DNA from: the human T2T-CHM13v2.0 reference genome, Homo sapiens
NCBI RefSeq assembly: GCF_009914755.1
Contig: NC_060926.1
Strand: one strand, 5' to 3'
Length of the DNA: 64,000 nucleotides
Shown: one piece after another, positions 1 to 64,000 of the stretch
Layout of the letters: each line of letters starts with the position of its first letter
How positions within the stretch are numbered: position 1 is the stretch's first letter
Notes under the pieces: generated by a model
What the model was told of the DNA's origin: nothing
Database searches by the model: none
What the model saw: the letters and a program-made list of their open reading frames with translations, nothing else
Program-made: the position numbers and the translations under genes

Positions 1-1719
1 TGCACCAGCTTTGGAACCCAGGGATGATGACAGCTTGATCGTGGTGGATAAGTTTTTGATCTGCTGCTAGATTTGGTTTGTCAGTATTTTATTGAGGATT
101 TTTGCATCAATGTTTGTCAGGGATATTGGCCTAAAATTTTCTCTTTTTTCTTGTGTCTCTGCCAGGTTTTGGTATCAGGATGATGCTGACCTCATAAAAT
201 GAGTTAGGGAGGAGTCCCTCTTTTTCTATTGTTTGGAGTAGTTTTAGAAGGAATGGTACCAGCTCCTCTTTGTACCTCTGGTAGAATTCAGCTGTTAATT
301 CATCTCGTCCTAGGCTGTTTTTCGTTGGTAGGCTATTAATTACTGCCTCAATTTCAGAACTTGTTATTGGTCTACTCAGGGACTTGACTTCTTCCTGGTT
401 TAGTCTTGGGAGAATGTATGTGTCCAGGAATTTATCCATTTCTTCTAGATTTTCTAGTTTATTTGAGTAGAGGTGTTTATAGTATTCTCTGATGGTAGTT
501 TGTATTTCTGTGGGATCAGTGGTGATATCCCCTTTATCATTTTTTTATTGTGTCTATTTGATTCTTCTCTCTTTTCTTTTTTATTCATCTAGCTAGTGGT
601 CTATCTATTAATCTTTTCAAAGAACCAGCTCCTGGATTAATTGATTTTTGAAGGGTTTTTGGTGTCTCTATCTCCTGCAGTTCTGCTCTGATCTTAGTTA
701 TTTCTTGTCTTCTGCCATCTTTTGAATTTGTTTGCTCTTGCCTCTCTAGTTCTTTTAAATGTGAAGTTCAGGTGTCGGTTTCAGATCTTTCCACCTTTCA
801 GATGTGGGCATTTATTGCTATAAATTTCTCTCTCAACACTGCTTTAGCTGTGTCCCAGAGATCCTGCTACATTAGCTCTTTGTTCTCTTTGGCTTTAAAG
901 AACTTATTTTTTTCTGCCTTAATTTTGTTATTTAACCAGTAGTCATTCAGGAGCAGGTTGTTCAATTTCCATGTAGTTGTGCGGTTTTGAGTGAGTTTCT
1001 TAATCCTGAGTTCTAATTTGATTGTACTGTGATCTGAAAGACTGTTTGTTATGGTTTCCATTCTTTCGCATTTGCTGAGGAGTGTTTTACTTCCAATTAT
1101 GTGGTCAATTTTAGAATAAGTGCTATGTGGTGCTGAGAAGAATGTATATTCTGTTGATTTGGGGTGGAGAGTTCTGTAGATGTCTAATAGGTCAACTTGG
1201 TCCAGAGCTGGGTTCAAATCCTGAATATCCTTGTTACTTTTTTGTCTCATGGATCTGTCTAATATTGACAATGGGGTGTCAAAGTCTCCCACTATTATTG
1301 TGTGGGACTCTAAGTCTCTTTGTAGGACTCTAAAAACTTCTTTTATGGATCAGGGTGCTCCTGTATTGAGTGCATATATATTTAGGATAGATAGATCTTG
1401 TTGTTGCAATGATTCCTTTACCATTATGTTATCCTCTTCTTTACCTTTTTTGATCTTTGTTGGTTTAAAGTCCGTTTTATCAGAGACTAGGATTGCAACC
1501 CCTCCTTTATTTTTTCGCATTCCATTTGCTTGGTAAATATTTCTCCATCCTTTTATTTTGAGCCTATGTGTGTCTTTGCACATGAGATGGGTCTCCTAAA
1601 TACGGCACACCAGTGGGTCTTGACTCTATCCAATTTGCCAGTCTGTGCCTTCTAATTGGGGCATTTAGCCCATTTACATTTAAGGTTAATATTGTTATGT
1701 GAGAATTTGATCCTGTCAT
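1..1719 (-). pseudogene. L1 ORF2 (endonuclease/RT) N-terminal remnant, frameshifted
   Basis: rc ATGACAGGATCAAATTCTCACATAAC at 1719. Broken into ORFs 1350-1583, 867-1292 and 131-439. Confidence 0.9.
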
Positions 1720-1782
1720 CAAGATGTTAGCTGGTTATTTTGCACATTAGTTGAAGCAGTTTCTTAATAGTGTCATTGGTCT

Positions 1783-2778
1783 TTATATTTTGGTGTCTTT
1801 TTGCAGTGGCTGGTACTAGTTTTTCCTTTCCATATTTAGTGCTTCCTTCAGGAACTCTTGTAAGGCAGGCCTGCTTGTCTGGAAAGGATTTTTATTTCTT
1901 CTTCACTTATGAAGTTTAGTTTGGCTGGATCTGAAATTTTGGGTTGAAAATTCTTTTCTTTACGAATGTTGAATATTGGCCTCTACTCTTTTCTGGCTTG
2001 TAGGGTTTCTGCAGAAAGATCCACTGTTAGTCTAATGGGCTTCCCTTTGTAGGTAACCTGACCTTTCTCTTTGGCTTCCCTTAACATTTTTTCCTTTGTT
2101 TCAACCTTGGAGAATCTGACGATTATGTGTCTTGGGGGTTGCCCTTCTCAAGGAGTATCTTAGTGGTGTTCCCTATATTTCCTGAATTTGAACGTTGGCC
2201 TTTCTTGCTAGGTTGGGAAAGTTCTCCTAAATGATATCCTGAAGTGTGTTTTCCAACTTGGTTCCATTCTCCCTGTCAGTTTCAGGTACACCAATCAATC
2301 ATAGGTTTGGTCTTTTCACATAGTCCCATATTTCTTGTAGGCTTTGTTCATTCCTTTTCATTCTTTCTTCTCTAATCTTGTCTTCATGTCCTATTTCAGT
2401 AAATTGATCTCAATCTCTGATATCCTTTGTTCTGCTTGATTGGTTCAGTTATTCATACTTGTGTATACTTCACAAAGTTCTTGTGCTGTTTTTCAGCTCC
2501 ATCAGGTCATTTATGTTCCTCTCCAAACTGGTTATTCCAGTTAGCAGTTCCTGTCACCTTTTATCAAGGTTCTTAGATTCCTTACATTGAGTTAGAACAT
2601 GCCCCTTTAGCTCAGAGGAGTTTATTACCCACCTTCTGAAGCCTACTTCTGTCAATTCATCAATCTCACTCTCCATCCAGTTTTATGCCCTTGCTGGAGA
2701 GGAGTTGCGATCATTTGGAGACGAAGAGGCATTCTGTTTTTTTGAATTTTCAGCATTTTTGCACTGGTTTCTCCTCAT
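1783..2778 (-). pseudogene. L1 ORF1 remnant
   Basis: rc ATGAGGAGAAACCAGTGC (MRRNQCKNAENSK...) at 2778 and stop TAA at 1783-1785. Internal stops and a ~25 bp deletion near 1873. Confidence 0.85.
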
Positions 2779-4115
2779 CTTCGTGGATTTATCTACCTTT
2801 GATCTTTGCGGCTGATGAGCTTTGGATGGGGATTTTGGGTGGGGGGTCCTTTTTGTTGATGTTGATGTTGTTGCTTATTGTTTGTTAATTTTTCTTCTAA
2901 CAGTCAGGCCCCTCTTCTGCAAGTCCACTGCAGTTTGCTGGAGGTCCACTTCAGACCCTGTTCGCCTGGGTATCATCAGGGAAGGCTGCAGAACAGCAAA
3001 GATTGCTGCCTGCTCCTTCCTGTGGAAACTTTGTCCCAGAGGGGCACCAGTCTGATGCCAGCCAGAGCTCTCCTATATAAAGTGTCTGTCGACCCCTGTT
3101 AGGAGGTCTCTCCCAGCCAGGAGGCACGGGGGCCAGGGACCCACTTGAGGAGTCATTCTGTCCCTTAGCAGAGCTCAAGCACTGTGCTGGGAGAATCATC
3201 CTTGTCAGGATTAGCTGCTCTCTTTAGAGCTGGGAGGCCACAAAGTTTAAGTCTGCTGAAGCTGTTCCCACAGCTGCCCTTTCCCCCAGGCACTCTTTCC
3301 CACAGAGATGGGAGTTTCATCTGTAAGCCCCTGACTGGGGCTGCCGCATTTCCTTCAGAGATGTGCTGCCCAGTGTGGAGGAATCTAGAGAGGCAGTTTG
3401 GCTACAGCCACTTTGCCAAGCTGTGGTGAATTCCACCCAGGCCAAACCTCCTGGCCTCCTTAGCACTTTCAGGGGAAAACGACCTACTCAAGCCTCAGTA
3501 ATGGTGGATGCCCCTTCCCTCACGGAGCTTGATAGTCCCAGGTGGACTTCAGACTGCTGTGCTGGCAGTGAGAATTTCAAGTCAGAGCTTCTTAGCTTGC
3601 TGGGCTCTGTGGGAGTGGAACCTGCTGAGCGAGACCACTTGGCTCCCTGGCTTCAGGCCCCTTTCCAGGGGAGTGAACAGTTCAGTCTTGCTGGGGTTCC
3701 AGGTGCCACTTGAGTATGAAAATACTCCTGCAGCTAGTTCAGTGTCTGCCCAAACAGCCGCCCAGTTTTGTGCTTGAAATCCAGGGCCCTGCTAGTGTAG
3801 GCACATGAGGGAATCTCCTGATCCGCGGATTGCAAAAACCATGGGAAAAGCATAGTATCCGAGCTGGGTAGCACACTCCCTCACAGCTTCCCTTGGCTGA
3901 GGGAGGGAGGTCCCCCGCTCCTTGCACTTCCTGGGTGAGGTGATGCCCCACCCTGCTTCCTTTCACCATCCATGGGTTGCACCCACCGCCTAACCTGTCC
4001 CAATGAGATGAACTGGGTACCTCAGTTGGAGATGCAGAAATCACCCACCTTCTGTGTTAGTCTCACTGGGAGGTGCAGACTGGAGCTGTTCCTATTTGGC
4101 CATCTTGCTAGATCC
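2779..4115 (-). promoter_or_regulatory. L1 5'UTR internal promoter, with YY1 motif at 4098-4107
   Basis: GC-richer block upstream of ORF1. ggccatcttg is rc CAAGATGGCC, the L1 YY1 site. Confidence 0.75.
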
Positions 4116-4246
4116 CTGCAAATAATTAATTTCTTAAAGGAACATTTTATTCTGGCACATGCCCCTTCTTCTCATATGATTTCAGCAAAAGTGATCAAGT
4201 CCACAGCTCTAGCATTACATTTAGTTGATACAAATGAAGTTCATTT

Positions 4247-4570
4247 GGAGGGGCTGGTGGCTCACACCTGGAATCCCAACAATTTGGGAGGCCAAGGTGG
4301 GAGGATTTCTTGTACCCAGCAGTTTGAAACCAGCCTGGGCAACATACCAAAACCCCATCTCTACAAAAAATAACAATATTAGCCGGGAGTAGTGGCATGC
4401 GACTGTGGTCGCAGCTACTCGGGAGGCTGTGATGGGAGGATTGCTGGAGTCCAGGAAGCAGAGGTTGCAGCAAGCTGAGGTCACACCACTGCACTCCAGC
4501 CTGGATGACAGAGGAAGGTCCTGTATCAGAAAACAAAAAGAAACAAAAGAAAGAAATAAATAAAGAAAAT
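4247..4570 (+). mobile_element. AluJ (old, diverged)
   Basis: Dimeric Alu with GGGAGGATT..CCAGCCTGGGCAACATA and a degenerate A-tail. Confidence 0.9.
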
Positions 4571-5659
4571 AGTTAAGTTCAGTCTTTCTTTTTGGTGTGG
4601 TTAATTTAGAATCACCTGAGCTTCAGTGAAATTTAAGGAGAATTCTACAGTAGGACCTCGTTCCTAAAAGGCACAGAAAGGGAAAAGTGAATAGAATCAT
4701 AAGATGCCGAGCAGGAGACTTGGCATACTACAAGTGAATTTTTCATTATTATTTATCCTATTGTATAAAAAAATTAATTTTTAAAATATGCAATCCATTT
4801 TGAACTGGATTTCTATTACTTGTAGTAGAAAGCATTCCAACAGAAAGGACCAATTGAAGCCTCTGAAATAAATAGAATATGACACACATCCAGCAAAAAT
4901 GGGTTAATAACAAACAGATGGTTCAGATGCATGTAAATCAAGTTAAGTGATCTTTTTTGACACTTGCATTGTACAGGGTCATCATTTTATAGCCTTATTC
5001 CTCTGCATTTTTCCACATTTCTAAGGGATTTAGCTGTGTCTAACATTTCATGGGGAAACATATAACATATGCAAATTTACTTTTTCCGAGTGTTTATTTA
5101 AAAAAACTGAAGTAATTTAGTAACTCTGAATAATAATTTTCAAAGTTGAATAATATTTATTTGAATTAATTATATTCATTTTATATAATGCATAAGTACA
5201 CCAGATATTCACTTGTATCCAAATTTTATCAGGAACACCTAGCGCATGCATAATAAGTATCTATTTACCTTTATTTTCTAAATCATTGGCATACTTCCTC
5301 TTACCTCTTATTGCTGTGGTATATGATTACTAGAAAGAATAAGTTTTAATTCAAGTTAGATTCAATACAAATGGATGTCTCCTAGTGGAGAATCACACTA
5401 GTGATTGCCTCTAAAGATTCAAGCAAATGGTTCTCTCTGACTCTAGGGGACTTTTTTTTAATCTTCATTCTGAAAGCTTCTTTTCTGTACTTGACTGTGG
5501 CTAGACCAAGCTGGAGATTGAAATTGACAATAAGCATAAATTCACCTATGATGGGGCTCAATTATGCGCTCATAAGGAAAGAGTAAACTAGCCCATTAGC
5601 ACATTCTAGTTACCCATTCATCTCTTTGGAATTCTATGGACCTGTAGAAAATGGCATTC

Positions 5660-5920
5660 ATTTCATGTTCTCATTTATAAATGGGAACTGGATAATGAGA
5701 ACACATGGACACAGGGAGGGGAACAACACACTCTGGAGCCTGTTGGGGGAGGATTTTGGGGGAGATGATCAGGAAAAATATCTAATGTATGCCGGGCACA
5801 ATACATAGGTGATGGGTTGATAGGTGCAGCAAACCACCATGGCACACATTTACCTGTGTAACAAACCTGCACATACTGCATATGTACCCCAAAACTTAAG
5901 AGAAAAATAATAAAAAAAGA
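5660..5920 (+). mobile_element. L1PA (L1PA13-16 type) 3' end fragment
   Basis: GGTGCAGCAAACCACCATGGCACAC..AACCTGCACAT 3'UTR motifs and an A-rich tail. Confidence 0.85.
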
Positions 5921-7218
5921 ATGGTCTTTTCTCTTGGTATCTGCATCGACTTAGTTGGATTCTATGACAGTATGTATAAAAGAAAGGAACATTCCAGTGG
6001 GTACTATGTCAGAAGAAATAATGAAAGAATTAGTATTCTTTTCTCCTGATTTTAATTAATATCCACAAGTGACACATACCTTTTTTATGTACTTAGCAGA
6101 GAAAATAAATGTAATCTGGCATTAAATCTTTTTCACAATTATTGTTTCTCACCCTTACATATGTTGGCATATGTTAGTTAAAGAGATTTTCTTTTGCTAT
6201 TCAAAGCTACTGGTTTTCCAAGTTAATCTTCTTCCTGATCTTTTTTCCCTCCCAACTTCACGTATAGTCAAATTGAATACTGACTCTTGAACTTTTCATG
6301 GCCTGCTGCCCCATTTTCCTTAGCATGTAAGTGTTTTGATTTTTAAAAATATTTCTAAAATCCAAAATGCTTCTAATAATCTTTCGCAGGAAAATTTCTT
6401 GAAAAAATTATTTCCTTTTGGCTTTCTATAAAACTAGAAGATGAACATTCATTGGGTTAAAATGCTGGAGTATGTTTTCTTCTTTTTCTGAGCATTATTT
6501 TGTTATTATATCTCTATCATATCCTGTATAGCTTGTGATGTAAGAGGAAGTCATTGGAATGAGGAAGATTGGGTTGGGCTTCAGAAAACTAAGACAAACT
6601 AAGAAAAGGTCTTGAATGCTAAGTAGAAATGGATTTAGGGTAGATAGATTAGTCCTTTATTCTAAGGGATAATTTTTTTATTCTCTCTTTTATTGGAATT
6701 GGATTAATAGAAAATCAGCATTAGGGGTTAGACATAAAAGGAAGAGAAAAAATATCACTCAGTGTGTTTTTAGTTTTCTAGTCTTTACTATTTCTTGTAG
6801 CTTAGGAATGGTTCCCTGTTTTCCAGCATACCTTTGCTTAGGTATACATGCATTATCTAAGTGTTCTTTGCTATTTGCAGGCTGCGGTTTGGGTAGATGA
6901 ACACATAAATATTTAAAATTTCTAGCCCCTGCTAAGTGTCGTTTCACAAAAGTTACATCTTCCTCAACTCTAAATCCTTCCTCAGAGCCCTTCTTATTAT
7001 ACTCTCGGCATTTCATTGTTTTCTTTGACATAAGCATGTTTCAGTTATAATCTAAGCTGACCTCTTGGCAGCTTCTGATACTATATTCTATTTCTTTCTT
7101 CTCTACATATCCCTCTGTAATTTCAGTTTGTTGTGTACTTCTGGTTTTTCTCCTACTTCATTAACTATTCCTTCTCTCTCTTTATTGCTTTGTTCTAGCA
7201 ACATGTTTGTTTACTTGG

Positions 7219-10193
7219 TGTATTAACCTGTTATCATGCTGCTAATAAAGACATACCTGAGATTGGGTAATTTATAAAGAAAAGATGTTTAATTGACTCA
7301 CAGTTCCACATGGCTGGGGGAGACTTACAGTCATGGCAGGAGGTGAAGGAGGGGCAAAGTCATGTCTTACATGGTAGCAGGCAAGAGAGTGTGTGCAGGG
7401 GAACTCCCCTTAATAAAATCATCAGAACTTGTGAGACTTATTCACTATCACGAGAACAGCATGGGAGCGATCCACTCTCATGATTCAATTACCTCCCACC
7501 GGGTCCCTCCCATGACACACGGAAATTATGGGAGCTACAATTCAAGATGAGATTTGGGTGGAGACACAGCCAAACCGTATCATTCCACCCCTGGCCCCAC
7601 CCAAATTTCATGTCTTCACATTTCAAAACCAATCATGCCTTCCCAACAGTCCCCCAAAGTCTTAGTTCATTTCAGCATTAACTCAAAAGTTCACAGTCCG
7701 AAGTCTCATCTGAGACAAAGCACATCCCTTCCACCTGTGAGCATGTAAAATCAAAAGCAAGTTACATACTTCCTAGATACAATGAGGGTAGAGGAATTGG
7801 GTAAATACACCTGTTCCGAATACACCTGGCCAGACTAAAAGGCTACAGGCCCCATGCAAGTCCAAAATCCAGCAGGGCAGTTAAATAAAGCTCCAAAATG
7901 ATCTCCTTTGACTCCATGTCTCACATCCAGGGCATGCTGATGAAAGAGATGGGTTCCCATGGTCTTGAGCAGCTCTACCCCTGCAGCTTTGCAGGGTATA
8001 GCCCCACTCTTGGCTGCTTTCATGGGCTGGTGTTGAGTGTCAGTGGCTTTTCTAGGTATACAGTGCAAGCTGTTGGTGGATCTACCATTCTGGGGTATGG
8101 AAGACAGTGGGTCTCTTCTCACAGCTCCACTAGTCAGTGCCCCAGTGGGGATTCCATGGGGGTGCTCTAACCCCACATTTCCCTTCCACACTGCTCTAGC
8201 AGAGATTCTCCTTGAGGGCCCCACTCCTGCAGCAAACTTCTGCGTGGACATCCAGGCATTTCCATAGATCCTCTGAAATCTAGGTGGAGGTTCCCAAACC
8301 TCAATTGTTGAATTCTGTGTACCCACAGGCTCAACGCCACATGGAAGCTTCCAAGGCTTGGGGCTTGCACCCTCTGAAACCATGGTCAGAACTGTACCTT
8401 GTCCCCTTTTAGCCATGGTTGGGGCAGCTGGGATGTAGGGCACCAAGTCCCTAGGCTGCACATAGCAGCAGTCCCTGGACCTGGCCCAAGAAACCATTTT
8501 TTCTTCCTAGACCTCTGGGTCTGTGATGAGAGGGGCTGGCATGAAGTTCTCTGACAGGCCCTGGAGACATTTTCCCCATTGTCTTGGTTATTAGCCTTTG
8601 GCCCCTCATTACTTATGCAAATTTCTGCAGCTTGCTTGAGTTTCTTCCCAGAAAATGGGTTTTTCTTTTCTATTGCATCATCAGGTTGCAAATTTTTCAA
8701 AGTTTTTATGCTCTGCTTTCTTTTGAACACTTTGCCACTTAGACATTTTTTTCCACCAGATACCCTAAATCATCTCTCTCAATTTCAAAGTTCCACAGAT
8801 CTCTAGGGCAAGGGCAAAATGCAACCAGTCTCTTTGCTAAGCATAATAAGAGTTACTTTTCTTCAGTTTCCAACAAGTGCCTCATCTCCTCTTGAGACCA
8901 CCTCAGCCTGGACTTTATTGTCCATACTATCAGCATTTTGGTCAAAGCCATTCAACAAGTCTCTAGGAAGTTCTAAACTTTCACACATTTTCCTGTCTTC
9001 TGAACCCTCCAAGTCTCTAGGAAATTTCAAACATTTTCCTATCTTCTTCTGAGCCCTCCAAACTATTCCAACCTCTGCCTGTTTGTTACCTAGTTCAAGT
9101 CACTTCCACATTTTCAGGTATCTTTACAGCAGCGTAACTGCTCAATGGGTTCACTTTGCACACTGCCTAGAGAGAGCCGATTTATCAAGACAGGGGAATC
9201 GCAATAGAGAAAGAGTAATTCATGCAAAGCTGCTGTGCAGGAGACTGGAGTTTTATTATTACTCAAACCTTTCTCCCAGAACATTTGGGGATCAGAGTTT
9301 TTAAGAACAACTTGGTGGGTGGGGGAAAGCCAGTGAGCCAGGAGTGCTGATAGGTCAGGGATGAAATGATTGGGAGTTGAAGCTGTCTTCTTACACTGAC
9401 TCAGTTCCTGGGTGAAGGAGGGAGCACAAGATCAGATGAGCCAGTTTATCCATTTGGGTGGTGCCAGCTGATCCATCAAGTACAGGGTCTGTAAAATATC
9501 TCAAGCACTGCTCTTAGGAGCAGTTTAGGGAGGGTCAGAATCTTGTAGCCTCCAGCTGCATGATTCCTAAACCATAATTTCTAATTCTGTGGCTAATGTT
9601 AGTGCTACAAAGCCAATCTAGTCACTGGGCAAGAAGGAGGTTTGCTTTGGGAAAGAGATGTTATCATCTTTGTTTTAAACTGTAAACTGAGTTTCTCCCA
9701 AAGTTAGTTTAGCCTACGCCCAGGAATGAACAAAGACAGCGTGCAGGTTAGAAGCAAGATGGAGCTGATTAAATTAGATCTTTCACTGTCTTAGTCATAA
9801 TTTTGCAAAGGCACTTTCATCAGCACCCCACACTACTGGTACCAATTTACTGTATTAGTCTGTTCTCACACTGTCATACCTGAGATTGGGTAATTTATAA
9901 AGGAAAGAGGCTTAAGTGACTCAGAGTTCCACATGGCTGGGGAAGCCTCACAATCTCGGTGGAAAGCAAAAGAGGAGCAAAGTCCCGTCTTACCTGGCGG
10001 CAGGCAAGAGAGCTAGTGCCCCTTTATAAAATCATCACATCTCATGAGACTTATTCACTATCATGAGAACACCACGGGAAAGACTCGCCCCCTGATTCAA
10101 TCGCCTCCCACCGGCTTCCTCCCACAACACATGGAAATTATGGGAGCTAAATTTCAAGATGGTATTTGGGTAGGGACACAGCCAACCATATCA
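7219..10193 (-). mobile_element. Full-length THE1C-type MaLR provirus (LTR 7219-7582, internal, LTR 9851-10193)
   Basis: Two THE1 LTRs (tgtatt...tatca), THE1-int with degenerate ORF 7835-8497, and a 5-bp TSD CTTGG (7214-7218)/CTTGT (10194-10198). Confidence 0.92.
9133..9819 (-). mobile_element. LTR8 solo LTR (ERV1) nested in THE1-int
   Basis: rc starts TGAAAGTGCCTTTGCAAAATTATGACTAAGACAGTGAAAGATCT. About 690 bp with a 4-bp TSD GCAG/TCAG, and THE1-int resumes exactly on both sides. Confidence 0.88.
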
Positions 10194-10199
10194 CTTGTT

Positions 10200-10400
10200 T
10201 TTTTTCTTCTTATTATTATTGATTAATTCTTTTCTTTTTCCTCTATTTCTGTTTCTTCTCCTCCTTCTCCCTCACCCGTGCCCCCTCTTTCTCTCTCTTC
10301 CCCATTTCCTTTCTCCTCTCCTCTCCTCTCTCCTCTTTCTTTTCCCTTCTTCTTTGCCCCTTTCCTTTCTTCCTCCCTTCCATCCCTCTTCTCTGGTTCT
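10200..10400. repeat. CT-rich low-complexity tract
   Basis: Polypyrimidine (CTCCT/CTTT)n. Confidence 0.85.
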
Positions 10401-11079
10401 ATTTTTGGTGCTGTTTCAACATTAGGTGCTGAGACTTAGCTTAATAATATCCTCCTATGATTTTTTTTAAATTTACAGTTTGGCCTATTCTTTCCCAAAC
10501 TTTCCTTTAACAGTGTTTAAGGTTTTTGGTTTTTTTTTAACTGTAAATGAAAACTTTTTAGATAATATATTGTTGAATATCATATTTCTCACCAGTTTGA
10601 GAGTATTAATTGATGGGTTAAACTTATTTATATCTATTGTAAGTACAGCTACACAATCATTCAATCATACTACATTGTTTCTCATTTGTTCCACTTAGTG
10701 TATTTACATTACTTCCTTTTCTAATTTTTATTGCATAGATCAATTTTTCTTCTGCTAATTTTAAAGTTATGCACTAAATTTATTTTTTATTATTCCCCCT
10801 AATATAAGCCAGACTTATGTTCATTTACAACTATTCATTTAATAACTTATCAATATTTCTATCCTTCCAGGAAAACTTATGTATTTCTTTAGGTCCATTT
10901 GTTTCTTCTATTTATTCCCAAGCTTTCATTACGTCTACATTGTGTTAAGATTTTTGTTCTACAATGTTATTTTTCTTTTAATTTTTATACTCCCCTGTGG
11001 CACTTCATCCAATGACAAACATTCATTTATCTCATAAAATGAGTAGTGTGTCTATGTGTGTATTAGAGTCACATTAAAC

Positions 11080-11930
11080 ATTTATATAAATTTTAGCTCT
11101 AGACATTGATCCTGAACATCAAACCTCCATATTCCTAGGCAACTAAAATTTAAAGTGCCCCAGATTAATTTATTCACATTTCTGTCTATATGTGCTCATT
11201 CTTTATTTTCTAAGCTCTCCACACTTATTCAGACTACAATCCATCCACAGGCCACATAGATAGACACTAACTCACAGCTACAGATATTTTCCCACTTCCC
11301 ACAAGAAATCTTGACATATATCATCTGTTCTCTGAACTACTGGGATATACTTTTAATTAGTCTTCATGATTCAAGTTTTTTAAAACTCTTATACAACCTT
11401 CAGATTACTTGCTGAATGATTTGATAGAGTAGCATTTGATAATATAATCACAGCTTCAACAAATGTTAGTAAATAAATTTTTTTCACCTTTAACAGGCCT
11501 CTCCCGCGTCATAATCTCACTCTCCTCCTGTAAACTCATGCACTTTATCTAAGTCAATTTGTCACCATTGTTTAAATAGACTATATTCATGTATGTCTCC
11601 TGTGTTTATTTTCCCTTTTGTCTACCTTCCTCTACTTGTTTATCTAAAAAATTACATACCCTTCTACATTTAGGTTAATCATCACTTTTTCTAAAAAACT
11701 TCACAGTAGAGCACCATAGAAGCAGACTTGTTCCTTCTTTTACACTTAGCACTTTGCTAATGCCCCTTTCTTAACCCTCATTTCAATATATTGTGCTTAT
11801 CCGTATTTTAGTTTGTTTCCCTAAGCTACAGCATGAACATCTCTAGGACAGGAACAATGCCCTAGTCATTTATTTTTGTAGTGTCACTTTCAATGCCTGG
11901 TAGAATTTCTTCAACGAGTTAACAGATGCT
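11080..11930 (+). mobile_element. L2 LINE 3' remnant (ancient)
   Basis: Degenerate L2 3' motifs, e.g. ctacagcatgaacatctctaggacaggaac..tgcctggta. Confidence 0.5.
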
Positions 11931-13296
11931 GAGATGTGTTACTGTTCTGAAAGATAATGCATGCTAAAGCAACATAAGGTATTGTGTTAGGTGTTAGTGC
12001 AAAGTGATATAATGGAAAATGCATGTACTTTAGATCCAAACAGACTTCCACAAGTTTTATATTTTATTATGTTTAAATTGAAAATGAATTTAAAGACACT
12101 AGATTAATTTAATGTATATTTATCCTGTATAATTGTGCCATGCTAAGAACTGTTAAGAATAAAAGGAAAAAAATCATACAATTCTTTTCTGACCACTTTT
12201 AGTTGAAAGGCTTGAGAATAAGGCATCTATGGCATATTATATTCCCCAGGAAGATGCTTCCTAGACAAAGATTAGTTTGCAAATGATTTGTTAAGAAGTG
12301 TTCACTTAGGAACATCACCTGCAAAAGGGATGAGAGGAAAACAATTAGGTATAGAAAAATAGTGACCTAAAATGCAGTCATACCCTAGGGGCTTAGTTTA
12401 ATTCAAAGTGAGTTCTCAGTTTGGGAAGGCACTACAGAGTTATTCCAAGCTAGAGAAAGAGGTCTGGGTCTTTATATTTCTGATAGTGCCTAATTGTTGG
12501 ATGGAGGCTGCCCAAAAGGTTGGGTTAATCTTGAGTGAGATAATTGTCTCCAATGACTGCTAACAGCTGAGAGCTACCTTCTGGCAGCACTCTAAAAACC
12601 TGGGAGAATATGTTTTTAAAGGAGGGTCTAGATGGTGGTGGTATATCAAAACATGCAGCCTGTTCACCCTGAAGGTATACATATATATAACAGATTTTTG
12701 GAGATGCTTACAGGCCAATTTTCCTGGATAAAACAAAACATAATAGAAAATTAGTGAAAGAAACCTCAGCCTCTTGCTGGTTTTGAGGCCACAATTTGTA
12801 CTCATTATATTTCTCCTCTATTCTTATTCTATATTTTGTTCTGCCTTGGCTAGCACATCTGCTGAGCCCAGTGACACAATGTACACCTCATTCTTGAGTA
12901 ATATGAGCCAACATTTATAATGCCCTTCTTAGATCACTGCTGCTGCACTTGTCCATTTACCATCAAAATTAGCAGATAATACCAATATATGCCCAGGTGA
13001 TTTGCCTGAGTGTCAAACATATTGCCCCATGAGACCATTGTTTAGCAGCAGATCAACCCCTTTCTGATTGTCAGAGTCATCAGATTACACTGTGGGTGAA
13101 ATTTGGGTCTGCTACTTGGTTGAGTTGTCACTACTCCACTCTCATTAAAAAAAAACAAAAAAAAACAGGCTAAGACTGTTACATTAAATGGAGATATAAT
13201 GGGTACCATCAGTTATTGGGATGCAATACTGCATGTGGTTTATATTTTTGCCAAAGTACAGGGAAGTTTCAGAAAATTCTACTTGGGTTTCTCTAT

Positions 13297-14477
13297 TGGA
13301 TTAGTCCATTTTCACACTGCTATAAAGAACTGTCCAAGACTGGGTTTAATTAACTCACAGTTCCACATGTCTTGGAAGGCATCAGGAAACTTACAATCAT
13401 GGCAGGATGTGAAGGCAGAGCAAGGACCTTCTTCACAAGACAGCAAGAGAGAAAAGTGAGGGCACAGGAAAAATATGCCACTTTAAATACCATCAGATCT
13501 CATGAGAATTCACTCACTATCACAAGAGCAGCATGGGGGTAACCACCCCATGATCCAATCACCTCCCACCAGGTCCCATCCTTGACATGTGGGGATTATG
13601 GGAACCATAATTGAAGATGAGATTTGGGTGACACAGAGCCAAACCATATTAGTCCACTCCTGGCTCTCCCCAAATCTTATGTCCCCACATTTCAAAACAC
13701 AATCATGCCTTCCCAATCATCCCCCAAAGTATTAACTCATTCCAGCCTTAACCCAAAAATCCAGGTCCAAAGTCTCATCTGAGACACGGCAAGCCTCTTC
13801 AGTCTATGAGCCAGTAAAATAAAATACAAGTTAGTTGTTTCCAAGACACAATTGGGATACAGGCATTGGGTAAATATTCCAATTCCAAATGAAATAAATT
13901 GGCCAAAACAAAGGGGCTACAGGCCCCCATACAAGTCTGAAATCCAGCAAGACAGACATTAAAGCTTTAAAATGATCTCCTGTGACTCCATGTCTCAAAT
14001 CCAGAGCATGCTGATGCAAGAGGTGGACTTCCACGGTCTTGGGCAGCTCCGCCTCTGTGGGTTTGCAGGGTAGAGCCCCACTTCCAATACCTATTTACTG
14101 TATTAGTCTGTTTTCACACTGCTATAAAGAACTGCCTAAGACTAGGTAATTTATAAAGAAAAGAGAGTTAATTGACTCACAATTCCACATGGCTGGAGAG
14201 GCCTCAGGAAACTTATAATCACGGTGGAAGATGAAGAGGAAGCAAAGACCTTCTTCACATGATGGCAGGAGAGAGAAGTGAGGGCGCATGAAAAAACTGC
14301 CCCTTTGAAAACCACCAGATCTCATGAGAATTCACTCATTATCACGAGAACAGCATGGGAGATACTTCCCCCATGATCCAGTCACCTCTTACCAGTTCCC
14401 ACCCTCGACACTTGGGAATTATGGGAATTACAATTCAATATGAGATTTGGTTGGGGATATAGAGCCAAACCATACAA
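13297..14477 (-). mobile_element. THE1D provirus with internal deletion (LTR 13297-13651, 447-bp internal, LTR 14099-14477)
   Basis: Two THE1D-type LTRs and a TSD TCTAT (13292-13296)/TCCAT (14478-14482). Confidence 0.9.
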
Positions 14478-15348
14478 TCCATCATTACAACTCTTACTCT
14501 AAAGGCATAAGAATCAACGTGCAGAATATAGCAACTACTAACTGTGTCTATTCCAAGTATATATTAAGGAATTGGGAATATATCTACTGGTGAAGGATAC
14601 ATACATTGACAAGTGGTCCCACTGTGGGCTGATCTGTGAACAGACTGTTTATTAAACTAGTTTTGATACCTTCATTGTTATACTTCAAGTTTCTGGGTAT
14701 CATTACCACTTAAAATTCTATGCATAAAAGTCTTGAAATGTTTGAGTCCTCCCTTTTCTTTAGTTGATGGTTACTTAAACATAATACCATAAGTCGTTTG
14801 GAGAAGGACTTGAAGGTATCATTATTTCCATTGTATTATTGGGTCCCTCTTCCAAAAACCCAGCCTCATCTTCAGTCTGTGGCTTCTGAATCTAAAATCA
14901 CCTCTGTACAGAAGCTGACAAAAGCATGATCCTTCTGATCATCTATCCTTGATGTATTTGGTTGTACAGAAAAAGCAATACCCTTATTGGATGCTCTTCA
15001 AATTTACATCTAGGGAAGCCATGCTCCATTAACCACTTCATAACTCTCAGCAAGTCAGGTCTCCTTTGATATTACTCTAGTCTTAACTCTCATATGATAA
15101 CTGTATCTACCTGGTTCCTTTCATGTAAATGCCACCTCCTGGTCTTTGTTTTGGTGTTGTATTATCACCATTGCTGTTAGTGAGCCCAGTTCTATAGTGG
15201 TATATCCTACAAGCAGTCATGGCCTATGGAAGGGAGCTGTCATTGAATTTCTTAATGACGCTGGAGTTCATACTGCCAACACATTCTTAATTACTTTGGT
15301 AAATAGTTTATCCCTGCCACACCAACGGAACGCAGTAATCTGAGGGCT

Positions 15349-15378
15349 GTGTGTGTGTGTGTGTGTGTTTCTGTGTGT
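15349..15378. repeat. (TG)n microsatellite
   Basis: Direct reading. Confidence 0.9.
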
Positions 15379-15599
15379 TTCAGGCTTACATGGTATTTCC
15401 ACTCTAGAATACCTATTTACTTAAGCCTTGTAATCCTGTTTTGCATAAGCTATCAGAAGCAGCATTTCTACCTTACTTAGTGTGGGTTATCAGTCTTTCC
15501 ATGTTTTTATAAGACATCCTCCTTTCATGTTTTTATTATTTACTAGGAGTCTGAGAACTGAGATAACACTCCAAAATTGATCAATACTTTCCTATGTAG

Positions 15600-18008
<2,409 letters not shown>

Positions 18009-18640
18009 TGAAGGGGAGGTCTCTAAGTCATCTTGATGCAGAGGAGGCAGCCCTTAACAGGAATGTGTTGGTCATATCTGCGGACGATGTTGAAATATAA
18101 GGGGATATGGGTTTACAATATTTTTAGATGTAATAATCCAGATGCTTTTACTCCATGAGAGTTTCATTCTTTCCTGGTCTGAGTTTTTATGTGGTTATAG
18201 CAGACCTGCTTAGTTTGAGAGTTTAAGTTTTTTTACAGCTCTCTTCTACTCTTATGATTGAGACTTTGATTTGGTCCTCAACATTCTTTGCCCCTAGCTG
18301 CAGTAAATGAGATCCTCTTTACATGCTACTTGCATTCATGCCCTGGCATTCATGCTTAGCTTTTAATTTCAGATTAATCAATCCTATTTTTATCTTTTTC
18401 TTCAAGGCATACTTCAAGTTTAGCAAAGCTACTCAATTCCACTCTCCTTATAACTACTATGTCTCCAATATTTCTCAAATATTTAACACATCACACCACA
18501 TCATCTAGTGCATTTCTCTTCTACTGAGTGTATACCATTCTTTTCTACCTGAGTGTATACCATCCCTCCGCCACTGAAGATTTTAAAAATTGCACTGTTC
18601 CCTTGTGCCAGGGCGGCCTTTACTTATTTATCACCATTGA

Positions 18641-19009
<369 letters not shown>

Positions 19010-19504
19010 GATGTCCTGGTTTTCAACAGGGCAGTGGATAATCCAACTGCAAAATCTCATTTTAGCATCTGCTTTCTGAGACCAGTTCAGATACCAGCCC
19101 TTTTTGTCAGGTTCCAGAGGAAGAAGGGCCTGATATGGGAATTAGCATGCAAAAGATTTATTGGGAGACTATTTTTGAGAATAATCCCCTAATAAATGAA
19201 AACTGCTTCCTCTGCCCAATCTTGCTTCCTGTCCTTCCTGTAAAAGACAAGGAAAGGGAAGAAAAGAAAACAAGATTGGGCAAAGGGAGCAGTTTTCATT
19301 CTCAATGAATTCTTTTCTCAGTTGATGGTGTCTGTATCTGGAGGGCCCCTCAGATCTATAAGGGGCCACAGAAAGGGCTTGAATCTTTATAAACCTGCAT
19401 GAATCAGTTATTCATGTACATGCCGTCTCTTAGGAATTCATGAGATAAAGACAATTACCTCATCCAACATCACTTTGCCCTCTCAGGGCAAAATTGTGCA
19501 GCAC

Positions 19505-19595
19505 AGTTCTCTGTTGTGCTGTCTAATGTGTTGCAGATGTTTACAAGCATCCCTGGCCTCTACTCACTAGATGTCAGTAGCACCCTCCCCTAGTT
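19505..19595. mobile_element. MER20 (hAT-Charlie) fragment
   Basis: gcatccctggcctctactcactagatgtcagtagcacc core. Confidence 0.7.
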
Positions 19596-20029
19596 CAAGA
19601 ATTACACTGTTACCTTGTGTCAGGGGCTGCCTGTACTATACCTCAGCAGTGATGGCATCCTTCTTTCCATCTGGGCAGTGAGTAATCCAATTAGATTAAT
19701 TAAATGATTAGACTAAGTACATAATGTATATTTTCCCTCAAGTGGTATCAAGAACAAATGGAATGCTAAATTTAGCTAATTGGTAAATTTCACATATTTT
19801 ATACCATTTGGACATGGGAGATTGGGAGTTAAATAAAGTTTGAAAGAATAATTTAGGCTAACATCCAGGGTGATCCCCCTATCACCAAGGACCCTTTAGG
19901 ACAAAGAGAAGATTAGAACTGCTGTCCTAAGCATTTAACATGACAATGGCAAGCTGTTGTAGTGTATATATCAGTGCGTGTGTTATGCATTAGAAAAAGG
20001 CTTTGCAAACTACTACATGCTCATAATAA

Positions 20030-20310
20030 AAACGTAGTGGAAAGATGATAGAAACACAAGTTTGAAATACTACGGAGCTGCTGACTAGCTCAGTGACCTT
20101 GGTCATTTCACTCACTCACTGAGCTTTTCCTCACTCTTATTTGAATATGATTCAAACCTTACAGTGTTAATATTTTTGTGCATATGTGAGTGCATTCATA
20201 AATGTCTGAAATTTAAAAGAAATTTAACTTATATATGTATATAAAATATGTACATATATATAAAAATATCTATGCCTGGCCTGTAGTGGTTACTCAAATG
20301 ACAGATGAAT
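20030..20310 (+). mobile_element. MIR/L2 relics
   Basis: ctagctcagtgaccttggtcatttcactca (MIR core) and tgcctggcctgtagtggttactcaaat. Confidence 0.55.
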
Positions 20311-21259
20311 TTTAATGACTAGCACTCAGCCCTACCTAAAAAGACAAGAACATCTTGCAAGTAATTGCTTCTGTCTTCTAAGATAACTGCTGCTGTTTGG
20401 CAACACAGTAGGGACTCCCAGTAGAAGCAACCTTGCTCTCATTGCATCTGCTCCAGAGAAATCAGGAAATAATTACCTTTTTATTTGGAGACATGATTCA
20501 GCAGCCTTCCCCGTGGCTGTAGAGAGATAAACTGGGCCAAAGAGAATAACCTGGATTTTATTCTGCCTTGATTACTCCTGTTGCAGGGATAATTAGAGTT
20601 CAGGGCGGGAAGTACCACAGCTGATTAAAGAGAGGACCTTGGGCACATCAACTCTCAAATATCTTGATTACAGAAATTGGAGGCTCCCATTCCATGTTCG
20701 TGAATACCGTGAAAATGTGACATCCTGCATTGCCAAGGTAGCTATCTGAATTCTATGAATACAAGGAGAAATAGGGTTTTAATGATCAGCGGCAATGTCA
20801 AGGACTGGAATCATGACAGGAACAAGTACTGCTTCCTAAAACACAGTGCAAATGATTTATAGTTGAAAATGGCAATAATTTCAATTTATATTGATGAAAA
20901 TAGAATTCTTTTAGAAAGTCTCTATTTAAAAAAAAATATGCCTCTTTCAGTGATGATAGCTACATGACTACCCCATATTACCAGTTGAAAATTAACATTA
21001 AAATACCTTTCACCTACATAATTTTTGGAATGGATGTGGAAAATATTCAGATTATCAAAGATTGTAAACACTTCAATTGTAATGCTTTTTTTTTTTAACT
21101 TGGCTAGTTTCTTATACTTAAAAAAATAAAAACACACTTAAAACTGTCTACATTTTATAAACATTAATTAGGTAAATGGGGAGGCATAAGAATAGTGGAA
21201 GGCTTCGGACAGAAAGATTCAGTGCTCTTAGTAAATGTCAGTAAGGTATAATGAGAGGA

Positions 21260-21600
21260 GAGCAGTGTTACAATTGAGAGCACCTAGTTTCAAATCTTCA
21301 GCACAATACACTAGCTATCTGGAATTACACAAATCATTGTATCCCTTTGAATTTTACTGTCCTACTCAAAAAGTTGAGATGAAAAATAGATCTATTGGTT
21401 AAAAGTTTCTAGAAGTTTTCATGTCATTGTAAATGTAATATGCTATGTAGATTATTTTAAAGCACAGCGAAACTATTCAACATTTTCATTAACAACATTA
21501 GCTAAAATGTAATTAATTTATCAAGGAATAAATAAAATATGTTAAACCCAGTGTGAAGTCCACAGTAGGTCTTCAGTAATGGTGATAAATGAAAGTTGTA
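21260..21600 (+). mobile_element. MIR relic(s)
   Basis: gttt caaatcttcagcac..ctagctatct, and cacagtaggtcttcagtaatgg. Confidence 0.45.
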
Positions 21601-23774
21601 TTGAATATGTTATTTATTGTCTTTATTTTTCATTAAAAAATCTGCTAAATGTTGAATGACGAGTACTTAATTCAATTCATGTAAACAAAGTTAACTGGTC
21701 AAATAAACATTAAAAATATTAAGTGATATTGATGCTGGTAATATTTGCTCGATGTTTGTAGTGGTAATATATGTCGTAGTAATAATACAAATTTATATTA
21801 AATTAATGCCTTCTTACGAGAACTCAATTCAACATTTAGAATGAGTCAATCAAAAAATAACCTGGGATTTTATCTATCATGGTTTATCAGATATTGTTTG
21901 TTTTATACAGGAATATATATATGTATATATATATAAAATTCTGGGAAAGAGAAGAATCTTGATTTTATTCTCTTTGATTTCCCCTGCTGCAAAGATAATG
22001 TGAGTTTAGGGTACTGTGTATATATTTTATTATAAATTACAGAGTCATGAGCTATGTATAAAATTTTTTAGAAAGGAAAAAGTAGTGCATAGCATAAAAT
22101 GTACATATACAATTATTTTATATGTAATTTATAGTTACATATAATTGCTAATACATACACAGTTAAAGCCATTTCATAGTCTAGCTCTGTTGTTAGTAGA
22201 AAAGTGATAGGTGATCATAGCTACAAATACGTCCATAATTTTCACAAATAATAAAGGGGGAAATTGAGAATTTTTATTGCAATCTCATGATGAGACATTG
22301 GGAGTAAACGAAGACAGAAGGAAAGATAAAAGCTACGCAGAGAAGTGCTTTTGGGTAGAAAAAGATACTATGCAGAGAAGTACTTTTATGCATAAAGTGC
22401 TTTTATGCACTGTGTCATCAGTTCTTAAAAGGGGGCCTTGTACGTAGGTGCTTACTGAGTGGTTCTTTAATGAATAACCAATGCAAGATCCAATGCAGCC
22501 ATTAAGAGTAAAGAACAGTTTCACTTACTTACATTATCTCATTTAAGTCTCTCAAAATCTTGTCACATAAGAAAGTGTGTTTTTATAATTTAAAAGGAGA
22601 AGATGTGAGGAATATTATGCAGATTTGATCTGTTTTTTGTACTGTAATGTTAGTTATTCCATAAGTATCAAATGGCACTTACCACTCATTAATGATATAT
22701 TTGTAATTTTTGTTACTTCTAGGGATTAAGACTAACTACATAGATTCTTCTTTAATGCTTGCTAAATTTAAGTTGTGTATTCATATTCTGGGACATGAGA
22801 CAAATATAACCCACCCCAGGGAGCCTCATTTTCTGATTTGTTTTTCTCTTTTGTGTTTATATCTATATTAGCCCTTTTTATATTGTGGTGCAATCAAATA
22901 TTCAAATATCTTTAGCCCTAATTTAAGTCAGAGCAACATGAGATGGCAGGAAAAAAAGAATATGTTAAATGATAGTTGATTCTACCTGAAAAAGCATAAA
23001 TGTTTCTCTTATTAAAAATAAAATAAATTAAAATTGATTAATTTTTAAAAAAATTTTGTTTGGTTCTCTGTTTTAATTTGTTAAGAGTAAATGAATATAT
23101 TTATTGGCATTTTATATCTAAGAAGTTTGATTTTGGTTATCTAGCATGTAAGTGTGGTATCTTCTAATATTTTATATCCTCTGTTTTATTTGTGGCTTTG
23201 TAGATTTCATTAATCTGAATTAAATTGATCATTTGAGCAAGTGCTTTACCAGTGACTCCTTTCACACTTCTAGAAGGGTTTTAATTAGAATAACCTTTCA
23301 TAGCATTTTTAGTCTAGTAACTTCAAGCCTCATAATATATTCACTCCACATAAAAACAATTATCAATAGAGTCCACAGGATGATTTAACATGCCACACAC
23401 ACCTCTTGTTCTTCACAATGATATGTATGTAATACAGTCAGACCCACCTCTTCATTACTTCCAAAGAGCCAACTTTGTCCAGTCTAAAAAATAATAGCTC
23501 TTTCTGATATTTTTTTCAAGGGAAAACCTATTCTTGGGACTTTTTTCCACTTTTCTTTCAGTTTTTCTTTGAATTTTCTCTTCTGTCACGTTTTCAAAAT
23601 GCCATTATTCATGATTTATCACTGTCTTTAAGTATCATTATAGGAATTAAATATCTTTTTACTTTTATAGTTTCAAGACTTTTGTTGAACTTATTCAACT
23701 AGCACTAAATATTTTTATTCATTTTAAAGAAAATTATTTCAGAAAATTGTCTACATTAATTGTCTAAATGGTTT

Positions 23775-24197
23775 TATCATGGTGAAATATATATATAATA
23801 ACATAAAATTTGTCATTTTAATCATTTTAAAATATTCAGCTCAGTGGCATTTTATATTCATATTGCTGTGCAACCATCATCACTATCTATTCTAAAACAT
23901 TTTTATCACTTCCAACAGAAACTCTGCACCCATTAAGTAATAACTTCTATTTCCCTCTCCCCCAGCCCCTGGGAACTTCTCTATGAATTTTCTTATTGTA
24001 AATATTTCGAGTAAGTGGAATGTTACATCATTTATTCTTATGTGTCTCATTTCTTTTAGTTAGTATAATTTATCCAAGGTTGACCCATATTGTAGCATAT
24101 ATCAGAACTTTTTTGTGACTGAATAATATTACTTTATGTCTATTTAACACATTTAGTGTATCCATTCATCTGTTGATGGATATTGGTTGTCTCCAAT
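23775..24197 (-). mobile_element. L1MB-type 3' end
   Basis: ataacataaaatttgtcatttta..gtgcaaccatcatcactatc..ccattcatctgttgatgga. Confidence 0.8.
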
Positions 24198-24199
24198 TA

Positions 24200-24402
24200 T
24201 TTCTATTTTATTTTTATTTTAAGTTCTGGGGTACATGTGCAGGATGTGGGGTACATGTGCAGGATGTGCAGATTTGTTGCATAGGTAAACATGTGCCATC
24301 GTGGTTTGCTGCACCTATCAACCCATGGCCTATGTATTAAGCCCAGCATGCATTACCTATTTTTTCTAATGCTCTTTCTACCCCCACTCCACACCCCCAA
24401 CA
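24200..24402 (-). mobile_element. L1PA10-13-type 3' end fragment
   Basis: T-rich tail followed by gtacatgtgcaggatgtgcag..gtttgctgcacctatcaaccc. Confidence 0.85.
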
Positions 24403-27400
24403 CTCTGAATCTTTTTGAATACTTTACATAAAGCTTTTGTTTCCAATACCTCAAGGAAATTAATGTTATCAAGGTCCTCAGTGATATTCATATATTTAAA
24501 TTGAATGGTTGATTATCAATCCAAGTATTGTTTGATATATAAATGGCATTTTACAGGACTGAGTACATTTACCTACGTGAAATGCCTTCACTAGATTACC
24601 AAAAATTACTGAAGAGATTTAGGAGGTAGGATGGCCCTTGTGCAGATTCTGTGTAGAAACTGAGACCCTCCCCCTTGAAAATACCAGAGAGGATTTCCAC
24701 AGAAGCTCTAATCAACTATTTATATTGTTTTATTTTTCTGGGTTAGATGACGTGCCCATTCTTGATTCAAATACAGAAAGGGAAGATGTAATCATTCTAA
24801 TTTTCTCCAACTATTCTCTGGAGCCGAGAGTAGACTCAGTAGCTGCTGAATAAGATGCACAGACTTGTGAAAATGGTGAATATTCAAGACCTTTCTGTTT
24901 GAAAAGAGAGAGGGATTCTGTTTGGAAGGAGAAAAACAAGAATGATACTGGATTGGCAGCTAACAATATCCACTGTATGCCTGAAAGCATATCCATAGAA
25001 TATTTTTTAAAAATATCATTTCTACCTCAAGTACTAGTATTTGACTCTAAGAAATGTACTTATGTGCTTATTTAAACATTAAACCAGCATAAAATTAGAA
25101 TATTTTCTAAATTTTCTCCATGAAGGTTCATATTGAATAGAAAAAGCTATTGTTTTCTTCTTTTCCATTACAGAGCATGACCATTTAAATGTTTGAACTT
25201 TTTCCTTGACATGCACTTTAAAACAGAAGTGATATGCATTTATCTTCATGATGATTTTAGGTGAGATTTAATAGCTAGCCATACAAATAAACCCTGCAGG
25301 TGGTAAGCAATGGTCCATGCATGAAACAAGCATCCCAATTTCCAAAAGGCTATCGATTAAATGAAAATGACTATTGAACTGATCTTCTGCTACCAAAATG
25401 TTAATTAAAATTTCATTACTATTCATCAGCCACTCATACTGTAGCTCTGGGATAATGGTGATGCAGGATCTCAGTATATTATAATCTTAGTGATATATTT
25501 TTATATCATCACCATAAGAAACATTGTGTTACTCCAGAATATTTGAGATTTCTCACTGCCTGAGGCATGTATTTATTTCATATCTTTTTATTTTAGTTTA
25601 TTCTGTTCAATCCTCTTCTCAATCCATCCACCTGTACCTGATGCGTGTGTCTCTGATACTAGGCCACAGACAAATGTTCACCCAGGATTGGCCTTGAAAA
25701 TAAAACATGATGTTTGTGTCATAATCATAGCTCATATCTGACTTCATACTTGGTACAGCTAATTTTACTCCTTTTTCCTTGTGTAAATGCCAGATCCTGA
25801 TGAGTTTTAAATTTTAAAAAATCCTCTTTCCTATGTAATTATAAACTATTTCATTGTTTAAACCTTATAGTATCATGAATTTAGTACTATTTTTTTTTCT
25901 GGAAATATTTGGCATATGAACCTCTCTCACTTATGAGCAGCATATTTGTTAATTGAGATTATTGTAGATTCACTTGTGGTAGAAGGAATGATACAGAGAG
26001 ATCCCTTGTATACTTCATCCAGTTCCGCCTAATGGTGACATTTTGCGTAACCATAGCATAATAGCATAACCAGGATATTAATATCAATAAAATCCATTGA
26101 TCTAATTCAGACTTACCCAGTTTTACTTACACACACATATGTGTGTATTAAATCTGATACAATTTTAAGATGAGTAGGTGTGTTTATCCACAAATAGGAG
26201 TAAAAATGCTAAACACTAACAACAATGTCAGGTTCCTTTCTATTCTTTGATAACCATACACACCTCCCACCATTTCTCCCACTCATTTCTAAACGTTGCC
26301 ACTAAACTTATCTTCTATTTCTAAAATTTCATCATGAATAGAACAATACAGAATATAAACTTTGGGGATTAGTATTTTTTTACTTTGTGTGATTCTCTGG
26401 AGACTTGCCTAAGTTGATATGTACATAAATGATCGATTCCTTTTTATTGTTAAGTAGTATTCCATGGTGCATATGTACTGCCATTTGTTTGACCATTCAC
26501 CTACTGAAGTACATCTTGATTGAGCCGAGGTTTTGCTATTATGAATACATCTGCTATAAATATTTGTTGTATAGGCTTTTGTGAACAGAGCTTTCTCCCC
26601 ACTCTTAGAGAAATTCACAAGAGTACAACTTGCTAGGTTGAATAATAGTTGTATACCTTTTTTATTACCAAGCTCCAAGCTGTTTTCTACAGCGGCTGTA
26701 TCATTTTACATTTTCACAGGAAATATATGAGTGATTTAGTTTTTCTATGGAAATGGCAATATTTGCTGCTGTCACTTTTTTGTTAATTTTAACCATTGTA
26801 ATAGATGTGTAGTATTAGGTAATATTATATCACTGTGGTTTTAATTTGTGATTTTCTGGTGATCAATGATGTTGATATGATGCTTATTTGCCATCTGCAT
26901 ATCCTATTCACTGAAATGTCTCTTTATGTCTTTTGCCCATATTCTAATTGGTTTTTCTAGTTCATTTTTGCAAGACCTTTTGCAATCTGTATAGTTTTGT
27001 TTTGTTGAGGTTAGAGAGGTCTTTCTTATGTTCTAAATACTAGTCCTTTCTCAGATATATAATTTTAAATGTTTTCTCCAAATATGTACCTTGGTCTGTC
27101 TATCCTTTTCACACTGGTTTTCACTAAGAGAAAGTTTATAGTTTATAATTTTTTTATTTTATGTATTGTGCTTTTGATGTCAAGTCTGAGAAATTATAGC
27201 TTTCCTCTGGATCCTGAAGGTTTGTTTTCTTTTAGTTTAAACATGTTTTTTAGTTATATATTTACATTTAAGGATATAATTTATTTTGATTTAATGTTTG
27301 TGTGTTATATGAAATGTAGGCTGGGATTCTTTTTCTTTTGTTTTTTTTTTTCCTTTTGGTCTATGCATGAACAATTGCCGCAGGACCATTTCTTGAAAAG

Positions 27401-28177
27401 AACATCTTTCAGTTTAGTTCCTGCATCTTGCTCAAAAGTTTGTTAGGTATATTGTATGGGTCTGTTTCTAGGCCCTCTACCTTGTTCCATTGGCTTATGT
27501 GTCAATACCACGTAATATTAATTAATGTATGTAGATAATAAGTCTTGAAATCAGATATAATAATTCATTCCTTTTTATTTTTCCTTTTTGAAATTGTTTT
27601 AGCTAGTTTAGTTCCCTGGGCATTCCATGTAAATTTTACAGTGATAATTCTATATTTATACAAAAATGGGCTATTTTGGATAAGAATTACATTGCACCTC
27701 TGCATTGATTTAGAAAAAATTAGCCTCATTACTATACTGTTTCTTCCAATCCATGAACACAATGTCTTTCCACTTATTTAGGATTTTTAATTTATTTCAT
27801 CATTGTTGTATATTTTTCAGCATAAAGGTCGTGCACAGTTTTGTTAGATTTACAGTTAATTCATTTTTGAGTGTTGTGAATGGTATTGTGTTTTTAATTT
27901 CAGTGTTCATGGGCACATTCTAGTTTCTAGAATGAAAAATTGATTGTGTTATGCTTATCTTGTATCTTGTGACCTTGCTGGCATCATTAGCTCTGTTTTT
28001 TGATAGATCCTTTAGGATTTTCCACACAGACAATCATGTTATCAGCAAATAGAAAAAATTTTACTTTTTCCTTTCTTGTCTGTATACCTTCTGTTTCCTT
28101 TCTTTTCATTATTGCACTAGTTGAGGACTTCCAGAACTATGTTGAAAAGAGAAGTAAGAGTAGTCATCTTCACCTTG

Positions 28178-28578
28178 TGTGCTAGGCTGTTCTTATGTTG
28201 CTACAAACAAATACTTGAGAATGAGTAATTTATAAAGAAAAGAGGTTTAATTGGCTCACAGTTCTGCAGGCTGTACAGGAAACACGGCACGGGCATCTGC
28301 TCAGCTTTTGGGGTCTCTCAGGGAGATTTTACTCCCTGAGAAGCGGGAGGAGGTATGTCACATGGCCAAAGCAGAATCGAGAGAGAGAGTGGAAGGAGGT
28401 GCCACAAAGTTTAAAACAACCAGATCTCATGAGAACTCACCTACTAACCTGAGGACAGCACCAAGACATGAGGGATCTGCTCCCATGACCCCAACACCTC
28501 TCACCAGGCCCCACCTCTAACACTGAGGATTACATTTCAACATGAGATTTGGTAGGGACATATATCCAAACTATAGCA
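28178..28578 (-). mobile_element. MSTB solo LTR
   Basis: MST LTR motifs and a perfect 5-bp TSD CCTTG. Confidence 0.9.
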
Positions 28579-30565
28579 CCTTGTTCCTGATTTTAGGAAG
28601 GATTTTAGGATGTTTTTCATCATTAAGTATAATCTTAGCTGTAGGGTTTTTACCTGTTCTTTAAAATTTGGAGAAGGTCTTCCTCTATTCCTAATTTTCT
28701 AACAGTTTTTTATTATAAATATTTATTTTTTGCTGAATTAATTTTATGCATCAATTGATATGATCATCTGATTTTTCTTCTTTAGCCTGTTGATATTGTT
28801 CATTGCAATGACTGATTTTGTAATGTTGAACCATCCTTGTATTGCTGGAATAAACACACTTGGTCATGTGTATAGTTATTTTTATGTATTATTGAGTTTT
28901 ATTTCATAGTATTTTGTTAAAGATTTTTATATCTATATTTGCGAGGGATACTAATCAATTATTTTCTTTTTTGTACACTGGCTTGGGTATTAGTGTAATA
29001 CTTCATAAGAATATTTAGGAAATTTTCACTTCATTTCTATTTTCTGGTAAAGCTTGTATAAATTTAGTAATAATTACTTCTTAAATGTTTATTACTATTC
29101 TCCAGTGAAACTGTTTCAGCCAGGAATTTTATTTTTCAGGACCTTTTAATTAATAATTGAATTGCTTTGATTGTAATGGAGCTATTTTACATTGTTAATT
29201 TTATTTTGGTAATTTTTGATAGTTTGTGTTTTCAAAAAATTAGTCCATTTATTTTAAGTTGATGAAACTATGAGCATGAAGTTGTTCGTATTATTCTCTT
29301 TATCTTTTTAAAAGCTACAGAATCAAGAGCGTTATTTCTTACTTTAATTTTGACATGAGCAATAGCTGTCTTTTTGTTATTTTTGTTTAGTATTTTTGGA
29401 GTTTTATCAATTTTATTGATAAACATATTTGAAAGATATTTGATTATATTAATTTTCTTTCTTGCTTTTCTGTTTTCAATTTTATTGATTTCTGCTTTGA
29501 TTTTTTATTATTTTTTCTTTTTGTTTTGAGCTTATTTTGCTCTTCTGTTTCTACTTTTGTTAATAGAAATGTAGATTATCAACTTGAGACCTCTCATTTT
29601 TAATGTAAGCCTACACTGCTATCAGTTTTTCTCCAATCGCTTCTTTAGTTCTATCTGACATAATATTTTGTATCTTTTAAATCATTCACATCTATGTATT
29701 TGTTTTTAAATTATTTGAGACTTCCTTTTTCACCCATGGATCATTTAAAAATATGTTATTTCCCACATGTTCTCAGATTCCTCTTGTTCTGTTATTTATT
29801 TCTAGTTTGATATCATAAAAACTACAGAACACAATTTAAATTATTTCTTTTTTTAAGTTTGTTGAGGCTTGATTAATGTCTACTTATGTCTATGATCTAT
29901 CTTGATGAGTATTCCATGAAGGTCTGAAAAAAATTGTGTGTTCTGCTGTAATTGAACGGAGTGTTTATATGTGGTAGTTAGATCTTCTTAGTTAAATGTG
30001 CAGATATTCTAGATATTCCAGGTCATTGCTGATTTTCTAATAATTCTATCATTATTATCATTGTTATAATGATAGTGTTGGAGTCTGCAATTACAGTAGT
30101 GAATCTCTGCTTTCAACTCTTTATCAGTTTTTGTTTCACATTATTTTGCAAATATGATCTTGTGGTCAGTACATATTTAGAATTTTTATGTCTAGTTGAT
30201 TGATTCTTTTATCATCATTAGTATAAAAGACACAAGGATCAAAACATCTAAATGAAATGTGGTTCAGACAAGAAGGCATAGACGCACTTCTTCTTGCTGT
30301 CTCTCACGAGACACAACCTTAAGCACTAGAAGTAGTGAAAAGACAAATATAGAGGAGAAACCTGAAGGTAGTAAAAATAAGAGAGCTTTCTTTGTACTAT
30401 CCTTGAGTGTTTCACTACATATTAAATTTCCAGAATGCATCACTAGAACCTATATTGTATCTGTGGACACTCTTTAAATGTAGACATTTAAGCAAAAGTC
30501 AAAAGATTAAATCTAGAAATAAAAATGAATATGACATTTGATGAGAAGGATTGGCTCCTGCTGCA

Positions 30566-30638
30566 AATAAATTTCTGTTCATTATACATTACTCAGTCAG
30601 TGGTATTCTATTACAGCAGCATGAAGTAGTCTAATACA
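30566..30638 (+). mobile_element. MaLR (MST/MLT1A-type) LTR 3'-end fragment
   Basis: aataaatttctgttc..cagtggtattctattacagcagc..gtctaataca. Confidence 0.7.
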
Positions 30639-33600
30639 TCTGACCAAGAACGGAGAATCTCAGTCCTATGAGGACAAAGAGGCTTCCATGACCTGCTAAG
30701 TTGCCTGGTATTGTTCAGTCTCTCCTGCAGGCTCTGTCTTGTAGCCTAGGTATCACTTGGTAGAAAAAAGCAGTCTCAGGGCAGGTGGGTAAGGAGAGGC
30801 ACTCTCATGTCTTAAGTTCAGCTGGTGCTATCCTGGGGACTCCTGTTTGATCTGGAGAAACAATGGGCCTATCTGGGCTGCCTTCTGCTACTGTGTCATG
30901 GGGGAAAGAAATACTGGATATTGATGGCCTTCCTCTGGCAGGTGGGAGGACACAAGGCATCTTGATGTTGTGTTGTTGCTCAAATCCTGGGTCCCCACAC
31001 CAGCTCTTCTATTTTTACCACCCACAGAGTTCTCCTTTATTTGCTTTTTGTACCATTTGCAGTATTTAAGGTTGTGCCTAGTGAGAGGGAGCAAGAAGAA
31101 GTGGGTCTATGCCTTCTTATCTGAGCTACAGCTTACTTAGATGTTTTTGATCCTTGTTTCTCTAATATTAATGATTAATTTTTAAAACTTTAGCCTAAAT
31201 TAATCTGTATTACCTTATTTCCATAAACTCCATAAAGACAGAATGTAGGTTTCATTTTTATATAATTAAACACCCTGTCTACAATTTACAAAGAAATGAT
31301 ATGTCATTTAAGTTTCATAAAATGGAAAAAGATTAATCACAGACAGTTTATTTCTTTAAAAAAAAACACAAATTTTACTTATTTCTGTATTTGTCATAAG
31401 TTCAACCTTTTTGCCATTATCTTGATCAGTGTAAAATGCTTGGATGGTCAGTGTTGTTTGACTTGTGTCTGTATTTGGTTAGGATCCATTTAAACTCTCT
31501 AGGATAATGTCAAAATCAATTTCTTCCTTTATACTTTCTTATTTCCAAAGAAAAGGTGCTAGATATTTCTATGAATATATAGAAATATCTATGCAAATAT
31601 GTATCTGACTAAAAATGTTGCAGGCATCTTTTCTGTTTTTTTTACCCTTTGTAATATTTTTATTTTCTGTTTATTTAGTGATATAAGGGAAAGTTGTAAG
31701 CATTTAACTACATAATCTTTTATGTTTCCACCAAACTCAATTTTTTAGTTCTTAGTATATGGCCTGTAATCTAACTTTAATATATCCCTTTTATATTAGC
31801 TTATTTCCTTGTTAACAACAAGGATATCTCTTCTGGAGTATCCCAAGTCAAGGTGGAAAAAGTAGTCAACAGGAAAATGAACAGAACACTTATTGGATCT
31901 GTATGAGAATTTAAAGCAAATGTTTCTAAATGAGAAATTGTAACTCAGGAAATATTTTGCATATTCTATCAAAATTTTGTGAATTTTGATAATAAAACAT
32001 TCACAATTCAATTAGGAGAAAAGGAAGAAAATATAAGCTACATCTATCAATAAAAGATTTTTTTTTCCATTTTTGTTTCATCTAACAGTATTCTTTTCCC
32101 TCCATAAGGAATCTGTTAAAAACTCTCTTCTTACTATCCTTCAGTCTTTTAAAATGTGTTAAATTCCCACAATGCATTATTTGAGCCTATATCTGTGGAC
32201 ACTCTTTATGTGTTGGTATTTGAGCAAAAGTAGGAAGAATAAATCCAGAAATAAAAATGAATGGGAAATTTGACAGGAGAGATTGCTTTCTACTGCCAAA
32301 TATATAACTATACTTCATCTAGTCTATCACTCAAGGAGGTTTCAGAATGAAGAATCATTTCCAAAATGCCATCCTACTTTCATCTTTTCCCAAGGAAGTT
32401 CAGAATAACCTGCAAGTGGATCACTGAACAAAGAAAGTACAAAACCACAAATAGTCCCTCTAAGGTCCTTTAAACCACAAACTTGGAACATTTTTATGAC
32501 ATTTCAAAATGACTTGTGATCCTGATACTACTAGTTAAAGATATAGCTTGAATCAAATAAAATAAATTATAGGTCATCTGTCTAAGGATGGAACATTTTG
32601 TTTTGTTTTATTTTCCCCATTTGACTTCTTAAAATTAATTATAGTTTCTTTAATATATATTGCAGAGATTATATATTTTTAAATCCAGGTTATAGAATAA
32701 AAATACTTTGCTTCACTTATCATTTGATATAAGTTCTATAAGTAAAAACTCAGTTCTACTTATATATTTCTACATAGAAGCACCACTTATAGTTCGTTGG
32801 CATTTTAAAAAGAAGGTAAAATTATGCTAACTGATTTTGCTATGAGACAGATCAACCTAGATTTTATGAATACAATAATTAACTTAAGTGCTTCAAATGG
32901 GTTTAGTGCTTTATGGTCTGAGATACTGCTTCCACCTAAAGAAACACCAATTTAGCAGAAACTAGAAAAAGAATTGGGAAAGAAGAAAGTGTTTTTTGGA
33001 AATACACCAACCATAAAAGAACGAAGCTCACTCTGCTCCTCTTAAAGTTTACTGCATTGTAATTGGGAATTTGTTATTTCCCTGGTTCCTTTGAGTAATA
33101 TAGACATAAGCAAAGAGAGTATTTATGTTCTGCACGAGTCCACTCATGTCTGTATTGTTGTGATTACCCTCCCCTAACGCTAAGTTACTAACTTATGCTT
33201 TAGCAAAGAGAGTGTAAACTATTCTAATGAAAGCTTATATAACTGCATATTATAAAGCATAACTGCTTACATAGGCTACCAATATCTGAGGCAGTCATGA
33301 TCATATGCTTGCAAATTGGTGAATGCAGAGGTTGCATACAAACCGTTGAAAAATTTGGGGTACTTAGCAATTCAAATTCTAAATTAAAGGAGCAATTATT
33401 TCTGAGATCTTCAGAGCAATTCTGATTTTTACAGCCTACTCTATGGATATGGTATGTCTCAGATGACATCCTCTCTTATGATTCCAGCTCAGTTCGCTGT
33501 ATCCCTTTAGCTTCAAGTTGAACTCAGTTCTCTATTAGGTATTTAGAATCCTCAGATTATTTGCAAGGACTATCTACAAATATATAAATTATCCACTTTG

Positions 33601-33654
33601 TTAACCATTCTAAAAACACAGGTGACAACTTAACATTTTCCCTTAATAAAATCA

Positions 33655-33865
33655 CTATATTGTAATATGGCAGAAAGAACTCTAGGCACTTAAATCAGAT
33701 TCTGAAATGCTATATTGCTTCCTATTGACCTATATGGGCTTGGACAAGTAATTGTATCTCTGGGATTATCAGTGTCCTCATATGGAAAATTTCACTCTTA
33801 AAGCTGTTAAGAGGCTTAAACCAGATAATTTGCTAAAATTGACTAAGATAGTGCCTGGCACAAAA
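33655..33865 (+). mobile_element. MIR
   Basis: ggcttggacaagtaattgtatctctggg..gtcctcatatggaaaat..gtgcctggcaca. Confidence 0.7.
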
Positions 33866-34647
33866 CTTCCCCATGCTTCTTCTCTGCTTCTGTCTCTCCC
33901 TTTCCATTCACTTATTGTACTCTCGGGCCATCATATCTGCTTTTACATTGGCTGATCAGAGTAAAGTGTTAGCAGGGTTGGCTCAGCAATGGGAGATGAG
34001 AACAGAAATTTAAAACAAATAAGGCTTCCACTATTTTTCATCCTTGGCAGAATCCATTTTAATTGCTTGTTTCATCAAGTAATCATTGCAGTCAATAACT
34101 TGTCCAACACACTAATGCAAAGCTAAATGACTGTCAGCTGGCTCAGGACAGCCTGGCCCACTGCATGATGACAGGCTGTGATAGGATCTCTCATTATATT
34201 AGTGGAAATGCATTTCTAGTAAAATTATGCACTCATAAAATATAAATAAAAATATCTCTGAACTGAAGGAGTTATGTGCCAAGTAAGATAATGCTTTTGA
34301 GGTACTGAACTACAATGCTTGATAAATTAAAAAGTACTCAGTAAATGTCAGATGTAATTATTATTATTAATTGGCATATTTCTCCTTAAAGTAAGCTAAA
34401 CCTACATTAAGTAAATTGTTAAATTTCAGATGTCTATGTTAAAAACAACATGGAAAAGTTGTAGTTTCAACTCAGTTTTGGACATAGCACCATCTTTAAA
34501 TTATGACACACTTAAAATTGTTTATTCATTATTTATGATACCAGAATCTAGAATGCTCCATTCTTAGTATGACTTTAAATCAAGGCAAAAAAGATATGCA
34601 ACACATTGCTAATCACTGTTAAATGATAAAGATACTGAGTTCTAAGG

Positions 34648-34968
34648 GTTTTTCTTTCTTCTTCTTCTTCATTTTTTTTTTTTTTTTTTTGAGACAGGGT
34701 TTCACTCTGTTGCCCAGGCTAAAGTACAGTGGTTCAATAATGGCTAACTGCAGCCTCGAATACCTGGGCTCAAGCAATCCTCTCTCCTCAGCCTCCCAAG
34801 TAGCTGAGACTATAGGTACATGCCACCATGCCTTGTTAATTTTTTATTTTTTGTAGGGATGAGGCCTCACTGCATTGTCCAGGCTGGTCTTGAACTCCTG
34901 GGTTTCAGCGATTTTCCCACCATGGCCTCACAAAGTGTTGAGATTCTAGGTGTGAGCCACTGTATCTG
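34648..34968 (-). mobile_element. AluJ
   Basis: Poly-T followed by gagacagggtttcactctg..ctgggctcaagcaatcc. Confidence 0.9.
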
Positions 34969-36360
34969 AAAGTTTCAAAAGAAACTTTCAACTTTCATTA
35001 GATTTTGTTCTTCTTTTAGGCAGTAGAGATAAATTAGAACTAGAGACTGCTTTGGGATTAATCTGAGAGACTGACACATTATGATAATAATAGTTTTATT
35101 ATAAGACTTTTTTGTATATTCAAAATGTTATGGATGATAGAGCAGCAAGTTTTCTAAGGAGTAAATCATAGAACTGGCAATCAAATGACTATGGCCTTGC
35201 CAGTTGGATGAGGGAGAGTGTAAGAAAGGCAAGTGAACATGTGATGTATACAAAACAACACATTCAGAATCACAGATCTGTGAAAAACAGTCAAACCAAG
35301 TCAATGAGAACTTGAATGCCATACAGTGAGAAGAGAGAGGTTTGGGATAAATTATGCAGGATATTGTGAGTTTAATCTTTGGAAAAAGGGACCAAGAGAA
35401 GCCTATTGGAAAGAACAGTTTGGTGTTTAGGCATCCACTATGACAGCACTGTGGAAGATTAACAGAAAAAAAAAAGTGAGATGTGTTACCTTTGGTTTTA
35501 ACTTGGACATTTAAACAGCTTGGAAGTCATCAATTTAATCCCCCAAATAACAAAAAGCTAAAAATTCTGAAAATCAATGACTTTCCTTGGATTCGTCATT
35601 TAATTGAGGTCACAGGACAATCTGTCACCCCAAAATCCGGAGATAGGCAAATGCAGAGAATCACAGCGAACATTAGCTTACCTGAAATAGAGGCTGGTGG
35701 AACCATAAATTGGTTGGAACATTTAAATGGCAATTTTTGTGAATTGTTGGAGACTAAGTGCTGAGTAGCTTTTGAGAGGGAGAAATTCCTGGGGAATCAG
35801 TCTTATGAGTACCCTCACCCATTCATGGGTTTTACTTGCAGGAAAATCACCAGGAGTCCCCAGTGAAGTGCCAAGAAAAACCCTATTATGTTTTAGGTAG
35901 GGCAAGACAAAAATAGCCATTTAAAATATGCCCAGAGTTTTCTTAATAAGAAGCCTATACTCCAATTGAAAACACTTTATCTGAGCCTTATTTAAATTGG
36001 AGGATGAACAATTAACCACCTTCAGCCCCTTTCAGCCTTTCTCAATGACCTCAAGTAAGAGGAAAAATCTAAGGAACTTTGAAGGTCTAAGGTCATGGGC
36101 AATGGCTACTAAAAAGTCTAAGATTTACTAAGAAGATTATAGAGTACTTCTCCACCTCTTTCATACCTTAACATCACATCAACAGGGCTCCAACATAACA
36201 ACATGGAATTACAGCTAAAGGAATTGCAACTCCTGGACTATTTAAGGAGTTCTTAGGGAAATGTAAAGACAATGAGTCGGGGGTAAAAAATAACATTAGA
36301 AGAAATTGGAGCCTCGGTCACCTATACATATAACAAACATTAAATACTGCCCAACTTCTG

Positions 36361-36702
36361 GGCCAGGTGCGGTGGCTCACACCTGTAATCCCAGCACTTT
36401 GGGAGGCCAAGGCGGGCGGATCACCTGAGATCAGGCGTTTAAGACCAGCTTGGCCAACATGGTGAAACCCTATTTCTACTAAAAATACAAAAATTTGCCA
36501 GGCACAGTGGTGGGCATCTGTAATCCCAGCAACTTGGGAGCATGATGACAGGATTTCTCATTTCTCCTGAGGCAAGAGAATCGCTTGAACCTGGGAGGCG
36601 GAGGTTGCAGTGAGCTGAGGTCACGTCACTGTACTCCAGCCTGGGCGACAAGAGCGAGCGAGACTCCATCTCAAAAGAAACAAACAACAACAACAAAAAA
36701 AC
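36361..36702 (+). mobile_element. AluS (Sq/Sp/Sx-like) with a 26-bp internal insertion
   Basis: Full Alu with a 14-bp TSD ACTGCCCAACTTCT (36346-36359/36706-36719). Confidence 0.93.
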
Positions 36703-38407
36703 AACACTGCCCAACTTCTAGTCATGTTAACATACAATTTCACATCAAAGCTTATTTACCTCTTTTCCTATTACCTGATTCATCTTACTTGGACATCAAC
36801 AAAAAATTAAAGGCAAGCTTAAAGGCAAGAGAATACACAGTCGTAAGAGACAAAGAAAGCATCAGAACTAGATTCAGATAAGACAAAAATATTGGAAATA
36901 TCAGACAAGGAATTTAAAATAATGATCATAAATATGTTAAAGGCTTTAATATATAAAGCAGACAGTATGAAGGAATTGATGACTAATATAACTGGAGATA
37001 TAAAACTTCAGGAATGAATTAATAGGACATGCTAAAACTCAAAAATACTTAAACAAATTTCAAAAAAAAATGTCTTTGATGGGCTCACCAGTAGTCTAGA
37101 CATAGATGGGGAAAGAATCAGAGAACTCGAAGATAAGTAAATACAAATTTCCAAACATGAAATAAAAAAGAAAAAATGGAAAAGAAATCAGAAAAGAATA
37201 TTCGAGAATAACAGAGAGGAGAGAAAGAATAAAAGGGCAGAAGAAATATTTGAAGTAATAGTGGTTGAGAATATTCAAAAATAATGAGAGACACCAAACC
37301 ATAGATCCAGGAAGTTCAGAGAATACTAAGTTGCATAATATATATATATAAATATCTACACTTAGACATATTGTATTCAAACTGCAGAAAGCCCAACATA
37401 GTGTCTTGTAGGAAACCAGAGGTGAAAATATCAACTTATCTTTACAGAAAAAAAAAGGATTAAAAAAACACATTGGACATATCAGAAGCCATCCAAGCAA
37501 GAGGAAAATGGATTGCAATTTTAAAAGTGTTGCCAGAAAAACCACACCAACCTAGCATTCTATATCCAGGGAAATAATCCTTCAAAAATGAAGAATAAAA
37601 AACACTTTCTCAGACCAACAAGAACCAAGGGAATTTGTCCCGACTAGATCTGCTCTGCAAAAATATGGTAAAAGAAGTTGTTGAGAGAAGGAAAACATAT
37701 GTAAAAATTCTAATCTACATGAAGAAAAAAGATATTCAGAGAAGGGATAAACGAAAATGAAATAAAAATATTTTTCTTTTTCTTAATTGATCTAATAGAT
37801 AACTCTCTCTTCAAAGTAATAGCATCAATAACATATTGGGTGGTTATAATATATGGTAAATGAAACACATAATAAAAATAACATGGATCAGAGTACAGAA
37901 AATAAGAACATCTCTGTTTTAAGGTACCTACACCACATGTCAAGCTATATAGAGTTATTTTAAGGTAGACTTAGATCAGTTAAATATATATAGTATACTC
38001 TGAAAAAAAACACTACTTTTTTTAAAGATGTATAACTGATACACTAAGAAAGGAAACAAATCAGAATGATACAAAATATTTGACTAAAGCTAGAGACAGC
38101 AGAAAAAGAAGGAAGAAAAAGAAAAAATATAACAGTAGAAAAAAGCTTAAAATGTGGCTCATATGCATAACTAACCAACCATATTAATAATTACTTTAAA
38201 TATGAATTGCCTAAATACTCTAATTAAAATATAAAGCTCATCAGAGTGGATAACAGCAATGAAAACAGAAAATAAATAAGAACAGACAATAGGTTGTCTA
38301 AAAGAAACCTCCCTTAAAAATAAAGACAAAGGAAAGAAAAAAGATTTACCATGCTAATATTAAGCCAAAGTTGGAGTAGCTATATTAATTTCAAACAAAG
38401 CTGAGAA

Positions 38408-38612
38408 ATTATTAGAGCTAATAAATGGGCATTATATAGTGAGATTACTAGAGCTAATAAGTGGGCATTCTATAGTGATGAATGAAAAATTGAAATTATT
38501 ATTAGATCTAATAAGTGGGCATTATTAGAGCTAATAAGTGGGCATTATGTAGTGATATTATTAGAGCTAATAAGTGAAATTATTGGAGCTAATAAGTAGG
38601 CATTATGTAGTG
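38408..38612. repeat. Irregular tandem array of ATTATTAGAGCTAATAAGTG(GGCATTATGTAGTG), 6 cores
   Basis: Direct reading. Confidence 0.85.
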
Positions 38613-39856
38613 AAAAATGGGTAAAGTCTTTAAGAAGACATAAAAATCTTTATTAATATACAGCTAACTATAGAGCATCAAAATATGTAAAGCAAAGACT
38701 GATAGAACTGAAAGGAAACGTAGTAAATCCACTATTGCTGCTGATGATTTCAGCACTTCTCTTTCAGTCATTGATAGATTGAGCAGAATTAGGTCAATAG
38801 GATGTAGCTGAACTGAAGAACAGCAACATCTTGATCTAATTGACAATAATGGAATAGTTCGACCAGCAACAGCAGAATTTACATCACATCAAGTTCGCAT
38901 GAAACACACTTTAACAAATTTAAAATAATATAAATCATACAACATATGTTCCTTAATCACAGTGGAATTAAACTAGAAATTAGTATCAGAAAGATAACTG
39001 GAAAATTCTAACATATTTGGAGATTAAATACATGGGTTGATTTTCAAGACATTTAAAAAGTCTTTGATCTAGATTAAAATGAAAATAAAACTGTGTGGGA
39101 TGAAGCAAAAGCAGTGCTTGGAAGGCAACTTAAAATATTAAATGCATACGCTTAAAAAAATGAAAGGTCTCATGTCTATGATCTAAGCTTTCACCTCAGA
39201 AAACTAGAGATAGAAGACCAGGTTAAGTTTAAAGCCAGCAGAAAAAATAATAATTATAGCAGAAATCAAAGAAATTTAAAAATAAAAATAATAGAGAAAA
39301 ATAGCAAGCCTAAGTCCTTGTTATTTGAAAATATTAATAAAGTTTATAAACCTTTAGCCAAGGTAACAGAAAAAAATAGAAAAACACAAACTACTAATAT
39401 CCGAAATGAAAGGTTATCACTGCTAATCCCATGTACATGAAAAGATAATGAAAGAATGCTATAAACAATTCTATACACACACATTTTCTAACTTAGATAA
39501 AACGGACTAATTCCCGAAAAGACAAAAACTACCAAAACTCACATAAGGAGAAAAAGATAATATAAATAGTCCTTTACCTTCTAAAAAAATGGATCAATAA
39601 TTAATAAGTTTGCAAAAAAAAAACACATGGTTTAGATGGTTTCTTTGGAGTACCAAATATTTAAGGAAGAAGGAATACAAATCCTCTATGAGTTCTTACA
39701 GAGAAAAGAATCAGAAAATTCCTCATAAGGAATTCCATGAAATCATTGTTACCAGAATACCCTAGCCAAATAAAGATATTACTAGAAAGAAAAATATCAG
39801 ACCAATATCTTTTAACATGGAAAAATATCCTCAAAATATTCACAAGTCAAATCCAA

Positions 39857-39858
<2 letters not shown>

Positions 39859-39887
<29 letters not shown>

Positions 39888-39920
39888 CATGTGTGTGTGT
39901 GTATACACACATACATATAT
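39859..39920. repeat. (TA)n(TG)n microsatellite
   Basis: Direct reading. Confidence 0.9.
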
Positions 39921-42900
39921 AACCACAACCAGTGGGATTTATTTCAGATTTGCAAGACTACTTTAACAGTTAAAAGGCAATTAATGTGATCTACCACATC
40001 GAAGGCTAAAGAGAAAAAATAATACAATTATATAAGTTGATATAAAAACATTTGAAAGAATCCAAAATTCATTAATGTAATAACAACAATCTCGGCAAAC
40101 TAGAACTACAGGGGAAACTCTTCACTTTATCAAAATAGTTTCTCACAGTTAATTATAATGGATACAGTAGGTTTATTGTTTATCTACAATAATAAACCTA
40201 CTGTGTATCTACAATAAACCTGCTGCATCCATTGTTTATCTACAACAATAAACCTATTCTTTATCTACAATAAGCCTACTGCATCCGTTATAATTAACTG
40301 TGAGAAAGTAGATGCTTTCCTCCTAAAATTGGGAGTAAGGAAGGATGTCCTGTCCCACTCTTCTTATCCAATATTGAACTGAAGTTGTAACTAGTGCAAT
40401 AAGATAAGGAAATAAATCAAGGGTGTACAGAATGAGAAGAGAGCACTAAAACCATCTGTCATTTACAGGTAACATAATTGTCTATGTAGAAAAATTCTGA
40501 AGAATTGCCAAACATATCCCTTGAACTGTGAGAAGTCTAACACAACCACAGGATAAAACAATTAATATACCATAGTCAATTGTTTTCTGATATATAAGTT
40601 CAACAACTGGAATTTGAAATTAAAATTAAAAACACAATGCAATTTAAAATAGCACCAAAAATGAAATATGTTAAGTATAAACTAACAATATCTGTATATA
40701 CTAAAATCTTCATGAAAGAAATGAAATATCTAAATAAATATAGAGATATTCCCTGTTTAAGGATTGGAAGACTCAATATAGTTAAACTGTTTATCTTCCC
40801 AATATGATCTACAGATTCACACAATCCTAAACCAAATTCTAGCAAGTTACTTTGTAGTTATTACCAAATTCATTTTAAAGCTTACAAGAAGAGACAAAAA
40901 GACCCTAAATAACCAACACAATAGTTAAGACAAAGAATAAGATCAGAGGACTGACAACTGCATTTCAAAGCTTACTATAAAGTTACAGTAATGAGATCAA
41001 TGGAAGACAATAAGCTCCTGCAATATATAGCCAATTGATCTCTGACAAAGGAGCAAAGACAATTTATGGACAAAGGATAGCCTTTCCAACAAATGGGGCT
41101 TGAACAATTGGAGATCTATATGCTACAAAATTAATCTAGACACGTATCTTATACATAATAACTCAAAATAAAGCATAGAGCTACATGTAAAATGCAAAAC
41201 CATAAAACTTCTAGAAGAAAATATAGGAGACAATCTTGGTGATTTGGGACTTGGCAATGAGTATGTAGTTATAACACCAAAAACACAGTCCTTGAAAGAA
41301 AAAAACTGGTAAGTTGGACTTCATTAACAACAACCACCATCACCACAACAACAAAAAACAAATTTCTGTTAAAGACACTGTTAAAAGCATGTAAAGACAA
41401 GTCACAGACTGGGTTAAAGTATTCATAAACACACATATTTGACAAAGGATTTGTATCTAAAATATACAAAGAGCACTTAAACCTCAACATAAGAAAACAA
41501 GTCACTCAACTAAAAATGGGCAACAGACCTAAACAAAAACCTTACTAAGGAAAATAATAAAATGGCACTTTACTCCTGCTAAAATAGCTAAAATGCAAAA
41601 ATCAGACCATGCTAAAGCTATTGAGGCTGTACAGCAATGGAAACTCTTCATTGGTTGCCGATGGAAAAAGAAAATAGGTCATTCATCTTGGGGGACAGTT
41701 TGGTGGTTTCTTACAAAGCTAAACATAGTTTTTCCATTGATGTGGCAATCATCTTCCCAAGTATTTACTCAATTGCTTTCAAATATGTACGCCACTCAAA
41801 ATATCCACACAAATATTTTTCATAGCTTTATTCATAACTGCCCAAAACTAGAAACAACCAAAACCCTCTTTAAAATGAATGAAAAAATAAACAGTGGTAC
41901 ATTTAATAGAACATTCTTTACCTTTAAAAATAAATGAGCTACCTAGCCATGAAAACACCTGGAGGAAATTTAAATTAACATAGATAAGTGAAATAATCCA
42001 GTCTGCAAAGGCTACATACTGTATAATTCCAATTATATGACATTCTGGAAAAGGCAGAATTTGAGACAGTATAATGATCAGTGGTTGCCATGGATTCTGG
42101 AGGCAATGAGAGAAGACTGGTGAAAGGCAGGGGAGGTTTTAGAGCTGAGAAACAATTCTGCATGATAATATAATGGTGACTACATGACACTATGCCTTTC
42201 CCTTAACCCATAGAACTTTATAACGTAGATAGTGAACTATAATGTATGCAAATGTGAAAGAATTTATTTCAGAGGTGGGAAAATCCCGTGAAGTAATGCA
42301 GAGTATGACAATGAATCTAAACTGTAATATAAATGTAAAAAACAACCTCACTGAAGAGAGTGGTGGGGGACAAGGAGGGGAAAGATGATGATTAACTTCT
42401 TAAATGAGTGAGGACTGTAAGATTAAAGGCAAAAGAAATTATACGTAGGCACTGCAATCTAGTTACTGAAGTTGTTTTCCATGGAAATATGGGTTAACAA
42501 TGTTGATACTTCTATACATATTTACTGAACTGAACAATTAAGTATATAAATGGCAGATTGTAGAAGTCAAGTTTCTCATTGATGGAGTGGGGATTTACAG
42601 ATAACACATTGAAGGAGACTAGACTGATCCATGTGCTAATGGGCTAAGTAAGAGACATTAGTGTGAACCCTTGTTTAGTTATGTATAGATCCAGAAAAAA
42701 ACATACAAAAATAATTACAGACATGTATAGTCTTAGTTACTATACATATATATAACATGGTAACTAAGTAATATAATATCCTAGATGGGATACTGGAATA
42801 GAAAAATTACATTAGGTAATAACTTTAAAAATCTGAATAAACAGTGAACTTTAGTAAATAATAATGTGTCAATATTGGTTCATTAATTGTAATGAATATA

Positions 42901-43599
42901 TTACACTAATATCTGATGTTCATAATGGGGGAAGCTGTATGACAGAATATATGGGAACTCCATATTACCTGTTTCATTTTTTTGTATATCTAATAAGCAT
43001 TCTAAAAATAAAGTCCATTAAAAATATAAAAGTATAAATAAATACATGATAGAGGTGATATAACTTGATATGTTTCAGAGATTAAAATGTACTGTATTTA
43101 AGTTTTTATTTAATGCCTTAGATGTATTTATGGAAGAATTAGAGAAAATTGTAGAATTGCTTGAATTTGAGAATTTTCCCCTCATTTGGAAGTATGAAAA
43201 ATGTTTTGCTTTATAGTAACACGTGTGCTCTAAAACAGAGACACAAAGCGAATACCTCAAATAATTGTGTTGAACTTGTGTGACAGTTTTCAACAAGAAA
43301 ATTTACAGTTTTATATGGGTTATTTTAGTGTTAGCTCTAGGCAGGTCAAAGAGAAAACCGTAAAATCTCTGCATATTTGCAAAATTCTAAGTAATTTTCC
43401 CCCAATTACTTTAATTGTAATCCCCTAATTACTTTAAATAAAAATTATTGTGCTGTTATTACAATGCTGTATGACTTTTTAGAGTAATGGTCAAAATACA
43501 AGTTCTGAGGTAAAACAATATTACATAAACACAGAATTACACTTCTGACAACTTGAGTCTGATCTTTTTTTGTTTTTATTTATTAAAAAATCTCAGTAA

Positions 43600-44480
43600 G
43601 AAACAAAATACTGTATTATCCAAATTCTATTCACTAGGCATATTTAGAGGACTTCTTTCTTTGAAAACTAGATAATTCAAGTTGAATAAGGCACAGACCC
43701 CACAAAAATGTAAGCCATTGTGTAGTAGGGGAGGAAGAGCCACATATAAAAACTTTGTGTATAATATATGTACCATAACAGAGATGGGGAAAAAAGTAGA
43801 TGAATTGCACAGACCAGAGGATGTTTAAATCTAATGTTGTGTTTATTATATAAGAACATAATGTGTGTATTCTTATGCGTATATAAGGAGAGAACTTGGT
43901 ACTGAATATTTTACTTGAACTGAGCTTTGACAGGTAAGTAAACTTCCTTCAAGGTAATTGTGCATGAGACACTAATGGACAATAAAAGAGCAAGAGTATA
44001 AAGGAGTATAAAAGTGAGCAGAATGCTTCATGAATGTTGATTCCTAGAACTAGAGTGCAAGATGTATGATGGAGTTGAAGATGAGGTTGAGAGCATTTGT
44101 TCAAGCCAGTTCCTGGAAATCTTTTAACACCATGATCAGGAAAGGTTTTCAGCCTTACAATGAGTCATCAGTTACATTTCCTTCACCTAGAACAATTGCT
44201 GGTTGAAGTGAATTTTCAGTCACTCAACCTAGATGCTCAAAATCCTAATGAAACATCATCTTTATTTTTACGCTACATTTTAACTAGTCCTCACCTCAAC
44301 TAACATACCTAGCCAAGTTGTTTTTTGAAATTTCATGTGTATGTATCTGCCCCCATCCATTAGTCTCAACTTCTTGTAGACAATAGCCGTGTCTTTTATT
44401 TGTGTTTTCCTAGGACATTGTCACAATTTTTGGTACATAGTTGCACATATGTAGCATAAAGAGTTTCTACTGAACTATGT
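43600..44480. mobile_element. L2 relics
   Basis: Degenerate L2 motifs (ttgaactgagctttgacagg; caacttcttgtagacaatagccgtgtc..tggtacatag). Confidence 0.5.
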
Positions 44481-47379
44481 TTGAAAGGAACAAATTAAGA
44501 TTTGGTTGATACATAGCAAATAATTATTGAGTACACACTGGTATAGATGTTACCATTTCAATTACTTTTATATTTAAGGAACAAAATAATGGGGGTGACA
44601 GCAGCCTCTGAAGATTGTGACGTGTGTAGACAGGAAAAGTGAAGACAATAGAGAGTTGACATGTACCATAGTCCTCTTTCCTAAAGTTAATAAATAATAA
44701 TAATTTTGTCAATGGAGACATGAGAAAAGTCTTGTAAAAAGATACTGGCCTTCTTTGACTCTTATACTCCTCTTCTTGAAATAGAGTAGACTCTTAGTTT
44801 ATGTTTGATAACTGAATCAATGAGTGAAAAAACATAGAGCTGATTGTCTTACTCCTGTTCCCATTTTCAAAAACATTAACTTGGTTCTTCAGAATCTTTT
44901 CATAGGAATTTTATATTACTTTGAGTGCTGCTAAAACTTCTTCCCCATCATCTTTTTGTTTTCACAAATAGCATTTGTAATATACTTTTAATCTGTTCAT
45001 TGACATTTTAAATATTCTTTCTGTATTAGTGAATCATCCCTGTACTCTATTATGCCATATTTATTTCTGAACTTGTTGAACATCTATTCAATCTTTCCTG
45101 AATTGGTAAACAGAATATAATACAGATTTTTAAGCACAGAATTTAAAACACACAAGATTTTTAAACATGCAATATTGTAGAATATTGGATTTCATGAACA
45201 TTCCAATGTCCATTTGAATTATGCAAATGCATGAGTCCCATAAAGAAAGCTGGCACATTTCAGAAAAAGTGACTGTATTGGAGAGATGTAACAGGGATTT
45301 TTTTTTAAAATTATTCCATCAAAAGTAGCCACAGCAAAGTCAAACTTCATCTAGCAACCAATGAATATTGAAAAAAATGTGCGGTTTTTGAAGCCAAATC
45401 CATGTTTCTAACTTACGTTTAGATTTTTGAATGTATGCACTCAAATTAAACTTTAGTTGAAATATGCAAGCTGTATTTATATGCTCTATTCCAGACATCA
45501 TTCTAAGCATTGTATTTACTAATATAAATAAAGCTTTTTCCTCAAAAAGTCACAGTCTTGTTAAAATGAAAGAGGCAAAAGAAAATAACAGCACATTTGA
45601 TGCAATCCATACTCATCTTTCAAAGACACTTCAAGTGTCACTTTATCTTTAAAGTGTGTCTCCAGCCCTCATCTCAAACACATACCTCACACACATTTGA
45701 AAACCCTTTAATACAGAAATACCAAGTAAACATTATGTATTATTTATTAATTTTTTCTATACCTACTTACTTATAAAGAAAGCATTTACAAATGCTATGA
45801 GAGGATGTACGAGGAAAGCAATTTTTCCTGACAGACTATGATTAGCATCTGAAGAAAGAATTGTAGTGACATATTTGCTTTTATTTTTGATCCTCACTTT
45901 TTCAATGGATAAACAGGTGAGCAAGGTCATCTGATTCACCTATTTTTTTCAAGTACATTTTTCTTTAAAGAAAAAATATTGATTTCTACAAGTTTGAAAA
46001 TTACTTCTGTATGGCCTCCAGGTCTTCTCCCAGCATTAACAGGCTATGGATCTGCATTTTAGTCCCAGTGAACCCTGCTTAGACTTACTCTACAATTTGG
46101 CTAGAGTATCCATTATCACCCACCATCAGGGATAAAGTCCTGTGAACATTTTATCTTTAAATGAGGCAGAACAAACACAAGTCATCAAATATAATTTCAA
46201 TAATGAACCTTAGCATTTTACATTTGAATACTTCCCCAAATGGTTGCAATTTATTAATGTCAGATTAGAGGGCTCCATTCATTTTTCCTGTTCAGTAAAG
46301 AGACAGTTAATGAATGATGGTGACTTGGTCAGGCTTCTACTGAATGAGTCTGGGAGTGTGTAGCCTCAGTGTGAAGGGAGGCAACTAATGCCAGAAGACT
46401 ATTGACATGTTTTTCATCCATGTAGAATATGTCTCCTTATACAACTTTTGGCTAATGAGATGGTAATTATGTCATCAAGAGCTCTATAGAAAACACTGGG
46501 CTTTATGCCTGTATCTCTAAGTGCCATTCCATGAAATAATGCATGACTTTCTAATTTCTTTACTTTTCTTGTTATAGCTACATTGTTTTAGAGAGATTTC
46601 CATAGCAAATGAAGAAAAATGTGGTAAGACTTTGTGCCCATTTTGAAAATTTGGATAATGAAGAAGAGCGCAGAAAGAAAATACCTGCCAATCATCATTA
46701 GAAGGGAGCACGCTCACTTCTAATTGATGTTAACTCTGGAAGGGACTGGAAAAGACAAAAGAGTAGAAGGGAGAGATGCTGTTTTATGTTTTCAAAATAC
46801 AGAATGGAAGTAAAAACATAGTTCAATTTGATTTTCTTTTCAGAAAATGCAACCATATTCAAGTATCAAGCTGCTTTAATTTGGCAATTTTAGGTTGTAA
46901 ACAACTATCCCAGTGCATTAAGAAACTGACTACGTATTTCCATTTCCCCATCTAATGTGTTTCTCTTCTTAAATGTAATTTTTCATTGTTATCAATGTGA
47001 TACATGTACAAAGGGGTATAAATTGTATTACGAGGCTGATAATAAAAAACAGCAATAACCCAACTTACCTCTTTCTGATAATTCTTGTTCCAAGAAAGCA
47101 ATAGCTTTCAGTGTTTTAACCTATTTATCCTGGCATTTACCCCGTATTTCTTAATAACATTTATAGAAATATTTCTTGTTTATCAGCTTTAGTTACTAAG
47201 AAAAACTTTTTTACAGAAAAATAAAAGTAGGTTATTTAACTCTCTTTTCTTCTTTCATTTAGGTAGATAGCATCATAAAAATGATGTATGTAGTATATCA
47301 TATAGTAATATCAAAAATTATTAATATTTACTTAAGTGATTCCCCTTAAAATATATATATATTATTCTAAACATTTTGT

Positions 47380-47555
47380 ATATTTTTCCCCCTTACAATC
47401 CTCATAAAGTCCTTGTAAAGGAAGTATTATTATTACTGTTTTTAGAGAGGAGGCAAATAGTTTCAGAGATATTAACTTCCTTTTAATGATGTATCTAATA
47501 CTTGGAAGAGTTGAGATTCAAATCCAGATTTTTCCCATTCAATGTCTATACTTCT
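47380..47555 (-). mobile_element. MIR
   Basis: tattattattactgtttttagagaggaggcaaat..gagattcaaatccaga. Confidence 0.65.
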
Positions 47556-47569
47556 AAAAACTAGGTAAA

Positions 47570-47803
47570 GGCCAGGCACGGTGCCTCAGTCCTGTAATCC
47601 CAGCACTTTGGGAGGCCAAGGTGGGTGGATCATTTGAGGTCAGGAGTTCGAGACCAGCCTGGTCAATATGGTGAAACCCCATCTCTACTAAAACTACAAA
47701 AATTAGTTGGGTGTGGTGGCAGGCACCTATAATCCCAGCTACTTGGGGGGCTGAGGCAGGAAAATCTCTTGAACCAGGGAGGTAGAGGCTGCAGTGAGCC
47801 AAG
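47570..47803 (+). mobile_element. AluS, 3'-truncated (no tail)
   Basis: Alu sequence ends at GCAGTGAGCCAAG. Confidence 0.9.
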
Positions 47804-47838
47804 GTCTGCTTAATTGAGTGGTAATTTTGGAAATAGTC

Positions 47839-49160
<1,322 letters not shown>

Positions 49161-50457
49161 TCACTGGTAGAAAAACATTTTCATTTACGGGTCATTTTAA
49201 ATTTTTATCTGGGTAAATCTACATCTACGTGTAATTCTCTTGTAATTAGTCCCTTTTCAGGAGAAGCTCAGAAATATTCTCTCAACAATAGCACAGCAGG
49301 TAGAAGAAACTGGTTCCCTTGAGTTTTTTTAAGCAGTGCCTCCAGAGTTTTGTTTGTTTTTTTAAATTTTTTTTGTGTGTTGTTTTAATTTTAGCCAGCC
49401 AAATCTATTTTTTCTAGTATGGATATGAGAAAATATTTTGAAATTGCAAAGCTATAATTTTCACATCTTTAAAAATATGCCATATTATGAAAATATTCTG
49501 GGAAAAGGGAAAACTAAGAAGTCAACAAATTAAAAGGTAATATGCTAAGGAAATGATCTAATAAAAAGTCTTTCCAACTAAGTATTGAGAAGTTCACATG
49601 ATGTTTGTCAGAAATCTAGATCTGAATCAACCTCACTTACATGTATGACCTTAAGCTTCTCATTTAGTATCACTTATTCTCAGTTAAAGTGACTATTTTG
49701 CAAGGTTCTATTTACATTAAAGTTGACAGTGGTTTTAAAAGTGTTTTGTAAGTACACTGTTTAGTACTTGTTAAGTACTTAAAAATGATAGTCATTTATT
49801 TGCAATGTAGTTTTATACATAATTACTATTAAAATTTCTTGCTATTAGATCACAGGCACTTTTATGAAACTAATGAGGCAGGTAAAATCTCTATTCTTCA
49901 TTTTGCTTCCTTTAACTCTTGCTCCTTCAAAGAAGGCCCCCATTTGCTTTAATTCCTGTGAAATTTCACAGAACTAAAGGTAGTTAAATTTTGGGATGCT
50001 TCCTAATGCTTCTTTAAGACTAACTGCCACCCTTGAGAATATATTAAGCAATAGTACGTGCATTGGCCAACAGAAAACACCATTGACCAGGTTCTGGGAA
50101 ATTAACATGATTTCCTCTTCCAAAATAAATGATTGTTCTGTGATCAACCCTACACTGAACTGATTTCAGGGCCCTTCATTGGCAGACAGTTACTTCTTAA
50201 ATACTATTTGTTGTGTTAGCTACACTCAGTTTATTTACAATTTGCACCTGAAGTTCAGTGAATAATCAGCTATGTTTTATGAACATGACAACAGACATGC
50301 TAATTGACATATTTACAATAATCAAATCCTAAAATATTAATGTTGAATGGTGGTTCATGCCCACCCCCTGAATTATGCAAATTAGAAAGCATAGGCTTAG
50401 AAAAAGAAAGTAACTTCTTCTGAAATCACCTAACATTAGTTACAAGGCAAACGTCAT

Positions 50458-50800
50458 TGTCAAGAACTGCAAGGGGTTCGGAATTTATCTCTCTTTGTCA
50501 GCTGACAGTTGTAGGTAAACCACAGTTTTATAAATGCTGACAGAAAACTTGAGACTCCTGGGTCGGAGACAAAGGACTTTGTTACTCATAGCATTCACTG
50601 CAGGTAGAATGAGACTCATGTTTGCAATGATCACCCTTACTCTCTCAAGTCCCAAGGGGTGATGCAGAAGCAATCCCAGGTAGATTCTCTGTACACAGTG
50701 GGTTTGTGGTCAGATGTGGTACGGATGAGTAACCCTTAACTTAGAAAAACCCAGTCTTTTAAAAGGGGCTGCTAGAGAACCTGCCCAAACTTAGTTCCAG
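50458..50800 (-). mobile_element. LTR40-like (ERVL) LTR, truncated
   Basis: tgtcaagaactg..gagactcctgggtcggagacaaaggacttt..actca terminus. Confidence 0.65.
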
Positions 50801-51350
50801 TGTTAGGTTAACTTGGAGGCTTCCCTTTAAAATACTTAGAAGCTGCCCAAACTTAGATCCATATTCATATTGTGAACTAGTTAAAGTATAGTCTAATAAT
50901 TACAATTTATTAGAAGAGGCTTTTTTTTCATCCAGAGTCAATTTCTAAGGGAGATTAGTTTCCTTTTTGCTATAGTTGACAAAGAATGAAACCAGTACTA
51001 AGGTATGCTTTAATCAAGAATGTACCATTTTGCAGGACGTAGCTTAATACTTGTGTCTAGAAATCTGACTCTCCACCATACACAGAGCCCAAGGCCTTTT
51101 CTCCTGTGTCCTACCTGGCCATTAATATTTGTTACTAATGGGTGCCTAAGGCAGACTATAGTTTAGTGTTGAGTTTTCAGCTTCCTATTCCCTTCTGTCT
51201 GCATTACATTTACTTTATAAATAAAAAATTATTTATGTTTGAGATACTATTGCAAGGTGTTTGCAAAGAAGTTCTTTTTTTTTTATAATTTCTATTCTGC
51301 CAGTAGCCCTATTATAAATAGAAGGCCTCCATTATTTCTTATTTGTCTCC

Positions 51351-51769
51351 TGTGTTAGTCTATTTGCATTACTATAAAGGAGTTTCTGAAACCAGGTAAT
51401 TTATAAAGAAAAGAGGTTTATTTGGGCTCACAGTTCTCCAAGCTGCACAGGAAGCATTGTGCTGGCATCTGCTCCTGGTGATGGCCTCAGGAGGCTTACA
51501 ATCATGGCAGAAGGCCAAGGGAAAACAGCAGGTTGCGTTGCAAAAAGAAGGAGTAAGAGACAGAGAGAGGAGGTGCCAGGTGCTTTAAACATCCAGATCT
51601 CATGTGAATTCATAGAGTAAGAACCCACTAATTACGTTAAGACAGCACCAAGCCATTCATGAAGGAATCTCCCCTATGACTCAAATATCTCCTACTATGT
51701 CTATCTCCAACATTGGAGGTAATGTTTCATGAGGGGATTTGGAGGGATCAAAACATCCAAACCATATCA
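51351..51769 (-). mobile_element. MSTB-type solo LTR
   Basis: tgtgttagtc...accatatca with a perfect TSD TCTCC. Confidence 0.9.
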
Positions 51770-52129
51770 TCTCCAGACATATAGATTATGTATGTATTCA
51801 GGCATAGTGGATTGTTTGTTGTTCCCAAACCATAGTCTAAGTTTCTGTTTATCCCTCCCTTTGAGTGTGTATTCAATTTACTGGAAAGTCCTCCTTATTC
51901 TATTAGTTATTTTCCATTAATCTTTCAAAATCCATTGCAGATGCCTACCTTCAAGGGAGACTATATAATCCTCCACATAAATATGGTATTGCCTTACATT
52001 GAAATAAAATTTTGGCTGGTGATATGGATGTTTTAGCACTTATTTTCTCCAGTAACCATCAGGAGATGGTAACATTATTAATATTATTGTAATAATATTA
52101 ATAATTTAGTAACAGTATTAATATTATGA

Positions 52130-52370
52130 AAAATATCAATAATATCATCACCCATAGTTTGAGTCAGGGACAGGACTTTCTACTTTGCATGTATTTCCCT
52201 AATGCTGGAAGTTATCTTTCAAAGTCAATGTTTTGATCCTTATTTTAAAGCTGAGGTAATTATACCTGTTAGAAATTAATTAATAATCTAGAATTTACAC
52301 AACTGGTGAGTTCCGGAAAGTGAATACAAATCCACATCTTTTCATCCAAAACCCATGTTAATCCAACTGT
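52130..52370 (-). mobile_element. MIR
   Basis: tattttaaagctgaggtaa..acacaactggtgag..atacaaatccacatct. Confidence 0.55.
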
Positions 52371-53379
52371 AAATGCTGCAAGAAATTAATTATATAAATA
52401 TTATTTCTGCAGCGTATGAAATGTATAAATGCCTGGTTTAAGTTAGGGCCTTAGACTATGTGTTTTGCTTTCCAAGCTTCATAAAGAGTATACCAGTTTG
52501 GAAAATTTTGATGTAAGTTTAAACAACATTATTATGGTACACTCAACTGATAATGCAAATAGAGCACCTAACACATCATATTTATCTATAATTCATTTTA
52601 GAATTGATGTGAGAACAAACACAACTATGACAAAATAATTTGCATAATATGTTGTCATCAAAGAAAAACATGCATCCTAGGTTAACTTTGAAGATTCTAT
52701 TTAATATACTGCTTGCATTATTTCTTATATTCTCTATTAAGTTCATGGAAACTCTGCTGGTACATATGTGGGAATAAAGAAAATTGAATCACATATCATA
52801 GGCATCCCTGGACAGGTTTCAGAATGGAACTGGAAAATATCACTAAGGTAAATTTTCTAAGCCAGGAGGCCACAAAAGTATATTAGTCTTTGACTGAGGT
52901 CCTGATGACAGTACAATTTAAAATATAAATCAAATTAGCTTTGTGAGTGTTCACTATCACTAAACAAAAATAAACACACAATAGAAGTAAAAAAGGGACA
53001 GAAGCAAAAATGAAAATGAAAGACAGCTTCCCCAAATATAATGATATCTGCATCAACTCCTAATATTAAATAGATAATGCTGATTATGTGATGTTAAGTA
53101 AAGCAACAACCACAACAAAGATTTAAATAAAACACCTCCTTAATTTTAAATTGGATGAGTAATTATTCATCTTTCCCTTCTATCTCTGCCTTCCTCATGT
53201 CCGTTTACAGGTTTATCACTTTATCTATCTGATTTTCTCTCCATCAAGCAAGTGGCATCTGCTGCCTATCTCCATGAGTAGAATCCCAAACACTTCTGTC
53301 CCACTGCATCTTGTTATTCAGTATTAAAGTCGCTGAGAAAAACACAATGCAATCAAGCACTGAATGGATCATTTTAATC

Positions 53380-53877
53380 ACATAGAAAAGGTACAGTCCA
53401 AGGTCAGCTTCACAGTGGGCTTTGATCCCCCATGGCCAGTGGGTCCCTCCTGGCAACTGACACTGGGCCATTGGCCTGCAGGAATCTTTCTTGTGCTTCA
53501 GAGTAAAGGAACCTGCCTCTCCCCTCAGGGGACAGGTGTAACAGCAGGGGTTGGTCAGCTTCTATGTGATGCACACGCTTAAGCAAAACAACGGAGTACA
53601 CATTGCATTTGAAACAGGAAGAGATACTCCCATACAAGGTGACAGGTCCAGCACAGGCTGTAAAGACTCCCTGTCTCTTGGTAAGAGAGCGTTCCAGGCC
53701 CAAGTCCTATTTTAATGCTTCTGAGTCAGGGCTGAAAGACTGCATGTAGGAGGCTGCTTTTCCCAATGCCCTCCGTCTCTGTCCATCTGTCCATCTACAT
53801 ATCACACAGGCATCATTATTCACATAGAATCAACTTCAGGTGTAGGTTATTTTTGGTACTCTCCTCTGTCTTCCACA
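53380..53877 (-). mobile_element. Old ERVL-type solo LTR (MER54/MER73/MER74 group, uncertain)
   Basis: GC-richer ~500-bp island whose rc starts TGTGGAAGACAGAGGAGAGTACC. Confidence 0.4.
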
Positions 53878-56800
53878 ATTTGTGCAAAGAGCCTCTGCTT
53901 ATCATTAACACAAATGGTTGTATAAAAGGCTAATTAGACAAAATAATAGTATTAGAAGGGAAATCCCTCAACAGTAATGTCATTGTTTCTCCATTCTAAT
54001 ATACATTTCTTCATGGACTAGATAACCCCCATGTGTGCTCACATAGTCAAGCTTCCATTGTACTCACACCTTCATTAATGGTGAAGGAACTGATTAGAAG
54101 AAGATTGGATACGCTGATGGAATATCTGTAACAGACTTGCTGAGGTCCACAAGTCATGGGAGGAAGCTTTTCTCATCTATGGGGTAGCTAATAGTTTCCC
54201 ATTTAGAACATAATGGCTGCACTAAAACCCTAAAAATATTTCTTTCAGGCATAACTAGTTTTCCTTTAGAGAAATCATCTAATGTTCAGTTCTAGCAGGC
54301 CCAGGCTAAACAGATAGTAGGCCAAGCCTGGTAATTCTCTAGAGTTGATGTAATTACAGCGAGAACGGTGCTTTTTACTTTGGTAAAATTAGCAAGAGTG
54401 GGATTGGTGACATGATTGGCATTCTCTGTCTTCAGCCAGTGACCTTTTTAGGTGCCTGTGAGATATATGAAAGGTATATCTTCAGAAGGTAACCATATGT
54501 TATGTATTGAGTTTATCCAAATAGGACATGTTTAGTGAAATAGAGAAAACAGATATTACAAGGGATAAATTTGACAAAGTCAGTGCTTTGTTGTGATATT
54601 ATTTGGTGTAATACAATCTGCAGAATTTTCAGGGTTATGTATTTATTACATTCTTGCAACTGTCTCATCAACTGGGGAATTAGATTATGACTTAAATTTG
54701 ACCAAGTGGCATAATAAGATGTTGTTCCAGAGATCAGAGAAGCTACTCTGGGGAAGTAGATGAGAATCATTCATGAAACAGGTCAGGGCATTCTGTCATA
54801 TGCCAGACCCAGCACAGCACTGCAGTATGTATGCAAGGAAACAATTCTGTTGATTTCTGTCCAAGTATGACTTTTCTTCTTTGATGTCATCACACTAGTT
54901 TCTATTGTTTAACCTAATGCTCAAAGTCAAGCTTGAGGATAGCAAGTACTGTTTAGCCTTGAGGGTAAGATGGAGAGTCTGAAACAAGACTGTGAGGAGC
55001 CCCACACCCCCAAACATAATATGTAAAGTACTGGGTATACGACGGTAGAGAGGCTTGAATGCTTGTGGTGATTTTCTGTAAGATGCCTGCATTAATTTAT
55101 CCATACCTACAACGGGACTGGTTATAAAGGGATTATGGACACAGAGTTTGCCTAGGAAAGTGACAGTCTTAAGAATTTTCACAATCTTGTTTTCACCCCA
55201 TCTGGTGCTAAAGGGAAAGGGAAGGGGATACCATATAGAATATCACAGCTATCTAAATTAGTGGTTACAACACTAACAACAATAATCATCACAGTGACCC
55301 TATCTGCTACGGCAAAACACTACCAGGAGCTTTCCTAAGAATATTTTTCTTAATCCTAACAATTACTGTATGAGACATATTATTTTCACCATTTTGCAGA
55401 TAGCAAACCAGATAGCACTTGTAAAGAAAAACGAGAGGTTTATTGCAAACTTCTTTTCAATTCACGGTGAAATGGAGGAACAGAAATGTTAAATAACTTA
55501 CAACTCCAGGGAAAGTGGTTAGCTGACTCTAAGAAAAGAGTATAGCCCCATTTACACCATTTAATATTTCTCTGCAAAATGAGTGCCGGTTATATGATCT
55601 TAAAAGCTGGTGCCTGGCTCTGTGAATTCACTGGACAGAATCTCATTATCCCTTCCATCCCTTACAATATTTTGCATGTAACTTTCACTAAAGGGCTGTT
55701 GAATTAAAATGCATTGCGACATGTAAAGTATTCTGAGGTTTCCTCTGATGCCAGGTGCATATTCTGTGCTTTGGGATCTGGTATTGAACTTTAGACCTTA
55801 TCTCCTAATTCGAGATAAAGGATGGATGGTACTATTGTAGTATCTACAATTTGTAATTAGTTAAAGAGGACTCTACTTTCCACACAACTTAAAAAGTTCT
55901 GTCATTTTGAAAAAAAAATGAAAACTTTGTTTTTATAATGGAAGAAACAGATATTTTTGTGAAAAGTCCCAGGTAATGTAACAATGAATCTCAAAGTTAG
56001 TGGCATCTTGGCGACCATGGTATAGATCCTATTAATTTCAGAGATAAAGGAACTAAAACTGAAAGAGATAGCATGCCTTGTTCAAGTTAATAGACCTTAC
56101 CAGAAAAAGCAAAAAAGGAAACAGACATTAATTCACTAAATGACTCATGAATTCATTCAGTAAACATTAACTGAGTATATCTATAGTGTCCAGAAAAGTG
56201 CTTTGCCTATGGAGATAGAAAAGAGCAGTGGAGACTATACTATAGGAAATGAAGGGGTGGACATAGTACAAACTGTTGTGTGCTTTAACAGAGTAGAGTA
56301 CTAGCACATCAGTGTCTCACAAACCTGAGTGTCCTGACTCTCCGACTTTAGCTCTGCCCAATAAATTATCTCATGTGCACACTGCATCTGAATGTGACTC
56401 CTCATAATTTTTTGCTTTCATAGGATATAATTCATAAAGAAAATGACCTTTATTCAGAACGTTTTATGTGACAGGCACTGTGGTACATACCTCACATATA
56501 TTGTAGTTTATTTTTATGGGGAAGGTTTCCAATGATGTAAAAATATATTAAGTATATTTAATAGAAAAGGTATAAGAAAACAAAGACTCATGTACCCAGT
56601 ATGCTTTTATTAAAAGAGACAAAGTGTATCATTAAAACTGTTAAAATACCTCTGTCCCTCTCTGATTCACTCCTTCTCTAGTACCCAGATAGCACCACGA
56701 GCCTGAACTTTAAAAATAAGATTTTTAATTTCATTTTTAGTTTGACAATATATGTACATATCAGCAGCATGTATGTATTTATACATAGGTATTTTAATGG

Positions 56801-56929
56801 TTTTGAAATTTAGAATTAAAAAAGATATAATGTATCTACCCTTCTGTAAATGTATGAGATTCACCTATGATGATATAGGTAATTCTAGTTCATTCCTTTT
56901 CAATTATTTATTCCACAAAATAATTCCAA

Positions 56930-56957
<28 letters not shown>

Positions 56958-56960
<3 letters not shown>

Positions 56961-58234
56961 GGTTGGGGCAAAAGTAATTGCAGTTTCAGACTGTGAATTT
57001 TAAATCATTATAACTAGGCTAAAACACATCTTTATTAATCAAAATAGGAACCATAACAATCAATACATTTTTTGCCAATGAGAAATAGGTATGTTTATTC
57101 CGATAGCATAAAAATCCATGCTTTGGGATTCGACAAAATCTTGGAAAGCATTTTCTGCATCCTGCTGCTTGTGGAAGCATTTTCCCTGCAAAAAGTTGTC
57201 AAGATGCTTTAAGACGTGGTAGTCGGTTGGCAAGAGGCCAGGTGAATATGTTGGATGAGTCAACACTTTGTAGCCCAATACATTCAACTTTTGAAGCATT
57301 GGTTGTGTGACATGTGGTCAGGCGTTGTCATGGAAAAGAACTGGGCCCTTTCTGTTGACCAATGCTGGCTTCAGGCATTGCAGTATTCAGTGCGTCTCAT
57401 TGATTTGCTGAGCATCATTCTCAGGTGTAATGATTTTGTTGGGATTCAGAAAGCTGTAGTGGATCAGGCTGGCAGCAGACCACCAAATGGTGGCCATGAC
57501 CTTTTCTGGTGCAAGTTTGGCCTTGGGAAGTGCTTTGAAGCTTCTTCTCAGTCCAACCACTGAGCTGGTTGATTGTCATATAAAATCCACTTTTTGTCAC
57601 ATGTCACAATCCAGTTGAGAAACGGTTCATTGTTGTTGCATAGAATAAGAGAAGACAACACTTCAAAACAACTTTTTTTATTTTCACTCAACTCATGAGG
57701 CACCCACTTATCAGGCTTTTTTGCCTTTCCAATTTGCTTCAAATGCCAAAGGACCATAGAATGTTTGATGTCGAGTTCTTCAGCAAGTTCTCATCTAGTT
57801 GTAAGAGGATCAGCTTCGATGATTGCTCTCAACTGGTCTCAGTTGGTCATTGTCAACTTCCGATGGCCAGCTACTACACTCCTCACCTTCAAGGCTCTCA
57901 TCTCCTTTGCAAAACTTGAAACATCACCACACTGTGCATTCGCTAGCACTTCCTGGGCCAAATGCGTTGTTGATGTTGCCAGTTGTCTCCGCTGCTTTAT
58001 GACCCATTTTGAACTCAAATAAGAAAATCTCTCAAGTTTGCTTTTTGTCTAACATCATTTCCACAGTCTAAAATAAACATAAAATAAACAGCAGGTAATA
58101 AGTCATTAGCAAAAAAAAAGTGAAAAATGCCCATTAAAATGATGTATAACATAACCAAATTTAAGAATATGTTCCAATATCGATTGGCAAATTGCAACAA
58201 TGCAAAAACTGCAATTATGTTTGCACCAACCATG
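56958..58234 (-). mobile_element. Full-length Hsmar1 mariner DNA transposon
   Basis: TIRs ggttggggcaaaagtaattgcag and rc ggttggtgcaaacataattgcag, ~1.28 kb, with (TA)n at the left target site. Confidence 0.95.
57035..58064 (-). pseudogene. Hsmar1 transposase pseudogene (SETMAR transposase family)
   Basis: WVPHEL, VTCDKKWILYDN, HDN and YSPGLLPTDY motifs. Start mutated to GTG, with frameshifts and stops. Confidence 0.92.
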
Positions 58235-58360
58235 GATTATGTATATATACAGGCACTCAAACATATTCATTGTCCTTTCAATTGACATGCTTACGCTGTT
58301 TGGAAAGCATATCTTACCCCCCAGAAAATCTGTTTAGAACATTCTTGAGAACTTCTACAT

Positions 58361-58692
58361 ATAAAAGAGTGTAATTGGATTCTTTGTAACTCAAAGGATA
58401 AGTGCTTGAGGGCATGGATACCCGATTCTGTATGATGTGATTACTAATACCTAGTATTTGGTAGCACAACAGGGTGATTATACTCAAAAGAATTTAATTG
58501 TACATTTTAAAATAACTAAAAGAGCATAATTGGATTGTTTGTAACACAAAGGATGAATGCTTGAGGGGATGGATACCCCATTTCCCATGATGAGATTATT
58601 ACACATTGCATGTCTATATCAAAACATCTCATCTACCACATAAATATATACAATTACTCTGTGCCCACAATAATTTAAAATTTAAAATAAAA
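58361..58692 (+). mobile_element. L1MA1/2-type 3' fragment with a duplicated 5' segment
   Basis: taattggattgtttgtaacacaaaggat..ggatacccc motif occurs twice. TSD GAGAACTTCTACAT/GAAAAATTCTACAT. Confidence 0.85.
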
Positions 58693-58784
58693 GAAAAATT
58701 CTACATGGTCACATGTGCAAGTGTTACTTAAGAGTATATTTATTAACATAAATGTGGACCTCAGGGTAATTTACATATAAATAC

Positions 58785-58802
58785 ATATGTGTATGTGTAC
58801 AT

Positions 58803-58838
<36 letters not shown>
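58785..58838. repeat. (TG)n microsatellite
   Basis: Direct reading. Confidence 0.9.
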
Positions 58839-58841
<3 letters not shown>

Positions 58842-59125
58842 AAGTTTGGATAGGCTAGTAGGTATAACAAGATAGAACCCAAATATACAGTTGTTAATTG
58901 CGCCAGCACTGCAATAAGTGTTTATTTCTCACTCACTTATGCATGCTAAGTGGTTTCCAGGCGGGGCAGAGTTTTCAAGTTCATAATAGCATTACCTGAG
59001 AATAATCTAAGTGGTCATTTTCTCTAGAAGTTCTTGCTAAACCTCGATTTTCTCATTTCCCAAGTGGTCAAGGCTTTCCTTCTCTGTGCTCCCACAGAGT
59101 CCTGTAATCAACCTCATATGTCAAT

Positions 59126-59417
59126 ATTTTTTTTTATTTTTGAGATGGAGTCTCGCTCTGTTGCCCAGGCTAGAGTGCGTGATCTTGGCTCACTACATCC
59201 TCCACCTCCTGGGTTCAAGTGATTCTCCTGCCTCAGCCCCTTGAGTAGCTGGGACTACAGGCAGGTGCCACCATGCCCAGTGAGTTTTTGTATTTTCAGT
59301 ACAGATGGGGTTTCATCATGTTGGCCAGGCTTGTCTCGAACTCCTGACCTCAAGTAATCTGCTCACCTTGACCTCGCAAAGTGCTGGGATTACAGGCGTG
59401 AGCCACCGTGCCCTGCC
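59126..59417 (-). mobile_element. AluS (Sx-like)
   Basis: Full Alu with TSD CATATGTCAAT (59115-59125/59418-59428). Confidence 0.93.
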
Positions 59418-59699
59418 CATATGTCAATTTTGACAGCGTTTCATTGCCTTCCGCTCATCAGAGAGAGGAGTCAATTATCCTGTGGGGCCTTCAGGGGGCA
59501 TACAAAGCACAGATGACCAAAAATCCCTCTTCTGTTACTGAAAGATGCTGGACATTTTATCATTGAGATCCTGCCATTTATTTAAAGGTTTATTTTTTAT
59601 CATGTCTAAATATAAATACTTTTGGGTGTAAGCATATTCTATCACCATTGATTTATATATAACATACTAAAAAAGCAGAAACTAGAAAACTAAAAAAAG

Positions 59700-60025
59700 G
59701 ATTATATTATATATAATATAATATATGTTAGATATAAGTATATATATTATAATACATAATATGTAATATATACATATATAACATATATATTCTCTTAAAT
59801 AAAAATATATAGGTGTGTATATATTTATATTTATTTACATATAAGTATATATTTATTTATATATATAATCCCTATTCCAAGGTATGTATCCACACACACG
59901 TTTATATAAAGAGAGAGAGAACCTAATATATGTATTTATATTTATTTTTAGATATATTTATATTTATTAGGATATTTATATTTATTTAGATATAAAAAAT
60001 AAATTATATTTATATATATATATTT
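59700..60025. repeat. TA-rich low-complexity region
   Basis: Direct reading. Confidence 0.85.
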
Positions 60026-60294
60026 CCTGTTCCAGGGTATGTATCTCTTTGTGTAGTTTTCAGTGAAATCCAGCCCAATGAAGTAGAGATTAATTTCTTT
60101 ATTTTAAAATTGAGGAAAACAGTTTTAGTGACTGGATGGCCTCCATAAGGTCATATAATTAAATAATCAGGACTTGCATCTGTGTTCTTCTGATTGCAAA
60201 ACTCCCTGTTCTTTCTGGCTTCATGGTGCTGCCTTAGGTATCATCGTTTCTAAGGAGAATGTTTTCCTCAGTAAACCTGTTGCCACCATCATAA

Positions 60295-60299
<5 letters not shown>

Positions 60300-60338
<39 letters not shown>
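60300..60338. repeat. (TG)n microsatellite
   Basis: Direct reading. Confidence 0.9.
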
Positions 60339-60341
<3 letters not shown>

Positions 60342-60779
60342 AAATATATGTGTTTGTGTATGCATATATGAATACATACACATATACACAAAAACACACA
60401 TACACATATATTTCTAAATTCCAATGAGAGAGAATATAACTAATTAAATTTTTTAAAATATTTACATATATGCTTACACGTGAGTGGTGCATGTTTATAT
60501 ACATATATGTGCATTTGTGTGAGAGCACTCATAAGTCCCATGAACAAATCTGGCATTTTCTGTTACATTTTCTGCAACCATAATGCCATTTCCCCCAGAT
60601 TTTATATATCCTGTTTGTCTTCTTGTTTTCAAAATACTCCTGTTAATTATCACATAATACTACTTCTCTTAAATAAAAATAAGTTGTTTTCTCCAGCTTC
60701 ATGCCTGGGATATATTTCCAGTCAATGTAAATGTGTGTGTCTGTGTGTGTGTGTGTCTATGCATCTACTAGGGAAACAA

Positions 60780-61220
60780 TAACATCATGTGGAATAAATA
60801 GTCATTGGCTCAGGAGTAAGAAACCAGGATTCATTTCTGGCTCTGCTACCAACAAATTTTGTTATCGTCTAAAAATTGCAGACACTAAAATGTATTTCTT
60901 TGATTAGCTTTTCTGAAGAGTAAAAGGTTAGATAAGGTTAGGTTTTATAAAGTTAGATCTTTGGGTTCTAACCTTATAAAAATCAGCGAAATTTAGTGGT
61001 TAAGTGCACAAACTCAAGACACAGAACACTCCTACTGTCATTGTTACCTCGGGAAAATTAATCTGTCTATGTATCTTTCTGGTCGTATATGTTCTCATCT
61101 GCAAAATGTTTATATTAGTAGTAAGAATTTCAGTGAATTGTTATAATTAAATTATTTAATTCATTTAGTAGCTTAGAAAGTGCCTTACAAATTATTAATG
61201 ATTAACAAATGTTAGTCAAT
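60780..61220 (+). mobile_element. Two MIR relics
   Basis: caggagtaagaaaccaggattcatttctggctctgctac; ttctcatctgcaaaatg..gcttagaaagtgcct. Confidence 0.6.
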
Positions 61221-62318
61221 TATATTCTCTAAAATAGTCCATCAATGTGATACAAAAAATAGTTCATAATCTAGTTTGGGATAGATTTAAAAAGTCATGG
61301 TATGTCCTTTATTAAATAAAGAAAGATTAGCCCAAAAGGAAAAACATGCATAGGACACTTATGAATATGTGTAATTTGATTTTATTTAAAAAGGAAACGT
61401 ACGCAAAAGCAGAAGAGAAAATGGCTTGCCTGGTTCCACAGCAAATAAGCAGTAAGTGATTTTACAATTTCCCTCCTGCCATTGGGAAAGTTGTTGGCTC
61501 TCACCATCCACTATCTTGTTGCTGACATCTCCCTCATCTTAAATTGCACATTATGGGGGCCACTCTCTGGCTCTCCAAGGAATGAACAAATTGCCTTCTG
61601 TTTATTTCCTCCATCAATCAGGTAGAGTAATAGGCTCTTTCCTCAAACCCCAGAAATGTATCCAGCTCAATTCAAGCCCTAGTGGTTGGAAAGTGTCCAA
61701 AATTAAAGTACATAAGATTCGAAGACCAGAATTTATAAAAAGTAATTGTGCCCACTTAGAAATGTTAATTATGGTCTGTCTTTCTGACTTCTAGCAAAAC
61801 CTAATTGTTCTTCTGTGGAACAGTGAGAAATCCATCAGAGTGGAGATAAAAAGTCTTAGCCTTTTGCCGTTTCTGGAACAGCTGGGACGGTATGATATCT
61901 ACCTGCTCCACTTCTTTAATTTACTCATATATGAAATAATAATAATAATCCTCAGCATTGCACTCAACGCCTTCTAAGGCTGTGCTACTCAACTCTTTTT
62001 GTCTCTGTATTTTATCCTTTTATTCTCATCTCTTACCACACCCGTTTCCTAGTCCCAGTAAACTCCCTGGAATCCCATATATCTTCGTGTTGAAGAAAAC
62101 ACACACAGAATTTCTTTGGATGGCCTATTTGAACCTTTCTCTCATCTAACTTCCTAATTTCTAGGCATTTTTGAACACCTACGACAGATGCCATACATCT
62201 CCATGAATCTTGCTAAAATCCCTGCGTTAGAATTGCTTAGCAATGTTTTTGTGCCTTTACAGAAAGGCACAATCAGACACAGCCTAGTTCATGCCATGTA
62301 ATTTTATGGCAATCTGTG

Positions 62319-62667
62319 TGATATGGTTTGGCTCTGTGACCCCACCCAAATCTCATCTTGAATTGTCATCCCCACATGTTGGAGGAGGAATCTGGAGGAA
62401 GGTGATTGGATCATGGGGGCAGTTCCCTCCATGCTGTTCTTGTGATAGTGAGTTCTCATCAGATCTGATGGTTTAAAAGTGTGTGGCAGTTTCCCCCCCA
62501 ACCCTGTCCTGCCGCCATACTTACCCTTCACCTTCTGCCACTATTGTAAGTTTCCTGAGGCCTCCCCAGCCATGGGGAACTGTGACTCAACTAAACCTTT
62601 TTTATTTTAGTATAAATTACCCAGTCTCAGGTAGCTCTTTGTATCAGTGTAAAAACTGACTAGTACA
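62319..62667 (+). mobile_element. THE1D-type solo LTR
   Basis: tgatatggtttggctctgtg...gactagtaca with TSD CTGTG/CTATG. Confidence 0.9.
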
Positions 62668-63563
62668 CTATGCATTATTATTCATTGTTTGTACATACCC
62701 CAGACACCCACTCATCTACATATAACTTGGACCACATCTTATTCATCTTAATGCCCAGCATAGACAGCATTATAATAGATACACTGGTTTAATAACTTTT
62801 TGATGAATGAATGAGTTTATAAATTAAACTCAATTCTCTATAGGTGGAATGAGAAAGTGGGACTCTGAAGTTCACCTCAACTATAAAAAAAATCCATTTA
62901 ACTTTGCAAATGCATCTATTCAATGTTAACGAAGACAACAAAGAGTGATTATTTTACTTATTTTTTAAGTAATTAACAAAATTGAGCAGCACATGGGTCA
63001 CCTGGTAAATAGAAACTTTGCTTTGACAGAGATGAAGATGTAGATAATTAGATAAATGAAAGGGATTTGGAGAGGATTAGTTACTAGGGTAACCCAGGAG
63101 CAAGATATTATGATAATCTAAAACCAGGCAAATTTAAAAAGTGAAGACAATTATAACATGCTGAGCCAATTTTCTTATTAGTGAAAGAGGAAAATTTATT
63201 CTTCTGAATCAGCAAATATATGCGCCCAATTAGCTGAAAGCACAAAGTTAAACAAATGGGAAAATTCCTCAAGTAAATAGTTTAAGTTGACATATATGTA
63301 TTTCTTAATAAACAGTTACAGTTTCAGTTCAAGTTGCTGAACAAAAACTAGAATATTCAAAATGTTAATCGCAGTAAGAAACAGAGATTTGCATATAATA
63401 GTTAGGAAACAGTTCTTGTCTTTTTTTCATGTAAATGAGAGCCTTTATGACAGTCCCAGAGCTGACTTGCTCTAGTATCTTATTTTCCATAAAAATAGGA
63501 ATTGCCAGATTTGACAGTCTATCTTGTCACATCATAGGTCTTAATTTGATGTTTATAAAGAGG

Positions 63564-64000
63564 TGTCAAAAGACAAAATTACAACTAATTTAGTTTAAAG
63601 AACTAATTAGCTTTTATTTGCAATTCTAAAATCAGGTAATATGTCATGCTTAAAAATAGAATAAATGTTCTGCTGCGTGTGATCAAACATTTGGTTTTTA
63701 TAAGGTGAGAATAAGGGAAAAGAACAATAAATAAAGTGGATTCATTTATATCAGGCTATTATAGTTTACTAATAATTGTTAAAACAGAGGGAAAATTTGT
63801 AGTATGCTGACTCAGGTACACTGGCTCTTTCTGATTGATTGCCATGAATCTGTTTTCAGAAAATAAACCTGATCTATTTGATTATTTACCTGTTTCTTTA
63901 AATTTTCAAGTTGATTATGTGGCACGTAGCATGAGTAACTCCATTTTGGTTTGGTCTGATTTGCTGGGGCCTATTATATAAACTCATTCCAAAACAATGG
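63564..64000 (-). mobile_element. MER4-group ERV1 LTR (subfamily uncertain), runs off the right edge
   Basis: tgtcaaaagacaaaattacaac terminus and a ctccattttggtttggtctg motif. Confidence 0.7.

What the first reader, a model, noticed from the sequence alone, without database searches (positions are those of the whole stretch)
30214..32302. Fossil multi-template-switch rearrangement: an L1M deletion patched with copies of nearby loci
Seen: the minus-strand L1M breaks off in its endonuclease region at ~30219. Next come three pieces. (A') 30214-30387 is an inverted copy of 31002-31175 (L1 5' end plus ~45 bp of its unique flank), ~80% identical by hand count. (B') ~30395-30569 is a direct copy of apparently non-repeat DNA at 32132-32302, ~77%. 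(C) 30566-30638 is a MaLR LTR end. The L1 5'UTR resumes later. Junction microhomologies are ATCATT (L1/A') and AAATA (B'/C). A' and B' are both ~175 bp and similarly diverged. Inference: one ancient FoSTeS/MMBIR- or Pol-theta-like event with serial template switches, fixed in the germline and hidden from repeat annotation.
Basis: partly seen in the sequence, partly recalled or inferred. Interest (0 to 1): 0.8.

Follow-up and report, generated by a model that had tools for sequence, protein, structure and literature searches.

The report
Ancient L1 deletion patched by local copies
An old, dead L1 element lost about 2 kb from its middle, and the gap was filled with two roughly 180-base copies of DNA lying 1-2 kb away, a fossil scar of error-prone DNA repair with no sign of present function.

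Summary
A' (30214-30387) is an inverted copy of A (31002-31175): 79% identity, E 1e-35. B' (30386-30570) is a direct copy of B (32123-32303): 77% identity, E 1e-33.

Neither is a dispersed repeat. In the whole T2T genome both occur only here and in two chr15 pericentromeric paralogs, which carry the same arrangement.

A spans the 5' terminus of an L1 family (about 31133) plus 42 bases of private flank. A' copies both parts.

Compared with intact relatives, the window's minus-strand L1 lacks about 1.9 kb: the start of the endonuclease region, the ORF1 region and the ORF1-side 200 bases of the 5'UTR.

I correct one point. Piece C (30565-30638) ends exactly at the terminus of a high-copy LTR family. 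It is therefore best read as the remnant of an LTR already resident in the L1 5'UTR, not as a third templated patch.

The junctions show overlaps of about 6, 2 and 6 bases. The two patches are equally diverged (K2P 0.24 and 0.28).

Best reading: one microhomology-mediated template-switch repair (MMBIR/FoSTeS-like), older than the chr2-to-chr15 duplication. Pol-theta-type joining fits the patch sizes poorly. Orthologs could not be examined, so a single event remains an inference. This is a known kind of event and a tidy example of modest interest.

The parts
26429..30213 (-). Body of an old L1 (ORF2 side), running 3' to 5' as coordinates rise. It stops inside the endonuclease region at 30213-30220.
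   Evidence: Dispersed repeat: 115 candidates. Collinear matches to other L1 copies from 26429 upward, with homology ending at 30214-30220 in 4 of 8 L1 copies. The stretch of relative L034 just before the break-equivalent point matches Pfam Exo_endo_phos_2 at E 2.4e-5, which is 24.6 bits and below the 27.4-bit cut-off.
30214..30387 (+). A': inverted copy of A, that is, the L1 5' terminus plus 42 bases of its flank. This is the first templated patch.
   Evidence: 79.8% over 173 bases, K2P 0.242 +/- 0.044. The only genome-wide matches are this locus and the chr15 paralogs. The flank part 30214-30256 matches 31134-31175 at 36 of 41 bases, while 15 other family copies are unrelated there.
30386..30570 (+). 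B': direct copy of B. This is the second templated patch. It overlaps A' by CT and the LTR remnant by CAAATA.
   Evidence: 77.2% over 180 bases, K2P 0.278 +/- 0.048. The only genome-wide matches are this locus and the chr15 paralogs.
30565..30638 (+). C: last ~74 bases of an LTR-type dispersed repeat. The ERVL-MaLR name is recalled, not tool-tested. Read as the remnant of a resident LTR whose left part was lost in the event.
   Evidence: 517 candidates. 37 dispersed hits at 81-93% identity, most of them ending at query base 79, which is window 30638; all four other copies examined end at the same column, after which the sequences are unrelated.
30639..31133 (-). L1 5'UTR, distal part, ending at the L1 5' terminus near 31133.
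   Evidence: 18 of 30 loci fetched with the 5'-region query match within 30630-31159. 14 of those 30, plus L046, cross 31002 without a break. Collinear with L034 2620-3136, which follows an L1 endonuclease region. The family copies lose mutual similarity after about 31133.
31002..31175 (+). A: donor of A'. It comprises L1 5'UTR 31002-31133 plus private flank 31134-31175.
   Evidence: A is the original because family alignments run straight through its inner edge at 31002.
32123..32303 (+). B: donor of B', lying inside low-copy DNA.
   Evidence: The 1-kb query 31700-32700 matches only itself, the two chr15 paralogs and the three B' copies. The B' homology covers query bases 424-606, which is window 32123-32305.

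Best explanation
State before the event (inferred): a full-length or nearly full-length old L1 on the minus strand, with an LTR integrated in its 5'UTR.

The event: in a germline cell of a distant ancestor, one repair or replication accident removed about 1.9 kb of L1 and roughly 0.3 kb of the LTR. The lost L1 sequence was the first ~100 codons of the endonuclease, the ORF1 region and about 200 bases of the 5'UTR.

Proposed steps:
1. A free 3' end at 30213-30219 annealed through a few bases (ATCATT) to the opposite strand about 3 kb ahead. It copied 174 bases backwards across the L1 5' terminus, producing A'.
2. It let go and re-annealed through CT 1.1 kb further on, on the original strand. 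It copied about 181 bases, producing B'.
3. It let go again and re-annealed through CAAATA inside the resident LTR. Normal synthesis then resumed.

This is a microhomology-mediated template-switch event of the MMBIR/FoSTeS type with two excursions.

Shown:
- The two local copies, their orientation, their abutment and their equal divergence.
- The missing L1 segment.
- The junction overlaps.
- The LTR terminus at 30638.
- Presence of the whole structure before the chr2/chr15 duplication.

Inferred:
- That all of this was one event.
- The replicative mechanism.
- The order L1, then LTR, then the event.
- The age. It is roughly 60-110 Myr, based on recalled substitution rates.

Nothing suggests a present function.
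For: - Local copies rather than repeats. The A' query gives 6 of 6 matches at three paralogous loci only. The B query behaves the same way.
- A' copies private flank. 15 independent family copies diverge from each other after about 31133, yet A and A' stay 36 of 41 identical beyond that point.
- A' derives from an already aged A. In the 132-base L1 part, A and A' share 27 differences from the majority of the family. Private differences number 14 in A' and 8 in A. A further 72 positions are all the same, 4 differ in all three, and 7 have no majority.
- One L1 with a hole. L034 carries the endonuclease region and the same 5' family in the same order and orientation. L049, L055, L069 and L071 carry a further 1.0-1.4 kb between them. 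These stretches are homologous to one another and to L017 upstream of the break point. The window has none of this sequence.
- Equal divergence. K2P is 0.242 +/- 0.044 for A/A' and 0.278 +/- 0.048 for B/B'.
- The patches abut with a 2-base overlap. The outer junctions have about 6-base overlaps.
- All parts are present in both chr15 paralogs, which differ from chr2 by 104 of 3066 aligned bases, or 3.4%.
- Literature. The MMBIR model predicts 3' tails annealing at microhomology, with multiple template switches and inverted segments (PMC2621351, abstract and passages). In yeast, complex insertions at breaks are commonly two sequences from the same locus in inverted orientation (PMC11724301, abstract only).
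Against: - No outgroup genome was available. The pieces could have arrived on different branches.
- The L1/A' overlap is not clean. The L1 relatives read ATCATTATG at that point, so the window carries an extra ATC. Microhomology read from sequences this diverged is uncertain.
- The endonuclease and ORF1 labels rest on sub-threshold Pfam hits in relatives. Exo_endo_phos_2 scored 24.6 bits against a cut-off of 27.4. Tnp_22_dsRBD scored E 0.0038, no better than 4 unrelated hits at E 0.0015-0.0095 in the same call of 118 pieces.
- The window's own 61 minus-strand pieces gave no L1 domain. PDB searches were not significant.
- That B rather than B' is the original rests on parsimony only.
Confidence: 0.6

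Rival explanations
1. Several independent events that happen to lie side by side: one or more deletions inside the L1, plus two separate small duplicative insertions (A' and B') at different times.
For: No ortholog data exist to tie the pieces to one branch. The standard errors on divergence are wide, about 0.045 each, so ages differing by tens of Myr cannot be excluded.
Against: The patches abut with a 2-base overlap exactly at the L1 discontinuity. Their divergences are indistinguishable (0.242 against 0.278). In the 64-kb window only 4 of 51 self-matches are single-pair, and these are two of the four. Chance adjacency is therefore unlikely.
Confidence: 0.14
2. Non-replicative capture. A double-strand gap in the L1 was closed by end joining that trapped two free DNA fragments of about 175-185 bases (nucleosome- or Okazaki-sized) from the neighbouring kilobases of the sister chromatid or homolog, each in random orientation.
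For: Both patches are close to one nucleosome repeat in length: 174 and 181-185 bases. The donors are intact and nearby. Mixed orientation comes naturally with capture. Insertion of distant templated pieces at breaks is documented in yeast (PMC11724301, abstract).
Against: Overlaps of about 6 bases at two of three junctions fit annealing-primed synthesis better than blunt capture. With only two patches, the size agreement may be chance.
Confidence: 0.15
3. No deletion in a single L1. A 5'-truncated L1 (ending at 30213) inserted beside an older, separate L1 5' fragment, and A'B' is an unrelated earlier duplication in the target DNA.
For: 5' truncation is the commonest fate of L1 insertions (established knowledge). 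The break at 30213-30220 taken alone looks like a truncation point. Two loci (L054, L056) show the 5' family next to unrelated L1 pieces, so nesting does occur.
Against: The two L1 parts have the same orientation and the right order, as in L034. If an L1 had split a longer A', the continuation of the A flank (31176 onward) should reappear left of the L1's 3' end. No such homology exists anywhere in the window at E<=0.01.
Confidence: 0.07
4. A'/A and B'/B are merely members of dispersed repeat families (independent insertions), or A'/A are the terminal inverted repeats of a DNA transposon.
For: The inner 132 bases of A do belong to a dispersed L1 5' family with at least 101 candidates.
Against: A' has no genome match other than A and the paralogs. 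A against A' is 79% identical, whereas A is 55-66% identical to 15 other copies in the alignment. The similarity continues 42 bases past the family terminus. B and the 1 kb around it are low-copy. No other copy of a 962-base unit exists.
Confidence: 0.02

Closest known systems
MMBIR / FoSTeS complex rearrangements (Hastings et al. 2009, PMC2621351; abstract and passages read)
   Same: Several junctions in cis. Microhomology of a few bases. Templated segments from nearby DNA in direct and inverted orientation. Deletion mixed with duplication.
   Different: Described mainly for recent pathogenic or somatic events with segments and jumps of tens to hundreds of kb. Here the patches are about 180 bases, the jumps are 1-3 kb, and the event is a fixed fossil with copies about 25% diverged.
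Complex templated insertions at double-strand breaks in yeast (PMC11724301; abstract only)
   Same: Two sequences from the same locus, in mutually inverted orientation, inserted at one break. Template switching at microhomology is the proposed cause.
   Different: That work is an experimental yeast system. Its local foldback products are mostly 5-34 bases. The present donors lie beside the break, not at distant fragile sites.
Short-range template switches in primate genomes (Loytynoja and Goldman 2017, PMC5453318; Walker et al. 2021, PMC7954356; search listing and abstract openings only)
   Same: A germline, evolutionarily fixed template switch that creates a nearby inverted copy, detected by sequence comparison.
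   Different: As I recall, those events replace tens of bases with one inverted copy from the immediate vicinity. Here there are two patches of about 180 bases, one of them direct, together with a 2-kb deletion.
Pol-theta-mediated end joining with templated insertions
   Same: Microhomology at the junctions and templated filler at a deletion.
   Different: Filler in that pathway is typically under about 30 bases and is copied from within tens of bases of the break (recalled). The sizes here (174 and 185 bases) and distances (0.6-1.7 kb today) do not fit.
L1 twin priming / 5' inversion
   Same: An L1 carrying an internal segment in the opposite orientation.
   Different: Twin priming inverts internal L1 sequence at the time of insertion. 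A' contains 42 bases of non-L1 flank and sits next to non-L1 B'.

Membership tests
MMBIR/FoSTeS-type template-switch rearrangement | Inserted segments are copies of nearby sequence whose donors remain in place, in direct or inverted orientation | tested here: met
   A'/A are inverted and B'/B are direct. The donors are intact at 31002-31175 and 32123-32303. Both are low-copy genome-wide.
MMBIR/FoSTeS-type template-switch rearrangement | Microhomology of a few bases at each junction | tested here: met
   ATCATT at L1/A', with an extra ATC relative to the L1 relatives. CT at A'/B'. CAAATA at B'/LTR. Caveat: these are read from sequences about 13% diverged per lineage.
MMBIR/FoSTeS-type template-switch rearrangement | All junctions arose in one event | not testable with these tools
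   No outgroup genomes were available. Indirect support only: the patches abut and have equal K2P, and all parts are present in the chr15 paralogs.
MMBIR/FoSTeS-type template-switch rearrangement | Replicative synthesis dependent on break-induced-replication factors | not testable with these tools
   This is a historical event with no experimental handle.
Pol-theta end joining with templated filler | Short filler (tens of bases or less) templated from the immediate break vicinity | tested here: not met
   The patches are 174 and 185 bases. The donors lie 615 and 1538 bases away today, and further before the deletion. The size criterion itself is recalled.
Independent insertions of a dispersed repeat | Many equally good matches elsewhere, with similarity confined to the family consensus | tested here: not met
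   Searches give paralogs only. The similarity runs 42 bases past the family terminus.
DNA transposon with terminal inverted repeats (30214-31175 as one unit) | Multiple genomic copies of the unit, target-site duplication, and repeats that are its own termini | tested here: not met
   There are no copies beyond the paralogs. The right arm is the 5' end of an L1 family. No flanking duplication is visible at 30207-30213 and 31176-31182.
L1 twin priming | The inverted segment is internal L1 sequence produced at insertion | tested here: not met
   A' includes non-L1 flank and is joined to non-L1 B'.
LINE-1 (identity of the host element) | ORF2 endonuclease and reverse-transcriptase domains, ORF1, 5'UTR, and high-copy dispersal | tested here: inconclusive
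   High-copy dispersal is met. Domain evidence comes only from relatives and is below the Pfam cut-offs: Exo_endo_phos_2 at E 2.4e-5 and Tnp_22_dsRBD at E 0.0038. The window's own pieces gave none. PDB LINE-1 ORF2p scored E 4.2.
ERVL-MaLR LTR (identity of C) | Match to a named MaLR consensus | not testable with these tools
   No repeat library was held. Shown instead: it is a high-copy family (517 candidates), units are about 390-400 bases (28178-28578 and L046 2597-2985), and copies share a common terminus. The family name is recalled.

The most novel reading that the evidence does not exclude
The two patches are each about one nucleosome repeat or one Okazaki fragment long (174 and 181-185 bases). 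If that is not chance, the scar records the capture or copying of two Okazaki-sized nascent strands from a collapsed fork. Similar paired local patches at breaks inside old transposons may then be a widespread, unannotated class of germline repair scar. They could be mined genome-wide to measure ancient repair-pathway use.
Probability: 0.1. Interest if true: 0.55.

Novelty: new member of a known kind. Interest (0 to 1): 0.3.

Why it matters
The locus shows that a multi-step, microhomology-mediated repair scar stays readable after roughly a quarter of its bases have changed. Old transposons can serve as rulers for what was lost and what was pasted in. A systematic search for low-copy local patches at transposon discontinuities could estimate how often such events were fixed in mammalian germlines. 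The locus itself lies in a gene desert and shows no sign of function. No Rfam family matched and no annotated gene lies in the window.

Tried and rejected
Searches that gave nothing useful:
- Pfam on 61 stop-free minus-strand pieces of window 24000-31200 found no L1 domain, only 6 unrelated weak hits at E 0.011-0.12.
- PDB sequence searches with two window pieces gave nothing for 30116-30208. For 29271-29504, LINE-1 ORF2p scored E 4.2, which is not significant.
- Rfam on 29000-33000 at E<=1 gave no match.

Models rejected:
- RNA route. Under this idea, A and B would be two exons of an L1-antisense-promoter transcript, reverse-transcribed into the break. I reject it because A' and B' have opposite orientations relative to their donors, and because no GT follows 31175 and no AG precedes 32123.
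- Inversion with a staggered-break duplication (A'/A flanking an inverted middle). I reject it because the middle (30639-31001) is continuous with A in the L1 orientation. 14 of 30 loci, plus L046, align straight across 31002.
- A once-contiguous donor rc(A)+B, later separated by inversion of 31002-32122. I reject it for the same reason.
- The local LTR at 28178-28578 as donor of C. C is 68% identical to it, no closer than to copies elsewhere (69-73%; 81-93% for the best genome hits).
- Extension of B' to 30585, as in the BLAST alignment. Past 30570 the match falls to about chance level.
Full report
**What is there**

I read 29400-33100 and ran the repeat finder and a sensitive self-BLAST.
- A' 30214-30387 is the reverse complement of A 31002-31175: 78.9% over 175 columns, E 1.6e-35.
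- B' is a direct copy of B. BLAST reports 30386-30585 against 32123-32318 (73.6% over 201 columns, E 6e-33).
- Global alignment shows that the real similarity ends at 30570/32303. Identity there is 77.2% over 180 aligned bases. For A'/A it is 79.8% over 173 aligned bases.
- In a self-comparison of the whole window at E<=1e-10, 51 pairs appear. Only 4 involve sequence matched just once in the window, and the A and B pairs are two of them.

**Are they dispersed repeats?**

- Searched against the whole T2T genome, A' gives 6 of 6 matches. These are itself, two chr15 copies at 96%, and the three A copies at 78-79%.
- A 221-base query around B gives itself, two chr15 copies at 99%, and the three B' copies at 75-79%.
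- A 1-kb query (31700-32700) gives the same six places and nothing else.
- The search tool warns that its counts are lower bounds. However, it did find 64-75% matches for the L1 body, so its sensitivity was adequate.

**The host element**

- 29700-30213 is a high-copy repeat: 115 candidates, 40 scored.
- Eight other copies reach this region. In four of them (L017, L027, L034, L038) the homology to the window ends at 30214-30220. In the other four it ends earlier.
- The stretch of L034 just before the break-equivalent point matches Pfam Exo_endo_phos_2 at E 2.4e-5. That is 24.6 bits, below the 27.4-bit cut-off, in a call of 118 pieces.
- The window's own 61 minus-strand pieces gave no L1 domain, and PDB searches were not significant.
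- The names "L1" and "endonuclease region" therefore rest on relatives and on my recollection of L1 ORF2 sequence. They fit the data but are not proven here.

**The other side of the gap**

- 30639-31133 belongs to a second dispersed family, with 79 and 101 candidates for two different query copies.
- 18 of the 30 loci fetched with the 5'-region query match within 30630-31159. 14 of the 30, plus L046, align straight across 31002, the inner edge of A.
- In L034 this family follows the endonuclease region in the same order and orientation as in the window. Window 30648 corresponds to L034 2620, and window 30817 to L034 2834.
- L049, L055, L069 and the L071 group have a further 1.0-1.4 kb between the start of ORF2 and this family. 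These stretches are homologous to one another (58-71%) and to L017 upstream of the break.
- One of these stretches gives a weak ORF1 C-terminal hit (Tnp_22_dsRBD, E 0.0038). This is no better than four unrelated hits in the same call, so it is only suggestive.
- The canonical order is therefore ORF2, then an ORF1 region, then a 5'UTR of about 0.7-0.8 kb. The window lacks about 1.9 kb of it.

**A contains private flank, and A' copies it**

- In an alignment of A, the reverse complement of A' and 15 independent family copies, the copies stop resembling one another after about window 31133.
- A and A' remain 36 of 41 identical over 31134-31175 against 30214-30256.
- In the L1 part, using the pairwise A/A' alignment projected on the family alignment, I counted 132 positions:
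  - 72 are the same in A, A' and the family majority.
  - 27 are shared by A and A' against the majority.
  - 14 are private to A'.
  - 8 are private to A.
  - 4 differ in all three.
  - 7 have no majority.
- The first attempt at this count used a multiple alignment that misplaced part of A' and overstated its private changes.
- A' is therefore a copy of an already aged A, not a second L1 insertion.

**Piece C**

- The query 30560-30660 has 517 candidates. The 37 scored dispersed hits are 81-93% identical, and most end at query base 79, which is window 30638.
- Four other copies aligned with flanks all end at that column and are unrelated beyond it.
- A template switch has no reason to stop at the last base of an LTR, whereas an integration boundary does. 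L1 5'UTR homology resumes by 30647.
- I therefore read C as the right end of an LTR that already sat in the L1 5'UTR. The right edge of the deletion lies inside it.
- The overlap CAAATA is shared by B and by the LTR copies. It fits an annealing step in that resident LTR.
- The MaLR name is recalled, not tested.

**Junctions**

- L1/A': ATCATT, or perhaps ATCATTA. The L1 relatives read ATCATTATG here, so the window has an extra ATC.
- A'/B': CT.
- B'/LTR: CAAATA.

**Timing**

- K2P is 0.242 +/- 0.044 for A/A' and 0.278 +/- 0.048 for B/B'. These are indistinguishable.
- Both chr15 paralogs carry every part. They differ from chr2 by 104 of 3066 aligned bases (3.4%) and from each other by 0-0.6% per segment.
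- The event is therefore several-fold older than that duplication.
- With recalled mammalian rates I place it at very roughly 60-110 Myr.

**Mechanism**

The simplest account is one microhomology-mediated template-switch repair with two excursions, one to the opposite strand, and a return into the LTR. It matches the MMBIR description (PMC2621351, abstract and passages). It also matches a yeast observation that complex insertions at breaks are often two sequences from one locus in inverted orientation (PMC11724301, abstract only).

Rivals:
- Separate events.
- End-joining capture of two nucleosome-sized fragments.
- Two unrelated L1 pieces. For this last rival I looked for the continuation of the A flank elsewhere in the window and found none at E<=0.01.

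Pol-theta joining is a poor fit for patch size, a criterion I recall rather than tested.

**What remains open**

No other vertebrate genome was available. The one-event claim, the direction B to B', and the order L1, LTR, event are all inferences. No repeat library was held, so the family names are untested.

**Verdict**

This is a real and neatly resolved fossil of a known kind of repair event.

Noticed in passing
window ~28200-33170; G000 C15:18270108-18275698 (minus) and C15:19265052-19270642 (plus): The locus is part of a segmental duplication. There are two chr15 pericentromeric copies, about 1 Mb apart and in opposite orientation. They are 3.4% diverged from chr2 and 0-0.6% per segment from each other. 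The alignment breaks down right of window ~33170, which may be the duplication edge or an artefact of where the fetched chr15 sequence ends.
   Followed up: partly
window 30419-30535 (B'): Of the 8 sites where chr2 B' differs from both chr15 copies, 7 have the chr15 state matching donor B and 0 have the chr2 state matching it. Four of the seven are G to A. The other three segments split 2:3, 3:2 and 2:1. Possible causes are a mutation cluster on chr2, conversion on chr15, or chance (two-sided p about 0.016 before correcting for four segments).
   Followed up: partly
window 30287 and 31101: These are paired positions of the A'/A inverted repeat. Both differ between chr2 and chr15 in a complementary way: C and G on chr2, T and A on chr15. 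This is a single site and may be a parallel change or arm-to-arm conversion.
   Followed up: no
window 31560-31591: A perfect 13-base inverted repeat with a 6-base spacer, AT-rich, lying between donors A and B. It could be a small hairpin-forming site, but it is not at any breakpoint.
   Followed up: no
window 28178-28578 (minus) and 51351-51424: Further copies of an LTR-type family related to C. The first is a unit of about 400 bases inserted in the L1 ORF2 region in the opposite orientation to C.
   Followed up: partly
window 7287-8008 and 13344-14082: A direct pair of 746 bases at 76% identity, 5.3 kb apart, matched only to each other within the window. It may be the two LTRs of one old provirus-like element, or a local duplication.
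   Followed up: no
window 58362-58446 and 58517-58601: A direct pair of 85 bases at 83.5% identity, 71 bases apart.
   Followed up: no
L034 (G000 C1:113436356-113439863), locus positions ~2306-2412: This relative L1 lacks the ~1.0-1.4 kb ORF1 region that L049, L055, L069 and L071 carry between ORF2 and the 5'UTR. It is another internal L1 deletion. I did not check it for patches.
   Followed up: no
window 30159-30275: Weak self-complementarity spans the L1/A' junction. One search gives 65% over 120 columns. One search gives arms 30182-30212 and 30223-30253 at 71%. It is near chance level for AT-rich sequence.
   Followed up: no
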